Below, piece after piece: positions 1-64,000 of a stretch of 64,000 nucleotides of DNA. Within the stretch, counting starts at the first letter, position 1. Every line of letters starts with the position of its first letter. This stretch comes from Phycisphaerae bacterium (lineage in GTDB: Bacteria; Planctomycetota; Phycisphaerae; UBA1845; Fen-1342): NCBI GenBank assembly GCA_050115495.1, contig JASFQK010000034.1:16083-80082 (forward strand). The letters run 5' to 3'. The position numbers and the translations under genes are program-made. Under the pieces are notes generated by a model, which was not told the origin of the DNA, ran no database searches, and saw only the letters and a program-made list of their open reading frames with translations.

Positions 1-2
1 CG

Positions 3-1322
3 ATCGACGCTGCGGCCACCGGCGACATGATCGTTGCCTGCCCGGGGCTGTACCGCGAGAACATCTACTTCGATGCCAAGGACGTGGTGGTGCGCAGCAT
101 TGACCCCGAGGATCCGGCGGTGGTCGGGGCCACCATCATCGACGGCGGCGGTACCGCAGCCGCCGTGACCTTCTATGGCACCGAGACCGACGACGCCGAA
201 CTGAGCGGTTTCACGATCACCAACGGCGGCGGCAGCTACGGCGCCGGTATCCGCGGCCGCAACACGACGTCGGACTACTACACGGAGGCCACCATCAGTC
301 ACTGCGTCATCGTTCGGAATGCGACGGTCAGCAACGGCCAGGGCGGCGGGCTGTATCGCTGCAGCGGCCTGATCCATGACTGCCTGATCCAGGATAACAC
401 CGCCTTGTACGGCGGCGGGCTCTGCTACTGCAACGGCCGCATCGTGGACTGCACGATCAGAGGCAATGTCACGACCGGGCAGGGAGCCGGGTTGTTCCGG
501 TGCGACGCGCTGATCGAACGCTCGCACGTTGTGGCCAACAGGTCGAGCTCGCAGGGTGGTGGCCTCTACTACTGCACCGGTCAATTGACCGACTGCCTCA
601 TCGCGGGCAACGTGGCTACCAGCGGCGCCGGCCTCTACAACCAGGGCGGGAGCCTGATCAACTGTGATATCCTCGGTAACCGCCCGAATGCGCTGCGTGT
701 CTACAACAGCACGCTGGCGATGCAAGGCTGCATCGTTCGCCAGAATACCTCGACGCAGATCAGCGTGGGTTCTGCGGGGCAGTTGACGGTCTCCTATAGC
801 AACATCGAAGGCGGCTGGATCGGCGAAGGCAACATCGACGCCGACCCGCTGTTCGTTCGCCCCGGTTACTGGGATGACGCCGGCACACCCGGCGATCCTG
901 CGGACGACGTCTGGGTCGACGGCGACGACCACCTCCTGGAGTTCTCTCCGTGTGTGAACGCCGGCGCTCCCGACTACGATCCCGGAGCGCAGGCCACCGA
1001 CCTCGACGGGAACCCGCGCGTGCAGTACTGCCGCGTCGACATGGGCCCCTACGAGTCCGCCTACTTCTTCGACTGCAACGAGACGGGCGTGTCGGACGCC
1101 TGTGAAACCACCGGGCCGGGGGACTTCACCGCGGACGGTTTCCTCGGCTTCGGCGACGTCGCGGCGCTGCTCACCACGCTCGGCGGTCCGGACGTCGTAC
1201 CCGAGCCGGCGATGCCCCCGTGCCTGCCGCTGTACCTGAGCACGTGCGACCTGGACGCGGATGGAGATCTGGACCTCGCCGACGTTGCCGCCTTCCAGAC
1301 GCTCTTCGGCGGTAACCGGTAG
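3..1322 (+). CDS. Secreted right-handed beta-helix (pectin-lyase-like) repeat protein with C-terminal dockerin-like motif; 5'-truncated by the window edge
   Basis: Frame is open from base 3 (IDAAATGDMIV...). Repeated GGGLY/N-x-A beta-helix motifs, NIDADPLF...SPCVNAG...DMGPYE segment, C-terminal GDFTADG...DLDADGDLDLADVAAFQ. Confidence 0.75.
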   Translation: MDAAATGDMIVACPGLYRENIYFDAKDVVVRSIDPEDPAVVGATIIDGGGTAAAVTFYGTETDDAELSGFTITNGGGSYGAGIRGRNTTSDYYTEATISHCVIVRNATVSNGQGGGLYRCSGLIHDCLIQDNTALYGGGLCYCNGRIVDCTIRGNVTTGQGAGLFRCDALIERSHVVANRSSSQGGGLYYCTGQLTDCLIAGNVATSGAGLYNQGGSLINCDILGNRPNALRVYNSTLAMQGCIVRQNTSTQISVGSAGQLTVSYSNIEGGWIGEGNIDADPLFVRPGYWDDAGTPGDPADDVWVDGDDHLLEFSPCVNAGAPDYDPGAQATDLDGNPRVQYCRVDMGPYESAYFFDCNETGVSDACETTGPGDFTADGFLGFGDVAALLTTLGGPDVVPEPAMPPCLPLYLSTCDLDADGDLDLADVAAFQTLFGGNR

Positions 1323-1360
1323 AGAGACGTGCGTTTCAGATTGGTGGGGGGCAGACGGAC

Positions 1361-1401
1361 GGCGGGGCCGCGGCAACGTAGCGGCCCCGCCGCCATCTTT
1401 T
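1361..1401. terminator. Hairpin between convergent genes, probable intrinsic terminator
   Basis: GGCGGGGCCGC (1361-1371) / GCGGCCCCGCC (1381-1391) 11-bp stem followed by a short T run. Confidence 0.6.
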
Positions 1402-1405
1402 CGGT

Positions 1406-4400
1406 CTAACGACGGACGCGGCGTTTCAGGCCCATGATGCCCAGCACGCAGAAGGGCAGCACGCCGAGCAGGCCGCCGCCGCACGCGCCGCGGGCCGGTT
1501 GATTGGCCACACCCGTCAGCGTGTCGTCGTCGGACAGATCGCGCTGGCTCTGGTCTTCCTGATTGTTTTCTTCCTCGATGATCGGCTCGTAGGGCGGCGT
1601 GTACTCGTTGACGTCCTCGACCTCCGGGTCGCAGGTGTCGCCGATGCCGTCGTTGTCGGCGTCGATCTGATCGGGGTTCCAGATGAACTTGCAGTTGTCG
1701 CAGGCGTCGCCGGCGCCGTCATTGTCCGTGTCGGCCTGGTTGGCGTTGGGGACGAACGGACAGTTGTCGGCGCAGTTCGGGATACCGTCGCCGTCCGTGT
1801 CGGCGTCGCTCGCGCCGCAGCCGCACCAGCCGGGATCGACCTTGTCCGGATCGTCGGGGCAGCCGTCGACGCAGTCGGGCGTGCCGTCGCCGTCGGAATC
1901 GATGTCGGACAGGTCACAGCCACAGATGCCCGGCTCCGTGCGGTTGGCGTTGTGCGGGCAGCCGTCGATGCAGTCCGGGACGCCGTCGCCGTCGGAGTCG
2001 ATGTCGGGTACCCCGCAGCCGCAGTCGCCAGGGACGGTTTTGGCCTTGTCGTACGGGCAGCCGTCGATCGTGTTGGGCACACCGTCGCCGTCGATGTCGT
2101 TGTCGCAAATGTCGCCGATGCCGTCGGTGTCCAGGTCGGCTTGATCAGCGTTGGACAGCGCGGGGCAGTTGTCGCAGGCGTCGCCGGCCCCGTCGCCGTC
2201 GAAGTCGTCCTGCATCGGGTTGTATTCATCGGGGCAGTTGTCGGCGTCGTCGGCGATCCCGTCGTCATCGACGTCGATGAAGACCTCGTTGACGAAGATG
2301 ATCGCGGTGGCCGAGCCGCTGACCCCGGAGACCGGGTTGGTCACTTCGAGCGTGACGGTGACCCCTTCCGGGAAGGGCGTGGTGTAGACGTGCTCGAACT
2401 CGGCGGTATCGGCGGTGGTGCCGTCGCCGAAGTCCCAGTGGTAGACGAGCGCGGGGTTCGACTCACCGTTCTCATCGAGCGAGCCGGAGCCGTCGAACTG
2501 AACGCGGAGCGGCACGCGGAAGAAGGGATTGGTGTCCTGATCCGGGTAGGAGACGCTGATCAGGGCCAGCACCCGCGGCACGAGCTGCCCGTTGTGGATC
2601 TCGATCGGGACGCTGTAGGCGGTCTGGCCCGTGGTGAGGAACTGGAAGCGATCGGCGTCGCGGTCTCCACCGCCGTGCGAGAAAGCGTGCACCCGGTAGC
2701 TCACGCCGCCGGCGCCGGCCGAGTTGCCGGGATCGCTGGCGAGGCGGAGTACGGTGGGCGACGGGACCTCGGTGATCGTGTAGAAGCCCGGCCTCACACC
2801 CGGGCCGTCGATCAGGCGAACGCGATCGCCGGGGCCGAAGTCCGTGGCCACGAACTGAGCGGACGGATCGATCAGCGTGTACAGGCCGTCCGCGTTGTTG
2901 ACGTTGGCGCCCGGGCCGCCCTGGCTGATGTAGTCGGCCACGATCGTGAACGTGACTTCACCGTCCTTGGCGGCGGTGTACGGCACACCGGTGATGGCGT
3001 CCGGGTGCTGTCCGGACAGCGAGCCCTGGACCTGCCAGCGTTCAGCGCCGGCGATGGTGTGGTCGATGCAGGTGAGGGTCCAGTTCTCCAGTTTGGCCGT
3101 GTCGGGGTCCACGACGATGTCGGCGATGTGGCCGCGGCCGCGGTTGGTGGCGTCGGCCCGCGGGGTGGAATAGGCGGGTTCGACGTGACCGTCCTGGCCG
3201 ACGCCGGGCACGAGGCGGGCGTAGAAATAGTACAACCCGTCGCCGGGCAGATTGCTGAGCGGGAAGGCGTACGTGCCTTCGATGTCGCCGGGATTGCCCT
3301 TGATCACGGGGCCCGGCGGAGTGATGAGCGTGCCGTCGTAGCCGCCGCTGTCGCGATCGTAGAAGAACTGAAGCTCCGTGCCGCCGTAGAGGTCGAAGGC
3401 TTCGTAATGCAGGATGAGGTTGTTGTAGAGGATGTTGCTGGCGGGCGGGCGATCGAAGGTGAGCGTGGGCACCAGCCGTGGCTTCCAGAGGAGCGTCACG
3501 ACCGACCGGTCGGCCAGCTCGACGATGTTGGTGATTTCGAGACCGCTACGGGTCTGGCCGTACCAGCGTGAGCTGGGGTCGGTCTCGTGGTTCCAGATGG
3601 TGGTGCCGGACGTGCCGGGGAACGGATCGCCGTCGTCGCCGTCGTTCTCGCCGTTGTCGAGCTGCTGGAGACCGTCGGCCTGTACGATGGCATAGGCGAA
3701 GTGCGTGCCGACGCGCTGCTGGAGGGGGAACGACTCGAAGTTGCCGGCGAAGCCGGCGAAGTTCTGGCCGAAGTCGGTATGCATCACCATCATGCCGTCG
3801 CCCGGCAAAACGCGTGAGAAGTTGACTTCGTGCGGGTCGGTGGGGACGACACGGGTGAGGCGCCACAGGTAGAAGCGTTCACCGGCGTTGTTGAAGTTAT
3901 CGAAGTAGAAGACGGAGCCGGTGGGGTGGAAGGCGTAGTCGGGGAGGACGACCTCCTTTTCGACGGAGGGTGTGAGCACGTTGCGCAGATTGGTGGTTTC
4001 GAGCCACGGGGCGTGGTCGGTCCCGAACAGGGCGATACCGGTGCCGAACTCCTTGAGGAACGGCGCGGGATGCACGAAGGCGCCAGACATGATGTCCCAC
4101 ATGCCGACCGGCTTGTTCTCGAAGCCGCCAATGTAGACGTCGTAGTCGTAGAGGTCGGGATAGCCCTCCCAGACGTGGAGCCATTCGTGGGCCATGACAT
4201 TCTTCTGGAAACCACCGTCCGACTGGCCGGACTCGCCGGTGCTCCCCAGCGCGGTCACGAAATCAGAGAAGAAGATCGGCGAGAGCGGGTTTGCCGGGTC
4301 TTCCTGGATCTGGATCGGCAGGTTCATGGCGGGGGCCGGGAGCTGGAAGAGGCCGCGGCCACCGGGGGCCAGTCCGTCCGGGTACAGGCCCTCCGGCAGG

Positions 4401-6412
4401 AGGACCACGCAGTGCAGGAAGTTGAGCTGGTAGACCTGGCCTTCGAAGGTGACCGACACGCGCATGACGAGCTCGTCCCAGTCGACGGTGGTGTCGATGG
4501 CGGCCACGGTGTCTTCGGTGAGACGGGCGCGGTTGAAGGGATAGAGGCTGCCGTCGCCGCCGTTGTTGTTGGTGCCGGCGTCGAGATCGATGCAGTAGTT
4601 CTCGGTGCCGGCGGCGCGGACCTCGCCCAGGTCGAGCAGGCCGTCGAGATTGTAGTCGCGCTTGAGCGTTTCCGGGCGAGGCGTGACGCCGTCTTCTTCG
4701 TACGTCTCGGCGGAGTCCTTCATCCAGGTGAGGAACTCGAGCGTGAGCACGTTGCCGCCGTCGTAGCCGTTGGCGCCGTGCACGTTGTAGGCCAGCGGGC
4801 CGGCGGGCGGAATGATCTGGTCGCCGCCGCTGGAGCCGGGCTCCGTGGGGTCGCCACTGCCGACGTCCTCCCCGTAGGCCGCGGTGTTGCCGGTCGAAGT
4901 GACCTCGCCGAGGCGGCCGTCACCGCCGTAGCCGAGCCCCGAGATGGAACGGGCGTGGTAGATCGAGGAGGGGAGGTCGTCGAACTCGGCGGGGCCGTCA
5001 TAGTAGTCGGGCGTCCCGTTGTTGTCGGAGTCGAGCGTGTCCGGCAGGATCTCGCCGGTCAGTAGCGAGGGATCGACGGAGCCGTCACCGACATTGGCCG
5101 CATCCTGGTCCGGCACCTCGCATTCGGGCGGGTCTGACTCGGGCGTGCAGTCTTCGCCGGTGCGCGTCAGCGAGCCGCCGACGCTGGGGTAGAAGGGCCG
5201 GTCACCGGGGTCGGCCGCGTCAAACTCGCGCATGTTGGGGACGTTGGGGGCGCCCTCGGGCCAGCGTGGCGCGGTGGGCGGGATCGGCGTCGCAATGTCC
5301 GCTGCCGCGTGGCGGTCGGCCCAGTACGCGGGCCACCAGACGCCGCTGTAGTCCCAGGCGGTGTAGGGGGAGGCGATTTCATCCGGGCTGGGCGTGTAGG
5401 TCGTGGCGCCGGCGCCTTCCCACCTGGTGCTGCCCGCGACCTGCTGCATCTTGGAGCTGCCGTGCTCGGTCCAACTGTCCGGGCCGTCGTACTTGCCGTT
5501 GCCGCAACGGGCGATGAGGGCCTCAGCGTCGCCGGGGTAGTTCCGGCGAATGTAGGCCAGCGCCCAGGTGCGCGTGCCGACGGCCTGCGGATTCGGCGGG
5601 TCGGCTTCGTACGTGTTCTTCGAACTCGGGTCAAGCTTGATCCACGGCGGGTCGAAGCGCGGATCGTAGATGACGAGGAAGTCCTCGAACGGCTCGGGGA
5701 AGTCCCATTGGCCGTCGTCGTCGGTGTCGGCGCAGAGCTCATCACTCTCGATGATGCCGTTCTTCTCGCAGTCGGCGTTCCAGCCGTCGCGGCCGTTTTC
5801 AAGGAGGGCGTCATACCGGCCGTTGCCGTTGATGTCGCGGAAGCGCTCGCCGGGCGTCCACACGCCGTCCACGAGGCCGGCGGTGACCACGTCGTTTCCG
5901 GGCGGCTGGCCGGGTGTGCCGGTGCCGGGCAGGTCGCCGTTGTAGTCGATGAGGAACATCTGCTGGGACTCGTCGAAGTCCTCGCCCGCGAACTGGTCAC
6001 AGCGGCCATTGTCGTTGAGGTCGGCGAAGGGCAGGACGAGCTCACGCATGGAGTATTCGTCGCCGGGGACCGAGAAGTCCGGGTAGTCCGGCAGTATGGG
6101 CCAGGGGAGTTCGGCCCAGGCGCCGACGTCGCCGGTGACGCTCACGGTGTTGTAGGAGATCTCGTCCCAGTATTCGGCGAAGGAGTCGATGTCGGGGTTC
6201 GCCCGGTCGAAGTAGTGCTGGTAGGCATCGTCCGGGTTCGGCAGCGGTTCTTCGGGCGGCCATGTCTCAAACGACTTGACCGGTGCGGCCATCATGACGG
6301 TGAACTTGCGCACGTCGGCGGAAGCGGGCACGACCAGGGTTGCCGACAGCAGCAGCGCAACGAGGACGCAGGCGGACAATGGACGGCGGGCGAGTAGCGC
6401 ATGAGGTTGCAT
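1406..6412 (-). CDS. Large secreted M6 (immune inhibitor A-like) zinc metalloprotease with PKD domain, thrombospondin type-3 repeats and C-terminal membrane anchor
   Basis: Signal peptide from MQPHALL (ATG 6412). AHEWLHVWEGYPDLYDY (HExxH + PDLYD), WDIMSG, YHWDFGDG (PKD), many DxDxDGxxDxCDNCP repeats, C-terminal CGGGLLGVLPFCVLGIMGLKRRVRR. Confidence 0.8.
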   Translation of the reverse strand: MQPHALLARRPLSACVLVALLLSATLVVPASADVRKFTVMMAAPVKSFETWPPEEPLPNPDDAYQHYFDRANPDIDSFAEYWDEISYNTVSVTGDVGAWAELPWPILPDYPDFSVPGDEYSMRELVLPFADLNDNGRCDQFAGEDFDESQQMFLIDYNGDLPGTGTPGQPPGNDVVTAGLVDGVWTPGERFRDINGNGRYDALLENGRDGWNADCEKNGIIESDELCADTDDDGQWDFPEPFEDFLVIYDPRFDPPWIKLDPSSKNTYEADPPNPQAVGTRTWALAYIRRNYPGDAEALIARCGNGKYDGPDSWTEHGSSKMQQVAGSTRWEGAGATTYTPSPDEIASPYTAWDYSGVWWPAYWADRHAAADIATPIPPTAPRWPEGAPNVPNMREFDAADPGDRPFYPSVGGSLTRTGEDCTPESDPPECEVPDQDAANVGDGSVDPSLLTGEILPDTLDSDNNGTPDYYDGPAEFDDLPSSIYHARSISGLGYGGDGRLGEVTSTGNTAAYGEDVGSGDPTEPGSSGGDQIIPPAGPLAYNVHGANGYDGGNVLTLEFLTWMKDSAETYEEDGVTPRPETLKRDYNLDGLLDLGEVRAAGTENYCIDLDAGTNNNGGDGSLYPFNRARLTEDTVAAIDTTVDWDELVMRVSVTFEGQVYQLNFLHCVVLLPEGLYPDGLAPGGRGLFQLPAPAMNLPIQIQEDPANPLSPIFFSDFVTALGSTGESGQSDGGFQKNVMAHEWLHVWEGYPDLYDYDVYIGGFENKPVGMWDIMSGAFVHPAPFLKEFGTGIALFGTDHAPWLETTNLRNVLTPSVEKEVVLPDYAFHPTGSVFYFDNFNNAGERFYLWRLTRVVPTDPHEVNFSRVLPGDGMMVMHTDFGQNFAGFAGNFESFPLQQRVGTHFAYAIVQADGLQQLDNGENDGDDGDPFPGTSGTTIWNHETDPSSRWYGQTRSGLEITNIVELADRSVVTLLWKPRLVPTLTFDRPPASNILYNNLILHYEAFDLYGGTELQFFYDRDSGGYDGTLITPPGPVIKGNPGDIEGTYAFPLSNLPGDGLYYFYARLVPGVGQDGHVEPAYSTPRADATNRGRGHIADIVVDPDTAKLENWTLTCIDHTIAGAERWQVQGSLSGQHPDAITGVPYTAAKDGEVTFTIVADYISQGGPGANVNNADGLYTLIDPSAQFVATDFGPGDRVRLIDGPGVRPGFYTITEVPSPTVLRLASDPGNSAGAGGVSYRVHAFSHGGGDRDADRFQFLTTGQTAYSVPIEIHNGQLVPRVLALISVSYPDQDTNPFFRVPLRVQFDGSGSLDENGESNPALVYHWDFGDGTTADTAEFEHVYTTPFPEGVTVTLEVTNPVSGVSGSATAIIFVNEVFIDVDDDGIADDADNCPDEYNPMQDDFDGDGAGDACDNCPALSNADQADLDTDGIGDICDNDIDGDGVPNTIDGCPYDKAKTVPGDCGCGVPDIDSDGDGVPDCIDGCPHNANRTEPGICGCDLSDIDSDGDGTPDCVDGCPDDPDKVDPGWCGCGASDADTDGDGIPNCADNCPFVPNANQADTDNDGAGDACDNCKFIWNPDQIDADNDGIGDTCDPEVEDVNEYTPPYEPIIEEENNQEDQSQRDLSDDDTLTGVANQPARGACGGGLLGVLPFCVLGIMGLKRRVRR

Positions 6413-6710
6413 GACTTGTTCCCCAGACCCGATTAGAAGTTGCAGGTGGCGGCGGCGTACACGGCCGCACCACCGACGCGAGGCATCGGCGCCCAGCGTG
6501 CCGGACGCGAGACGTCCGGGCTGGCGCGCTGAAGCGGCGCACCAACAATACAAGCCGAAACTCCTCAGGGCCCGCAACCGCTCCAATGCTAGCGCCGGAG
6601 AGGTGTCCGTCAATGTCAGGCGGGCTGCAGAGATACAACTACGACGGTGTGGAGCCAGCGGACGAGTTGACGACCGGCCGTGGGCACGCCGGAGGCGCAG
6701 ACGGTTTCGC

Positions 6711-6739
6711 TTGAAAAAGCGGGGTGCGCGAGCTAGGCT
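6711..6739 (+). promoter_or_regulatory. Candidate sigma70-type promoter for tRNA-Arg
   Basis: TTGAAA-17 nt-TAGGCT about 50 nt upstream of the tRNA. Confidence 0.45.
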
Positions 6740-6791
6740 GCTATCGCCGGATCGAGTGAGGCAGTGCATGTGTGCCGCTCGTCTGCGGTAT

Positions 6792-6865
6792 GCGCCCGTA
6801 GCTCAGTTGGACAGAGCAGCGGCCTTCTAAGCCGCGGGTCGCAGGTTCGACTCCTGCCGGGCGCG
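6792..6865 (+). tRNA. tRNA-Arg(TCT), likely prophage integration site
   Basis: Cloverleaf: GCGCCCG/CGGGCGC acceptor, GCTC D-stem, GCGGC-CTTCTAA-GCCGC anticodon arm, GCAGG-TTCGACT-CCTGC T arm. CCA not encoded. Integrase immediately downstream. Confidence 0.95.
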
Positions 6866-6980
6866 ATGCTGTAAACCACGCCGAAAGCGTAACTTACGCT
6901 TTACCTCTCCCGAGGGAGGGCGCGGCAAACCGGTCCAGTTGCGCGGAGCGCGCTCCGCGCAACTCACGGAGAGCCGCACA

Positions 6981-8168
6981 ATGCCACGCCAATCTGCCCC
7001 GCCCGCATACCGTAAACGCCTTATCCGTGGTCGCGAAGTCGCCTTTGTCACCCTTCGGGACCCCGAAACGGGCCGTCGGCGCGATTACTGGCTCGGCGCC
7101 TACGGCACCCCCGAGAGCCGAGCTGCGTACGCCCGCATCCTCGCCGACTGGGAGTCGCGCGGCCGGCGGCTCCCGGACGCCCGGGGTCCGCTGCGCCCCG
7201 CTGACGGCGTCACAACCACACAGATCGTCGCGGCCTACTGGCAGCACTTGCAGGCGACGAAGCCCGGGAGACAGTCCGCTATGACTCGCACGCGGCTGAA
7301 GTCCTGGCGCGCCCACTACGGCAACATCGCGGCCGGCCAGATCGGCCCGGTCCTGCTGAACGGCTGGCGAAAGGCGGAGTTGGCCCAGCATTCGGTGGAT
7401 TGGGTGGCCCGAGGGACGACGGCTGTGCTTGCGTTGTACCGCTGGGCCGTGGCCAACGAACTGGTCCCGGTCGACACCTACCAGCGGCTGAAAACGGTCG
7501 AGCCATTGCGGCACGTAAAACGTAAGCGCGTACTCCCGGCTCCCGACGCCGCGATCGCGGCCGTGCGGAAGCTCGTGGGCCGCCAGGTCGGGGCGATGAT
7601 CGACCTCCAGCTCGTCACCGGCATGCGCCCCGGCGAGGTTGTCGTCATGCGGCCCTGCGACATCGACATGTCCGAGAAGGTGTGGGTCTACCGGCTCGAC
7701 TCGCACAAGACGGCATACCGGGGACGGGAGCGGGTCGTCTATCTCGGCCCGCAGGCGCAGGAGATCTTGCGGCCGTTCCTGCGGGGGCGGGCCACGACGG
7801 CCCATTGCTTCTCGCCAGTGGAGGCCGAGGCTGAGTGGCGGCTCGAACGGCGCAAGGCGCGCAAGACGCCCCTGTCGTGTGGGAACCGCCCTGGCACCAA
7901 CCGGCAGGCTCGCCCCCAACGAAGGCCGGGTGCCGCGTACACGACGCGCACGTACGGACAGGCCGTCGAGCGGGCCTGCCAACGAGCAGGCGCAGGCCAT
8001 TGGTCTCCGCACCAGCTTCGGCACAACTATGCGACAGAGGTTCGCCGGCGGTATGGGCTCGAGGCCGCCCGGATCCTGCTCGGCCACTGCTCGGCGCTCG
8101 TTACCGAAGCTGTCTACGCCGAGCGCGATCAGGCGGCGGCCATGCGGATCGCGGCCGAGATCGGCTAG
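6981..8168 (+). CDS. int: Tyrosine recombinase/integrase
   Basis: Catalytic residues TGMRPGE (R), HKT (K), HQLRH (HxxR), LLGH, AVY (Y). GGAGAG RBS before ATG 6981. Confidence 0.92.
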   Translation: MPRQSAPPAYRKRLIRGREVAFVTLRDPETGRRRDYWLGAYGTPESRAAYARILADWESRGRRLPDARGPLRPADGVTTTQIVAAYWQHLQATKPGRQSAMTRTRLKSWRAHYGNIAAGQIGPVLLNGWRKAELAQHSVDWVARGTTAVLALYRWAVANELVPVDTYQRLKTVEPLRHVKRKRVLPAPDAAIAAVRKLVGRQVGAMIDLQLVTGMRPGEVVVMRPCDIDMSEKVWVYRLDSHKTAYRGRERVVYLGPQAQEILRPFLRGRATTAHCFSPVEAEAEWRLERRKARKTPLSCGNRPGTNRQARPQRRPGAAYTTRTYGQAVERACQRAGAGHWSPHQLRHNYATEVRRRYGLEAARILLGHCSALVTEAVYAERDQAAAMRIAAEIG

Positions 8169-8485
8169 CGGGGCCCGCAGAACCCGGCTAGGGCGCGCGA
8201 TCGGGACTGAGGCGGTACGCCTGGTCGCCCCCGATGCGCCACGGGCCAGCAAACGCGTCGCGCAACGGCGCGCGAAAAACGCGAAGGCGGCCTTGACGCG
8301 TGCGGCCGGGACGGTAGGGTGGCGGGCGATATGAATCGGGAAAGTTCATCTCAGACGCCCCCATGGCGCGCGCCTGCGCGCCGTATGAACGACCCCACGC
8401 TGACCTGCGGGGACCGGCGACGGCCCGACCGCCTTTCCCGGGCGGATATCCAGATCAGCGTGGGGCTGTTCGTTTGGAGGCCCCC

Positions 8486-8686
8486 ATGCCTGCCTTGGAT
8501 GAGTACAGCCAACTCCCCCTATCCGAGCTGGTCAGGAGTCTGAACGACGTCGGCAGCGAGACAGTCACAATCGAGATGATCAAGGCCGACATTGCCGCTG
8601 GTGCGCCGACGAATCGCGACGGGACGATCAACCTCATCGACTACACCGCATGGCTCGCGGCCCAGCGGATCGGGAAAAGACCTTGA
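8486..8686 (+). CDS. Small HTH protein, paralog of the pre-terminase protein at 30061
   Basis: GGAGG RBS. VTIEMIKADIAAGAPTNRDGTINLIDYTAWL aligns with VTVEMLEADVAAGAPTNADGTLNLIRYAAWL. Confidence 0.75.
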   Translation: MPALDEYSQLPLSELVRSLNDVGSETVTIEMIKADIAAGAPTNRDGTINLIDYTAWLAAQRIGKRP

Positions 8687-8936
8687 CCGGACAGATGACG
8701 AACATTAACCTAACACATGATCGCTCGCCGCGTGGGCAAGAGGGGCGGCGAGACTCGCGATTCAGGCCAATTACTCTGGCGGCTGACAGGGAATCGCTGG
8801 CCATGGAGGGCCGACGCCGGAGGGGAGTTATGCTGCCGGGGCAAGCCGCATGTACTGGGCCATTACAGAAACGGCCAACGATTGTGTGGCAACACAACCG
8901 TCGGCCTGACCGTAGGAACCTTGTGAGGAGGTTCCC

Positions 8937-9332
8937 GTGGCTGGGGATATTGTACCACCGCCGCATGGCGGATGCGCGACGATATGGGAACGGCCGGATG
9001 ATCCGTCGCTGAGGCGCCTGATTGAGCGTTGGCCATCGCTCTCGCAGGCTGTCAAGTGCGGCATTCTGGCTATGGTTGATGCGATTGCCGAGGTGCGCCC
9101 GTGGATTACGAGTGCAGAAGCGGCTCGGCTGCACGTTACGGACATGCGGCCCGCGCTCGACGACGAGGACGCACGAGCCTTACTCCTGGCCGCGAAGAAA
9201 CGGATCAGTCGTGCGTGCCAGTCTGGACAGGTGCGATGTACTGGCGTCGGCTTCGACAGGCGGGTTGACCCCGACAGTCTCGACGCATGGCGCATTCACA
9301 TGCGACAGCGTGATCTGAACCGGGAGAACTGA
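8937..9332 (+). CDS. Hypothetical protein, probable excisionase-like HTH at the C-terminus
   Basis: GAGGAGG RBS. ITSAEAARL...ISRACQSGQV...RRVDPDSLDAW resembles a MerR/Xis-type HTH. Confidence 0.5.
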   Translation: MAGDIVPPPHGGCATIWERPDDPSLRRLIERWPSLSQAVKCGILAMVDAIAEVRPWITSAEAARLHVTDMRPALDDEDARALLLAAKKRISRACQSGQVRCTGVGFDRRVDPDSLDAWRIHMRQRDLNREN

Positions 9333-9355
9333 CCCTGCTGACGTCACTGGAACGT

Positions 9356-10339
9356 TCAGCGTTCAATCATGTCTGCCGGAATTTCGAAGCGGATCATTCC
9401 GGTTCCGCCGAAGTTGTCGGCAGGCAGCTCCAGCCGTAAGTATTCGAAACCGTCCACTGGTCGCTCAAATACCAGCACATCCTGCAGTGACGTTCCAGGG
9501 TACAGCGATTCTCGCTCTATAGCATTCTCTGCGCGAGTGCTGACACCGAAGCTGATTCTCTTGTATGTATTGCCGTGCTTGTCTCGGATGACGGCGTAGT
9601 CTCTGGACAGGGAGTAATCCCGTCCCATCCAGGTAGCAAAATCGGCCTTCTTGTTCGGGCTCCCATTCGTCACGTTGACAAGGATCCGCAGGTAGGTCTC
9701 GCTCGATTTCCAGGGCGACGAATGGGCGCGAATGGTGTCGACCAGGTCGACCTCGCCTATTCTCGCCGACAGTACCGCTATTCGCATATCTCCGCTTGCG
9801 ACGATTTCTCCGGCCTTCGTCCACGCGCTGGGTGTCGTTGAGGCTTTGGCCCGTTCGATGATCGCTGATGTGCTCTTGCGGACCGGCGCGGCGGCTACCG
9901 ACCATGCGATCCAAATGGCCAAACCAGAGACAAGCACTCCGGCCAGCGGATACCCTACAGCAGCCGCCCGGCGTTTGATGGCTATCAAGAGACCGATCAA
10001 TCCGAACAGCAACCCTAGGCCACTAATCGGCATTGATACGATGCCTATTATTGGAATCCAGCAAACCACAAACGCCAACAGTCCGAATATCAGCGACACA
10101 ATACCAAAGCTGGACGTGCGCTTCGGAAGATGCACGTTGAGCGCTGGCACCTGTGGATCATGCCCAGGAGTGCTTCGCTGGACAGAAGGCTGGACCACTG
10201 ACGGCATGCGATTGACCGTTGCCACCACCATGTTCCGCCTGTTGGCCACAGCCTCCGCGGCGACTTCGTCCGCGGCATCGATGACGATTTCGACAGCTTC
10301 CCCGGTCTCCCGGTCTGCCCCGTTGACCTGAAACTTCAC
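9356..10339 (-). CDS. Membrane protein (DUF4190-like TM block plus DUF4352-like extracytoplasmic Ig-type domain); lower-GC moron
   Basis: GGAGG then GTG at 10339. Three hydrophobic helices (SLIFGLLAFVVCWIPIIG...), then LRILVNVTN...DKHGNTY...LYPG...DVLVFERP. Confidence 0.7.
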   Translation of the reverse strand: MKFQVNGADRETGEAVEIVIDAADEVAAEAVANRRNMVVATVNRMPSVVQPSVQRSTPGHDPQVPALNVHLPKRTSSFGIVSLIFGLLAFVVCWIPIIGIVSMPISGLGLLFGLIGLLIAIKRRAAAVGYPLAGVLVSGLAIWIAWSVAAAPVRKSTSAIIERAKASTTPSAWTKAGEIVASGDMRIAVLSARIGEVDLVDTIRAHSSPWKSSETYLRILVNVTNGSPNKKADFATWMGRDYSLSRDYAVIRDKHGNTYKRISFGVSTRAENAIERESLYPGTSLQDVLVFERPVDGFEYLRLELPADNFGGTGMIRFEIPADMIER

Positions 10340-10565
10340 CGTGTACCTCCGACCTAGTCCCCAAGTGGAGCGCCTTGCGCACTCGCACAATCATTCTACA
10401 TGAAAAGGCGGGGTTCGTGGCAAGCCCCGTTGGTCACACCAAGACGGTTGGGGCGGAATCGAAACTTTGTTTTTCGACGTAACCCAATATGGGACACGGA
10501 CTTGTGTAACTGTTCGTGGATGTCGCCGAGGGACACTCGCCGAGCCACCCGTACAACCGCCCGCG

Positions 10566-10784
10566 ATGGACGCGACGCACGCAACACGATGCAAGGCCAC
10601 GCAGGCCGCGATTGCTGAGGGCCGGGTGCCCACCGGCTGGCGGCCTGACGCGTGGGCCGCGCGGTTGCGGCAGCTCGCGGACGCCTGCCGAGCACTCCAC
10701 CCCGAACGTGCCGCCGACCTCGTGGCCTGGGCCACGGCGGTCGAGCGCGCCCAAGGAGCCGACGTATGCCCGCCGCACGAGTAG
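10566..10784 (+). CDS. Hypothetical phage early protein
   Basis: First ORF of the rightward early operon, overlaps the next gene. No motif recognised. Confidence 0.45.
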   Translation: MDATHATRCKATQAAIAEGRVPTGWRPDAWAARLRQLADACRALHPERAADLVAWATAVERAQGADVCPPHE

Positions 10785-11131
10785 CCGCTGCTCGGGAACC
10801 TGCCGCACGAGTATCAGCCGTGTCATTCATGACGCTCGAAGAGGCCACGCGGTGGATCCCGCGGCGGTTCTCGGCGGCCACGATCTGGCGCTGGATTCGG
10901 TACGGGCTCACCACGTCATCCGGCACGGTCGTGAAGCTGCGCCACCTGCAAATCGGCAGGCGGATGTTCACGACGGCCGCCTGGCTCCAGGAGTTCTTCG
11001 ACGCTCTGACCGCAGCCGCCGACCAGGCGTTTCAGGGGAGATCCAAGCGCCGGCCGCAACGGAAAACGCGGAAGACGCGGAAGACGCGACGCACCGCTAC
11101 CCGACAAAGGAGGCTCGCCCGTTATGCCTGA
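10766..11131 (+). CDS. DUF1580-like HTH DNA-binding protein (copy 1)
   Basis: AAGGAG RBS. TLEEATRWIP..SAATIWRWIRYG....KLRHLQIGRRMFTT..WLQEFF. Confidence 0.75.
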   Translation: MPAARVAAAREPAARVSAVSFMTLEEATRWIPRRFSAATIWRWIRYGLTTSSGTVVKLRHLQIGRRMFTTAAWLQEFFDALTAAADQAFQGRSKRRPQRKTRKTRKTRRTATRQRRLARYA

Positions 11132-11414
11132 GGACTACATCAGCCTCGCCCAAGCGGCGCAACGCACGCCGAGCCGGGTTTCGCCGGCGACGGTCTGGCG
11201 CTGGGCGCGACGCGGCGTGAAGTCGCGGATCGGCAAAATGATCCAACTGCAGCACGTGCGGGTGGGTGGGCGGGTCTTCACGAAGCAGCGGTGGCTGGAC
11301 GAGTTCTTCGCCGCCGTCGCCGCGGCGGATCTGGAGCACCAGAACCGCATCCTGGCGCCGCAGGCCCCGCCGCACGACGAGGCCGAGGCCATGCTGAAGG
11401 AGGCGGGGCTGTGA
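11124..11414 (+). CDS. DUF1580-like HTH DNA-binding protein (copy 2)
   Basis: ISLAQAAQRTP..VSPATVWRWARRG....QLQHVRVGGRVFT..WLDEFF. Confidence 0.8.
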   Translation: MPEDYISLAQAAQRTPSRVSPATVWRWARRGVKSRIGKMIQLQHVRVGGRVFTKQRWLDEFFAAVAAADLEHQNRILAPQAPPHDEAEAMLKEAGL

Positions 11415-12313
11415 GCGAAGCACTGATCCGACTTGGTCAAGGCGACTACCAGCACGACGTGCATCCGGAGGACCTCAACATGCCCGGTGATGACAACCAC
11501 GAAACACCGCAGCTCGACCTGCGCTTTCTGATCCGCGAGCCCGCCGACGTGTACCACGCGCGGACGGGCGACCTGCTGACTTCGCATACGCTGAACGACT
11601 TCCGCCGCTGCCCGCTGCTGTTCCGCAAGAAGGGCCTCGGCCTGGTGCCGGAGCGCGACTCGGCGGCGTATCAGATCGGGCGGGCGGCGCATGCCCTGAT
11701 CCTCGAAGGCCGCGAGCGCTACGAGCGCGAGTTCGCGGTCGGCGGACCCATCAACCCGAAGACGGGCCAGCCCTTCGGCTCGCAGACGAAGGCCTTCGCC
11801 GAGTGGGCGGAGCGGCAGGGTAAGCCGGTGCTCAGCGACATCCAGGCGGCGCTGGTCGAGCAGATGGCGGCGGCCGTGCGGGAGCACGCCGTGGCCGCGG
11901 CGCTGCTCGCCGCCGGCGTGGCCGAAGGCGTGGTGCGGGCCTGCTACGGCGGGATGCCCAGTCAGGCCCGGCTCGACTGGCTCAACCCCAGCACGGACGC
12001 CGGCATCGTCGACCTGAAGACCTGCGACCACCTGGACGAGTTCGAGCTGGCGATTCGCACGTACGACTACGTGCATCAGGTGGCGTTCTACCGGGCGCTG
12101 GTCGCGCTGGTCAGCGGACACGTCCTGCCGGTGCACATCATCGCCGTCGAGAAGCGCGAGCCGTTCCGGTGCGGCGTGTGGCGCGTGCTGCCGTCGGTGC
12201 TGGACGAGGCCCAGCGCCAGAACGAAGCGGCGATGGCCGAGCTGCAAGGCTGCCGGACGACCGGCAACTGGTTCACCCGTTACGAGGCGCTGCGTGTGAT
12301 TGACCGCTTGTGA
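11411..12313 (+). CDS. PD-(D/E)XK exonuclease, RecE/exonuclease VIII (DUF3799)-like
   Basis: YHA..LTSHTL, GRAAHALILEG, QARLDW...IVDLKT...YVHQVAFY, IIAVEKREPF. GTG overlaps the upstream stop. Confidence 0.85.
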   Translation: MSEALIRLGQGDYQHDVHPEDLNMPGDDNHETPQLDLRFLIREPADVYHARTGDLLTSHTLNDFRRCPLLFRKKGLGLVPERDSAAYQIGRAAHALILEGRERYEREFAVGGPINPKTGQPFGSQTKAFAEWAERQGKPVLSDIQAALVEQMAAAVREHAVAAALLAAGVAEGVVRACYGGMPSQARLDWLNPSTDAGIVDLKTCDHLDEFELAIRTYDYVHQVAFYRALVALVSGHVLPVHIIAVEKREPFRCGVWRVLPSVLDEAQRQNEAAMAELQGCRTTGNWFTRYEALRVIDRL

Positions 12314-12446
12314 GCCCGGGCGCGGGGCCGGGTGGCGTGGCCGTCGCTCCTCCCGCCCCTTCCCTCGACGGTCGGGACTCCCTGTCCCGGCCCCGCCCCC
12401 GGATTCACGGCACACGACTGGAGACCGCAACCATGAAGGAGAACGT

Positions 12447-13229
12447 ATGAGTCTGCTGGAGCAAGTGCAACGCGGGTGCGTGGCGGCGCCGCGCCGGGTG
12501 AAGATCTACGGCCAGCACGGCGTCGGCAAGTCGACCTTCGGCGCGATGGCCGAAGCGCCGGTCTTCATCCAGACCGAGGACGGCCTGGCCAACATCGACT
12601 GCGCGCGTTTCCCGCTCGCGTCGGTGTATGCCGACGTGATCACGGCGCTGGGAGCGCTCTACACCGAAGCGCACGAGTACCGCACGGTGGTCATCGACTC
12701 CGTCGACTGGCTCGAACGGCTGATCTGGGCCGAGGTGTGCCGGAAGCGCGGCGTCGAGAGCATCGAGGACATCGGCTACGGCAAGGGCTACGTCTTCGCC
12801 CTGACGCAGTGGCGCGAGGTGCTGCAGGGCCTGGACGCCCTGCGCAACGAGCGGGGCATGCAGGTCATCCTGATCGCCCACGCTCAGATCGAGAAGTTCG
12901 CCAACCCGGAGACGGACACGTACGACCGCTACTCGCCGCGGCTGCACAAGCTGGCGTCGGCGCTGGTGCAGGAGTGGTGCGACGAGGTCCTGTTCGCGAC
13001 GTACAAGGTCCACACCAAGACCACGAACGAGGGCTTCGACCGCAAGCGGGTGCAGGGTATCGGCACCGGCGAGCGGATCATCCGTACGACCGAGCGGCCG
13101 GCGCACGTGGCCAAGAACCGCCTCGGCCTGCCCGAGGAGTTCCCGCTGGACTACCGCCTCTACGCCGCCTTCTGCCGCGGCGAGGACCCGCTCACCGAAA
13201 CCCCGGAACCTGCTGAGGAAGGAGCATAG
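12447..13229 (+). CDS. AAA_24 family ATPase (Sak4-like recombination protein)
   Basis: Walker A YGQHGVGKST, Walker B TVVIDS, GYGKGY, AKNR. Confidence 0.88.
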   Translation: MSLLEQVQRGCVAAPRRVKIYGQHGVGKSTFGAMAEAPVFIQTEDGLANIDCARFPLASVYADVITALGALYTEAHEYRTVVIDSVDWLERLIWAEVCRKRGVESIEDIGYGKGYVFALTQWREVLQGLDALRNERGMQVILIAHAQIEKFANPETDTYDRYSPRLHKLASALVQEWCDEVLFATYKVHTKTTNEGFDRKRVQGIGTGERIIRTTERPAHVAKNRLGLPEEFPLDYRLYAAFCRGEDPLTETPEPAEEGA

Positions 13230-13234
13230 CCGTC

Positions 13235-13699
13235 ATGGCGGATCTGAATGGATTCGATGCGCGCACCGTGGACCCGGCCGTCGCGTACGACCCGATCCCG
13301 GCCGGCAAGTACCTGGCCGTCATCGTGGAGTCGCAGTTCAAGGCGACGAAGAGCGGCGCCGGGCAGTACCTGGAGCTCACCTTCCAGGTGTTGGAGGGTG
13401 AATGCAAGGGCCGGCTGCTCTGGGCCCGCCTGAACCTCGACAACCCCAACGAGATGACGAAGAAGATCGCCCGGGCCGAGCTGTCGGCGATCTGTCGGGC
13501 GGTGGGCGTGATGGCGCCGAAGGACTCGATCGAGCTGCACAACCTGCCGCTGGTGATCAAGGTCGCCCACGCGAAGCGCAAGGACACCGGCGAGCTGACC
13601 AACGTCATCAAGGGCTACGAGCCGAAGGGCGCGGCGGCGGCGACGCCGGCGACGGCGGCGGCGGCAACCGCGGGCGGGAAGGCGCCGTGGCAGCGCTGA
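13235..13699 (+). CDS. DUF669 protein (phage ssDNA-binding-like)
   Basis: PIPAGKY.A.I, YLELTFQVLEG..KGR, NVIKGY, PW at the C-terminus. Usual position after AAA_24. Confidence 0.85.
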   Translation: MADLNGFDARTVDPAVAYDPIPAGKYLAVIVESQFKATKSGAGQYLELTFQVLEGECKGRLLWARLNLDNPNEMTKKIARAELSAICRAVGVMAPKDSIELHNLPLVIKVAHAKRKDTGELTNVIKGYEPKGAAAATPATAAAATAGGKAPWQR

Positions 13700-14088
13700 C
13701 GCAGGTCTTCGAGCTGCCGTACCCGCCGTCGGTGAACCACTACTGGCGGCGGGTCGGCTTCCGCACGCTGATCAGCCGCGGGGGCCGGCGCTACCGCAGG
13801 GACGTGGTCGCGCTCCTCGCGGCGGGTCGGGCGGCCCCGCTCCGCGGGCGGCTCGAGCTGGTCGTGCACGTGTTTCCGCCCGACCGCCGGCGGCGCGACC
13901 TGGACAACCTGCAGAAGGCGCTGTTCGACGCGTTGCAGCACGCCGGCGTGTACGGGGACGACAGTCAGATCGACCGGCTCGACGTGCGGCGCGGCCCGGT
14001 CGTGCCGGGCGGCAAGGTGCTCGTGCAGGTCACGGAGAGATCATGCGACGAAGTGAAGGACCACTCACGCGATGCGAAGCCGAGCTGA
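13687..14088 (+). CDS. rusA: RusA family Holliday junction resolvase
   Basis: LPYPPSVNHYWR, PPDRRRRDLDNLQKALFDAL, DDSQI. Confidence 0.9.
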   Translation: MAALTQVFELPYPPSVNHYWRRVGFRTLISRGGRRYRRDVVALLAAGRAAPLRGRLELVVHVFPPDRRRRDLDNLQKALFDALQHAGVYGDDSQIDRLDVRRGPVVPGGKVLVQVTERSCDEVKDHSRDAKPS

Positions 14089-14297
14089 TCGGCGCCGCGC
14101 TGCGCTATACCGCGGTGGCGGACTGGTTCGAGTCGCGGCCTATCACGCGGGCGGCGCGAGACGGCGAGGCCGAGGCCATGGCCGCGTTCAACCGGATCGA
14201 GGCCGAGCTGCGCCAGGCCGGCCGGCAGGTGCTGCGTCACCTTGAGCATCGCGAGCTCGTGCTCCGGCAGGCGCTGGACGGGGTGGCGACCACATGA
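14043..14297 (+). CDS. Hypothetical phage protein
   Basis: GGAGAG RBS, coupled to the helicase by an ATGA overlap. Confidence 0.55.
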   Translation: MRRSEGPLTRCEAELIGAALRYTAVADWFESRPITRAARDGEAEAMAAFNRIEAELRQAGRQVLRHLEHRELVLRQALDGVATT

Positions 14298-16081
14298 TGG
14301 TGCTGCGGCCGTATCAGCGCGAGGCGGTCGACGCCGTGTACGCGTTTCTGCGTGCGCGGGACGATAACCCCTGCGTCGTCATCCCGACGGCCGGCGGCAA
14401 GACGCCGGTGATGGCGACCATCTGCCGCGACGCCGTCCAGGTCTGGCACGGCCGCGTGCTCATTCTGGCTCACGTCCGCGAGCTGCTCGAGCAGGCGGCG
14501 GAGAAGCTGCAGCTCGTGGCGCCGGACCTGCCCGTGGGGGTCTACTCGGCGGGGCTGAAGCGCCGCGATCTCGGCTACGCCGTCACGATCGCCGGTATCC
14601 AGTCGCTCTATCAGAAGGCCTGCGACGTCGGAGCGGTCGATCTGGTCATCGTCGACGAAGCCCACCTCATCGCCCCCGACGGCGAGGGGATGTACCGCAC
14701 GTTCCTGACGGACATGCGGCAGATCAACCCGCTGGTCCGCATCATCGGCCTGACGGCGACGCCGTTTCGGCTGCGGTCGGGGACGATCTGCGCGCCGGAC
14801 AACATCCTCAACGAGGTCTGCTTCGAGGTGGGCGTGCGCGAGCTGATCGTGCAGGGCTACCTGTGTCCGCTGCGCACCAAGGCCGGCGCGCAGCGGCCCG
14901 ACTACGACCAGCTGCACGTCCGCGGCGGTGAGTACGTCGCCGGCGAGGTCGAGGCCCTGATGGATAACGAGGACCTGGTCCTCTCCGCCTGCCGGGAGAT
15001 CGTCGAGCAGACCCGGGATCGACAGAGCGTGTTGATCTTCGCCTCGGGCGTGCAGCACGGGGAGCACGTCTGTCAGGTGCTCACCGAGCGGTACCAGGTC
15101 GAGTGCGGCTTCGTCTGCGGCGAGACGCTGCCGTTTCAGCGCGATGAAACCCTGCGCCGCTTCCGGGCGGGCAATCTCAAGTATCTCTGCAACGTCAACG
15201 TCCTGACGACAGGCTTCGACGCCCCCAACATCGATTGCGTGGCGCTACTGCGGCCGACGCTGTCGCCGGGGCTGTACTACCAGATGGTCGGCCGCGGCTT
15301 CCGGCTGCACCCGGGCAAGAGCGACTGCCTCGTGCTGGACTACGGTGGCAACGTGCTGCGCCACGGGCCGGTGGATGCGATCCGCCTGGCCGACCGCGAA
15401 TCCGGCGTCGGCGGCGAGGCGCCGGCGAAGGAATGCCCGAAGTGCCACGCGCTGATCGCCGCCGGCTACGCGGCGTGTCCGGAGTGCGGCTTCGAGTTTC
15501 CCGAGCGTCAGCGCAGCAAGCACGAGGCGACGGCGGGCACGGAGGCCATCCTGTCGGGCGAGGTCACCCGCACCGAGTACGAGGTTGCCGAGGTCTTCTA
15601 CGCCGTGCACATGAAGCGTGACGCGCCGCCGGATGCGCCGCGGACGATGCGCGTCGAGTACCAGACCGGCTTCCAGACGTACGTCTCCGAGTGGGTGTGC
15701 TTCGAGCATCAGGGCTATCCGCGGCAGAAGGCCGAGATCTGGTGGCGGGCCCGCTGCGACGGGCCGGTGCCGGGGAACACCGAGGAAGCGGTCGAGCGGG
15801 CCCGGGCCGGCGCGCTGGCTCCGACCGTCGCGATCACCGTCGAGCACCGCGAAGGCGAACGTTTCGATCGCGTCGTCGCCTATCGCCTGGGGGACAAGCC
15901 CGCGGTCACGGAGACGCCGGTCGAGCTCGAGTGCCCGAACTGCGGCCGGACGGAGCGCTCGCTGCAGCCCGGCTCGGGGCCGCACGCGGCGAAGGAAGTG
16001 TGTGCGTGGTGCGGACGCTGGCTCCGCTGGGTGCCGCAGGCGGAAGCCGAGGCGCGGTGGCTGGACGAGGTGCCGTTCTAG
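14294..16081 (+). CDS. SF2 DEAH helicase (RadD/YejH-like) with zinc ribbons
   Basis: LRPYQ, PTAGGKT, DEAH, GLTATP, TTGFDAP, QMVGRGFR, CPKC..CPEC and CPNC..CAWC. Confidence 0.92.
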   Translation: MMVLRPYQREAVDAVYAFLRARDDNPCVVIPTAGGKTPVMATICRDAVQVWHGRVLILAHVRELLEQAAEKLQLVAPDLPVGVYSAGLKRRDLGYAVTIAGIQSLYQKACDVGAVDLVIVDEAHLIAPDGEGMYRTFLTDMRQINPLVRIIGLTATPFRLRSGTICAPDNILNEVCFEVGVRELIVQGYLCPLRTKAGAQRPDYDQLHVRGGEYVAGEVEALMDNEDLVLSACREIVEQTRDRQSVLIFASGVQHGEHVCQVLTERYQVECGFVCGETLPFQRDETLRRFRAGNLKYLCNVNVLTTGFDAPNIDCVALLRPTLSPGLYYQMVGRGFRLHPGKSDCLVLDYGGNVLRHGPVDAIRLADRESGVGGEAPAKECPKCHALIAAGYAACPECGFEFPERQRSKHEATAGTEAILSGEVTRTEYEVAEVFYAVHMKRDAPPDAPRTMRVEYQTGFQTYVSEWVCFEHQGYPRQKAEIWWRARCDGPVPGNTEEAVERARAGALAPTVAITVEHREGERFDRVVAYRLGDKPAVTETPVELECPNCGRTERSLQPGSGPHAAKEVCAWCGRWLRWVPQAEAEARWLDEVPF

Positions 16082-18517
16082 ATGGCCGAGACGCCGGTGG
16101 CAGAGTCGATTCAGCGCTTCCTCGGACTGCTCTTCGAGCCGGGGGACGTCTTCGAGGTGCGGGCCCCCGATTGCCGGGACCGCCCGGACGCCCGCTACAC
16201 GTACGTCTGCTGCGGCTACTTCACACATGAGACCATCGGTGCCGCCGCGCAGGCGATCGCCGAGCTGGACCGCGCCGCCGTTGCGCCGGCCGTCTACGTG
16301 ACGATGAATCCGGTTGCGCCCGCGCTGCTGGCCCGCTCGGTCAACCGCATCAAGCCGCGGGCCCGTGAGACGACGCAGGACAAGGACATCGTCTGCCGGC
16401 GTTGGCTGCTGGTCGACGTCGATCCGGTGCGGCCGGCGGGCGTCAGCTCGACCGACGTCGAACTGGCGATGGCCGCCGAGCGTGCCGGGGTCGTGGCCGC
16501 GTACCTGGCGGATTCCGGCTGGCCGGCGCCGATCCGAGTGATGTCCGGCAACGGCCATCACCTGCTGTACCGTGTCGAGCTGCCGGCGGACGACGAGGGG
16601 CTGGTGAAGCGCGTGCTGGTCGCCCTGGCCGAGCGCTACGACGACGCGGACGTGACGATTGATCGGTCCGTCCACAACGCCGCCCGGATCGTGAAAGTGG
16701 CCGGAACAGTCTCACGCAAGGGCGATGATCTCCGCGGCGTCGCCGGCCTGGACGATCGGCCGCACCGCCGGGCCGAGCTGCTCGACGTGCCCGAGGCGAT
16801 CGTCGCCGTGCCGCGCGAGCTGCTCGAACGCATGGCGCCGCCGGCGGAACCGGCATCCCTCCCACCCCCGGCGGACCGCCCCATGTGCGACCGCCTCGAC
16901 TGCACGCCGGCGGGCGTACGGGCGTGGCTGGAGGCGCACGGCGTCGAGGTCAAGGGCCACCGCCGCAACGGCGACAAGACGCTCCTGCTGCTGGCACGCT
17001 GCCCGATCAACCCCGAGATCGCGTCCACCGGCGGCTCCGACATAGCCGTGCTCGTCGGCGACGACGGCAAGCTCGCCTACTGCAACAAGCACAGCCGAGG
17101 TCAGGGATACACGTGGCACGACCTGCGCCGCGCCCTCGAGCCCGACTGGCAACCGCCGGCGGACGAACCGGACGTCGATCTGTCGGCGTTCGTGCCCGAC
17201 CGCCGCGCCGTGGCGGCGCCGAAGCCGGCGCCGTCGCTGCCCGATCCGAGTCCGCTGCCGGACGAGCTCCTGCGCGTCCCGGGCTTCGTCGGCGAGGTGA
17301 TGGACTACTGCCTGGCCACCGCGCCCTATCCGAACCCGGTGATGGCCTTCTGCGGGGCGCTGGCCCTGCAGGCGTTCCTGGCCGGCCGCCGCGTCCGCGA
17401 CGCCGGCGACAACCGCACGAACGTCTACCTGCTGGGTCTGGCCCACTCGGCCGCCGGCAAGGACTGGCCCCGCAAGGTCAACACGCGGATCGTGCACGAG
17501 GTCGGCCTGGCCGAGTGCCTCGGCGACCGCTTCGCCTCCGGGGAGGGCATTCAGGACGCCCTGTTCCTGAACCCCTGCATGCTGTTTCAGACCGACGAGA
17601 TCGACGGCATGCTGCAGTCGATCAACAAGGCGAAGGACGCCCGGCACGAGAACGTCATGGGCACGCTGCTCACGATGTACTCGTCGTCGACCAGCGTCTT
17701 CCCCATGCGTCGCAAGGCGGGCAAGGCCGCTCCGGGGGTGATCGACCAGCCCACACTCGTGATCTTCGGCACGGCGATTCCGAACCACTACTACGAGGCC
17801 CTCTCCGAGCGCATGCTCACCAACGGGTTTTTCGCCCGCATGCTCATTCTCGAATCCGGGCCGCGCTGCAAGGGGCAGGAGCCGCGGATCGCGGACGTGC
17901 CCGGGCGTGTCATGGAGACGGCCCGCTGGTGGGCGGACTTCCGGCCGGGGCGGGGCAACCTGCAGGACTGGCATCCGGTGCCGCAGGTCGTGGCGGCGAC
18001 CGAGGACGCCCAAGCGCTGCTCGTCGAGACCCGTGAGCAGGCCGAGATCGAGTACGCCCGCGCCGAGTCCGCCGGCGACCCGGTCGGCACCACGGTATGG
18101 GGGCGCGTCAGCGAGCAGACCCGCAAGCTGGCGCTGCTGCACGCCGTCAGCGCCGACCACCACGCCCCGTGTATCGACGTCGAGGCCGTCCGCTGGGCGT
18201 CGCAGTTCGTGCTGCACCAGACGCGTCGCATGCTGTTCATGGCCTCCAGCCACGTGGCGGACAACCCCTTCCACGCCGAATGCCTGAAGCTCCTGGAGAA
18301 GCTGCGCGACGCGCCCGGTCAGGAGCTGCCCCACAGCGTGCTGCTCAAGCGCATGAAAACCGACGCCAAGACGTTCGGCACGCTCGTCGAGACGCTGGCC
18401 CAGCAAGGCGACATCGAGGTGGTAACGGCGCCCACACCCGGCCGGAACATGCGGGCTTATCGGCTCGCCGGGGCGGTGAAGGAACGCTCCGAAACAACCC
18501 CAGGAGGTGAAAGATGA
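16082..18517 (+). CDS. Phage primase (AEP/RepB-like N-terminus) fused to a DUF3987-like helicase domain
   Basis: LLVDVD, SGNGHH, ID..V.NAARI.KVAGT in the N-terminus. AHSAAGKD and QTDEID in the C-terminal ATPase-like part. Confidence 0.78.
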   Translation: MAETPVAESIQRFLGLLFEPGDVFEVRAPDCRDRPDARYTYVCCGYFTHETIGAAAQAIAELDRAAVAPAVYVTMNPVAPALLARSVNRIKPRARETTQDKDIVCRRWLLVDVDPVRPAGVSSTDVELAMAAERAGVVAAYLADSGWPAPIRVMSGNGHHLLYRVELPADDEGLVKRVLVALAERYDDADVTIDRSVHNAARIVKVAGTVSRKGDDLRGVAGLDDRPHRRAELLDVPEAIVAVPRELLERMAPPAEPASLPPPADRPMCDRLDCTPAGVRAWLEAHGVEVKGHRRNGDKTLLLLARCPINPEIASTGGSDIAVLVGDDGKLAYCNKHSRGQGYTWHDLRRALEPDWQPPADEPDVDLSAFVPDRRAVAAPKPAPSLPDPSPLPDELLRVPGFVGEVMDYCLATAPYPNPVMAFCGALALQAFLAGRRVRDAGDNRTNVYLLGLAHSAAGKDWPRKVNTRIVHEVGLAECLGDRFASGEGIQDALFLNPCMLFQTDEIDGMLQSINKAKDARHENVMGTLLTMYSSSTSVFPMRRKAGKAAPGVIDQPTLVIFGTAIPNHYYEALSERMLTNGFFARMLILESGPRCKGQEPRIADVPGRVMETARWWADFRPGRGNLQDWHPVPQVVAATEDAQALLVETREQAEIEYARAESAGDPVGTTVWGRVSEQTRKLALLHAVSADHHAPCIDVEAVRWASQFVLHQTRRMLFMASSHVADNPFHAECLKLLEKLRDAPGQELPHSVLLKRMKTDAKTFGTLVETLAQQGDIEVVTAPTPGRNMRAYRLAGAVKERSETTPGGER

Positions 18518-18724
18518 TGGCTTCGACTTCGACCATGCTTCACCCTTGTTCTCCCTTCCTTCACCCCCTGAGGGTGAAAGAAGTAAATCGCGCAAATGGC
18601 TATAATATAAATAGAAACAACTACTCTCTCTATATATATAAGCCTTTCACCCTACCCCCCTCGCGCACCCCCTGTACGCGCTATTATGCGTGTGTATACG
18701 CGAGGGGGGGTGAAAGAGTGAAAC
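18475..18724. promoter_or_regulatory. Candidate phage replication origin: AT-rich tract flanked by GGTGAA(A/G)G repeats in both orientations
   Basis: About 8 copies of GGTGAA/TTCACC-type motifs around an AT-rich stretch (18601-18641), directly after the primase gene. Confidence 0.55.
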
Positions 18725-19063
18725 ATCGGCCCTTCCCGTCCCGAGCGACGGAAGCCAGCCGCGGTCACCACCACAACCGACCGGCCTGGTCGCTACACCA
18801 GAACGCCACAGGACGCCGTCCCGTTGTGCCTGTGCGGCGATCGCCACTCGGCCGGTACCCCCGGTCCACCCCATCGCGCCACGGGCCGCAGACGGCCTGC
18901 TACGGGTCCTCCCGGGCCGAGAAGAGGGAAGACGCCCGCGGGAACCGCCACCGACGGGATCAGACTTTATTTCCAGGGCCGAAATTCAACCAGATGCGAT
19001 CCGCCGTAACCCGCTGTGACGCGGCGCGATGAACGCGACCCGCCGCAACGAAAGGAAACAGCC

Positions 19064-20773
19064 GTGATAAACGCGAAGCTCAACATCGGACGGGCGGGAG
19101 CCGGCAGGCGATTCGAGCTGCCGACCGACCTGGTCACGCGGACGCAGGCCATCCTGGCGATCAAGGGTGCCGGCAAGACCTACACGGCGATCGTGCAGAT
19201 GGAGGAGATGCTCGCCGCCGGCCAGCAGTGCGTGGCGATCGACCCCACCGGTGTCTGGTGGGGCCTGCGAGCCGGGGCCAACGGGCGGTCACGCGGGCTG
19301 CCGGTGATCATCCTCGGCGGAGACCACGGCGACGTCCCGCTCGACCCGGCGGCCGGCGAGATCGTGGCCGAGTGGCTGGTCGAGGCCGGGCAGTCGGCGG
19401 TCCTGGACCTGTCGGCGTTCGAGAGCAACGCCGCTCAGGATCGGTTCGCCACGGCGTTCGCCGAGCGGCTGTACCGCCGGAAGGCGACGGCCGCGGCTCG
19501 CACACCGCTGCACATCTTCCTCGACGAGGCGGATTCGTTCGCGCCGCAACGGCCGCTACCCGGTCAGCAGCGGATGCTCGGAGCGTGGGAGGCGATCGTC
19601 CGGCGGGGTCGGTCGCGGGGACTGGGGCTGACGCTGATCACCCAGCGGCCGGCGGTGCTGAGCAAGAACGTCCTCACGCAGAGCGAGTTGCTCACCTGCC
19701 TGCGGATCGTCAGCCCGCAGGACCGGAAGGCCGTGCTGGACTGGGTCAACGTCCACGGCGACGTCGAGCGGCGCGAGCAGATGATGCGCGGCCTGGCCTC
19801 GCTGCCGCGCGGTACGGCGTGGTTCTGGTCGCCGGGCTGGCTGGACCTGTTCGAGCGCGTGGAGATCCGCCGCCGGCGGACGTACGACAGCTCGGTGACG
19901 CCGGGCACGGGCGAGACGCCGATCCGGCCGCGGAAGCTGGCGCCGGTCGACCTGGCGGTCCTCAGCGAACGGATCAAGGCCTCGGCCGAGGCCGTCGAGG
20001 CGAACGACCCGAAGAAGCTCCGGGCCGAGGTGGCGCGGCTGCGAGCAGAGGTCGCCCGGCTCGAAGGGCAGACGGGCGGGCCGGACGAGGTGGAGGTAGC
20101 CCTTCGCATTGCCAAATCCGTGCGCGCCTCGATCGTCGAGCGAGACGCCGAGTGGGCTCGGGTGGTCGATAGCTGTCGTAAAGCAGTCGAGGAGTCGATC
20201 CGCCGAGTGGTCGCGCCGCCGGAGACCGGGACCGTCGTCCTGCCCGAGGCGGCGCCCGTCGTTAAGAAACCGGCGCGGATTATTCCCACTTCTATTCCCG
20301 CCGACGGCGAGCTGAACGCGTACCAGCGGGATCTGCTGGCGGTGCTGCTCGACCGGTCGCCGGTACCGACGCCGCGGGGGCAGCTCGGAGCACTCGCCGG
20401 CCGGTCGATCAAGAGCTCGGCGTTCGGGCCGAACCTGCGGGCACTGATCGACCGCAGCCTGGTCGAGGCCAACGGGCGGGGCTACGTCGCCACGTCGGCC
20501 GCGCTGGCGGCGTGCCCGGACCATCGGCCGGCGCCGCGTTCGGGCCGGGCAGCGCTGGACCACTGGCTCGGCAAGCTGCCGGCGTACGAGGCCTCGCTGC
20601 TGCGGGCGATCGCCGACGCCGGCCGGGCGCTGACGTCCGACGAGATCGCCGACCGCGCCGGCCGGTCGACCGGCAGCAGCGCCTTCCGCCCGGCGCTGCG
20701 GAACCTCGTGGACTTGGAGCACGTCGAGCAGGCCGGCGATCGGTACGTGTTGGGGACGGCGTTTCGGGCGTGA
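19064..20773 (+). CDS. HerA/DUF87-like P-loop ATPase with coiled coil and two C-terminal winged-helix-like repeats
   Basis: AIKGAGKT, IDPTG, IFLDEAD, RRGRSRGLG..LITQRPA. C-terminal repeats AGRSIKSSAF / AGRSTGSSAF. Confidence 0.8.
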   Translation: MINAKLNIGRAGAGRRFELPTDLVTRTQAILAIKGAGKTYTAIVQMEEMLAAGQQCVAIDPTGVWWGLRAGANGRSRGLPVIILGGDHGDVPLDPAAGEIVAEWLVEAGQSAVLDLSAFESNAAQDRFATAFAERLYRRKATAAARTPLHIFLDEADSFAPQRPLPGQQRMLGAWEAIVRRGRSRGLGLTLITQRPAVLSKNVLTQSELLTCLRIVSPQDRKAVLDWVNVHGDVERREQMMRGLASLPRGTAWFWSPGWLDLFERVEIRRRRTYDSSVTPGTGETPIRPRKLAPVDLAVLSERIKASAEAVEANDPKKLRAEVARLRAEVARLEGQTGGPDEVEVALRIAKSVRASIVERDAEWARVVDSCRKAVEESIRRVVAPPETGTVVLPEAAPVVKKPARIIPTSIPADGELNAYQRDLLAVLLDRSPVPTPRGQLGALAGRSIKSSAFGPNLRALIDRSLVEANGRGYVATSAALAACPDHRPAPRSGRAALDHWLGKLPAYEASLLRAIADAGRALTSDEIADRAGRSTGSSAFRPALRNLVDLEHVEQAGDRYVLGTAFRA

Positions 20774-20865
20774 GAGGAATGAGGCAGGACAGCATGAGCA
20801 CAACGGACATCAGGACCAATCTCGGCGCGACGCGCCGCTACCCCGCAAACCGAAGGACGCCTGTG

Positions 20866-21204
20866 ATGACAAGACGTTGCACGAAGCGGCACGAAACCAA
20901 GCCCGGCCGCATGGCCCGCTGGCTGGCCACCTGCCGATCGGTCTGGCCCGAACTCATCTGGGAGCGCAATGACACGCTTGGCGGGATCGCCGGACAGCGT
21001 CCAGACGACGACATGTCGAGCGTGGTGATCTTCCCAACCGATTACGGCTTGGGTGCCGTACTCATGATCGATATGAACGAGCAGGAGCTCAAGATCGTGT
21101 CGAGCCCCCACGCCTCATACGAAGCGGCCGTGCGTGCCCTGCGTGGCGCAGTGCTGAAGGCGATTCCGGCCCTGCAGGCGCTGACACGAACGGGGGGACG
21201 GTGA
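20866..21204 (+). CDS. Hypothetical phage protein (start uncertain)
   Basis: AAGGA RBS, overlaps the next gene. Confidence 0.45.
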   Translation: MTRRCTKRHETKPGRMARWLATCRSVWPELIWERNDTLGGIAGQRPDDDMSSVVIFPTDYGLGAVLMIDMNEQELKIVSSPHASYEAAVRALRGAVLKAIPALQALTRTGGR

Positions 21205-21881
21205 TGGACGAAGGGCGTGGCGTGAGCACAGTTGACCTGATTACCGCCGAGCTGGTGCTGTCGTGGCGGCCGTGCTCGCAATTCCCGAGAGAGCGAGTGC
21301 GCGAGTTGTTTGGCGACGGCTTGACTCCGTTGGAAGTGTGCGGCCTGGAGGTCCCGTCGCGTGACCGTCTCTGGGTGCTACTCAGAGACGAGATCGTGCC
21401 GATACGGACCATGTTGCTGCTGGCATGCCGATGGGCTTACGGCGTACAGCCGATCTATGACCGCTGGCATCCTGATGATAGGCGTGTTCGTGATGGTATT
21501 CGCGTAGCCCGTCGGTACGTTCTGGGGCAAACAGAGGCAACTGCACTGTCTGCTGTCGAGAAGCGCTTAATCGCTGCGGCGGCAGCAGCGGCTAGAGACT
21601 CGTATAACGGCACATCCGTCGCGGCCGAAACTGCGTTTGCTGCGGTGAGGGCCACTAAGTGCTTCGCCAGATCGGCGCGCGACCATTACAGGGCCTCGCT
21701 CTGGACTGAACTAGCAGTTGGCCATGTCGAGTTTGCGTCCTGGATGGCGGCCCACATTAACAAGCGATCGCCGGACGCCATATGGGCCGCACAACTCGCC
21801 GACGTCCGGGCCGTGCTGACTGGGGAGTTGGATCTGGCCACTGAGGCGCACGCTGCGCTCGAAACGGAGGGTGTGGCGTGA
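21201..21881 (+). CDS. Imm5-like (putative immunity) domain phage protein
   Basis: LLACRWAYGVQPIYDRWHPDDRRVRDGIRVARRY followed by an Ala-rich helix. Lower GC. Confidence 0.55.
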   Translation: MMDEGRGVSTVDLITAELVLSWRPCSQFPRERVRELFGDGLTPLEVCGLEVPSRDRLWVLLRDEIVPIRTMLLLACRWAYGVQPIYDRWHPDDRRVRDGIRVARRYVLGQTEATALSAVEKRLIAAAAAAARDSYNGTSVAAETAFAAVRATKCFARSARDHYRASLWTELAVGHVEFASWMAAHINKRSPDAIWAAQLADVRAVLTGELDLATEAHAALETEGVA

Positions 21882-22747
21882 GCGACACATCGACCATGCG
21901 AATCACCGCCCTGGCCCAGTGGTTCGGCGGCAATCGCGGACTCGCCCATACGGTCGGGGCCGCCCTGGGGAAGCTGCGCTGGTGCGGCGTGCCGTTCGCC
22001 GGCGGCTGTGCCGAGCTGCCGCACATCCAGACGGCCGCCGGCGTCGCCAACGACCTGCATCGGCACATCATCAACCTCGCCCGCGTGGTTCGCGATGACG
22101 AGCTGGTCGAGCAGCTCGTGCACCGGCTCGAAGGGGCCCTGTTCCACCAGGACGAGCTGGCCGGCGCGCAGCGCCGCTGCCGCGAGCGGGAGCAGCGAGG
22201 CGGGAACGGCGACGCCGCAGACGTCGTTTGGGCGAGGGACTACTTCCTCGCCTGCTGGATGGGCCGCGGCGGCCACGCGGGCAAACGGAGCGAGTTCAAC
22301 CAGACGCTGTCGGCGCGGTGGACGGCCAGCGGCGGCGACTCGGCCGTCCGGTTCCGCAGCGCCGTCGAGTCGCTACGGGCCTGGCACGACGCCTTGAAAC
22401 GCTGGTCGTTCCTGTGCCTGGACGCGTTCGAGTTCCTCGGGCACGTCCACGACAAGCCCGGCGTCGGCCTCTACGTCGATGCCCCGTGGCCGGACGCCGG
22501 GGAGGACTACCAGCACAGGTTCCCGGCCTACGACCACATGCAACTGGCCGACGTGCTGAGCCGCTTCCGGGAGATCCGGATTGCCATCCGGTTCGGCGAT
22601 CACCCACTGATTCGCGAGCTCTACACCGAGCCGCAGTGGACCTGGCTGAGGCAAACCGGGCGCAACCAGCAGAACAACGAGACGGCCGAAGTGCTGATCG
22701 TGAACGGGAAGTGCGACGTGAGGGATCTACAGGCGGACCTGTTCTGA
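21878..22747 (+). CDS. Dam/D12-class DNA adenine methyltransferase-like protein with a divergent catalytic motif
   Basis: WFGGNR, VPFAGG (motif I), ANDL, YVDAPW in place of DPPY, EVLIVN at the C-terminus. Confidence 0.72.
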   Translation: MSDTSTMRITALAQWFGGNRGLAHTVGAALGKLRWCGVPFAGGCAELPHIQTAAGVANDLHRHIINLARVVRDDELVEQLVHRLEGALFHQDELAGAQRRCREREQRGGNGDAADVVWARDYFLACWMGRGGHAGKRSEFNQTLSARWTASGGDSAVRFRSAVESLRAWHDALKRWSFLCLDAFEFLGHVHDKPGVGLYVDAPWPDAGEDYQHRFPAYDHMQLADVLSRFREIRIAIRFGDHPLIRELYTEPQWTWLRQTGRNQQNNETAEVLIVNGKCDVRDLQADLF

Positions 22748-22770
22748 CAACCCATAGGAGGACGTACGTG

Positions 22771-23052
22771 ATGATCGTGTCATTCAGAGCCGACAACCAA
22801 CTCACGCGAGAACTTGGCGGCCTAGCCAGGGACCTCGGCTTCTCTAGGGCGCACCTCTGCCGCGCGATTCTGCGCGGCGTGCTGCGCGACAAGGAGGGGA
22901 TCCAGAAGTGGATGGACATCGTTCTCGGGCCGCGATTCGCGTTCTGCGTGGTGCCGGACAGCTGCCTGAAGCGCGAGCCTGCCGTTCCCGAGGCCGCGAA
23001 CGACGGCGACGCGCAATCGCCACAGACGCCTCACCGGAGCCACGAACGATGA
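22771..23052 (+). CDS. Ribbon-helix-helix-like small protein
   Basis: AGGAGG RBS. IVSFRAD..L...L...A...G.SRAHLCRAIL. Confidence 0.55.
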   Translation: MIVSFRADNQLTRELGGLARDLGFSRAHLCRAILRGVLRDKEGIQKWMDIVLGPRFAFCVVPDSCLKREPAVPEAANDGDAQSPQTPHRSHER

Positions 23053-23375
23053 CAGACGAGCTTACGCACTGCCGGCGCTGCGGTCGGCCAGCTCGTGGTG
23101 GAGTCGGCTCGCCTCAGGCGCGCATGTTGCGACGGGCTAGGAAAGGCGTGTGCCTGGAGTGCGGAGTCGTCGAGTTCCTGCAGAGGCTCGACAACATGCA
23201 CGGCGGACACTTGTTCGGGGCCGGCCCGGAAGCGCTGCGCCTTCCGCACATCCAGCAGCAGTTCGCGTCCGTGATGCGCGCCGGGCTGTCAGACGCCAAC
23301 CCGGACGACGTCGACTGGGAACGCGTGATTGCCCTGTGGAACGTCGCGCCGCCGGCAGACCGGATGCTGTTCTGA
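23049..23375 (+). CDS. Hypothetical zinc-finger protein
   Basis: CRRC...CLEC, ATGA coupling. Confidence 0.55.
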   Translation: MTDELTHCRRCGRPARGGVGSPQARMLRRARKGVCLECGVVEFLQRLDNMHGGHLFGAGPEALRLPHIQQQFASVMRAGLSDANPDDVDWERVIALWNVAPPADRMLF

Positions 23376-23398
23376 TCGATCGAACAGGAGGTAATGCA

Positions 23399-23848
23399 GT
23401 GGCTTGTACAGACGACTCGACAAAGAATGATGACTTGTGGCGATCCATGAGTGCCACGGTACGAGCGGCGGAGCTGGCGTTCTGCGCGGCCGTTGTACTC
23501 GACAAGCTCGACTTGCCAACCGACTACGAGATTGGATCGCTTAGAAACTACGAAATTCTCGAAAGAGCGATGGACTTGGCCCGTAAGGCTGTTGAGACGG
23601 CCATGCACTCAGAGCGCGTTGCGCTGCCCGAGAAGTCGGCGCCGCCGCCCCAGCCGGCCGGTGACCTGGCGAGTGAAGTGGCCAATCTTAGAGCCGAAAA
23701 CGAACGCCTGCGCCGCGGGCTGGAGGTGCACCTGCACACGCAGGAGTGCCTGGAGTACGCAGCCAATACCGCACGCCGGTGCGGGTCTTACTACTGCCTC
23801 GCCAAGTGCGCCGACTCTCGGCGGGCAATCCTCGGGGAGACGTCATGA
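23399..23848 (+). CDS. Hypothetical phage protein
   Basis: AGGAGG RBS, coiled coil and Cys/His-rich end. Confidence 0.5.
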   Translation: MACTDDSTKNDDLWRSMSATVRAAELAFCAAVVLDKLDLPTDYEIGSLRNYEILERAMDLARKAVETAMHSERVALPEKSAPPPQPAGDLASEVANLRAENERLRRGLEVHLHTQECLEYAANTARRCGSYYCLAKCADSRRAILGETS

Positions 23849-24042
23849 GCGACACGATCGCGGTTACGTCAGACATGCGCGGCCTGCTCGACGAGCTGCT
23901 CGACTGCGAAGACGGCCTGAGCGGCTGGGAGATGGACTTCCTGGGCAGCCTGGATGTGCAGTTCGACGCCCACGATCAGGTCTCGCGTAAGCAGCTCGAC
24001 AAGCTGCACGAGATCGCACGCAAGATGGGGCTGATCGACTGA
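23845..24042 (+). CDS. Hypothetical phage protein
   Basis: ATGA coupling. LSGWEMDFL.SL...SRKQLDKL motif. Confidence 0.55.
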   Translation: MSDTIAVTSDMRGLLDELLDCEDGLSGWEMDFLGSLDVQFDAHDQVSRKQLDKLHEIARKMGLID

Positions 24043-24128
24043 TCGGGTCGCATGGGCGAACGTCGAGCAGGCCGAGGACCAGTGTGTTGGAGGCAGCGTT
24101 GCTGGTGTGAGACTGAGACGAGGTGAGC

Positions 24129-24347
24129 ATGGACGGGCTCGAGCTGGTTCCAACGGAAGAGCTGATCGCGGAGATCCTCCGACGTACCGACCAGGGCCTG
24201 GTGATCTGGATAGACCCGCATGATCGCGTGGAAATGCGATTCCATGGTCGCCACGTCTCCGCAATCGGACTGGCCGAATACGCGCGACGGCGGATTTACG
24301 AACAGCTCTTCCTGGCACAACCACCGCCGCCGGAGATCGAAGACTAG
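24129..24347 (+). CDS. Hypothetical phage protein
   Basis: GAGG RBS, in the operon with the methylase. Confidence 0.5.
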   Translation: MDGLELVPTEELIAEILRRTDQGLVIWIDPHDRVEMRFHGRHVSAIGLAEYARRRIYEQLFLAQPPPPEIED

Positions 24348-24357
24348 AAGGTGTGTT

Positions 24358-24942
24358 ATGGATGTTGACGTCGTGCAGATAGCAACCATCAAACCCTACG
24401 AAAGCAACCCGCGGATCAACGATGCGGCGGTGGACGCCGTTGCCGAGTCGATTCGGCGGTTCGGGTTCCGCCAGCCGATCGTCGTCGACGAGGCCGGCGT
24501 GATCGTTTGTGGGCATACACGGTGGAAGGCGGCGCTGAAGCTCGGGCTGACGGCGGTGCCCGTGCACGTCGCCCGCGACCTGACGCCGGAGCAGATCCGG
24601 GCGTACCGGATCGCGGACAACAAAACTGCCGAGCTGGCCACGTGGAACCTCGACCTGCTGCCGATCGAGCTCGCCGAGCTCCAGGGGGCCGGTATCGACT
24701 GGTCGCTGCTGGGGTTCGACGCCGACGAGCTGGCGAAGCTGCTCGGCGGCGACGTGAAGCCGGGCCTGACCGATCCCGACGAGATCCCCGAGCCGCCGGA
24801 CGAACCGGTCACGCGGCCCGGCGACCTGTGGATTCTCGGCGAGCACCGGCTGCTGTGCGGCGACGCCACGCGAGCCGGAGACGTCGCCAGGCTCCTGGAC
24901 GGTGCGTCGCCGCTGTTGATGGTCACCGATCCGCCGTACGGC
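24358..24942 (+). CDS. ParB-N/DNA methyltransferase (N6_N4 type), exon 1
   Basis: PYESNPR, SIRRFGFRQPIVVD, GHTRWKAA, IADNK (ParB). PGDLWILGEHRLLCGD, TDPPYG (motif IV), then the intron. Confidence 0.9.
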
Positions 24943-27390
24943 GTGCGCCTGATGTATCGCGTTGCTGCGTAAGGAATTACGAGCATGCGAGAGACCTTGT
25001 TGGCAATGTTTGGAAGCAAACCGTGGCCGTTTGGCCGGCCATTGTACCTAGGGAGTAAGTTGGCCAGCACGTGTGAGCTGGCTGGCGACATAGCTCTCCC
25101 GACAACGTGGGACCCAGGTGAGGCTTCACAACCGATGCAGTCCTGCCAGGTAGAGCTTCCGCACGACTACGAAAGGAACCGACCAATACCTTCGGGAAAG
25201 TGGGCCCCCATTCCTGCGAATACTGGAGCCGCCCGGGAGTACCCCGCCCGGGCTAGGGAATGGCCCAAGCGGGCAAGCGCTATCGTTGTAGGCGCATGCC
25301 CTGGCGAATCGCTTCGGCGATTCCGAGGTCGGCGGAGTGGTCAACTATCCGCCGGTGCTTGGGGGAGCAGCGGAGAGCTGTTGGGTATCGAAAGGTCGGA
25401 GTCTACCCGGAAGCGTTTGAGTGCCAGCAAGGGAACCAGGGAAGCCCAGCCGAGTATGGCAGTCGCACAGATAGGCCGCCTTCGGGCGGCTGAATCTCTG
25501 CCGATGAGGCGGCTGGGTGGCGGAGCGTCCGTAGTAGTCCGAGGACGGGAAAACCGTCTACATGGCGAAGGGACGCAGGATGTTTCGTTCTGGACGGCCA
25601 AGGCGTTCGTCAATCGCGAGGGCTCGCGATGAACGTGGCGGAAGTCCAGAGAAGGCTGTGGGAGCAATCCGGCTCGCATCGGCAATTGCGTGCATCCGGG
25701 ACACCGCTGTTCCCCACCAACCCGTATGACGGGCGCGTGCGGAACCTGATGGACCTGATGCACCACCCGCACTGGCTGCGGGATGCGGCCGACCGCGTGC
25801 TGAGGCGGTCCCACAACAAAGCGCCGGGCGTAGACGGCGTGACTGCACGCGAGTTCCGCAAGGGGCTCGACGGCAAGCTCGAATGTCTGCGCCTGGAATT
25901 GAAGCGTGGAACGTACCAACCCCAACCCGTGCGGCGGGTGATGATCCCGAAGGCCAACGGCAAACTGCGGCCTCTGGGCATCCCCTGTCTACGGGACAAG
26001 ATCGTCCAGGAAGCCATCCGCATGGCGCTGGAACCGATCTTCGAGGTGGAGTTCCACGATCATTCGTACGGGTTCCGGCCTCACCGAAGCACGCACCATG
26101 CCGTTTTCCGTTGTCAGCACCTGATGAAGCACGGCTTCACCTGGGTGATTGAGGGAGATGTCAAGGCATGCTTCGATGAGATCTCGCACCGGTCCATCCT
26201 GCGGGCCGTGCGGGAGAAGGTCATGGACAACAAGTTCCTCGCGCTGATCCACCGGTTCCTCAAGGCTGGTGTGGAGGTCGAGGGCATTGTCCAGCCGACC
26301 GAGAAAGGCGTACCCCAGGGTGGCGTGATCTCACCGCTGCTGGCCAATGCGGTCCTGAACAAGCTGGACTGGTTCCTGCACAGTAAGGGCACGCACGAGC
26401 AGGCCATGATGCGGGCCGCCCGCAACCGGCGGCCGAATGTTCGGTTCGTGCGGTATGCGGACGACTGGTGCGTCTTCGTCACGCGGGCGTCGCGGCGCTA
26501 TGCCGAAACGCTGCGCGATGACATCCGCGAGTTCCTTCGACGCGAATGCGGCCTGGAACTCTCGGTGGAGAAGACACACGTCACGCACGTCCAGGATGGG
26601 TATGACTTCCTCGGCTTCCGCCTGAGCTATGAAATCGGCCAAGGCGGTAAGCGGGTGCCGAAGATCAAGGTTGGTCTGAAGGCCCTGGCGAACGTGAAAC
26701 AGCGGCTGCATGACGCGCTGCGGAATCGCCCCCACCAGGAATCGGTGGCCCTGCGGTTGCAGCGTGGCTCGGCGGTCGTGCGCGGGTGGTCGGAATACTT
26801 CCGTATCGCCCACAACTTCACGGACCTTGCTGGAACGTTGGATCATCATGCGCTCTGGATCGCCCTAAAGGGTATCTGTCGCAAGTTCGACATCCCTACG
26901 GGCACGGCCATGAAGCGGTACTACCGTCGCGGCGGACTCCAGGTTGACGACCTCTGCCGCTTGGAGACGTTCAGCGGATTTTCGATGAAGCTGGACTATC
27001 GCGGACCAGAACCGTACATGCCCGGCCAGGGCGACTATGAGACTGACGCCGAGATGGAAGCGGCGTTCGCGCAGTTCAATGAACGCCGGCGCCTGGGGAA
27101 CCTGGACGCGAAATACCGCGCCTTACAGCGTGACGGCTATCGCTGTCGCGCTTGTGGGAAACGGGTTACGGACCGGAACTCCCAGGCGGACCACATCGTC
27201 CCCGTACATCGCTTTGCGAGCTTCGCCCTGGCGACCACCGATGAGAACCTCCAGACCTTGTGCCTGGATTGTCACCGGGAGAAGCACAGTGCGTAGCAGA
27301 GCCGAGAATCATCTGGAGAGCCGGATGCACGGAAACGTGCAAGTCCGGTTCGGGGTTGGGGTCGGGATGCAATCTCCCGGCCTACACCAC
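24943..27390 (+). mobile_element. Group II intron (2448 nt)
   Basis: 5' GTGCG. Domain V GAGCCGGATGCACGGAAACGTGCAAGTCCGGTTC (27318-27351, AGC triad, GAAA loop). Domain VI ends ...CTACACCAC. Removal restores the in-frame DPPYG|VRVEPRSNNAIAAG. Confidence 0.93.
25629..27296 (+). CDS. ltrA: Group II intron-encoded reverse transcriptase/maturase with C-terminal HNH endonuclease
   Basis: [79 protein letters not shown]. Confidence 0.95.
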
Positions 27391-28119
27391 GTGCGTGTTG
27401 AGCCGCGCAGCAACAACGCGATCGCGGCGGGGCTGTCGTCGTTCCCGGCGGAGGAAGCGCAGGCCGGACGCCGGAAGCTGCGCCCCAGGGACCGCCCGCT
27501 CGAGAACGACTTCGTGTCGGACGAGGAGTTCGGGCGGCTGCTGCACGCCTGGTTCGGCAACATCGCCCGCGTGCTATTGCCCGGGCGGGCGGCGTACATC
27601 TGGGGTGGCTACGCCAACATCGCCAACTACCCACCGGTGCTGAAGGCCGCCGGGCTGTACTTCTCCCAGACGATCATCTGGGTGAAGGAGCACCCGGTCC
27701 TCACCCGCAAGGACTTCATGGGCAACCACGAGTGGTGCTTCTACACGTGGCGCGAGGGTGCCGCCCACGTCTTCCTCGGGCCGAACAACGCCACCGACGT
27801 CTGGTCGGTCAAGAAGGTCAACCCGCAGAGCATGGTCCACCTGACCGAGAAGCCGGTCGAGCTGGCGGTGCGGGCGATGCAGTACTCGTCACGCCCGGGC
27901 GAGAACGTGCTGGACTTGTTCGGCGGCAGCGGCTCGACGCTGATCGCCGCCGAGCAGACGGGCCGGCGGGCGTTTCTGATGGAGCTCGACCCGCTGTACT
28001 GCGACGTGATCGTGCGGCGGTGGGAGCAGTTCACGGGGCAAAAGGCGGAGCTAGCCTCCGGTCCCGATCCATTTCGCGAGGAGGATGCTGATGACGATGA
28101 GGATAATCCCGACAACTAG
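27391..28119 (+). CDS. DNA methyltransferase, exon 2 (spliced product ~437 aa)
   Basis: IIWVK, HEWCFY, HLTEKPVEL, VLDLFGGSGSTLIA (motif I), MELDPLYCDVIVRRW. Confidence 0.9.
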   Translation: MRVEPRSNNAIAAGLSSFPAEEAQAGRRKLRPRDRPLENDFVSDEEFGRLLHAWFGNIARVLLPGRAAYIWGGYANIANYPPVLKAAGLYFSQTIIWVKEHPVLTRKDFMGNHEWCFYTWREGAAHVFLGPNNATDVWSVKKVNPQSMVHLTEKPVELAVRAMQYSSRPGENVLDLFGGSGSTLIAAEQTGRRAFLMELDPLYCDVIVRRWEQFTGQKAELASGPDPFREEDADDDEDNPDN

Positions 28120-28749
28120 ACCGAGCAGCAGGAACTGCCAGAGGAAGCGGTCTCCGAAAGGTGTCAGCTTCCGCGACTCCGTCCCCGTAATGATGGTGAC
28201 ATAATCAATGTCCCATCGCACTGCTGGATCAAGGTCGAATTCAATCAATTGAGAGGTACGCCGTTCAAGAGCGCGAGGTGGGATTGACCAGTGATAGATA
28301 GTGTGGCAATCGCTTATCAACGGGATACTTTCGAGAGGGAGTGGCGCTCTTTCCCGGTGGAAGTAATCGCTGTGGGGCGGCGAGTCATCTTTCAGGCCGA
28401 AGTACTCGATTCGCGTGTCATTCACCGAAATTCGAACACGGGCATCCCGCACCTTCGAGTGCAACCCAGCAAATGGGCGTCGAGCGGCGACTACGAGTCG
28501 ACTGCGCGCGATTTTGGCAAGGTCTTCCGGTCGCACCCTCACCTCATAGTGCACAATGGTCGGTTCTGGGGCGTCGATGTGCGAACCGACTATCGCCGTC
28601 TCAGGGCCGACGAACCAATTCGCATCGCATTCGCCTGGATTCTCCTGGGTAGCGACGCGGCCACGCACAATCGTCGCCTTGGAGCCGTAGACGGGATCAG
28701 CCGCCGACCACTGAACGTCTCGCAGGTAGAAGCGCGGGAGCATGGGCAT
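28051..28749 (-). CDS. Hypothetical beta-rich protein with a C-terminal TM helix (lower-GC moron)
   Basis: GGAGG RBS before ATG 28749. C-terminal FLLLGLVVGIILIVISILLAKW. Overlaps the methylase 3' end in antisense. Confidence 0.65.
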   Translation of the reverse strand: MPMLPRFYLRDVQWSAADPVYGSKATIVRGRVATQENPGECDANWFVGPETAIVGSHIDAPEPTIVHYEVRVRPEDLAKIARSRLVVAARRPFAGLHSKVRDARVRISVNDTRIEYFGLKDDSPPHSDYFHRERAPLPLESIPLISDCHTIYHWSIPPRALERRTSQLIEFDLDPAVRWDIDYVTIITGTESRKLTPFGDRFLWQFLLLGLVVGIILIVISILLAKWIGTGG

Positions 28750-28830
28750 CCCTCCTGCTGCATGCATATTGTAAGCCTTGGCGGTGCAACGGAGCAATCC
28801 TGCCCACGTCACACCGCCCCCTCGCAGGCA

Positions 28831-29304
28831 TTATCCGCAAAACGCGAACTGCCCGCGGCCGGTCTTCCTGAAGCGAGCCTTGTCGCTCTTGGCGCCGATC
28901 TCCCGCAGGATCGCGGCGTAGAGTGTGGATTCCGGCGTCTTGCCGTTGGGACTCGTCCACAGGCCGCGCTCGGCCATCGCCTCGATCAGCTCCTTGGCCC
29001 GCATGGGCTGGCCGGCGTCGGCCAGGACCTGGGCCGCGGCGTCCAGGGCGCCGACACGCCGAGGCCGCGGCTCGGCGGGCTGCTTCGGGCGGCGTTTCTG
29101 GGCTGGCTGAGTCTCGCCGCCGCCGGCGGTCTCAACCGGGCGCCACAATCGCCGGGCGCTCTTGATGCGGATGCGCTTGCCGGTGGCGGTGTTTGTGGCG
29201 TTCCAGCCGCCGTGGCTGTTGGTCGAGTCGATCCGCACCGTGACGATGCGGTTACTCACCTTGGCCTCGTACGTGTGCCCGATTTTGACCTCGTCCTTCG
29301 TCAT
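28831..29304 (-). CDS. HARE-HTH (winged helix) domain protein
   Basis: AAAGGA RBS. LDAAAQVL...PM.AKELIE.M...GLW..P.GKTPESTLYAAILREI....RF.K..RG.F. Confidence 0.8.
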   Translation of the reverse strand: MTKDEVKIGHTYEAKVSNRIVTVRIDSTNSHGGWNATNTATGKRIRIKSARRLWRPVETAGGGETQPAQKRRPKQPAEPRPRRVGALDAAAQVLADAGQPMRAKELIEAMAERGLWTSPNGKTPESTLYAAILREIGAKSDKARFRKTGRGQFAFCG

Positions 29305-29385
29305 GGCTGGTCCTTTCACGTTGCCTCGTCAGGCCCGGGTCTCACGCGCCCGGGCGATCCCGACCGGGTCGGGATTTCGGCGGCG

Positions 29386-29601
29386 TCAGTTCTGCCCGTC
29401 GGCGTCAAGTACGCCGTCGAGCTGGTTCCGCAGGGCGATCGCCGTCTCGCGCGTGAGGATCATGGTGGTCTGGTTCGGTGCCGTACCGCGGGTGTAGGTC
29501 AGGTCCAGGCGGACCACTCGCTCGCCGGCCCGGTTGGTCCCGGCGTCGGCGTTCGTCTCGTCGTATACGGCCCCGTCGAATCTCGTGATGTCGTCGGTCA
29601 T
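29386..29601 (-). CDS. Hypothetical small protein
   Basis: GGGAGG RBS, in a leftward mini-operon. Confidence 0.55.
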   Translation of the reverse strand: MTDDITRFDGAVYDETNADAGTNRAGERVVRLDLTYTRGTAPNQTTMILTRETAIALRNQLDGVLDADGQN

Positions 29602-29637
29602 GTCGGCCTCCCTCGTTCCGTCCCATGGGGGCCGGGC

Positions 29638-29826
29638 TTAGAACTCGAAACCCAGGTTCAGGCACCGCTCCAGGTCGCTCATCGTCATCCGGCCGGCTCG
29701 CAGAATCTGGGTGGCCCAGGCCGCCAGGCTCGGCGACTGGCAGCTTGCCGTCTCGCGCAGGAATCGCTTCAGGGCCGCATCCAGCCGGATCTCGTTCGTC
29801 TTCGCGTTGCGGTTCGTGGTCGTCAT
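29638..29826 (-). CDS. Hypothetical small protein
   Basis: AAAGGAG RBS before MTTTNRNAK. Confidence 0.55.
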   Translation of the reverse strand: MTTTNRNAKTNEIRLDAALKRFLRETASCQSPSLAAWATQILRAGRMTMSDLERCLNLGFEF

Positions 29827-30060
29827 CGCGTGCTCCTTTGTGTTCCGCGTGCACACAGGACATGCCATGGGTTTGGCCGGAAATCCACTCGCAGCGTTAG
29901 AATCTGCATGAATTCTCGATATCCTAGGGATCAGGTCCGAGTCGTCCCCGAGAGCGCTCTCGCCGGCGGACCGGCGGCTTCCGGGCCGCGGCGGGCGGCT
30001 GCGGGGCGACACGGCCGCCGTGTGGCGGTCTGGGGCGCGAGTGCGCGGGAGGTGGCGTAG

Positions 30061-30273
30061 ATGGACGGAGCGGAAGCGAGGCTGAACCCCGCGGCTCTGC
30101 CGCTGGCCGACGCCGCCCGGCTGCTGTCGGCGGCCGGCGGTCAGGCGGTCACGGTCGAGATGCTGGAGGCCGACGTGGCCGCCGGGGCCCCGACGAACGC
30201 GGACGGAACGCTGAATCTGATCCGCTACGCCGCGTGGCTGGTGAAGGAGATGGCCGGCGGAGGGCTATCGTGA
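30061..30273 (+). CDS. Small HTH protein upstream of TerL (terminase small subunit-like candidate)
   Basis: GGAGG RBS. Similar to the TerL N-terminus (TIDLLRYAAWL) and to the 8486 ORF. Confidence 0.65.
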   Translation: MDGAEARLNPAALPLADAARLLSAAGGQAVTVEMLEADVAAGAPTNADGTLNLIRYAAWLVKEMAGGGLS

Positions 30274-31061
30274 TGCTCACGAAGCAAGAGCAGCGAGCGG
30301 TCAAAGACTTGGTGATTGCGGCATGTCACGCTGAGCCGGATTTGATTGGGGTGCCAGTGTGGTATGTCCCGAACTGTGACACCGTACACTCGTCAGTCAA
30401 TGATCTCGCCAAGTGCTTATACAAGCGCAGGATGCTTCCTTGGCCTGCTGCGCCGTCAATCTGTATATATAACCCTCAATACACAAACGCAGAATATATC
30501 GCGTGCGCACCAAGCACAGAGGACGATCTGTCCTTCGCCTTCTGGTCAATGGTATATGAACGAGGCAATCCGCGCGTCTTCTATCATCGACCGCATTCCT
30601 ACGATGCCGACAAGGAACTCACATCGATCGTCATTTTTGCTCTCGCCGCCATGTCCATGCCGTGCGGCTACATCGTGAAGCACCGCTCGTCTTGCGGTTT
30701 CGGAACCGGCGCTCTGCGCCGGGAGACGCGGGAGCGACCGATCTTCTCGATCGTGCCGTATGAGCGGCTGTATCGTGAAGTGAGATCGGCGGGCCTTGAG
30801 CCCCGTGAGGTTCATCCCCATCAGCGCCGTGGGCACATGCGGTACCTGTGGAAGGCAGCCGGCGTTGATCGTCACGCGCTACCTCGCACGGCGGCCGAGC
30901 GCCTTATGGTTGCGCTGGAACACAACGTACGAATGGTGCGCGTGCCGCCAACGTGGGTCGGCGAACGGGAGTGGAGCGACGGAGCGTTCACGCACGAGAT
31001 TCAGATTGGCGAATTCCCGATGAACCCGTGCGTCACGAGGTTGTTCGCACATGCCGATTGA
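30273..31061 (+). CDS. Hypothetical lower-GC protein with an H-x-RRGH motif
   Basis: HPHQRRGHMRYLW...RVPPTWVG, coupled to both neighbours. Confidence 0.65.
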   Translation: MLTKQEQRAVKDLVIAACHAEPDLIGVPVWYVPNCDTVHSSVNDLAKCLYKRRMLPWPAAPSICIYNPQYTNAEYIACAPSTEDDLSFAFWSMVYERGNPRVFYHRPHSYDADKELTSIVIFALAAMSMPCGYIVKHRSSCGFGTGALRRETRERPIFSIVPYERLYREVRSAGLEPREVHPHQRRGHMRYLWKAAGVDRHALPRTAAERLMVALEHNVRMVRVPPTWVGEREWSDGAFTHEIQIGEFPMNPCVTRLFAHAD

Positions 31062-33351
31062 CCCGCGCAAGCTGAAGCCGAGCGAGGTCGTGCAGTTGCT
31101 GAACAGCACGCCGCTGGGCGAGGTCATGTCCGAGCGGCAGCTCTACCGCCACCGCTCGCGCGCCGGCTTCCGCATCGGCGACGGGCGGACGATCGACCTG
31201 CTGCGCTACGCCGCCTGGCTGGTCCTCGAACGCCACCGGCCGCGGCCCGAGCCGGCGGGGCTGACGGCCTACGAGGCCCACCGCGAGCGGGCGGCCCAAC
31301 GCGGGCGGGAGATGGCCCTGCTCGGCCGCGACATCGCCGGCGGCGAGTGGGTGCACCCGCCGCTGAATCTCGAGCGCCGCGCCCGGGCCGAGCGGGACTT
31401 CCGCTACTTCTGCGAGGCGTACTTCCCGCAGACGTTCCACCTGCCGTGGTCGGAGGACCACCTGAAGGTCATCGCCAAGATCGAGCAGGCGGTGCTCGAA
31501 GGCGGGCTGTTCGCCCTGGCGATGCCGCGGGGCAGTGGGAAGACGTCGATCTGCGAGGTCGCCTGCCTCTGGGCCATGGCCTACGGCCACCGGGAGTTCA
31601 TCGCGCTGATCGGCAGCGACGAGGAGCACGCCGCCGGCATGCTCGAGAGCATCAAGGTCGAGGTCGAGACCAACGACCTGCTCGAGGAGGACTTCTCCGA
31701 AGTCGTCGGGCCGGTGCGGGCGCTGGAGGGCATCCACCAGCGGGCGGCGGGTCAGCTCTACGAGGGCAAGCAGACACGTATCGGCTGGACGGCCCGCGAG
31801 ATCGTCCTGCCGACGATGCCGGCGCTGCCGTGGCTGGACGGCCCGCCGAAGTCGAACGGGGCGATCATCAAGGTGGCCGGCATCACCGGCCGCATCCGCG
31901 GCATGAAGTACAAGCGGGCCGACGGCTCGTCCGTGCGCCCGTCGCTGGTTTTGATCGACGATCCGCAGACCGACGAATCCGCCCGGTCGCCGATGCAGTG
32001 CACGGTACGGGAGCGGATCCTGGCCGGCGCGGTGCTCGGTCTGGCCGGGCCCGGGCGGAAGATCGCCGGTCTGATGACGCTGACGGTCGTGCGGCCGGAG
32101 GACCTGGCCGATCGCCTGCTCGACCGCGAGAAGCACCCGCAGTGGCAGGGTGAACGCACGAAGATGGTCTACGCGTTCCCCAGCAACGAGAAGCTGTGGG
32201 CCCGCTACGCCGAGCTGTGGCGCGAAGGAATGCGGGCCGATCAGGGCGCGGCCCAGGCGACGGAGTTCTACCGAACGCACCGGGTGGCGATGGACGCCGG
32301 CGCCGTGATCGCCTGGCCCGAGCGGCACCATCCCGACGAGCTCTCGGCGATCCAGCACGCCATGAACCTCCGTCTCGACCGCGGCGATGCGGCGTTCTGG
32401 GCGGAGTATCAGAACGAACCGCTGCCCGAGCAGCAGCCCGACGACGAGCTGCTCACCGTCGACCAGATCGTGGCCAAGCTCAACGGCCAGCGGCGCAGCG
32501 AGGTGCCGCAGACGGCCACGCACCTGACGATGTTCGTGGACGTGCAGGGCAAGGCGCTGTTCTACGTCGTGACGGCTTGGGGGGACGACTTCTCGGGGGC
32601 GGTGATCGACTACGGGACCGAGCCCGATCAGAAGTCGCCGCACTTCACGCTGCGCAGCATTCGCCGGACGCTGGCGGCGGCCGCGCCACGCGCCGGGTTC
32701 GAGGGGGCGATCTACGCCGGCCTGGAGCGGCTGACGGAGGCCAAGCTCGGCCAGGAGTGGAAGTGCGAGGACGGCTCGGTGCTGCGCATCGGCCGCTGCG
32801 TGATCGACGCGAACTGGGGCCAGGCGACCGACGTCGTGTACCAGTTCTGCCGGCAGAGCCAGTATGCCAGCGTACTGCTGCCGAGTCACGGGAAGTACGT
32901 CGGGGCCTCGTCGATTCCGTTCGGCGAGTACAAGCGGAAGCGCGGCGACCGCGTGGGGCTGAACTGGCGAATACCGGCGGTCGTGGGCCGGCGGGCCGTG
33001 CGGCACGTCGTATTCGACACGAACTACTGGAAGAGCTTCGTTCAGGCCCGTTTGGCCGTGCCGATGGGCGACCCGGGTTGCCTGTCGCTCTTCGGTCGCC
33101 AGCCGGAGCGGCACCGCCTGCTCGCCGAGCATCTGACGAGCGAGTACCGCGTGAAGACCGCGGGCCGCGGCCGGACCGTCGACGAGTGGAAGCTCCGCGT
33201 CGACGGCCTCGACAACCACTGGCTCGATTGTCTGGTCGGCTGCGCCGTGGCGGCGTCGATGGGCGGCGCGGCACCTCCCGGGCTCGTCAGCGGCGTACCC
33301 AAGCCGCGCCCGACGGTGCGGCTGTCCTCCCTTCAGGGGACGCGGCGATGA
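31051..33351 (+). CDS. terL: Terminase large subunit (GpA-like) with N-terminal HTH
   Basis: AMPRGSGKTS (Walker A), VLIDD (Walker B), FVDVQ, IDANWG, DNHWLDCLVG nuclease motif. Upstream of the portal. Confidence 0.9.
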   Translation: MPIDPRKLKPSEVVQLLNSTPLGEVMSERQLYRHRSRAGFRIGDGRTIDLLRYAAWLVLERHRPRPEPAGLTAYEAHRERAAQRGREMALLGRDIAGGEWVHPPLNLERRARAERDFRYFCEAYFPQTFHLPWSEDHLKVIAKIEQAVLEGGLFALAMPRGSGKTSICEVACLWAMAYGHREFIALIGSDEEHAAGMLESIKVEVETNDLLEEDFSEVVGPVRALEGIHQRAAGQLYEGKQTRIGWTAREIVLPTMPALPWLDGPPKSNGAIIKVAGITGRIRGMKYKRADGSSVRPSLVLIDDPQTDESARSPMQCTVRERILAGAVLGLAGPGRKIAGLMTLTVVRPEDLADRLLDREKHPQWQGERTKMVYAFPSNEKLWARYAELWREGMRADQGAAQATEFYRTHRVAMDAGAVIAWPERHHPDELSAIQHAMNLRLDRGDAAFWAEYQNEPLPEQQPDDELLTVDQIVAKLNGQRRSEVPQTATHLTMFVDVQGKALFYVVTAWGDDFSGAVIDYGTEPDQKSPHFTLRSIRRTLAAAAPRAGFEGAIYAGLERLTEAKLGQEWKCEDGSVLRIGRCVIDANWGQATDVVYQFCRQSQYASVLLPSHGKYVGASSIPFGEYKRKRGDRVGLNWRIPAVVGRRAVRHVVFDTNYWKSFVQARLAVPMGDPGCLSLFGRQPERHRLLAEHLTSEYRVKTAGRGRTVDEWKLRVDGLDNHWLDCLVGCAVAASMGGAAPPGLVSGVPKPRPTVRLSSLQGTRR

Positions 33352-33536
33352 ACGAACGGCCAGTGAAGCCAGAGCAGAAATCAGACGATCATCGCGGGCT
33401 GGTGTGCCCGAGATGCGGCTGCGAGCATTTTCGCGTGACATACACGCGGCGGGCTCTCGGTGGAAAGGTCGTTCGCAATCGTGAATGTCGTTGCTGCGGG
33501 AAGCGTGTGATCACGCACGAGCAAGTTGCGTTCTGA
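33348..33536 (+). CDS. Small zinc-ribbon protein (Ogr/NrdR-N-like), possible late regulator
   Basis: CPRCGC...V.YTR......RNRECRCCGKRVITHE, ATGA coupling to terL. Confidence 0.65.
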   Translation: MNERPVKPEQKSDDHRGLVCPRCGCEHFRVTYTRRALGGKVVRNRECRCCGKRVITHEQVAF

Positions 33537-33590
33537 GACCGTGCTCCGCTTCTGACGCAGCGTGCGCCAGCTGTGCTGTCGCCAGTGAGG

Positions 33591-34583
33591 CTAGTTCCCA
33601 CGCATCCTATTCACTTCGTTGTCGACATACGCTTCGTGCGCGGCGACGGCGTCACTTACGACATCTTCAATTGGCGTGAACTGGTCATCGATGTTCCTGT
33701 ACTTCGCAAGCAGGACACTCGTTTGGCGTTCATTCTTCAAGGCTCGCGCGGATTGGCACCACTTCCCAAGGGTGGTGTACTTAACGTGCGGTTGATAGGC
33801 AGCCAACTCATCTTCCCATTCTCTCGTCCGGCGCTGAAACCACTCAGTCGTGCGATCGTCTGCTTCGACTTGTCGTTCCGTGCGATCATTTGCGTAGAAT
33901 TGAATGTGCCGCAACGTGTCCTCTACCGGCAATCCATACGGTTCTTTTGCCAGTGAGTCTACTTGGCCAATCGTCTCCCCGATACGGCGACTCAGATTGC
34001 CAGCCAGAGCCTGCGCAAGATCGTTGTGCTCGCAACTCCTTCCTTTTGCCAAGCAAGCCAGAATGCTGTTCGCACCGTCCGGGTATTGGCTGGCGTCAGT
34101 GAAGCCATGTCTCGCGAAGAGCGGTTCGTTGCAGCTCATGTCTACCATGACGTTACCGTGTGATCGCGAACAGACTCTGCAAGCGTACTCGAAGTACTTC
34201 CGTGCGACGTGCTCAATGACGTCCTCGTGATAGCGGACGTGGTGGTACGACTCATTCCGAAAAGAGTGGATGCGCTTGGCTGCTTCGGCCGCCTCTCGGT
34301 CTACGACGCCTGCGTCGGTCACGGCAAGGAAGCTCACCTTCGAGTCAAAATCGCTCGTGATGCGCTTGCGTGTGCGTGGCGGGTACTTGAAGCCCACAGC
34401 ACGCCCGACATACGCATCGACAGCGAATTTGTGCTTGATGATGCGGACAGCGATGCCTTCCATGACGTTGTCGATCAAGATTAGCGCGAGGCGTGCAGCG
34501 GTGGGAGTCTTCCGGTCGAGCAACTCCGCCGCAAGTTCCAGTTGCTCCAAGTCTCGGACGATTGTTGGGAATGACGTGATCAT
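33591..34583 (-). CDS. HEPN-like (Rx4H) hypothetical protein, candidate defence moron
   Basis: ARLALILIDNVME helix and HSFRNESYH (R-N-x3-H). Lower GC, antisense to the late genes. Confidence 0.6.
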   Translation of the reverse strand: MITSFPTIVRDLEQLELAAELLDRKTPTAARLALILIDNVMEGIAVRIIKHKFAVDAYVGRAVGFKYPPRTRKRITSDFDSKVSFLAVTDAGVVDREAAEAAKRIHSFRNESYHHVRYHEDVIEHVARKYFEYACRVCSRSHGNVMVDMSCNEPLFARHGFTDASQYPDGANSILACLAKGRSCEHNDLAQALAGNLSRRIGETIGQVDSLAKEPYGLPVEDTLRHIQFYANDRTERQVEADDRTTEWFQRRTREWEDELAAYQPHVKYTTLGKWCQSARALKNERQTSVLLAKYRNIDDQFTPIEDVVSDAVAAHEAYVDNEVNRMRGN

Positions 34584-34867
34584 CGACTCACCATTGCCTC
34601 GTAAGCAGACCATCGGACGTGCGACGAGCGCCTTCGCACGAAGCTCTCCGGCCGGACAGGCCTCCAGCCAACTGGGACGGGGCTTCCGCTGCCGTAGATA
34701 GTGTGTCGGTTGCCCTTGGGTCGGACAAGGTCCTTTGAAGGGGGAAGGTAGCTCTGGATGGGAGTTTCACTCGCCGCGATTCCATATATGGAACAATCTC
34801 ATTCGATGTGCCTCTCCGCAGTTGCATCGCGCGAGACGAAGGCGTAAGTATCGGCTAGACAACCAAG

Positions 34868-34982
34868 CCGGGTGATCCCGGAGGCGAGCGGTCGGCGGCT
34901 GATCCCCGCCGGCTCTCACGCGAGCAAACAGGCCGTACGGGGCCGTACTCCCCCGTGCGGCCTTTTCGTTTGGCCTCGCCTC
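34868..34982 (+). ncRNA. Structured leader RNA / terminator-like element ahead of the head operon
   Basis: Hairpins 34868-34881 and 34891-34913 (both with TGAT in the loop), 13-bp stem 34930-34963 followed by TTTCGTTT, enclosing GAGGCGAG/CTCGCCTC pairing. Confidence 0.5.
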
Positions 34983-35002
34983 GTGGAACGCCCGGCCGGT
35001 TT

Positions 35003-35073
35003 GGCGGGATGGTGTAACGGCAACATGCCGGCTTCATGCGCCGGAGCCGCGGGTTCGAATCCCGCTCCCGCAA
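35003..35073 (+). tRNA. Phage-borne atypical tRNA with CAT anticodon (Met/Ile2-like or tRNA-like element)
   Basis: GCGGGA/TCCCGC acceptor with G1:A72 mismatch, GTGT/ACAT D-stem, CCGGC-TTCATGC-GCCGG anticodon arm, GCGGG-TTCGAAT-CCCGC T arm. No CCA. Confidence 0.75.
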
Positions 35074-35085
35074 GTGGAGGACGCG

Positions 35086-35280
35086 ATGGCTGAGGAGCTC
35101 GAAGACGCGATTCGCGAGGCGGCCCAGCAGCCGGCCGAGGTGACGATCGACGGCCAGACGTTCAAGCAGCAACCGCTGCGCGACCAGATCGAGGCCGATC
35201 GTTACCTGGCCAGCAAGCAGGCCACCCGCAAGGGCCTCGGCGTGCGAATGACGAAGGTCGCGCCTCCGGGAGCAGTGTGA
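35086..35280 (+). CDS. Head completion protein (gpW-like position)
   Basis: GGAGG RBS, 64 aa directly before the portal. VTIDGQTF...LRDQIEADRYL. Confidence 0.7.
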   Translation: MAEELEDAIREAAQQPAEVTIDGQTFKQQPLRDQIEADRYLASKQATRKGLGVRMTKVAPPGAV

Positions 35281-35284
35281 CAGG

Positions 35285-35359
35285 AGCCATCAGCCATCAG
35301 CCGTCAACCGGAGTGCGGCGGCAATGGAGCTGACGGCTGAGGGCTGAAGGCTGAGGGCT
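35285..35359. repeat. Inverted heptamer-repeat hairpin
   Basis: (AGCCRTC)x3 on the left arm and (GCTGANG)x4 on the right. TCAGCCGTCA/TGACGGCTGA pair perfectly. Confidence 0.75.
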
Positions 35360-35363
35360 TTCC

Positions 35364-36842
35364 GTGCTCAAGTGGCTGCGACAACTCGGCGGCAAGCGGC
35401 TGGCCCGGGCGGTGACCCGCGGTCGGCTGTTCGTTCGCGGGAAGTACGACGCTGCCCAGACCACGCACGAAAACCGCCGCCACTGGGCCAACGCCGATCT
35501 GCTGTCGGCCAATGCGGCGATGTCGGCCGACGTCCGGCGGGTGCTGCGCAGCCGGGCCCGCTACGAGGTCGCCAACAACAGCTACGCCAAGGGCATCGTG
35601 CTGACGCTGGCCAACTACATCGTCGGCACCGGCCCGCGGCTGCAGATGCTCACCGAGGACCCCGACGCCAACCGCTTCGTCGAGCGGGAGTTCGCCGGCT
35701 GGGCCAAGGCGGCCGGGCTGGCGCACAAGCTGCGGACGATGCGGATCGGGCAGAGCGAGTCGGGCGAGTGCTTCGGGCTGCTGATCAGCAATCCCCGCAT
35801 CGCCGCCCCGGTGCAGCTCGACCTGCGACTGGTCGAATCCGACCAGGTCGCCTCGCCGTGGCCGCTGCCCCGCAGCAGCGCCAACATCGTGGACGGCATC
35901 GTCTTCGACGAGTTCGGTAACCCTGTGGCGTACACGATTCTCCGCCGGCATCCGGGGGACAGCACGGCCTTCCGCATCGCCGACAACGACTTCGACGTCA
36001 TGCCGGTCGAGTCGGTGATTCACCTGTTCCGGGCCGAGCGGCCGGGGCAGAGCCGGGGCATTCCGGAGATCACGCCGGCGCTGCCGCTGTTTGCCATGCT
36101 GCGGCGGTACACGCTGGCCGTCCTCGGTGCGGCCGAGCAGGCCGCGCTGCCCGGCGGCGTGATCTACACGGACGCCGCGGCCGACGCCGAGGTCTCGAAC
36201 GTCGAGCCGATGGACACGGTCGAGATGGACCGGGGCACGTGGATGACGATGCCCTTCGGCTGGAAGATCGGCCAGGTCAAGGCCGAGCAGCCGACGACGG
36301 TGTACGGCGACTTCAAGCACGAGGTGATCAACGAGATCGCCCGCTGCCTGGAGGTCCCGCTCAACATCGCGCTGGGCAACTCCGCGAAGCTCAACTACGC
36401 CTCGGGCCGGCTCGATCACCAGGCGTTCTTCAAGAAGATCCGCATCGATCAGGCCTATCTCGGCGACGTCGTGCTGGACCGCGTGCTGAGCGCCTGGCTG
36501 AGCGAGGCGGTGCTGATCGAAGGGTACCTGCCGCAATCGCTGCGGACGCGCGATGCGCTGTTCCCGCACCAGTGGTTCTGGGACGGGTTCGAGCACGTCG
36601 ATCCGGCCAAGGAGGCCAACGCCCAGGCCACGCGGCTGGCCAGCCTCACCACGACGCTGGCGGCCGAGTACGCCAAGCAGGGGCTGGACTGGGAGAGCGA
36701 ATTGCGCCAGCGGGGACGGGAGCAGGCCCTGCTGCGCGAGCTGGGACTGACCGCCGCCCAGGCGGCACCGGCGGTGACGGACGCCGACGAGGAGGATGAG
36801 GACGATGTCACGGAAGACGAAGACGCCCGCGCCGCGGCGTGA
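35364..36842 (+). CDS. Phage portal protein, lambda family
   Basis: LRSRARYEVANNSYAKG, IVGTG, GECF, DGIVFDEFGNPVAY, RPGQSRGIP, NYASGR, HVDPAKEA. Confidence 0.93.
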   Translation: MLKWLRQLGGKRLARAVTRGRLFVRGKYDAAQTTHENRRHWANADLLSANAAMSADVRRVLRSRARYEVANNSYAKGIVLTLANYIVGTGPRLQMLTEDPDANRFVEREFAGWAKAAGLAHKLRTMRIGQSESGECFGLLISNPRIAAPVQLDLRLVESDQVASPWPLPRSSANIVDGIVFDEFGNPVAYTILRRHPGDSTAFRIADNDFDVMPVESVIHLFRAERPGQSRGIPEITPALPLFAMLRRYTLAVLGAAEQAALPGGVIYTDAAADAEVSNVEPMDTVEMDRGTWMTMPFGWKIGQVKAEQPTTVYGDFKHEVINEIARCLEVPLNIALGNSAKLNYASGRLDHQAFFKKIRIDQAYLGDVVLDRVLSAWLSEAVLIEGYLPQSLRTRDALFPHQWFWDGFEHVDPAKEANAQATRLASLTTTLAAEYAKQGLDWESELRQRGREQALLRELGLTAAQAAPAVTDADEEDEDDVTEDEDARAAA

Positions 36843-38832
36843 GGACGCCGAGCAGGTCCCGGACCGGCTGGCCCTGCTGTGTGGTGCCGAGTGCATCACG
36901 CTCGAGGCCCTGGCGACCGAGGGCGACGCTCCGGCCGTCCCGCGTTTCACCATGCTGGCCTATACCGGCAGGCCGATGCGGGTCGAGGGCTGGCGGTTCC
37001 CGGTCGTGGTGGACCTGGAGGGGCTGGTGATCCCGTCACAGCGGCGGTCGGTGCGTTTCGCGCACAGCATGTACGCCGGCGTGGGGCACACCGAGCGGAT
37101 CGCCGTCGAGGCCGGCCGGCTGATCGCCGAGGGCATCGTCAGCCGGGACACGGCGGCGGCTCGGGAGGTGGTGACCAGCGGCAAGCGGGGCTTCCCGTGG
37201 CAGGCGTCGATCGGGGCCCAGGTAGCCCAGGCCGAGTTCGTGCGTGGCGGTAAGAGCGTCCTGGTGAACGGGCGGACGTTCGAAGGGCCGCTGTACGTGG
37301 CCCGGCGGACCGTACTCGGGGAAATCAGCTTCGTGGACCTGGGGGCGGACGGCAACACGGCTGCGACCATCGCGGCACAACAGCAGGAGAGCGCACTCAT
37401 GGACGAGACGAACGACACGCCGGTCACGCCGGCCGAAGACACCCAGCCGACGGCGGAGTCCACCCCCGCGGGACAGACGGGCGGGAGTGGCACGGAGGCC
37501 AACCCGTCCGTCGACCCGGTCGCCGAGATCCGGGCCCAGGCCGTGGCCGAGAGCAAGCGCATCGCGGCCGTCCGCCGGATCTGCGGTGGGCGGTTCCCGC
37601 AGATCGAGGAACAGGCCATCGCCGACGGCTGGACCGAGGAGAAGACCGAGCTCGAGAAGCTGCGGGCCGGCCGGCCGAAGGCTCCGGCCGTCCACGTGGT
37701 CGACGAGACGGTGAGCGGCCGGATCCTCGAGGCGGCCTGCATGATGGCCGGGAAGATCACCCGGGTCGAGCAGCAGTACGACGAGCAGACGCTGGACGCC
37801 GCCGCCCGGCGATTCCGCGGCGGCATCGGGCTGCAGGAGCTCTTCCTCGAGGCCGCCCGGGCCAACGGCTACACCGGCTGGAACTTCCGCGACAGCCGTG
37901 AGGTGCTGCGCTGTGCGTTCGGGCAGGGGCTGCAGGCCGGCTTCTCGAGCATCAACATCGGCGGCATCCTCAGCAACGTGACGAACAAGTTCCTGCTGGA
38001 GGGCTTCTTCAGCGTGGAGCGGACCTGGCGGAACATCTGCGCGGTCCGCAACGTCAGCGACTTCAAGACGGTCACCAGCTACCGGCTGATCGGCAAGGAC
38101 CAGTACGAGAAGGTCGCCCCCGGCGGTGAGCTGAAGCACGGCACGCTGGGCGAGCAGAGCTACCAGAACAAGGCCGACACGTACGGTCTGATCCTCGGCG
38201 TCGACCGGCAGGACATGATCAACGACGACCTGGGGGCGATCACCACGGTGCCGCGCAAGCTGGGCCGCGGGTCGGGCCTGAAGATCAACGACGTCTTCTG
38301 GTCGACCTTCATGAACAACGGCGCGTTCTTCTGCGTCGGCAACAAGAACTACCTCAGCGGCGCCGACACGGCGCTGTCGATCGGGGGGCTCAGCAAGGCC
38401 GAGGTTGCCTTCCTCGAGCAAACCGATCCCAACGGCAAGCCGCTGGGCTCGATGCCGGTGATCCTGCTCGTGCCGACGGGGCTCTCGGCCACGGGCACGG
38501 GGCTCTACAAGTCGCTGGAGATCCGCGACACGACGGCCAGCACGCGCTATCCGGTGGCCAACCCGCACGTCGGGAAGTTCCGGGTCGAGGTCAGCCGTTA
38601 CCTGAGCAATTCCCAGTACCCCGGCCATTCGAGCAAGGCCTGGCACCTGCTGGCCGATCCGCAGGACCTGGCGGTGATCGAGGTGGCGTTCCTCAACGGT
38701 CAGGAGTCGCCGACGATCGAGACGGCCGACGCGGACTTCAACGTGCTCGGCGTGCAGATGCGCGGCTACCACGACTTCGGTGTGGCTCTGCAGGAGCCGT
38801 GCGGCGGCGTGAAGAGCAAGGGCGAGGTGTAG
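36805..38832 (+). CDS. Prohead protease-scaffold-major capsid fusion (Mu gpT-like capsid domain)
   Basis: AYTG, H..VGHT, PWQASIG, EISFV.LGAD (protease). Acidic linker. VSDFK, INDDLGA, IEVAFLNGQESPTIE, DFG (capsid). Confidence 0.88.
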   Translation: MSRKTKTPAPRREDAEQVPDRLALLCGAECITLEALATEGDAPAVPRFTMLAYTGRPMRVEGWRFPVVVDLEGLVIPSQRRSVRFAHSMYAGVGHTERIAVEAGRLIAEGIVSRDTAAAREVVTSGKRGFPWQASIGAQVAQAEFVRGGKSVLVNGRTFEGPLYVARRTVLGEISFVDLGADGNTAATIAAQQQESALMDETNDTPVTPAEDTQPTAESTPAGQTGGSGTEANPSVDPVAEIRAQAVAESKRIAAVRRICGGRFPQIEEQAIADGWTEEKTELEKLRAGRPKAPAVHVVDETVSGRILEAACMMAGKITRVEQQYDEQTLDAAARRFRGGIGLQELFLEAARANGYTGWNFRDSREVLRCAFGQGLQAGFSSINIGGILSNVTNKFLLEGFFSVERTWRNICAVRNVSDFKTVTSYRLIGKDQYEKVAPGGELKHGTLGEQSYQNKADTYGLILGVDRQDMINDDLGAITTVPRKLGRGSGLKINDVFWSTFMNNGAFFCVGNKNYLSGADTALSIGGLSKAEVAFLEQTDPNGKPLGSMPVILLVPTGLSATGTGLYKSLEIRDTTASTRYPVANPHVGKFRVEVSRYLSNSQYPGHSSKAWHLLADPQDLAVIEVAFLNGQESPTIETADADFNVLGVQMRGYHDFGVALQEPCGGVKSKGEV

Positions 38833-38903
38833 GACTGGCGCGGTGAACACGGGCCGCGCCTTGTGCTGCGGCCCGTGCTCGCCTCAGCCTGAGGAGATCC
38901 ACG

Positions 38904-39719
38904 ATGCAAGCGACGTATGAATCCAGCGGGGAGACGATCGACTACACGCCCGGCGCGGACGTGCCGGCCGATTCGATCGTCGTGCAGGGCAAGCTCGTCG
39001 GCTACACGCCGCGGCCGCTGCCGGCCCATCAGCAGGGCGCCCTGCGCGTCCAGGGCGTCATTCGGGCCGCCAAGGACGCCAGCAACATCACCGGCCCCGG
39101 GCTGCCGGTCTTCTGGAACATCGCCGGCAATCCGGTCGGCGGCGAGGCCGGCTCGGGCTGTATGACCACGACCGCCACGGGCAACGTGTTCGCCGGCTGG
39201 TCGCTGGAGGCCGCCGATCCGGCCACCGGTACGGTCCTCATGCTCCTGCGTTCGGCGAACGACGCCGACACGATGGGGATCGACGACCTGTCCGACGTCG
39301 GGGCTGTGAGCCACACGGCTGGCATGCTGCTGGTGGCCGACGGTACCGCCTGGCAGAGCGTGTCGCTGTCGGGGCTGCTGGCCCTGGCGGCGTCCGGGGC
39401 GCTGCGCATGGCGGTCGCCGCGGTGGCCGCGACCGGCTCGACGCAGGCCGCCGCCGCCGCTGTGGCCGAGGGCCTCACGCATGCGACCGGCGCCGATGCG
39501 ACGAAGGGCGTGCAACTGCCCACGGCCGCCGCCGGGAAGGTGTGCGTCATCAAGAACAGCGAGGTGGCCGACGCCGTGCTCAACGTCTACCCGGCCACCG
39601 ACGACGCGATCAACGCGTTGTCGGCGGACGCGGCCTTCGAGATGCCGGCGAAGTCGGCGGCGGTGTTCGTCGCCCTGGACGACACGACCTGGGTCACGGT
39701 TCCGCGAACGCCTTCCTGA
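38904..39719 (+). CDS. DUF2190-like capsid cement/decoration protein with a C-terminal extension
   Basis: G.TIDYTPGADV....IVVQG..VG, GAL.VQGV, V.W. Position after the capsid gene. Confidence 0.75.
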   Translation: MQATYESSGETIDYTPGADVPADSIVVQGKLVGYTPRPLPAHQQGALRVQGVIRAAKDASNITGPGLPVFWNIAGNPVGGEAGSGCMTTTATGNVFAGWSLEAADPATGTVLMLLRSANDADTMGIDDLSDVGAVSHTAGMLLVADGTAWQSVSLSGLLALAASGALRMAVAAVAATGSTQAAAAAVAEGLTHATGADATKGVQLPTAAAGKVCVIKNSEVADAVLNVYPATDDAINALSADAAFEMPAKSAAVFVALDDTTWVTVPRTPS

Positions 39720-39735
39720 TTCTGAACGGTGACCC

Positions 39736-40122
39736 ATGGCGAACCTGCTCGAACGTGGTGCCGCTTGGCTGAGCCGACAACGCACACAGCATTGTGCGTC
39801 GCTCGTGACGTACGAGGACCACGGCAGCCGTGTGGACGTGCGGGCGACGGTCGGCCGCACCGCGTTCGAGCAGGTGGATGAATTCGGCGTCGTCCATCGC
39901 ACCGAGTCGCGGGACTTCCTGATCGCGGCGGAGGACCTGGTGCTCGATGGCGCCGTGGTGCTCCCCCGGGGCGGCGCTCGTATCCGTGAGCCGGCCGGCG
40001 GGCAGACGTTCGTCTACGAGGTGATGGCGCCCGGCGGCGAGCCGCCCTGGCGCTACAGCGATGCGTTTCGTCGCACGCTGCGGATTCACACGAAACACGT
40101 AGCCACGGAGACCGGCGAATGA
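39736..40122 (+). CDS. Head-tail joining protein
   Basis: Position. RDFLI.AEDL, YEV..PGGEP.WRYSD..R..LRIHTK. Confidence 0.65.
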   Translation: MANLLERGAAWLSRQRTQHCASLVTYEDHGSRVDVRATVGRTAFEQVDEFGVVHRTESRDFLIAAEDLVLDGAVVLPRGGARIREPAGGQTFVYEVMAPGGEPPWRYSDAFRRTLRIHTKHVATETGE

Positions 40123-40346
40123 GCGATCGACCGTGCCAGCATGAGCCGGAGTGCCGCCAGGACCTGAAGCAGGTGCGGGAGACGGTGTACGGCAACGGCC
40201 ACCCCGAGAAGTCGCTGATCATGCGCGTCGAGTTCGTCGAGCGACAGCTCAACACCATCCGGCGGATGTCGCTGGCCACGCTCGGTGGGGTCGGCATGCT
40301 CGTCGGCAAGCTCATCTTCGCCTGGCTCGAAACGTTGGTGCACTGA
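40119..40346 (+). CDS. Small protein with a coiled coil and one TM helix
   Basis: VYGNG.P..SL..RV..VE, C-terminal hydrophobic helix. Confidence 0.55.
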   Translation: MSDRPCQHEPECRQDLKQVRETVYGNGHPEKSLIMRVEFVERQLNTIRRMSLATLGGVGMLVGKLIFAWLETLVH

Positions 40347-40347
40347 C

Positions 40348-40788
40348 ATGGCCCAAGCATCGATCATCACGCTGGCCAACGCGATCACGGTCGACCTCAA
40401 CGGCGGTACGTTCGAGGGTCGGTTCGTCGCCCAGCGCGGGTACCGGCCCGTCGTCGAGTTGCCGGACATCACCGGTGCGATTGTGACGGTCGTGCCCGCG
40501 AGTCTGAAAGGTGAGGTCGCCGACCGAAGATCGTGGTTCTACGACGACCGGATCTACATCGGCCTGCTCAAGAAGGTCGATCCCGAGGACCTCGCCGAGC
40601 TCGACGGGCTGATGGCCCTGGTCGAGGAGATCGGCGACCACCTGATTGGTAGCGAGCTGGCGGCGTTTCCCGAGGCCCGCTGCCTGGCGATCGAGAACGA
40701 CCCGCTCTTCTCGCCGGAGCACCTGGAGCAACGACGGCAGTTCACGAGTCTGCTCACGGCCGTGTACCGCCTGCGGAGGGTCTCATGA
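40348..40788 (+). CDS. Putative tail terminator/neck protein
   Basis: Position and size. IYIGLLKK, LMALVEEI.D, FTSLLT..YR. Confidence 0.6.
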   Translation: MAQASIITLANAITVDLNGGTFEGRFVAQRGYRPVVELPDITGAIVTVVPASLKGEVADRRSWFYDDRIYIGLLKKVDPEDLAELDGLMALVEEIGDHLIGSELAAFPEARCLAIENDPLFSPEHLEQRRQFTSLLTAVYRLRRVS

Positions 40789-41087
40789 ACGTCCGGGCCC
40801 TGGCCATCACGCCGGACGCGGCCGTGATCGCGCTGGTGGGCGACCACGAGCTGCGGATCACCAAGACCTGGCTGGCGAGCCAGTTCGCCGTCGCGCCCGG
40901 CGCGTCGGCGGCCGAGAAGCGGGACGCCACGCTGGCGGCGCTGCGGGAGACGTTTGTGGACCCGGAGCTGCTGGTCCCGGAGCGGCTGTGGGTGGACTTC
41001 GAGGACGACGGCACGATCCGTGCGGTCGTGGTGACGCGTGAGGACGGGTGTCCGTTCAACAACGCACGGTGGGCCCATCTGGCGTAG
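40785..41087 (+). CDS. Hypothetical protein
   Basis: ATGA coupling, GGAGG RBS. Confidence 0.55.
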   Translation: MNVRALAITPDAAVIALVGDHELRITKTWLASQFAVAPGASAAEKRDATLAALRETFVDPELLVPERLWVDFEDDGTIRAVVVTREDGCPFNNARWAHLA

Positions 41088-41099
41088 GAGACGATTGCC

Positions 41100-42467
41100 G
41101 TGCCTGTGCAGTGGTGTGCTGGTTTCGAGGCGGGTGACGCCAACGAGCTGGTCGGCGTGGCCGGGTCGGTCTCAGTTATCGAGGCCGCGGCCCGCACCGG
41201 CCGGTACGGCGTGCGTATCGCGCCGCCCGCCGGCGGCGACAGCGCCTACATCACGCTGGCCAACACGCTGACCGGCTTCGGGACGCCCAGCGTGACCTCG
41301 CGGTCGGCGTACGTGCTCGGCTTCGCGTTTCGGGTCGTCGCCCCGCCGACGGCCCCCGGGACTTGGGAGTACCTGCTCTACATCGCCAACTACACGCAGC
41401 ACCGGGCGTCGTTGTCGCTGTCGGGTGAGGGCCGGCTCGCGTTGCGGATCGGCGCGATGGACGCGCCCGTGTCGGCGACGTTTGGGCCGGTCGTGCCCGG
41501 GCGCTGGCACTACTGCGAACTGGCCGTGCTGGCCGACAGCTTCGTTTGGCGCATGGACGGTCAGCTCGTGGCCACCGGCGCCGCCGCGCCCGGCGGAATC
41601 ATGAACCGAGCGTATCTCGGCAAGCGCATCGACCTGCAGGAGCAGGGCTACACGCTCGACGTGGACGATCTCTACACGGAGACCGCGCCCGACTTCCTCG
41701 GACCGACGGCCCGCGTACTCCGACTGGCTCCGAATGCCGACGGCGAGACGGTGGCGTGGGTCAGGCACGGCATCGGCCTCACGAGCTTCTGGCAGCACCT
41801 GGCCGACGTCCCGCACGACGGCGACGTCACCTACGTTTCAAAACTCCTGGCGGCCGGAACGTTCGGCGTCGGCTTCGAAGACATCGCGCTGCAAGCCGGC
41901 GAGCAGATCGCCGCGGTCACTGCGGCGGTGGTCTGGCGGTCGACCACTTCGGCGAACGGCAGCGCCTACTTGCGCGTCGGCGACCACAGCGACGGGGCCG
42001 GCGGGGCGCCGGTGAGCACGTCCTACGACACCGCGTTCGTCCTGTCGCGGCTGGTGCCCGGCACGTCGCGAAAGTGGACGAAGGCCGACGTCGATGCCGT
42101 CGTGGCCGGCGCTGCGATGGCCTCGGGCACTGAGTTGTGCTGCACGCAGATCGGCCTGCACGTGCTGCTGTACGCGCCGCCGGCCGCGACCTCGATGTTT
42201 CGGTTTCAACGAAAGGACACGCCCATGAACTTCGTGGCGATGGAACCGCTGGTGGCCAGCGGATCGGACCAGCCGATCGAGGTGCCTCGCGGGGCAACGC
42301 TGCTGGTGCACCCGCTGGAGGCTGGCGTGGAGGTCCGCGACCGGCCGGGCGCGACCGCCAAGCTGACGATCACGGCCGGCTCGCTGGTGCCGCTGGGCCC
42401 GTCGTTGGGCCAGAAGGTGTACCTGCGGGCCACCGCGGGAACGACGATCGAACTGGCGCTGACGTAG
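41100..42467 (+). CDS. Concanavalin/LamG-like beta-sandwich virion protein
   Basis: GFEAGD, ARTGRYG, PGRWHYCEL, WRMDGQLV, DVDDLY. Internal AAAGGA plus in-frame ATG at 42225. Confidence 0.6.
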   Translation: MPVQWCAGFEAGDANELVGVAGSVSVIEAAARTGRYGVRIAPPAGGDSAYITLANTLTGFGTPSVTSRSAYVLGFAFRVVAPPTAPGTWEYLLYIANYTQHRASLSLSGEGRLALRIGAMDAPVSATFGPVVPGRWHYCELAVLADSFVWRMDGQLVATGAAAPGGIMNRAYLGKRIDLQEQGYTLDVDDLYTETAPDFLGPTARVLRLAPNADGETVAWVRHGIGLTSFWQHLADVPHDGDVTYVSKLLAAGTFGVGFEDIALQAGEQIAAVTAAVVWRSTTSANGSAYLRVGDHSDGAGGAPVSTSYDTAFVLSRLVPGTSRKWTKADVDAVVAGAAMASGTELCCTQIGLHVLLYAPPAATSMFRFQRKDTPMNFVAMEPLVASGSDQPIEVPRGATLLVHPLEAGVEVRDRPGATAKLTITAGSLVPLGPSLGQKVYLRATAGTTIELALT

Positions 42468-42484
42468 CGCAGGAGGATTGAGAC

Positions 42485-42898
42485 ATGCCGACTTTCTATC
42501 TCGGACGCAAGGGCCACCTGTACTACGGCGTCGAAGGCGTGTCGCCGTCGGCCGAGCTGCTCGATATCGAGGGGCTCACGCTGGATTGCGACGCCAACAC
42601 CGTCAGCTTCGTGACACGTCGCGGTGACGGCATGGAGACCACGGTGCAGGTGTCGCGCTCGTGTGCCGTCGACTTCACGCTCGTCAAGTATCCCGAGGCG
42701 GCGGCCGCCTACGCGATGTTCCGCAACGCGTGGCGCACCGGCGCCCCGATCGCCCTGAAGATCCTCGACGAGACCGGCGAGGGCCCGGACGGCGACTTCA
42801 CGGTCACCAAGTGCAGCCGCAAGGAGGATGCGGGTGACGTGGTGAAGGTCGACATCTCCGTCAAGATCGTCTCGCTCCGAGACTGGATTGGAGGCTGA
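42485..42898 (+). CDS. Major tail tube protein (putative)
   Basis: AGGAGG RBS, 137 aa. LG..G.LYYG, V..VTRR..G....V, F.VT..SR.E. Precedes the chaperone. Confidence 0.7.
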   Translation: MPTFYLGRKGHLYYGVEGVSPSAELLDIEGLTLDCDANTVSFVTRRGDGMETTVQVSRSCAVDFTLVKYPEAAAAYAMFRNAWRTGAPIALKILDETGEGPDGDFTVTKCSRKEDAGDVVKVDISVKIVSLRDWIGG

Positions 42899-42900
42899 AC

Positions 42901-43500
42901 ATGTCCACCGGAACACTGCAACTGACCGGGCATATCGCCGGCATCGGGCTGGGCGGCGAAGCGAAACGCACGGCCGACGCCCATCTCGGGCTGGACCCGA
43001 CGCTGCCGGCGGCGAAGTCCGGCACGCTCAGCACGCGCACGAGCGACACCGCCGGCACGCTGACGCTCAGCACCGGCCACGGCTTCGCCGAGGGCGACGT
43101 GGTGGACATCTACTGGACGGGCGGCTGCTGCTACGGCGCCGAGGTTGGCGTCGTGGTCGGCAACGACGTGCCGTTCACCGGGGCCGCCGGCGACGTGCTG
43201 CCCCCGGAAAGCGCGACGATCACCGTCCAGGAGCAGCAGGTCCACAACATCGACTTCGTGGGCGATCTGGCGGTGGCGATCGCCGCGCACTGCTCCCAGA
43301 AGTCGCAGCTGCTCTTCTGGGCCAATTCGTCGGTCGTCCTGGCCATCCCGCTGGCCGCCGGCGAGCCGTGGTTTTGGCTCGACGGGCAGACGGCGGCGAA
43401 CCCGCTGGCCTCGGAGACGATCACGCACGTCACGATCACGCAGGGTGGGACGGAGGCGGCGATGTTTCGAGCGGGCGTGCTCTACGACTCCGCGGGGTAA
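42901..43500 (+). CDS. Hypothetical beta-rich structural protein
   Basis: In the tail operon, GGAGG RBS. Confidence 0.6.
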   Translation: MSTGTLQLTGHIAGIGLGGEAKRTADAHLGLDPTLPAAKSGTLSTRTSDTAGTLTLSTGHGFAEGDVVDIYWTGGCCYGAEVGVVVGNDVPFTGAAGDVLPPESATITVQEQQVHNIDFVGDLAVAIAAHCSQKSQLLFWANSSVVLAIPLAAGEPWFWLDGQTAANPLASETITHVTITQGGTEAAMFRAGVLYDSAG

Positions 43501-43538
43501 CAACGGGCCGGGGAGCCGGCCCAGGGAGGTAACTGTCC

Positions 43539-44024
43539 GTGAAGGTCTTCAAGGACAACGAGAACCGCGAGTGGCAGCTCGCCGTCAACGTGAACGCCAT
43601 GAAGCGCGTTCGCGGTCTGCTCGACGTCAACCTGCTCGACTTTCTCGACAACAGGATCGTCGAGCGCTTCTACGGCGATCCGGTCCTGCTCTGCGACGTG
43701 ATCTACGCGATCTGCAAGCCGCAGGCCGACGCCGCGGGCGTCAGCGACGAGGACTTCGGCCGGGCGATGGCCGGCGACGCCATCGACGCGGCCACGAAGG
43801 CCCTGCTGAAGGAACTCGTAAATTTCTGCCCGAGCCCGAGGGATCGGGCGAACCTGAATCGCGTGCTCGACGTGACGCAGACCGTGATGGATCGGGCGAG
43901 GGACGTGATCGAGACGAAGCTGGCGGAGATCGACGTGGATCAAATCGTCGAGCAAGTCCAGACGAGCTTGAACGCTGGATCTGGCAGTGTGCCGGCGTCG
44001 CTGGCGTCGATCCCGGACCGCTGA
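43539..44024 (+). CDS. Tail assembly chaperone (gpG-like)
   Basis: Lies between tube and tape measure. FKD...REW, KRVR....VNLL, LLCDVIYAIC. In-frame slippery heptamer A AAT TTC. Confidence 0.75.
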   Translation: MKVFKDNENREWQLAVNVNAMKRVRGLLDVNLLDFLDNRIVERFYGDPVLLCDVIYAICKPQADAAGVSDEDFGRAMAGDAIDAATKALLKELVNFCPSPRDRANLNRVLDVTQTVMDRARDVIETKLAEIDVDQIVEQVQTSLNAGSGSVPASLASIPDR

Positions 44025-44239
44025 CGCTCCGCGAGCTCGCCGACATGGCCGAGGCCCGGTCGCGCGGCGAATGGGCTCGCGCCTCGGCGCTGATGATGAC
44101 CGTGGCGAACTGCCACCGCGGCCCGAAGACCAGGCCGTTCGAGCCGTCCGACTTCGATCCGTACGCGAAGTCCGACGAACGTGAAGTGAGCAGTATGGCG
44201 GAGTTGAAGCCCTATTTCGTTGATGACGAGGAGGACTGA
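43820..44239 (+). CDS. gpT-like -1 frame extension of the chaperone (or a separate ORF from ATG 44045)
   Basis: Open -1 frame: WIWQCAGVAGVDPGPLTLREL..MAEAR...W....PSDFDPY. Confidence 0.55.
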   Translation, partial: KFLPEPEGSGEPESRARRDADRDGSGEGRDRDEAGGDRRGSNRRASPDELERWIWQCAGVAGVDPGPLTLRELADMAEARSRGEWARASALMMTVANCHRGPKTRPFEPSDFDPYAKSDEREVSSMAELKPYFVDDEED

Positions 44240-44242
44240 CCG

Positions 44243-44548
44243 ATGTTTGCGAAGACGATTGCGTGTGTGCTGCTGCTGGGGCTCCTGCTGGGACTGCCCG
44301 GGTGTGCGACGCTGCTCTCCAAGAACCCCGAGCCGACGCAAATGGAGCGCGAGCTGAACGCGCTCGAACGGTCGAAGTTCCGCGGGCGGTTTTTGTTTCG
44401 CGCCTGGGGCGCGCCGCTGTCGATCTGGAACTGCGCCGGTGTCGGGCCGAATGCCCTGATCGAGGCCGACGGCGACGTGGACTTCACCGGCCCGCCGGCG
44501 TCGCTGGCGGGGCCGGCGCCGACCACGCAGCCGGCGGGCGGCACCTGA
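44243..44548 (+). CDS. Lipoprotein
   Basis: Signal peptide with lipobox LPGC. Confidence 0.7.
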   Translation: MFAKTIACVLLLGLLLGLPGCATLLSKNPEPTQMERELNALERSKFRGRFLFRAWGAPLSIWNCAGVGPNALIEADGDVDFTGPPASLAGPAPTTQPAGGT

Positions 44549-44581
44549 GACTCCAAGACCAACCACTAGGAAGGAGACGTC

Positions 44582-44896
44582 ATGACGACGACCAGCCCCA
44601 AGCCGGGGTGGAAGACCACGGAGTTCTGGGCGGTGATGACCGCCAACGTCGCGATCCTGCTGTCGGCCGTGACCGGCTGGCTGCCGGCGGACTGGGCCTG
44701 CGCCGCCGCGGCCGTCGCCGATGGGCTCTACGCCGTCGGCCGCGGCCTGGCGAAGCAGGGAACCGCGACCAACGACACCGCGCTCAAAGAGGAGGTGATG
44801 CGTGCGCTCGTCAACCGTATCGCGAGTGGCGGCGGCAGTACTACTGCTGCTAGCTCTGACGGGGTGCATCCGAGTGACCCCGCCGCCGGCGGTTAG
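44582..44896 (+). CDS. Holin-like membrane protein
   Basis: KPGWKTTEFW followed by two hydrophobic segments and Y..GRG..K. Confidence 0.6.
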   Translation: MTTTSPKPGWKTTEFWAVMTANVAILLSAVTGWLPADWACAAAAVADGLYAVGRGLAKQGTATNDTALKEEVMRALVNRIASGGGSTTAASSDGVHPSDPAAGG

Positions 44897-45047
44897 CCCG
44901 ATCACGATCGACGACCCCCGCGTCCAGGTCCAGCACCTGGACGCGGGCGAGCCGGCGCCCGCCGCCGGCGTGTGGATGTCCCAGTGGACGTTCGAGCGGC
45001 TCATCGAAGCCACGAAGCCGCCGGACAGTGAGCAAGCGAGCCGGTGA
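44802..45047 (+). CDS. Small Pro-rich lipoprotein (o-spanin-like candidate)
   Basis: GAGGAGG RBS, lipobox LTGC, overlaps the holin-like gene in another frame. Confidence 0.6.
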   Translation: MRSSTVSRVAAAVLLLLALTGCIRVTPPPAVSPITIDDPRVQVQHLDAGEPAPAAGVWMSQWTFERLIEATKPPDSEQASR

Positions 45048-45050
45048 ACC

Positions 45051-45521
45051 ATGGTGTCGATGCGGATGCGTATGCTTCAGTTTGACGCCCGGCCGTTCAT
45101 GCGGGCGGTCGAGCGGGCCAATCGCAGGAATCTGACGCAGGCCGCGGACGAGATTCGCGATGTGGCTCAAGGCAGCATGCAGCGAAGGGTGGGCCTGGCT
45201 CCGCCCGGGCATCCTCCGTACATGCGGTCGCGCTGGCTGAAGCGAAGCGTCCGCTCCGGATTCGATCGCGGCACTCGAACGTCGGTTGCCGGCCCGGAGC
45301 GTGCGAGGGGCGCCGGAGCGACTGAGGAGCGGCTGCTGATGCGGTCGCTCGAGTTCGGGGACCGGTACGCGCTTGGCCGTCGTGCGAAGAAACGCCGCAA
45401 GGTCGGCGTTGACGAGAAGGTCGTGGTGACGATCCAGCCCAAGCCGTACATGGCTCCCGCACTGGACAAGGAACGCTCTCGCCTGCCGCGGATGTGGGCC
45501 GACGCGATCATCGGAGGATAA
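45051..45521 (+). CDS. HK97 gp10-like neck/tail completion protein
   Basis: Basic. PPGHPP, LKRS, LEFG, PKPYMAPAL. Confidence 0.65.
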   Translation: MVSMRMRMLQFDARPFMRAVERANRRNLTQAADEIRDVAQGSMQRRVGLAPPGHPPYMRSRWLKRSVRSGFDRGTRTSVAGPERARGAGATEERLLMRSLEFGDRYALGRRAKKRRKVGVDEKVVVTIQPKPYMAPALDKERSRLPRMWADAIIGG

Positions 45522-45524
45522 CAG

Positions 45525-47876
45525 ATGGCCGGCGCACGAGGCATTCGAGCGGGCCGGGCGTACGTCGAGCTCGGCGTGAACGACAAGATCGCCGCCGGGC
45601 TCAAGGCGGCCCAGCGCCGGCTGCAGGCGTTCGGGGCCAGCGTGCGTTCGATCGGGCAGAGGATGGTGGCCGTCAGCGCCGGTGCGGCTATCCCGCTAGC
45701 GCTCAGCGGGAAGGTGTTCGCCAACTTCGAACAGAAGATGGCCCGCGTCCAGGCGCTCACCGGGGCAACGGGGAAGGACTTCGAACGTCTCGCGACCGAG
45801 GCCAAGCGCCTCGGCGAGACCACGGTCTTCTCGGCCAGCCAGGCCGCCGAGGCGATGAGCTTCTTTGCCTTGGCGGGGTACGACGTCGAGAAGATCCTCA
45901 CAGCCATCGGGCCGACCCTGAACCTCGCCGCCGCCGGGCAGCTTGAGATCGCCCAGGCTGCGGACATCGCCGCCAAGATCATGGCCGGCATGGGCCTGGA
46001 GGCTGACCAGCTCGGCTACGCCGTGGACGTGCTGACCAAGGCCATGACGACGGCCAACACCGACCTCAATCAACTCGGCGACGCCATGAAATTCGTCGGG
46101 CCGATCGCCAAGTCGGCTGGGATCGCTTTTGAGGAAGTCGTCGCCGCGGTCCAGTTGCTGTCGAACGCGGGCATCCAGGGCGAGATGGCCGGCACCACGC
46201 TGCGCGGGGCGATCCTGGCCCTGACCAGCCCGAGCAGTGAGGCTGCCGACGTGCTGAAGGAGCTCGGCGTCAGCGTCACCGACGCGAGCGGCAACGTCCG
46301 GCCGCTGGCCGACATCATCGGCCAACTGAACCGGGCGATGGAGGGCATGGGCAGCGGCCAGAAGCTGGACATCCTCGGGCGGATCTTCCCGGCCCGCACT
46401 GCCGCCGGCGTGGCCGAGCTCCTGTCGCAGGGCGCGGATAAGCTGCGCGAGTACACCGCCGCTCTCGGCGAGTCGGGCGGGACCGCAGCCAAGATCGCCG
46501 GCACGCAGCTCAACACGCTCCAGGGCAACGCGACGATTCTGAAGAGCGCCATCGAGGGGCTGGCGATCGCCGTCGGCGAATCGCTCGGCGGCCCACTGCG
46601 CGTGGTCATCGACGCCGTCACACGCGTCGTCGGGCAATTCGCCCAGTGGATTCGCGCGAACCGCGAGCTCGTCGTCATGGTCTCGGCGGCGGTCGTAGGC
46701 GTCGGAGCCCTCGGCGCCGGGCTTGTAGGGCTCGGCGTGGCCGCTCAGGCGGCGGGCTTCGTACTCGGCGGGCTGGGCACGATCCTGGTCGCCGTGAAGG
46801 CGGCCCTGATCGCGACTACGGCCGTGCTCGCCGCGATGGCTTCACCGATCGGCCTGGTGGTGACGGCCGCCGCAACGCTGGGAACGGCACTGGTCGTGTA
46901 CAGCGGTGCCGGAGCGGACGCGCTGGCTTGGCTGGGCGAGACGTGGGGGTGGCTGCGTGATACCGCGTCGAAGGTGCTCAAGGGCATCTCCGACGCCCTC
47001 GCCGCTGGCGACATGCAGCTCGCCGCGCAGGTGATGTGGGCGGGGCTGCGGGTGGTCTGGAAAACCGGGGTCGGCGCGCTGAACAAGGCGTGGCTGGCTG
47101 CGAAGCAGTTCTTTGTCAGAATTGCGTACGACATGTGGTACGGGGCGCAGGCGGCCTTCGAGATCGGTTGCCACGGAATCAAGATTGCGTGGGTAGAGAC
47201 CACGGCGTTCATGTCTCGCATGTGGTACGGCATCGTTGACGGCATCAAGGACGCATGGAATGCGGTAGAGCACTGGCTCCAAGTCCGTTGGATCAAGCTG
47301 AAGTATGCGTACTTCTTGCTCTCTGACGAGCAGAAGCAGGCTGCAATAGCGCTTGTTGATCAGCAATACGCCGCGAAATCGGAAGGGGCGAAGAGCGAGA
47401 GCGCGGCCGCGCTCGACCAGCTTGAGGCCGATCGAAAAGCTGCCCTGCAGAAAGAAAGCGATTTCCATCAGTCCGAGCTCGAGCGCATCGGCCAAGCCGA
47501 TCGAGAAGCCTCTGAATCGCTCGGTAAGGAAACGGACGCCGCAACCAAGGCTGCTGAAGATGCCCTCGCCCAAGCCAAGGCCGACCTGGACGCCGCTCTG
47601 AAGGCCGCGGCGAAAGCTCGCGAGGAAGCCGGCCTGCCGGCTGCCCCTGGTCGCCCGGCGGCTGTTGCGCTGCCGAACATGGACGACGTCGCCGCCAGGG
47701 TCGCCAACGCGATCGCCCCGCAGACCAGCGCCGCCGGCACGTTCAACCCGTTCGCGGTTCAAGGTCTTGGCCCCAGCTCTGTCGCCGAACGCACGCTCAA
47801 GGCGACGGAGGACGTCGTGAAAGGCGTCAAGCGAGTTGAAGAGAAGCTGGACGTCATCAAGTTCTCGCACGGGTAG
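45525..47876 (+). CDS. Tail tape measure protein (TP901-type core)
   Basis: AGRAYVEL, FEQKMARVQA.TGAT, TTVFSASQAAEAM, AGIQGEMAGT.LR. Ala/Gly-rich with TM-like stretch. Confidence 0.93.
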   Translation: MAGARGIRAGRAYVELGVNDKIAAGLKAAQRRLQAFGASVRSIGQRMVAVSAGAAIPLALSGKVFANFEQKMARVQALTGATGKDFERLATEAKRLGETTVFSASQAAEAMSFFALAGYDVEKILTAIGPTLNLAAAGQLEIAQAADIAAKIMAGMGLEADQLGYAVDVLTKAMTTANTDLNQLGDAMKFVGPIAKSAGIAFEEVVAAVQLLSNAGIQGEMAGTTLRGAILALTSPSSEAADVLKELGVSVTDASGNVRPLADIIGQLNRAMEGMGSGQKLDILGRIFPARTAAGVAELLSQGADKLREYTAALGESGGTAAKIAGTQLNTLQGNATILKSAIEGLAIAVGESLGGPLRVVIDAVTRVVGQFAQWIRANRELVVMVSAAVVGVGALGAGLVGLGVAAQAAGFVLGGLGTILVAVKAALIATTAVLAAMASPIGLVVTAAATLGTALVVYSGAGADALAWLGETWGWLRDTASKVLKGISDALAAGDMQLAAQVMWAGLRVVWKTGVGALNKAWLAAKQFFVRIAYDMWYGAQAAFEIGCHGIKIAWVETTAFMSRMWYGIVDGIKDAWNAVEHWLQVRWIKLKYAYFLLSDEQKQAAIALVDQQYAAKSEGAKSESAAALDQLEADRKAALQKESDFHQSELERIGQADREASESLGKETDAATKAAEDALAQAKADLDAALKAAAKAREEAGLPAAPGRPAAVALPNMDDVAARVANAIAPQTSAAGTFNPFAVQGLGPSSVAERTLKATEDVVKGVKRVEEKLDVIKFSHG

Positions 47877-47884
47877 GGTTCAAT

Positions 47885-48724
47885 ATGGCGGTCACTCTGG
47901 AAGAGTTGCGGGAAAGTCAGCGCGTGACCACCGGCGAGAACGCGACCGCCGAGTTGCGCTACATGATCTTCGGGGCGTCAAGCGATCTGGAAGCCAGGAT
48001 CGAATTGCTGACCACCACGCCGGCTACGTTTGACCTCTACGGGGACGGCGCAGTCTTGCTGTCCCGTCAGTACGTCGGGATTGAGCCAGTGAGCGATGCC
48101 CGGTGGCAAGGCACAGCCTACTACGCTCGCGGCCGCGTGACCGGGCAGCAGAGCTTCCGCTTCGACATGACGAGCGGGACCGAGCACAAGACCCACTCGA
48201 TTGCAACGATCGGAATGTACACGGCCAGCGTTGAGGATCCGGCCGAGAACTTCAAGAACGCGATCGGCGTTGGCGACGGACAGCCCGAAGGCGTCGACAT
48301 CGAAATGCCGGTATTCAAGTTCGAGGTGCCGCGGTACGTCCCGAACTCGGCGATAACGGCGGCCTACATCCGCGCCCTCTACTACCTGCGCGGCAGCGCG
48401 AACAATGACGCGTTCTCGGTGACGCTGCCGCACGGTGAGGTCCTCGGGTTCAACGCCGATGAAGTGCTGTTTCTGGGGGCGGTGGGTGCGCCGCGCCACT
48501 GCGCTGCTGATTGGGACATCAATTTCCACTTCGCCGCCAGCCCGAACGTGACCGACTTGCAGGTCGGGGACATCACGGGCATCACCAAGAAGGGCTGGGA
48601 ATATCTCTGGGTCCATTTCCGCGAGAAAGAGGCCGCGTCCGGCCGGGCGATCGTGGTCCCGAGGTGGGCGTACGTTGAGCGAGTCCGTTCGCGCGGCAGC
48701 TTCAGCGTCCTGGGGATTACGTAG
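47885..48724 (+). CDS. Putative distal tail/hub protein
   Basis: Directly after the tape measure. GEVL.F.GA.G, I.KKGWEYLWV. Confidence 0.6.
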   Translation: MAVTLEELRESQRVTTGENATAELRYMIFGASSDLEARIELLTTTPATFDLYGDGAVLLSRQYVGIEPVSDARWQGTAYYARGRVTGQQSFRFDMTSGTEHKTHSIATIGMYTASVEDPAENFKNAIGVGDGQPEGVDIEMPVFKFEVPRYVPNSAITAAYIRALYYLRGSANNDAFSVTLPHGEVLGFNADEVLFLGAVGAPRHCAADWDINFHFAASPNVTDLQVGDITGITKKGWEYLWVHFREKEAASGRAIVVPRWAYVERVRSRGSFSVLGIT

Positions 48725-49557
48725 TGGCCAATCTCTCGAAGGTCAACCCGGGAGACGTCCTCAACATCCCGGCGTCGGCGTACAACGCTTTCGTCGACGC
48801 GGCCGCCGCACACCAGCAGCGGCAGTTCAACGTAGGCGGCGCCCCGCGAAGCAACTTTCGCCAGACGGGCATCGTCTCCGTCCGCAACGACACCGGCGCG
48901 GTCTGCCCGCGGTTCGGCGTGCTCGGGATCTCCGGGCCGCTGATCTGGCCGAGCGACGACGCCGACGCCTTCAAGGAGCGCGTCGTCCTGACCGGCACCA
49001 CGCCGACGGCAGCACACGTCGGGCGGTTCGTCGTGACGCTCGAACCGATCCCGATCGGCGGGATCGGCCGGGCGTTCGTCGACGGCGTCTGCGTCGCCCG
49101 GGTCACGATCGACTCCGAGCTGCACGCCTGCGCCGACGTCTCCGCCGGCGTGGTCGCGTCGCTGAAGAGCTGCGCGGTCGGCAGTGCCCGGATGCTGTGG
49201 GTCCAGGACGCCGAGCACCGGTCGGGCTCGGTGGCCTGGTGCGTCGTGCAGCTCGGCCCCGCCGTGAATGGGCCGATCCACGTGCAGTGCAAATGCGACG
49301 GCGGCTCCGCCGGCAACGCGACGACCGCCTGCACGTACACGTACGCGATCTTTACCGAGGGGGCGCCGGAGCTAACCGCCGACTACCGGCTCGCCGAAGA
49401 GCTGACCCCGCAGTACGGCCGGACGTCGGTCGGGCAGTTCGTGGCGGCGGACGACGGCAGTCTGGGACTGGCCTCGTACATCGCCGGCGAGTGGAAGCTG
49501 TGGTTCGTGGGCGGCGAACGGCCGCCGACGAAGAAGTGTGAAGTGACCGAGAGCTGA
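48724..49557 (+). CDS. Putative tail-tip protein
   Basis: V.PGD.L.I.A..YN, VRNDTG....RFGVLGI, EPI..G.IGRA...GV. Coupled to the upstream gene. Confidence 0.55.
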   Translation: MANLSKVNPGDVLNIPASAYNAFVDAAAAHQQRQFNVGGAPRSNFRQTGIVSVRNDTGAVCPRFGVLGISGPLIWPSDDADAFKERVVLTGTTPTAAHVGRFVVTLEPIPIGGIGRAFVDGVCVARVTIDSELHACADVSAGVVASLKSCAVGSARMLWVQDAEHRSGSVAWCVVQLGPAVNGPIHVQCKCDGGSAGNATTACTYTYAIFTEGAPELTADYRLAEELTPQYGRTSVGQFVAADDGSLGLASYIAGEWKLWFVGGERPPTKKCEVTES

Positions 49558-49558
49558 T

Positions 49559-50161
49559 ATGTCAGGTGAGCGCGTCATCGTGGCCGGTACCGGCGAGCTC
49601 CTGCTCGGACCGAACGGCGAACGGCTCCTGTCGGAGCCGGGAGCCGACCCGTGCTGTGGCTCCGCGCCCGGCCTACCGTGCCCGTACTGCGAGAACACGC
49701 CGGCCCATCGGACGCTCCTGCTTTCCGGGCCGATCACGCTGTGCGGGTGCCGCGTGGTGGGCCTGACGAGCTACTACTACACGGAGATCGTGGGCAACTT
49801 CCTCGGCACGCACGTACTGCCCCAGGACCCCCACAATCGATGCCGCTGGTTCGCACAGCTCCCGGGTGTCAGCCTGCACTTCAGGTGGTATCCGCTCTCG
49901 ATGGACTGCAGCGGCTACTACGAGGAGGGCTACTTCGATTATGTCTGTGCCTCCATCGAGTTGACCGCGACCGAGGTCATCATCCGTGCGTGGGAACACC
50001 AGAGCCCGCCGTACCGGGCGTTCTTCTCGTACACCGGCCCTCGGGGAGACGCGTGCGTAGAGAGCGGCCCGCACGCGAACCAGATCACGTGCGGCGGCTC
50101 GTTGTCCTGGGGGATTCCGGTGGCCACCGGCGGCTTAGCCTCGCAGGAGGCCGGGTCGTGA
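49559..50161 (+). CDS. Cys-rich hypothetical tail-region protein
   Basis: 11 Cys in 200 aa, coupled in the operon. Confidence 0.55.
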   Translation: MSGERVIVAGTGELLLGPNGERLLSEPGADPCCGSAPGLPCPYCENTPAHRTLLLSGPITLCGCRVVGLTSYYYTEIVGNFLGTHVLPQDPHNRCRWFAQLPGVSLHFRWYPLSMDCSGYYEEGYFDYVCASIELTATEVIIRAWEHQSPPYRAFFSYTGPRGDACVESGPHANQITCGGSLSWGIPVATGGLASQEAGS

Positions 50162-50499
50162 GACGCAAGCCGTGGCTCGAGACGTCCTTCTGCCGCAAGC
50201 GGATCGCCTGCCGTGACTGTCGGCGTCCGGGCCCGACGGGCGACGCCTGGCGCGACCGCGAGGGAGCCCCCGAAACCTGCCCGTACCGTGTGACGGCCGA
50301 CACGCTGCCCGAACCGTTCGCGACGCCGGCCACCAGCCCGGAACTCTGCCCGGCGGCCGGCGCCGCGTGCGACCACTGGCGAGCCCGGAAATGCCACCTC
50401 GACCCCGCCGACACGCGGTGCCTGTCAGACCTCCGCTTCAAGGGGCCGGCCGGCGACTGCCCGCTGAGCTGGCAGGCGGAGCGAGCGGCTACGGCCTAG
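50158..50499 (+). CDS. Small Cys-rich hypothetical protein, last late gene
   Basis: AGGAGG RBS, GTGA overlap, 9 Cys, ends CPLSW. Confidence 0.55.
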   Translation: MRRKPWLETSFCRKRIACRDCRRPGPTGDAWRDREGAPETCPYRVTADTLPEPFATPATSPELCPAAGAACDHWRARKCHLDPADTRCLSDLRFKGPAGDCPLSWQAERAATA

Positions 50500-50509
50500 C
50501 GCCGCCGCC

Positions 50510-53209
50510 TTAAACCTCGAATACCTTCAACACCTCGTCCCCGTAGTGGTTGATCACCTTAATCGCGATCTTGCCGGTCTCGGGTGCCGGGAACGGGCGG
50601 CTGGTCGTGCTGTACAGGCTGCTCCAGGCGTCCTCGTCGATCTCGGCCCGCAGCGCCCGCTTGAGCTTCTGATACGGCTCCTCCGCGCCGGTGAAGTACG
50701 CGTGCCGGACAAAGAAGCTCTCGCCGTTGTAGTTCGTGTCGATGAACCAGCAGGCGATATCGTCGGTGGACGACGAGCGGATCGCGCCCGTCGTCGGGTC
50801 GTACACGTCCACGCCCTTGATCTCGACCTCCAGCCACTCCGCGTCGCCCTCGGCCGGCGCGGCCACCCGCCGAATCTCGACATCCGGTTCGCCGAAGACC
50901 ATGAACAGGTTCCCCGCCCCGGTCTTCTTCAGCAGCTCGTCGCCCATCGCCAGGTCGGGGTTCATTTTCGTCGGCAGGACCGTCAGCTTGCCGTAGCGCT
51001 TCGCCTCTTCGCTCACGTGCGGATCGAAAGCGAAGCCACAGACGATCAGCACGTCGTAGCCGATGCCCTGCACGGCCTCCTTGGCGGCCTCCTTGACTTG
51101 ATTCGGCCCGACCGTCCCGTGCTCCGGGCCAAGCGAGACGGCCACGCGACGGACCTTGCCCTCGCCGTCGGTGTACTCGCCCGCCGCGTGCAGCCACCGC
51201 CCGGCCAGCGGCTCCAGCGTGTCGAACTTCAGCCGCTCGTTCTTGCGGGTGTTCTGCACGCCGGCCTTGCGCAGGTTTTCCAGGATCATCCGGGCGAAGT
51301 CCTGCTGCTTGCGGGCCTCCTGTTCGCTGACCGTGCCGTCGAAATCGTCATCCGCGGCGGGCAGCACGCGGTGTGGCGACAGGCTCTCCACCGTGAACGG
51401 CCCGCTCACGCGGACGCGCTTGTTGTCCACGTACGGCTGGTCGTACAGCAGCTCCTGTTCGGCGTGGCGGGCGATGGCAGCGTCGATCTGGGCCCGCGTC
51501 ATGCCCCCCTTGATGTCCGGGTTGTTGGCGATGCTCTTGAGCGTGACGTGCGGCACGCGCTTGTAGACGAAGCCCTTGCGGATGTCGCCCTCGGTCGCGT
51601 GCGGCGGCGGCCGTTGGCCGGTGATCTCGGCTTCCTTCTCGATGCCTTCGGGCGAGTCGGCCAGCAGGTAGTACGGGTAACGCGCAGCCATGATGCGTGT
51701 GCGCGCCAGCGCCAGCGCAACGCGCGAGGTGTCGATCGTGATCCACCGTCGGCCCCATTGCTCGGCGACGTAGGCAGTCGTGCCGCTCCCGCAGGTCGGG
51801 TCGAGCACAAGGTCGCCTGGGTCGGTGGTCATCAACAGACAGCGTTCGATGACCTTGGTGGACGTTTCAACGACGTAGCGTTTGTCGGACGCGAACCCAG
51901 CGACAACAGTATCACCCCAGATGTCACCGATCGGGAACGCCGGGAAGTCGTCGATGTAACGAACGTAGTAGAGGCCGGTCGTTGTCGCCGCGAGGCGCCG
52001 CGCGCATTTCAGCGAAGCCATGCCGGCTTCGTTCGTTTTCCATCGGCTCCGCTGGTTGGGACGCCACTCTTTGCCGTCGTGCTCAACAGGGAACCAGCAG
52101 GAGGCGCCCTCTCCCTTTTCGCGCCCAATGCTCTGGCTCTGCAGGTTATCCAAGCGGTAGACACGTGCGCCCGAGGGGATCACCGTTGGATTCGCTTTCT
52201 CGTCCGGGGTCATGCGACGGCGTGTTCCATCGCAAAGCTCAAGGAATGCGTATGGACCACCCGCCTCTGACGCGACGCTCTTCTCGCGGTATGGCTGCCG
52301 GAACTTCGTTGTCACCTTGTTCTTCGCGTAGAGCAACAAGAAATCTGACATGCCCCCGAGGAATTCGCGCGTTGAGCCACTCGTCTTGGCAAACGTTATG
52401 TTGGCGATGAAGTTCTCGACGCCGAACACTTCGTCCATGACAGACCGAACAAGGTGGACGTTTTCATCACCGATCTGCACGAAGATCGCACCTGTCTCGG
52501 TGAGCAGTTCACGGGCGACAACGAACCGGTCGCGCAGGTACGCCAAATAAGAGTGAATGCCGAGCTTCCAGGTGTCGCGAAACGCACGAATCTGTTCCGG
52601 CTCGCGCGTCGCATCCTCGACCTTGCCATCCTTCACGTCGCGTTTGCGCGTGCTGACCTGCCAGTTCGACGCGAACTTGATCCCGTATGGCGGGTCGAGG
52701 TAGATGCACTGGACCTTGCCCTTGAGGCCCTCCTTCTCGGCTAGGCTGGTCATGACCATCAGCGAGTCGCCAAGGATCATGCGGTTCGTCCAGCTCTGCT
52801 CGTGCTGGTAGAACTCGACGCGGTGGTCGAAGGCCTCGATGCCGTTGAAGTCGGCGAACAGATCAAGCTGCTGTGGTTCCGCCGCGGCCTCGTCCGCGCG
52901 TCGGCGGCGGGCTTCAGCGAGCAAATCGTCCACGATCGCCTGGGGGTGAATCTTCTCCTGGATGTAGACCGGTACGACCGGCACCGCCAGGTCGGCAGCG
53001 TCCTGCTGGTCCTTGCCCTTCCAGACAAGCTGCGGGTCGAGCGACGGATCGCGCGGGTAGAGCATCGTCTGTGGCGCCGCCTCGTCCTCAGCCACAAAGT
53101 CGCGCAGCTCCTCGGTCGGGATATTGGCGCGCTTGTCCTTGTGCTTGATCGCCTCGACCGACGCCGCTCGCTGGCCGTTGTTCTTTCGGGTCGTCTTCTT
53201 ACGTGCCAT
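50510..53209 (-). CDS. mod: Type III R-M methyltransferase subunit (Mod)
   Basis: NRMILGDSL, KGKVQCIYLDPPYGI, IFVQIGDEN, VLDPTCGSGTT (beta-class order). Confidence 0.9.
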   Translation of the reverse strand: MARKKTTRKNNGQRAASVEAIKHKDKRANIPTEELRDFVAEDEAAPQTMLYPRDPSLDPQLVWKGKDQQDAADLAVPVVPVYIQEKIHPQAIVDDLLAEARRRRADEAAAEPQQLDLFADFNGIEAFDHRVEFYQHEQSWTNRMILGDSLMVMTSLAEKEGLKGKVQCIYLDPPYGIKFASNWQVSTRKRDVKDGKVEDATREPEQIRAFRDTWKLGIHSYLAYLRDRFVVARELLTETGAIFVQIGDENVHLVRSVMDEVFGVENFIANITFAKTSGSTREFLGGMSDFLLLYAKNKVTTKFRQPYREKSVASEAGGPYAFLELCDGTRRRMTPDEKANPTVIPSGARVYRLDNLQSQSIGREKGEGASCWFPVEHDGKEWRPNQRSRWKTNEAGMASLKCARRLAATTTGLYYVRYIDDFPAFPIGDIWGDTVVAGFASDKRYVVETSTKVIERCLLMTTDPGDLVLDPTCGSGTTAYVAEQWGRRWITIDTSRVALALARTRIMAARYPYYLLADSPEGIEKEAEITGQRPPPHATEGDIRKGFVYKRVPHVTLKSIANNPDIKGGMTRAQIDAAIARHAEQELLYDQPYVDNKRVRVSGPFTVESLSPHRVLPAADDDFDGTVSEQEARKQQDFARMILENLRKAGVQNTRKNERLKFDTLEPLAGRWLHAAGEYTDGEGKVRRVAVSLGPEHGTVGPNQVKEAAKEAVQGIGYDVLIVCGFAFDPHVSEEAKRYGKLTVLPTKMNPDLAMGDELLKKTGAGNLFMVFGEPDVEIRRVAAPAEGDAEWLEVEIKGVDVYDPTTGAIRSSSTDDIACWFIDTNYNGESFFVRHAYFTGAEEPYQKLKRALRAEIDEDAWSSLYSTTSRPFPAPETGKIAIKVINHYGDEVLKVFEV

Positions 53210-53225
53210 CCGCTACCTCACGAGC

Positions 53226-54995
53226 TCATTCATCGAATGCTTCAATGGCGGCTTGCACCCGGGCCATGCACTTCTCGAACGCAGCCTTGCCCCACGTGGT
53301 GGAGTCCCAGAACGTCAGGAACCTGTGGTGGTGCCCGGTCTGCTTGAAGAACACGGAGACATCAACTGCTGACGCGCCTGCCCCGGCGTTGTGCCGGTAG
53401 TACCGCAGCATTACGTCGAATGCCGTGCCGATGGCCTCAGACAGATCACTGACCATCTCACGCTGGCGCTCCCACAATTGTCGAAACGCCCTGGCCTTAC
53501 GGGTAGCCCGCACCATAGGAGCCAGTCTGCTCCAGACGAAATGCAGCGTGTGCCACTGAGCATAGCGCAGTTCTCTGTCGCTGCGGGCACAATAGGCGAC
53601 CTCGCGCCTGAGCGCATAGCGAGCCAGGTAGAAGTTTGGGTCTGTGTTGGGAAACACCTTCGGGTACGAGCTTTCCTCGAACAGCTCTTCCTTTCCCTTG
53701 CGAACGATCGCCGGGTCCATTTCGCAGGCTGCGACGGCTTGCGCAATCTCGTCCTTCTTGATGGGGCGGTAGTGCTTGCCAGGCGCGCTGCGCCGGGCTT
53801 CGCCCTTGCTCTGACGCTTGCGGATGTAGAGGTAGCCGAGCTTGCGGAAGGACCGCTCCAGTTCGATCTGGATGCGGTCGTTCGACATGAGGTCGGACGC
53901 AGTGATTTTGTTCTGCCAGTTCGTGCCAGCGACGATCCGGGACACGAGCGCTTCGAAGCCATTGGAACCGCCATCGGGGCGGCGCGGCACGCGGATCACC
54001 TTGACCAGCACGCTGGCGTTACGCGCGTCGGTCGCGTGGGCGGCCAGCGTGCGGGTGGTCTGCTGACCGTTGATGATCTGTGGATTGCTGACCTGCAGAA
54101 TGTCCTTGCCCTGGCGGCTCTTCTTCTCGGCCTCGTCGCAGATGATCGTAATGCCGTTGTTGTAATAGAAGAACTTCCCGGGCTCGGATTTCAACGTGGC
54201 GACCATGTTGCGGTTCACGTCCGTGCCGGCCCCGAGGTAGCCACGGATGTTGCGGGCGAAGATGCGCGGCCCGGCGAAGTCGAACAGCGTGGCCACGGCA
54301 TCGCCGCACATGGAGAAGACCCAGGATTCAATCTTGTTCAGGTCGTCGTATCGCTGGGATACCCCATTGACGGTGACGTTCGCGCTCTTCTCCATCTCAA
54401 GATCGAGCGTGGGGATCGGGGGAGCCACGCCGTCGAGGTAATCGCGGAATAGCACCATTGCCCGCGCACCGTCGATGAATTCGACACGGGCGTCGCAGCG
54501 CGCCTTGCGGACGATCTGCTCGGCGTCCCTGCGGGTCGACGCGCTGAGTTTGCCAAGCGTCACAAAATACGTCATGACGCGGTAGTTTTGCTGGGTGACC
54601 CGCTTGCGGGCATCTTTGAGCAGGTTCGCGGAATACGGCTCCATGTTGGCAGTGAACTGCTGGAAGACCCGTGCGTCGCCGTTCCAGACCTGCGAGGCTG
54701 TACTGGCAAAGCTGATCACGTCGTCGCGTTTCTCGGTCGTGCTGGCGAGCTTCTTGCGGTACTTGGCCTGAACAAGAAAGACGACGCGCGCAGCATCGTC
54801 GATCAGCAAGCCGTCGATGCCTTTGTCCCTTGAGCCGCCCGCGACAGCCTCTGCTGCTCGTTCCTCGCTTTCGGTCACGTATGCGCGGAAGAACCAGAGA
54901 ACGAAACGGTCATCATCCGACAGGTTGGGGAACCGCGAGCCAATGTCCTCGATGGCCGCGTTGAGGTCCTGAAGCGTCAGCTTCTCGTGGTTCAT
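53226..54995 (-). CDS. AIPR family (abortive infection phage resistance) protein with an N-terminal PD-(D/E)xK-like segment
   Basis: DKGIDG...VQAKY, FARNIRGYLG, FFYYNNGITIIC, PQIINGQQT, TNWQN.I...DL.SND. Confidence 0.85.
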   Translation of the reverse strand: MNHEKLTLQDLNAAIEDIGSRFPNLSDDDRFVLWFFRAYVTESEERAAEAVAGGSRDKGIDGLLIDDAARVVFLVQAKYRKKLASTTEKRDDVISFASTASQVWNGDARVFQQFTANMEPYSANLLKDARKRVTQQNYRVMTYFVTLGKLSASTRRDAEQIVRKARCDARVEFIDGARAMVLFRDYLDGVAPPIPTLDLEMEKSANVTVNGVSQRYDDLNKIESWVFSMCGDAVATLFDFAGPRIFARNIRGYLGAGTDVNRNMVATLKSEPGKFFYYNNGITIICDEAEKKSRQGKDILQVSNPQIINGQQTTRTLAAHATDARNASVLVKVIRVPRRPDGGSNGFEALVSRIVAGTNWQNKITASDLMSNDRIQIELERSFRKLGYLYIRKRQSKGEARRSAPGKHYRPIKKDEIAQAVAACEMDPAIVRKGKEELFEESSYPKVFPNTDPNFYLARYALRREVAYCARSDRELRYAQWHTLHFVWSRLAPMVRATRKARAFRQLWERQREMVSDLSEAIGTAFDVMLRYYRHNAGAGASAVDVSVFFKQTGHHHRFLTFWDSTTWGKAAFEKCMARVQAAIEAFDE

Positions 54996-57900
54996 ATGCT
55001 GGTCCCCATCTCAGCTCCCTGCGGCAGGTGGGCGCGGATGAGGTTGGCCGCATCCCACGGATCTGTCACTTCGAGAAATGTCCAGCGACCGAAGCCGCCG
55101 TGATTGTTGACGGCAGGCACCCAAAGCGTGCGGGCGGTCGAGACCTTGGCAGCCTTGTCCTTCTTCTGCTCCCCGGTGACCTCGATGATCAGGTTCAGCA
55201 GGTCACCAGGGCCCTGTCCATCCTCCACGTGGCACACAAAGTCCGGGACGTAATTCCTCTCCTCGCCGTTGATCGTGTAAGGGATCGTGAAGCCGAGGTT
55301 GTGGTTCTTCACGTAGCGAACGACCTCGGCCATGTCCTCCAGCGCCTGGGCGAGCTTCTGCTCCCACGATTCCGTGTCGGCGACGACGTGTGAGACGTGG
55401 CACTTGTCCGCCCTGGTCGTGTACACCGGGCGCGTCGTGTCGAAGTCGACGTAGCGCGTCGATCCCACCGTGTCGTACGGCCGCAGGATGGGCTTGAGGG
55501 CGGGAGTGCCGGGCTCGGCGCCCACGATCGCCTTGTAGATACGGTCAGCGGCGTCGTGGGCGAACTCGATCAGCAGCAGGAGCTGCGGAAAGGCCCGGTC
55601 CTTACAGGTCAGGCACGTCGCCAGCCACTCGCGCGTGATCTGCAGCAGTTGCGGGAACAGCCATTGCTTGGCGTTACCGTCGTCGTCGCGGAAATACTTC
55701 TCCAGAAGCAGCTTCGCGAGCAAAAAGGCGACCTCCTGGTCGCGGCGGCGCTTCAGATCGTCGAGCGTGTGGATGCTGCTTTCGCCGACGATCGGCGCGT
55801 TCTCGACCCGCGTCGGAATGTCGGCTGTGCTCAGCGCGAGTTTCGAGTCCTGCGTGAACGCGTATTTCAATCGCTCGCTGGTGACCTCGTAGCGGTACCC
55901 GGCCACGCGCGGGAAGGTGATTTCGCAGTCGATGCGCTCCTCGAGCGCCCGCACACGCGTCGGCAACGGACCCGGCGTGGGCTCCTTCGTCGATCCGCTG
56001 CACGGGATGAACGAGAACGGTACGCCGTAAACCTCGGCATACTCGGGTGGGAAGCCGGTGAACTCGGCCGTGTGATGCTGGTAGCTGATACGGATCGTTT
56101 CGGGGGCGTAGCTCATGCGACGCAATCCGCGCCCAACGACCTGTTCGCAAAGCAGTTGCGTTCCGAACGCCCGCACGCCGAGGATGTGCGTGACGGTGTT
56201 GGCGTCCCAGCCTTCCGTGAGCATCGAGACACTGACGACGCACTTGACGTGCTCGCCGAGCTTGCCCGGTTTGCCGACCGTGTTCATGACCTCGCGGAGC
56301 AGGTCCTCGTCGGTCAGATTGTCGGCGTCGCGGCCTGGGAACCGGGTTCGATACTCGTCCTTGAATTCCTCGATCTCGCGGGCGGCGATCTTCTTGAACG
56401 CGTCGCTCATTGCCTCGCCGGACTCGAGCTGCTCGCTGTCGACGAGGATCGTGTTCGGCCGCCGGAGCCAGCCGCCACGATCGTCGTCGTTGCGGAAGAT
56501 CGGCAGCGCGCCGGCCTGAACGACGGTCTGGTCACCGATCTTCTTCTCCCAGCCGGCGACGTAGTCGTACACGAGCTTGGAGACGTTCGTGTTGTTGCAG
56601 ACGACGATGAAGACGGGCGGCGTCAGGCCGCGGGCACGGGCCTCGGTGTTCTGCTCCCAGCGCTGGTAGGCCTTCTCATAGTTGCTGTAGAGGCTATGGA
56701 GCGCGCCCTGGAGCTCGGCCGGCAGCTTCGGTTCGCCGACGACGGCGGAGGTGCCGCGCCCTTTTCGCGGGAGGTCGTCGCGGATGCGGAGCCAAAGGTC
56801 GCGGTAGGTGGGCTGGTCGCCGGTCATCGAATCGTCCGCGACCGGGACGCGCGGGACCTTCACGATGCCGGACTCGATGGCGTCGATCAGCGAGAAGTCC
56901 GAGACGACCCAGGGGAACAACGTGCCCTCCGGGTAACCGGAGCCTCGGAGGAAGAACGGTGTGGCGGACAGGTCGTAGATCGCCTTCACGCCGATCTTGC
57001 GCTTCACCGCTTCGATGCCGTTGATCCAGATGCGAGCGTCTTCGTTACGTTTCTCTGCTTCCCGCCGATCTTCCTGACTGAGCTTCACGTCCTCACCGTC
57101 CGGGCGGCGGCGGTAGCAGTGATGCGCCTCGTCGTTGATAACGAGGATGTTCTTCTTGTTGCCGAGCCCGCGACAGACTCGGCGGACCATCTCGTCGGGC
57201 GTCTCGGTGAATCGAGTACCGTCGCCCTCGGACAGGATCGCCTTGGTGAGCTTGCCGGCGGCGACCTTCTCGCGAGCCTTGAAGGCGTGGTAGTTGGTGA
57301 TGAGGATCTTCGCCTGCGAGAGCTGGCTGAGCAGTTCCGGACTGAGCACGTCACGCTGGCGGTAGTAGTTGTCCGGGTCGCTCGGGAGTAGCACACGCAG
57401 CCGGTCGCGAATCGTGATGCCAGGCGTGACGATCAGGAACGTGTCCGAGAAGCGGGCGTCCTGGGCGTTTGCGAACTTGTTCAGGGCCTGCCACGCCATC
57501 AACATGGCCATTACGACCGTCTTACCCGCGCCCGTAGCGAGCTTCAGCGCCAGCCGCGGCAGGCCGGGGTTGGCCTGGTCGTTGGCGTCGCGCAGGTCGT
57601 TCTCGATCCACGAGTCGCCGTATTTCCGGGCAACCTCGGTGATGTAGATCGCCGTCTCGACGGCCTCGATTTGGCAGAAGAACAGCTTCCGCTCGCGATC
57701 CGGCCGGGTCCAGTGGGCGAGCAGGCGCTTCGTCGTCGAGGTCACGCCGACGTGGCCGCCATCACGCCACAGCCCCACTCGCTGGCGGACTCGGTTGACC
57801 GCTTTGTTCTCCTCGACGCGATCCTGTGTCCACTCGGTGTCAAAGATGAGCTGCTTGCCGCGTTTCCGGGGCTTGGCGATCGGGATGAAGTAGGCACTGC

Positions 57901-58015
57901 TGCGGCGTTCGCCCACGACGACGTTCGTGATTCCTTCGTCGTCGAACCGGAAGTGACGACCAGGTTCCGCGAAGGGCGAGTTCAGAACTGGGTTTTCGAT
58001 TACGACCTGAGCCAT
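54992..58015 (-). CDS. res: Type III restriction endonuclease/helicase subunit (Res)
   Basis: FFCQIEAVET, LATGAGKT, INDEAHH, DLSATP, MLTEGWD, EQVVGRGLRR, C-terminal YVPDF...IIEVTG. Confidence 0.9.
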   Translation of the reverse strand: MAQVVIENPVLNSPFAEPGRHFRFDDEGITNVVVGERRSSAYFIPIAKPRKRGKQLIFDTEWTQDRVEENKAVNRVRQRVGLWRDGGHVGVTSTTKRLLAHWTRPDRERKLFFCQIEAVETAIYITEVARKYGDSWIENDLRDANDQANPGLPRLALKLATGAGKTVVMAMLMAWQALNKFANAQDARFSDTFLIVTPGITIRDRLRVLLPSDPDNYYRQRDVLSPELLSQLSQAKILITNYHAFKAREKVAAGKLTKAILSEGDGTRFTETPDEMVRRVCRGLGNKKNILVINDEAHHCYRRRPDGEDVKLSQEDRREAEKRNEDARIWINGIEAVKRKIGVKAIYDLSATPFFLRGSGYPEGTLFPWVVSDFSLIDAIESGIVKVPRVPVADDSMTGDQPTYRDLWLRIRDDLPRKGRGTSAVVGEPKLPAELQGALHSLYSNYEKAYQRWEQNTEARARGLTPPVFIVVCNNTNVSKLVYDYVAGWEKKIGDQTVVQAGALPIFRNDDDRGGWLRRPNTILVDSEQLESGEAMSDAFKKIAAREIEEFKDEYRTRFPGRDADNLTDEDLLREVMNTVGKPGKLGEHVKCVVSVSMLTEGWDANTVTHILGVRAFGTQLLCEQVVGRGLRRMSYAPETIRISYQHHTAEFTGFPPEYAEVYGVPFSFIPCSGSTKEPTPGPLPTRVRALEERIDCEITFPRVAGYRYEVTSERLKYAFTQDSKLALSTADIPTRVENAPIVGESSIHTLDDLKRRRDQEVAFLLAKLLLEKYFRDDDGNAKQWLFPQLLQITREWLATCLTCKDRAFPQLLLLIEFAHDAADRIYKAIVGAEPGTPALKPILRPYDTVGSTRYVDFDTTRPVYTTRADKCHVSHVVADTESWEQKLAQALEDMAEVVRYVKNHNLGFTIPYTINGEERNYVPDFVCHVEDGQGPGDLLNLIIEVTGEQKKDKAAKVSTARTLWVPAVNNHGGFGRWTFLEVTDPWDAANLIRAHLPQGAEMGTSI

Positions 58016-58276
58016 TCGGTGCGTTCCCCGGGCACGTAACGAGCGCTCCAGATCTGGGCTCTAACTGAGAGAAACCGAACGCGAGCCTCCAGCCGCACGC
58101 TCAACCCACCCGTCCTTGGTCAACGGGCTGTTATTCGAACACACTCAGAAACGAGACCTGCGGCCGAGAATACGCCGCCGGAGGAATGAGGGCAAGGTGC
58201 CGATGCCCGCCGAAGACGACGACCCGGCCGCTCGATGCGTCGGGACTGCGCACGCCGGCGAATCCGAAGGATCGAG

Positions 58277-58319
58277 AAAAAAAAACGCCCTTGCGGCCGG
58301 TGGATCGGCTCGCTATAGT
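58277..58319 (+). promoter_or_regulatory. Candidate sigma70 promoter for the Rhs gene with an A-tract UP element
   Basis: A9 tract, then TTGCGG-17 nt-TATAGT. Confidence 0.5.
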
Positions 58320-58656
58320 CCCCGTCGAAGTCTGGGAAGTGGGGCACGGGGAGCCCAGCAGCGTAGTAACGTGGGGGGGCGCGGTGCGTGCCGGTGCATG
58401 TATCCGCGGCACCAGTGAGGCATGACGCGCTGGCGTCGTTGGCTCGGCCCCGTCGGGTTCCCGAGCAGCGGCTTTGGTTGGCGTGCAGGTGGTTTGGGGC
58501 CTCGTGTGGGGCAATCCAAGAGGAACTGCGAACGTCGGAGCCGAGCGCAAGCTGTGCGTGAGCGCGATGCGATGTCGTGTGCACGGTCTGCTGGGACCCG
58601 CATTGCGGCCGGCTCGATCCGGTTGGGGCGAAGATGATCGGCAAAGGAGAGATTCC

Positions 58657-61600
58657 ATGCACTCGATCTTGAAGGCTCGTATGGTGCGGTGGCTGGGTTT
58701 CGGTCGCGGACATGGCGTGGCGGTGCTGCTAGCGCTGTCCGGCTGGCTGGTTGGCGTGCCGCTGCTGTGGACGGGGCTATTCGGTCCGCTGTCGAGCATC
58801 CCGACGGAGGCTCAGGCCAGCGCCCTCATGCCAAGCCCTCCCGACTGCGAACCACCAGACGGTTATGCGCTGTTCCCTGACTTGCCGCCCTTCTGCCCAC
58901 CGGCCTGCGATGGCGGTACGTACGACCCGGGGGACCCGATCGGTGGCACTCTGAAGTACTGCGAGAACGCGAGCTGTTGCGCGACAAAATTCTGTCCCAC
59001 CTACCCCCCTGGGCTCGAGCGAATTCCGATCTGCCTTGGCTCGTTCGCCAGCTTCGAGGCCACCGGAGCAGATACCGATGACTGTACTCCTCCCAGCGAC
59101 CAGCAGATTGCGGTTGTGGATGCGATCGACTACTGGCTTCGAGCAAACGATTCCAACGGTGTGCTGGCGCCGATCACGCCGCCCTGCCTCTGCAATCACA
59201 ACCCCGAGAGCATGGTTTACTTTCTGAGGCAATGCTACCAGGTGGTCAGTACAGGTGAGTTCGAGATTTTCCTCACGATCGATGACGCAGGGTATTGTGG
59301 CTTGGACGCCGATGATGGATGGCTGGACCTGACGCTCCAGTGCGAAGTCCCTTGCCCTGAGATCTCCGTCGGGCTCTCGAAAGACATTATGTGCCCCGGC
59401 GAGAGCATCACGGCCGCGGTGACCTTCACGTACCCGGACGGCCCGAGCTGGGACTGCCCTTGTGTCACGGGCGTCAAGGTCGAATGGTGGGCGGAGACAG
59501 AAGGCGGCCGACGGCTGAACGAAGAAACTGAAATCAAGTTCTTGCCGGTCGATCCGAACGTGCCCGATGACTTCTGCACGCGCAGGATTCTCGCCACGGG
59601 GGGCTTCGCGGGGAAGGTGTGGATCTGTGCCCAGGTCGGCGAATGCGAGGAGGACAGGGCGCCTCTAACGATCGGTTGCGAGAGTTGCGGTGCCGGGGGA
59701 TGTGCGCCCGGGGCGATTCAGGCGGAGGTTGCTTCGTTGGATGTGGCTTTTCCGTTGGGCCACGGCACGGACGGCATGTCGGCCGGCCGGCTGTGGATCC
59801 ACGCTGAGGAGCCCGACAGCATGCTAGCGACGCCGGCCGCGCTGCACTACAACATCGAGGACGATCTGCGCGACGATATCACTGTCACTCGCGATTCGGG
59901 CTCGGGAGTCTTGCAGACCATCTCTGCTCCCGAAGTCTTCGTTACTATCGTGAGTCCGGTTGGCCAGTCGTATCAGATTGAGTTTGACCCCGTGGGCAGT
60001 GTTGCTCCGAAGGTTACCTGGGAGATCGCGGAGGGGCCGACCAGTACCGATCTCACAATAACGAAGACAATCGGCCAAGAAGTGGTAGAGACTTATACGT
60101 ACTACGGCACGCAAGGGACCCGGAACTGGACGCTCACAAGAGAGGAAGGCACGGCCACGTTGGTGCAGACTGAGGCAGTTGCCTGGACTGCCGAAACCGG
60201 CGGCCTGATGCGCGAATACACCATCGCAGATGCCAGTTCGAACGAGATCTACCGCGTGGAGGAGTTCTATCCGGATGCGCTGGACAACGAAGTCTGGACC
60301 GCGCGGACGGTGGACCCAAGTGGGGCGGCGCTGGTCACTACGCGGACCTTCTACACCACGGGGAACTACGAGGGCTACCTCGAGTCGCAGGTGAATCCCG
60401 ACGGGTCCTGGGAGTGGTACGTCTACGGCGAGCAGGGCGGCGGGCATACGGTTACGGTCTATCGCCCGTGGCTGGATGAGACGCCGCCCGGCAGCGCGCC
60501 GAGCGGCACGCCCAGCGACAAGTGCACGAGCATCACGCAGTACGACACCATGGGGCACGTAACGCTGCGTGAGGAATACGCGGATGGCGTGCTCGTCAGC
60601 AAGGCGGAGTACACCTACAGCTATGACGCCTACGGTTGGCTTACGCAGCGGACCGAGAGTCGCCACGGCGATGGCAACTACTGCCTCGATACCGTAACGA
60701 CCTACGATGACGAGGAACCTGAGAAGGAGCGGCCGAAGCTGGTCGAACATCCGGACGGCACCATTACGCACTACGACTACACGCCCGCCGCACTGACGGG
60801 GTGGCCCAGCAATCCAACGTACACCACGAACCCTTCCGGCCCCTATCCCTGCACATGGGTCACGCGTTGCCGAAGCCTGGACGGTGATAGTCCGGTCGGA
60901 GAACCCAACCTGTCGACCGGGGAGATCACAATCACGGACGTAAATGGCCGGACGCTCCTGCGGGATTCCCTGGTCTACGCCGGCGGCGGCTGGGCCGTCA
61001 TCGGCCGCACCACTTACGAGTACGACGAACTGGGCCGGGTGGAGTACGTCCACCGACTCGATCCCTACGACAACTCTGCCCTCGGCAGTACGTACACAGA
61101 GTGGGACGACTGCTGCGGCGGTCGCCACGTCACGGATGAGACGGGCGTAACCACGCACTACGAGTACGACATCCTGGGACGGCCGACAGAGGTTTGGAAA
61201 GAGAACCTGAAGGGCACCGGCTACGCCACGCCGGATGACGTGTACACCGTCTACACGTACGGCTTCGCCAACGGGTACCGCTTCGCGCGAACCGCGGTTC
61301 AGGATCTCGAACAGAGCCCGACTGTCCGCACCGCCAGCGAGCGTAAGTACGACCTCGCTGGCCGCTTGCTGAGCGACAAGACGCTCGACCTCAACCTGAA
61401 TCTGGTGTACGAGACGACGTACAGCTACCAGACAGCAGGCGGCGGCGGTCGCCTGGTCACCGTGACTCGGCCGGATCTGGCTACGGAGATCACTGAATAC
61501 TACCGCGACGGACGTAGCAAGAGCGTGAGCGGTACCGGCACGGTGTCGCGCGCGCAGCACTATGCTGCATTGGCGGGCGGCGTGCAGCAAACGTGGACAC

Positions 61601-64000
61601 TTACAGGTACCGCCAACCCGCTCGTGTACGAGTCCTGGCTCCGCCGAGGCATTACCAGCTACGACATGCTCGGCCGCACCGTGGAGGAGGTTCGTCCGGC
61701 CTATCCGAGCGACGAACTTACCACTGAATACACGTACTACGGGGATAGCGGAACGGGCGCCGGCCAACTTCAGCAGGTGGTCACCAAATACGACGGCGAC
61801 GCGGTCCAGGCCCCGACGGTCTACGAGTACGACGTAATGGGCAACCTGGCCCGCAGCGGTCTGGATGTCGATGGCGGCGGCCTCGATGAGGATGATTCGG
61901 AGTCGACCGATCGCATTACCGAGACGCAAACGACGTACCAGAATACTGGTGGCGTCGGCTGGTGGCGTATCACCAAAACGTGGGTATACGACGACGATGT
62001 CGAGTCCTCCGACCTTCCCCACACGATGCCCCTCAGCAAGCGATCTGAGCGCCTGACCGGGTTCTCGACGGGCGAGATCCGGGAAACCAAGCACTACGAC
62101 GCCCACAACGACGTGACCTCGTCGCTGACGGTAGTCGGCGGGACCCCGCTTGCTGTCACCGAGACCGTTGATTCCCCGGAATCCTCCGAGGACGCAGTCC
62201 GCGTGACGGTCAACGGCCTGCTCGTCTCGTCCACTACGCCGACCGGCGTCACGTTCACGTACGAATACGACGGCATCGGTCGCCAAACGGCCGTCATCGA
62301 CGGTCGCGAGAACACGACCACGACGCACTACAACGACGCCGGCCAGGTCGACTGGGTCGAGGACGAAGACGGGAACCGCACGACGTACACCTACTACGCC
62401 GACGATGAACAGGGTGCCGGACAGGTCTACTCGGTCCAGAACGCCGCCCTGAACAAGACCTACTACGCCTACACGCCGCGCGGCGAGGTGTACCACGTGT
62501 GGGGCGATGTGCCGCAGCCGGTCGAGTACGGCTACGACGGCTTCGGCCAGCGGGTCACGATGACGACCTATCGCGGTGCTGCCGCGTGGGATGGAAGCAC
62601 GTGGCCGGCAGCCTCCAGCGACGACACCACGGAATGGACCTACGACCCGGCCACCGGCCTGCTCACCGAGAAGGAGTACGCCGATGATGAGGCCGTCACG
62701 TACACGTATACGACCGACGGCAAGCTCAAGAGCCGCACCTGGGCCCGCGGCGTCGTGACGGGCTACGGTTACACGCTGGCCGGCGACATGGCCGGTATCG
62801 ACTACAACTGCGCCGACCCCGACGATCCCGACTTCGACATCGCCTTCGACCACGACCGGCGCGGCCGAGTGGTCGAGGTGACCGATGCGGGCGACGGCAC
62901 GGACCACGCGTTGGACTACTCTGGATGGCCTGACTGCGTTACGGAGACGATCAGCGGCGGGCCGTTCAGCCGGTCGTTCGCGATCACGCGCGAGTCGGCC
63001 ACCTACATGAGCCAGCTCTCGGGGCTCTACGTCGGCACGTCCCCCATCGAGTACGCCGCCGTCTACGGCTACGATAGTGCCGGTCGGCTGAACTGCGTAA
63101 CCGGTCCCGGTCTGCCGACCGCCGGCAGTCCATACGGTGCCTGGTACACCTATCATTCCGGAAGCGACTTGGTCCACGAGACGCAGTTCAAGGACTCGGG
63201 CGCTATCCTGGCCAAGACCGTGCACACCTACGAGGACGACCGCGACCTGGTCGATTCCGTCGAGAACATCTGGAACGTTGGCACGCCGGTCACCATCTCC
63301 AAGTACGCCTACACGAACAACGAACTCGGCCTGCGGGAGACGATCGATCACACCGGCGTCGCTTTTGGCTCACCGGATCCGGCGATATCGCAGTCCCTCA
63401 CGTATAATCCGCGCAACGAGCTGGAGAGCTCGGCGCGTTCCGATAATACGGACCTGGACCGGGCGTACACGTACGACCCGATCGGCAACCGGATCGACCT
63501 GGACGAAGGCACCACGCCGGTGACCACGGAGTACACGGCCAACGAGGTGAACCAGTACGAGCAGATGTACCGCGTGGGTACCGGGGCACCGTCGGTGCAG
63601 AAGTCCAGCTATGATGAGGACGGGAACCTCGTCCAGGCGTACCTGGTCGGCGACGTCAGCGGCGACGGGTTGTTCAACGGCTTCGACATCGCGCCCTTCA
63701 TCTACGCCGCCACGCACGAGCAGGTCGATTTCGAGTCCACCTACCCCGACGGCTGCTACTTGTGCGGCGACATCACCGGCGACGGCTCGGTGAACAACTT
63801 CGACATCAACCCCTTCACGAGCCTGCAGAGCTCCGGGTCGACGGCCGTCGCCTACGAGTGGGACGCCGAGAATCGGCTGGTGGCGGTGACGCCGGTGGCC
63901 CCGACGACCGGCAACCAGAAGGTGCTGTTCAAATACGACTATCTCGGTCGCCGAATCGAGAAGGCGGTGTATGATTGGGATAGCGGCGGCAGTGCCTGGG
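58657..64000 (+). CDS. Secreted Rhs/YD-repeat protein (>1780 aa, 3'-truncated) with Cys-rich N-terminus and an inserted dockerin-like domain
   Basis: AAAGGAG RBS, MHSILKARMVRW...signal peptide ending AQA. Frame 1 appears open to the window end (spot-checked; no stop-terminated ORF in this frame in the track). YDELGRV, YDILGRP, YDLAGRL, YDGIGRQ, YDPIGNR, YEWDAENRL, YDYLGRR. Confidence 0.9.
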   Translation, partial: MHSILKARMVRWLGFGRGHGVAVLLALSGWLVGVPLLWTGLFGPLSSIPTEAQASALMPSPPDCEPPDGYALFPDLPPFCPPACDGGTYDPGDPIGGTLKYCENASCCATKFCPTYPPGLERIPICLGSFASFEATGADTDDCTPPSDQQIAVVDAIDYWLRANDSNGVLAPITPPCLCNHNPESMVYFLRQCYQVVSTGEFEIFLTIDDAGYCGLDADDGWLDLTLQCEVPCPEISVGLSKDIMCPGESITAAVTFTYPDGPSWDCPCVTGVKVEWWAETEGGRRLNEETEIKFLPVDPNVPDDFCTRRILATGGFAGKVWICAQVGECEEDRAPLTIGCESCGAGGCAPGAIQAEVASLDVAFPLGHGTDGMSAGRLWIHAEEPDSMLATPAALHYNIEDDLRDDITVTRDSGSGVLQTISAPEVFVTIVSPVGQSYQIEFDPVGSVAPKVTWEIAEGPTSTDLTITKTIGQEVVETYTYYGTQGTRNWTLTREEGTATLVQTEAVAWTAETGGLMREYTIADASSNEIYRVEEFYPDALDNEVWTARTVDPSGAALVTTRTFYTTGNYEGYLESQVNPDGSWEWYVYGEQGGGHTVTVYRPWLDETPPGSAPSGTPSDKCTSITQYDTMGHVTLREEYADGVLVSKAEYTYSYDAYGWLTQRTESRHGDGNYCLDTVTTYDDEEPEKERPKLVEHPDGTITHYDYTPAALTGWPSNPTYTTNPSGPYPCTWVTRCRSLDGDSPVGEPNLSTGEITITDVNGRTLLRDSLVYAGGGWAVIGRTTYEYDELGRVEYVHRLDPYDNSALGSTYTEWDDCCGGRHVTDETGVTTHYEYDILGRPTEVWKENLKGTGYATPDDVYTVYTYGFANGYRFARTAVQDLEQSPTVRTASERKYDLAGRLLSDKTLDLNLNLVYETTYSYQTAGGGGRLVTVTRPDLATEITEYYRDGRSKSVSGTGTVSRAQHYAALAGGVQQTWTLTGTANPLVYESWLRRGITSYDMLGRTVEEVRPAYPSDELTTEYTYYGDSGTGAGQLQQVVTKYDGDAVQAPTVYEYDVMGNLARSGLDVDGGGLDEDDSESTDRITETQTTYQNTGGVGWWRITKTWVYDDDVESSDLPHTMPLSKRSERLTGFSTGEIRETKHYDAHNDVTSSLTVVGGTPLAVTETVDSPESSEDAVRVTVNGLLVSSTTPTGVTFTYEYDGIGRQTAVIDGRENTTTTHYNDAGQVDWVEDEDGNRTTYTYYADDEQGAGQVYSVQNAALNKTYYAYTPRGEVYHVWGDVPQPVEYGYDGFGQRVTMTTYRGAAAWDGSTWPAASSDDTTEWTYDPATGLLTEKEYADDEAVTYTYTTDGKLKSRTWARGVVTGYGYTLAGDMAGIDYNCADPDDPDFDIAFDHDRRGRVVEVTDAGDGTDHALDYSGWPDCVTETISGGPFSRSFAITRESATYMSQLSGLYVGTSPIEYAAVYGYDSAGRLNCVTGPGLPTAGSPYGAWYTYHSGSDLVHETQFKDSGAILAKTVHTYEDDRDLVDSVENIWNVGTPVTISKYAYTNNELGLRETIDHTGVAFGSPDPAISQSLTYNPRNELESSARSDNTDLDRAYTYDPIGNRIDLDEGTTPVTTEYTANEVNQYEQMYRVGTGAPSVQKSSYDEDGNLVQAYLVGDVSGDGLFNGFDIAPFIYAATHEQVDFESTYPDGCYLCGDITGDGSVNNFDINPFTSLQSSGSTAVAYEWDAENRLVAVTPVAPTTGNQKVLFKYDYLGRRIEKAVYDWDSGGSAW

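Follow-up and report, generated by a model that had tools for sequence, protein, structure and literature searches.

A group II intron of IIA type behind the DPPY motif of a prophage ParB-methyltransferase gene in a Phycisphaerae bacterium

Results

The window, i.e. the whole stretch of 64,000 nucleotides that was analysed (contig JASFQK010000034.1), contains a prophage gene for a ParB-methyltransferase that is divided by a group II intron. All coordinates are positions within the window, and all features lie on the plus strand. Exon 1 (24358-24942; 585 nt, 195 codons) encodes the ParB N-terminal domain, a linker and the first methyltransferase strand up to motif IV, and it ends with GAT CCG CCG TAC GGC for DPPYG (24928-24942). 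It is followed in phase 0 by an IIA-type intron of 2448 nt (24943-27390) that starts with GTGCG at 24943 and ends with ...CCTACACCAC at 27390. Exon 2 (27391-28119; 242 codons plus stop) provides the remaining catalytic region, a putative target-recognition region and the SAM-binding motif I, DLFGGSG (27913-27933). A preliminary description of this DNA had placed the intron between motif IV in exon 1 and the SAM motif in exon 2, and its boundaries proved to be exact. Translation of the window sequence also reproduced the two products that had been proposed: removal of the intron between the codons for DPPYG and V gives 437 in-frame codons (195 + 242), and the unspliced frame ends after 204 aa at a stop in intron codon 10 (24970-24972). 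Since the whole protein can be obtained from this allele by splicing alone, the enzyme is indeed splicing-dependent.

Judged from the window sequence alone, the junction could slide by 5 nt because the intron and exon 2 both open with GTGCG. It is fixed at 24942/24943 by relatives whose exon 2 starts with GTCAAG or GTGAAG, by the guide pairings described below and by 79 intronless alleles. A target duplication was rejected as the origin of the GTGCG that recurs at both ends of the intron, since exon 2 of the relatives opens with other bases. Compared to the intronless alleles, the 5' GUGYG and 3' AY ends bound a discrete insertion, as expected of a group II intron. A contig from run X1 matches 24200-27674 with 0 differences; X1 is possibly the source of the window DNA and thus not independent.

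In the host gene, a profile search identified ParB_N at aa 4-87 (E 1.5e-9) in exon 1 and model positions 20-220 of N6_N4_Mtase (PF01555) in exon 2. In beta-class amino-methyltransferases, motif IV (DPPY) precedes motif I (FxGxG). The same order is found here (DPPY at 24928-24939, DLFGGSG at 27913-27933), and the protein is thus predicted from its sequence to be a beta-class amino-methyltransferase; the nearest solved structures are CcrM, MboIIA, RsrI and DpnA. Directly before the intron, a stretch of 21 codons (24865-24927) may be a mosaic tract: it resembles another ParB-methyltransferase subfamily of the LMVTDPPYG-VEYDP type (16 of 21 aa) more than the VEPRS family to which the rest of the gene belongs (12 of 21), and contigs of relatives cease aligning at 24864. 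The assumption that DPPYG combined with this exon 2 can only be an intron-made chimera turned out to be wrong, as 15 intronless DPPYG/V-x-V-E-P-R alleles exist (the slash marks the insertion site). The LMVT stretch is present in none of these 15 alleles, and none of 80 LMVTDPPYG loci runs on into VEPR. A search for a sigma-70-type promoter within 23800-25700 found none. At its right end, the prophage contains a Mod-Res pair, and decayed remnants of related methylase genes (L014-L016) are present in the genome.

The intron-encoded protein (IEP; 25629-27296, 555 aa) combines a reverse transcriptase with YADD, a maturase and an HNH endonuclease, and it is encoded in domain IV, as is characteristic of group II introns. 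It passes TIGR04416 (349.9 bits, cut-off 300) and matches RVT_1 and HNH as well as, below threshold, GIIM (22.6 bits, cut-off 23). Solved IEPs of several classes score alike against it and thus do not discriminate between classes; based on the RNA features and the HNH domain rather than on a reference tree, it most likely belongs to class ML. Within its own genome, the IEP gave 1 match in total and thus has no second copy, and the target pattern with G at +1 occurs at no further site; L391, which also matches the intron 5' pattern, is not intron-like.

The intron RNA has the features of a IIA intron. Domains V and VI (27316-27390, 3' end CAC) match Rfam RF00029 with 58.4 bits (gathering score, 40), and the bulged branch A that is expected of a group II intron lies at 27384, the seventh base from the intron end. 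The Rfam models for D1-D4 gave no match up to E 5; such a match is not required, as 4 of 20 curated phage introns likewise have a D5/D6 match only (PMC12350094). In the lambda-epsilon' region, conservation and the consensus fold place AGC (25092-25094) in domain Ic, within an internal loop of roughly 3 plus 9 bases, and an AGC-containing loop at this position is the signature of IIA introns (PMC12350094, section 6). IIA introns, i.e. the classes ML and A, are moreover defined by exon recognition via EBS1, EBS2 and delta-delta' (PMC4424553); in the window intron, the EBS1 loop pairs with both exons and an EBS2 is present.

The guides were mapped by exon-intron covariation over 58 related introns representing 36 target classes; these rows are related to each other and were weighted by target class only. 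EBS2 (GUGGG, 25200-25204) pairs with IBS2 in the D-P-P codons (24930-24934, exon positions -13 to -9), whereas EBS1 (GUUGUA, 25285-25290) pairs with IBS1 (24937-24942, -6 to -1) from a hairpin loop that it shares with delta (C, 25284), the partner of the first base of exon 2. The antiparallel registers of EBS1 and EBS2 hold 11 of the 12 strongest covariation cells, and the weighted Watson-Crick share in those cells is 0.62-0.92 as compared to 0.28-0.40 expected. Similarly, delta forms a Watson-Crick pair with exon position +1 in 42 of 49 introns, as compared to 17 for the second-best column. Two first guesses for EBS2, at 25330 and 25518, were dropped once covariation had placed it. The guides are complementary to the D-P-P-Y-N/V codons, with G facing the pyrimidine wobble positions, and the DPPYG allele of the window fits EBS1 via two G-U pairs. 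For all 128 synonymous DPPYN codings, EBS1 is paired at 6/6 and EBS2 at at least 4/5 positions if G-U is counted as a pair; it is assumed here that G-U or G-T pairing is sufficient for this intron to home.

Of the 80 nearest viral alleles, 79 are intronless and form a large pool of empty targets: the window guides pair at 6/6 positions of EBS1 with all 79 intronless alleles and at 5/5 positions of EBS2 with 70 of them. Of 125 columns conserved in the family, exon 2 of the window differs in 4, two of which are alignment gaps; the intronless alleles have a median of 1 and a maximum of 6 such changes. A loose 17-base pattern of the 5' end matched viral contigs 75 times; nine matches are true by IEP or exon, and the others were set aside as chance. 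Among 300 other genomes of the class, the 5' pattern occurs in 8, in none of them intron-like, and the end of exon 1 is matched in 107; of 19 such exon 1 loci that were examined, 18 are intronless and one lacks the motif.

The intron belongs to a radiation that is found mainly in Planctomycetota and their prophages. In the IEP tree, 20 of the 25 rows in its clade have a DPPY 5' exon (SH-aLRT 90.9), and a second quick tree contains a matching clade of 23 rows (SH-aLRT 97); both are fast-search trees with SH-aLRT values only and weak deep forks. The tree with the 25-row clade was built without duplicates, L150, L162, L118 and, with the exception of six that were restored, IEP fragments of less than 280 aa or with a start beyond residue 120. 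The five other clade rows all have an altered EBS1, of which 4-6 of the 6 positions are paired with the new target. Relatives with 77-85% IEP identity have inserted into the genes of an IS integrase and of an IEP as well as at two unassigned sites. Thus, the earlier proposal of a lineage homing to DPPY-coding sites holds as to preference but not as to exclusiveness: the predicted check of the 5' exons of IEP homologs gave DPPY in the majority of the clade, with guides complementary to the motif, but the presence of close homologs at unrelated sites goes part of the way to what had been named as a refutation. DPPY-reading guides are also present in three rows outside the clade (L139, L128, L172); in view of the weak deep forks, both a single origin and repeated retargeting are possible. 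Sister lineages are found at other conserved sites of prophages and IS elements, including tail and transposase genes, and sister introns enter the same gene family at three other positions, two inside the ParB domain (L119, L152) and one later in the methylase (L129). The intron 5' end has 24 metagenome matches; 17 are preceded by DPPYN or by the part of it that is left at the edge of a contig, 6 by other sequence, and 1 is chance-like. Contigs of near-identical introns also come from other runs, one with 14 differences over 1283 bases and another with 29 over 1510.

At intron codon 10, all 19 DPPY introns have an in-frame stop (TAA 10, TGA 6, TAG 3). In the 19 intron-bearing alleles, exon 2 is full-length to the stop in 7, open to the end of the sequence in 10 and broken in 2. 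A spliced exon 1-exon 2 junction was not present in the read contigs; with 10 of 30 bins covered by RNA run X23, this is no evidence against splicing. The sole certain RNA run yielded one contig (24931-25524), which is either precursor or DNA, and in run X1 the depth is flat over exons and intron with no joint from 24942 to 27391. Diverged intronless relatives, and not a spliced product, account for the joints that bridge the intron in X3, X8 and, once, in X1.

Discussion

The reading that we consider highly probable (about 0.85) is that of an intact, probably mobile IIA intron that selfishly homes to a conserved methylase motif of a mobile gene and does not serve as a switch. Judging from its sequence, the intron is probably still mobile. 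Its sub-lineage would retrohome to the phase-0 site that follows motif IV in amino-methyltransferase genes: The precursor RNA would fold with the help of the IEP, and splicing via the pairing of EBS1/IBS1, EBS2/IBS2 and delta/delta' and the branch A at 27384 would yield the 437-aa enzyme. The lariat-IEP particle could then reverse-splice into empty alleles and prime cDNA synthesis at the HNH nick. Such a site pays off because its codons are fixed by the protein, because the guides set a G against each pyrimidine wobble and pass over the wobble base of the second proline, and because the host gene travels on a prophage family that is common. The most likely role of the early in-frame stop is to exclude ribosomes from the ribozyme. 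For the host gene, the effect would be a dependence on splicing and probably a reduced expression, as a by-product rather than as a selected switch.

As an addition to selfish homing, the intron might serve as a hub of exon shuffling, with recombination or trans-splicing between copies swapping the recognition regions of methylases. We regard this as unlikely, and we put forward only tentatively that guides which read the motif regardless of synonymous codons let the intron enter several methylase families at one point, so that its copies generate chimeras. The example, a prophage ParB-methylase exon 1 placed on a type III Mod exon 2 with a new specificity, is equally doubtful. In L093 (the sequence of L012), exon 1 of the ParB-methylase is followed by a 529-aa Mod-type exon 2 and then by a ResIII gene; its genome contains one copy of the intron 5' end, and no orphan exon is among the six PF01555 matches there. 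L176 has a mismatch of the same kind and L188 the reverse, and in the sister row L144 a third methylase type is exon 2. The Mod-Res pair in the prophage of the window and the possible mosaic tract before the intron would fit as well, and intron-generated chimeric relaxases provide a precedent (PMC7947834). As in those relaxases, the junction suggested by L093 and L176 is exactly at the intron site; however, the relaxase chimeras have been shown experimentally (PMC7947834), whereas the two methylase chimeras are putative and come from assemblies. Moreover, all three mismatched loci come from short-read assemblies, in which a 2.4-kb repeat can be misjoined, delta (C) is unpaired with the A that opens the Mod-type exons, and the mosaic signal amounts to 16 versus 12 of 21 residues. 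The two loci with a Mod-type exon 2 thus hint at either intron-mediated domain swapping or misassembly.

It is quite improbable that the intron sits at a dead end, i.e. in a dispensable prophage gene that is a young pseudogene and in which splicing does not occur in vivo or is irrelevant. The missing spliced RNA, the two relatives with a broken exon 2, the two G-U pairs through which alone EBS1 fits the window allele and the decayed methylase fragments in the genome would be in line with decay. However, both exons and the IEP are open, the changes in exon 2 are within the range of the intronless alleles, and near-identical introns are present elsewhere.

Even less can be said for the switch suggested in the preliminary description, a domesticated intron kept by the prophage because conditional splicing toggles between the ParB-only protein and the full methylase. 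This reading, which we consider highly improbable, could draw on the fact that the unspliced product retains the entire ParB domain, on the conservation of the codon 10 stop via all three stop codons and on Ll.LtrB, whose splicing is cold-sensitive and lowers host-gene mRNA (PMC7293003, PMC6003770), so that modulation is possible in principle. However, early stops are common, since another frame has a codon 3 stop in 17 of the 19 DPPY introns, and a host-frame stop within 12 codons also occurs in 16 of 27 introns at other targets. A regulatory intron would be fixed in its host lineage and would have lost mobility or be spliced conditionally; this one is missing from nearly all of the nearest viral alleles and retains an intact RT and HNH. 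In addition, its sister introns lie at other positions of the gene or in tail and transposase genes where such a toggle would be senseless, and the read contigs, at the RNA coverage given above, revealed no differentially spliced RNA.

The proposed selfish homing of the window intron has parallels in other systems. Introns at conserved motifs of mobile-element genes are an already described pattern: in Streptococcus suis ICEs, each intron family targets the codons of one conserved motif (in VirB4, a helicase or the coupling protein), and the full protein can be made only after splicing (PMC12479173). The differences are the prophage and IS targets in Planctomycetota, the catalytic motif of a methyltransferase and the mapping of guide-target pairs by covariation. 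The phage group II introns described by Merk, Jones and Eddy in 2025 also lie in coding regions of phages, and an intronless homolog exists for 14 of the 20 (PMC12350094). Table S2 of that paper includes the D5/D6 match of L002, a viral contig identical to the window locus, as well as those of L003 and L004, in rows that name neither a host gene nor boundaries or a target; the string 'methyl' is absent from its main text and Table S2, while the host genes of the 20 curated introns are given in Table S1 and Figure 2. The ShiLan insertion in actinobacteriophage methylases is likewise an HNH-bearing homing element inside a phage methylase gene, but it lacks the GTGCG start and an RT and is thus not a group II intron (PMC11855218). 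Our literature search found no paper on a group II intron that targets the DPPY motif of methylases. A methylase gene of the Wolbachia prophage WO may also carry a group II intron. The text consulted in PMC11376236 and PMC9203015 does not state this.

The window intron extends the list of targets known for motif-homing group II introns by the catalytic motif of a methyltransferase, and it explains split, seemingly broken methylase genes in Planctomycetota prophages. If the loci with mismatched flanks are real, the intron would be a hinge for the swapping of recognition regions between methylases, and this would bear on how phages and restriction systems acquire new specificities. The about 36 natural guide-target classes on one IIA scaffold are useful for tests of intron retargeting and of the tolerance of homing to G-U pairs. 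Ll.LtrB of Lactococcus lactis, a IIA intron of class ML in a relaxase gene, shares with the window intron EBS1, EBS2 and delta-delta', an RT-maturase-endonuclease and the location in a mobile-element gene whose product needs splicing (PMC4424553, PMC7293003). The host gene and the phylum differ, and the two IEPs are distant relatives at best: the match to LtrA (181.8 bits) is no closer than that to IIB or IIC proteins. The window intron also differs from Ll.LtrB in that IBS2 lies at -13 to -9, with two unpaired bases before IBS1.

Results

The intron lies in a ParB-methyltransferase gene inside a prophage, the integrase of which adjoins a tRNA-Arg (6791-8168) and which also encodes a helicase, a D12-type methylase, terminase, portal, capsid and a tail protein. 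On the forward strand, exon 1 (24358-24942) comprises 195 codons, contains ParB_N and ends in DPPYG; the intron (24943-27390) starts with GTGCG and ends with CAC; and exon 2 (27391-28119) encodes 242 residues that match PF01555 starting at model position 20 and include DLFGGSG. The joined exons encode 437 residues, and the unspliced frame stops at 24972 to give a product of 204 residues. These exon and intron boundaries, the joined protein and the stop agree with the preliminary description. Rfam places domains V-VI at 27316-27390, a 555-aa ORF encodes a group II reverse transcriptase/maturase with an HNH domain, and the G+C content is 62% in the intron versus 67-69% in the exons. The 5.97-Mb genome contains a single copy.

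Of the 125 columns conserved in its family, exon 2 differs at 4, which is within the range of intronless alleles chosen for closeness to this exon. Among 19 intron-bearing alleles, seven are full length, ten have an open frame as far as the available sequence extends, and two are broken. The read evidence consists of contigs from 4 of 24 runs, which yield no proof of splicing. A 594-base contig of the RNA run X23 that crosses the 5' junction with three differences is precursor or DNA. The preliminary description had suggested looking for intronless alleles in reads: In run X1 the coverage is flat, and its contigs contain no empty allele of this strain.

Relatives of the intron-encoded protein (IEP) came from three sources: viral contigs (11 and 16 loci), species genomes (76 loci, from the best 80 of 82 matches) and metagenomes (24 loci, found by a 5'-end pattern built from the closest relatives); the named records are mostly Planctomycetota. 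In a 71-row IEP tree, the intron falls into a 25-row clade (SH-aLRT 90.9) with a DPPY 5' exon in 20 rows, and a previous tree of 68 rows recovered this clade as well (19 of 23 DPPY, support 97). The two trees come from quick searches, and their deep forks are weak. The metagenome loci have DPPYN or its contig-cut end upstream in 17 of 24 cases, other sequence in six, and a chance-like match in one. Thus, the proposed lineage homing to DPPY codons holds for most of this clade, but five rows lie elsewhere: L174 and L185 in an IS integrase (rve_3), L187 in an IEP gene, L005 and L188. More distant introns (59-66% identity, or fragments) occupy several positions of a putative tail gene (our label; no Pfam match), IS66 and rve transposases, a small gene resembling 30061-30273, a TSCPD protein, a primase and, in L119, L152 and L129, the ParB-methylase family at three further positions.

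The short putative tail gene, from the same prophage family, has at least four insertion positions for sister introns (EAD[IV]/TTR, WD/T[ED]D, EPLEE/ and /LDASEAD; L008, L011, L097, L100, L121, L124, L539, L540, L541), with three copies in one genome. Two introns lie in or are nested with another copy: L187 follows IEP codons, and L140 has two intron 5' ends upstream of a single IEP. In L182, the 5' junction carries a tandem duplication of the first 26 intron bases.

In a comparison of 58 distinct 5' halves, two registers account for 11 of the 12 strongest exon-intron complementarity signals: EBS1 (25285-25290, forward strand) pairs with exon positions -1 to -6, and EBS2 (25200-25204, forward strand) with -9 to -13. 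In 42 of 49 introns, the base preceding EBS1 (delta) can form a Watson-Crick pair with the opening base of exon 2, versus 17 of 49 for the next column. This scheme is that of IIA recognition (PMC4424553), and an AGC loop and a branch A seven bases before the intron end are consistent with the IIA type. Of the 19 DPPY rows compared, 18 have GUUGUA as EBS1 (L169 has AUUGUA); the five retargeted rows all have a different EBS1. Since GUUGUA is the exact complement of TAC AAC, whereas TAC GGC of the window allele needs two G-U pairs, the intron is tuned to DPPYN and resides in a rarer allele. Guides that read DPPY are present in L139, L128 and L172 as well, which lie outside the clade; the target is therefore either ancient or was acquired repeatedly.

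Among the best 80 of at least 598 viral exon 2 matches, 79 are intronless, all with DPPYN; EBS1 (6/6) and delta pair in all 79, and EBS2 (5/5) in 70. With G-U counted as a pair, all 128 synonymous DPPYN codings pair fully in EBS1 and at four or five of five positions in EBS2, with full EBS1 pairing in 128 of 256 DPPYG codings and 6 of 15 natural DPPYG alleles. If G-T pairs suffice for homing of this intron, silent change would give the gene no escape, and empty targets would be plentiful. The prophage ends on the right with Mod (PF01555, DPPYG/I), AIPR and ResIII genes (50510-58015, reverse strand); EBS2 matches the Mod site, but the -1 base and delta do not.

Discussion

Our work establishes that the intron is real, correctly described and part of a well-defined lineage whose targeting code has been mapped, and the sequence comparisons point to ordinary retrohoming to a conserved motif. 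Ll.LtrB is likewise a motif-targeting intron in a mobile element. Such families have been described in S. suis ICEs (PMC12479173), and intron-made chimeric enzymes for relaxases (PMC7947834). A 2025 survey of phage group II introns (PMC12350094) already lists the D5/D6 match of this intron in its Table S2, without host gene; its Table S1 or figures may name a methylase host. In the open-licence literature (subscription journals were outside the scope), we found no lineage of group II introns reported at motif IV of methylases and no paper pairing 'group II intron' with 'DPPY'.

Some loci have mismatched flanks. In L093 (identical to L012), a ParB-methylase exon 1 is joined to a Mod-type exon 2 followed by a ResIII gene; this genome has one copy of the intron 5' end and no orphan exon among its six PF01555 matches. 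L176 and L188 are mismatched too, and L144, a sister of the clade, has an exon 2 of another methylase type. L093 could derive from a deletion between two intron copies within one prophage, and the required Mod-Res pair is present in the window's prophage; misassembly across the intron repeat would also give L093. Within exon 1 of the window, another subfamily is the better match for codons -26 to -6 (16 versus 12 of 21), and the VEPRS family of the gene for the first 165 residues (best 87% versus 55%), a weak hint of a swapped tract before the intron. We regard exon shuffling as unlikely.

The idea that splicing switches between a ParB-only protein and the full methylase is unsupported. A single fact speaks for it: All 19 DPPY introns stop the frame at intron codon 10, and each of the three stop codons is used. 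However, a host-frame stop within 12 codons is also present in 16 of 27 introns at other targets (phases assigned by eye), and 17 of the 19 DPPY introns have a stop at codon 3 of a second frame. Moreover, few members of the methylase family contain the intron, it retains everything needed for mobility, and in sister introns the insertion interrupts the ParB domain. More simply, the early stop probably keeps ribosomes out of the ribozyme, for which phage group I introns provide an analogy. Reduced or condition-dependent expression is a plausible by-product, as judged from Ll.LtrB (PMC7293003, PMC6003770).

The prophage also carries a type II hammerhead ribozyme (29315-29382, reverse strand; RF02276, 40.6 bits) that directly precedes a HARE-HTH gene (28831-29319, reverse strand). 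A same-strand hammerhead lies downstream of the methylase in 8 of 20 related loci scanned, twice in one locus, and is a conserved ribozyme of the prophage family. A tRNA-Met (CAT; 35002-35074, forward strand) is located between the terminase and portal genes. Finally, contigs C4, C65 and C54 of the same genome contain decayed fragments with 88-92% identity to parts of exon 2 (L014, L015 and L016, respectively), remnants of related prophages, and L014 adjoins a segment similar to the beginning of the prophage integrase.
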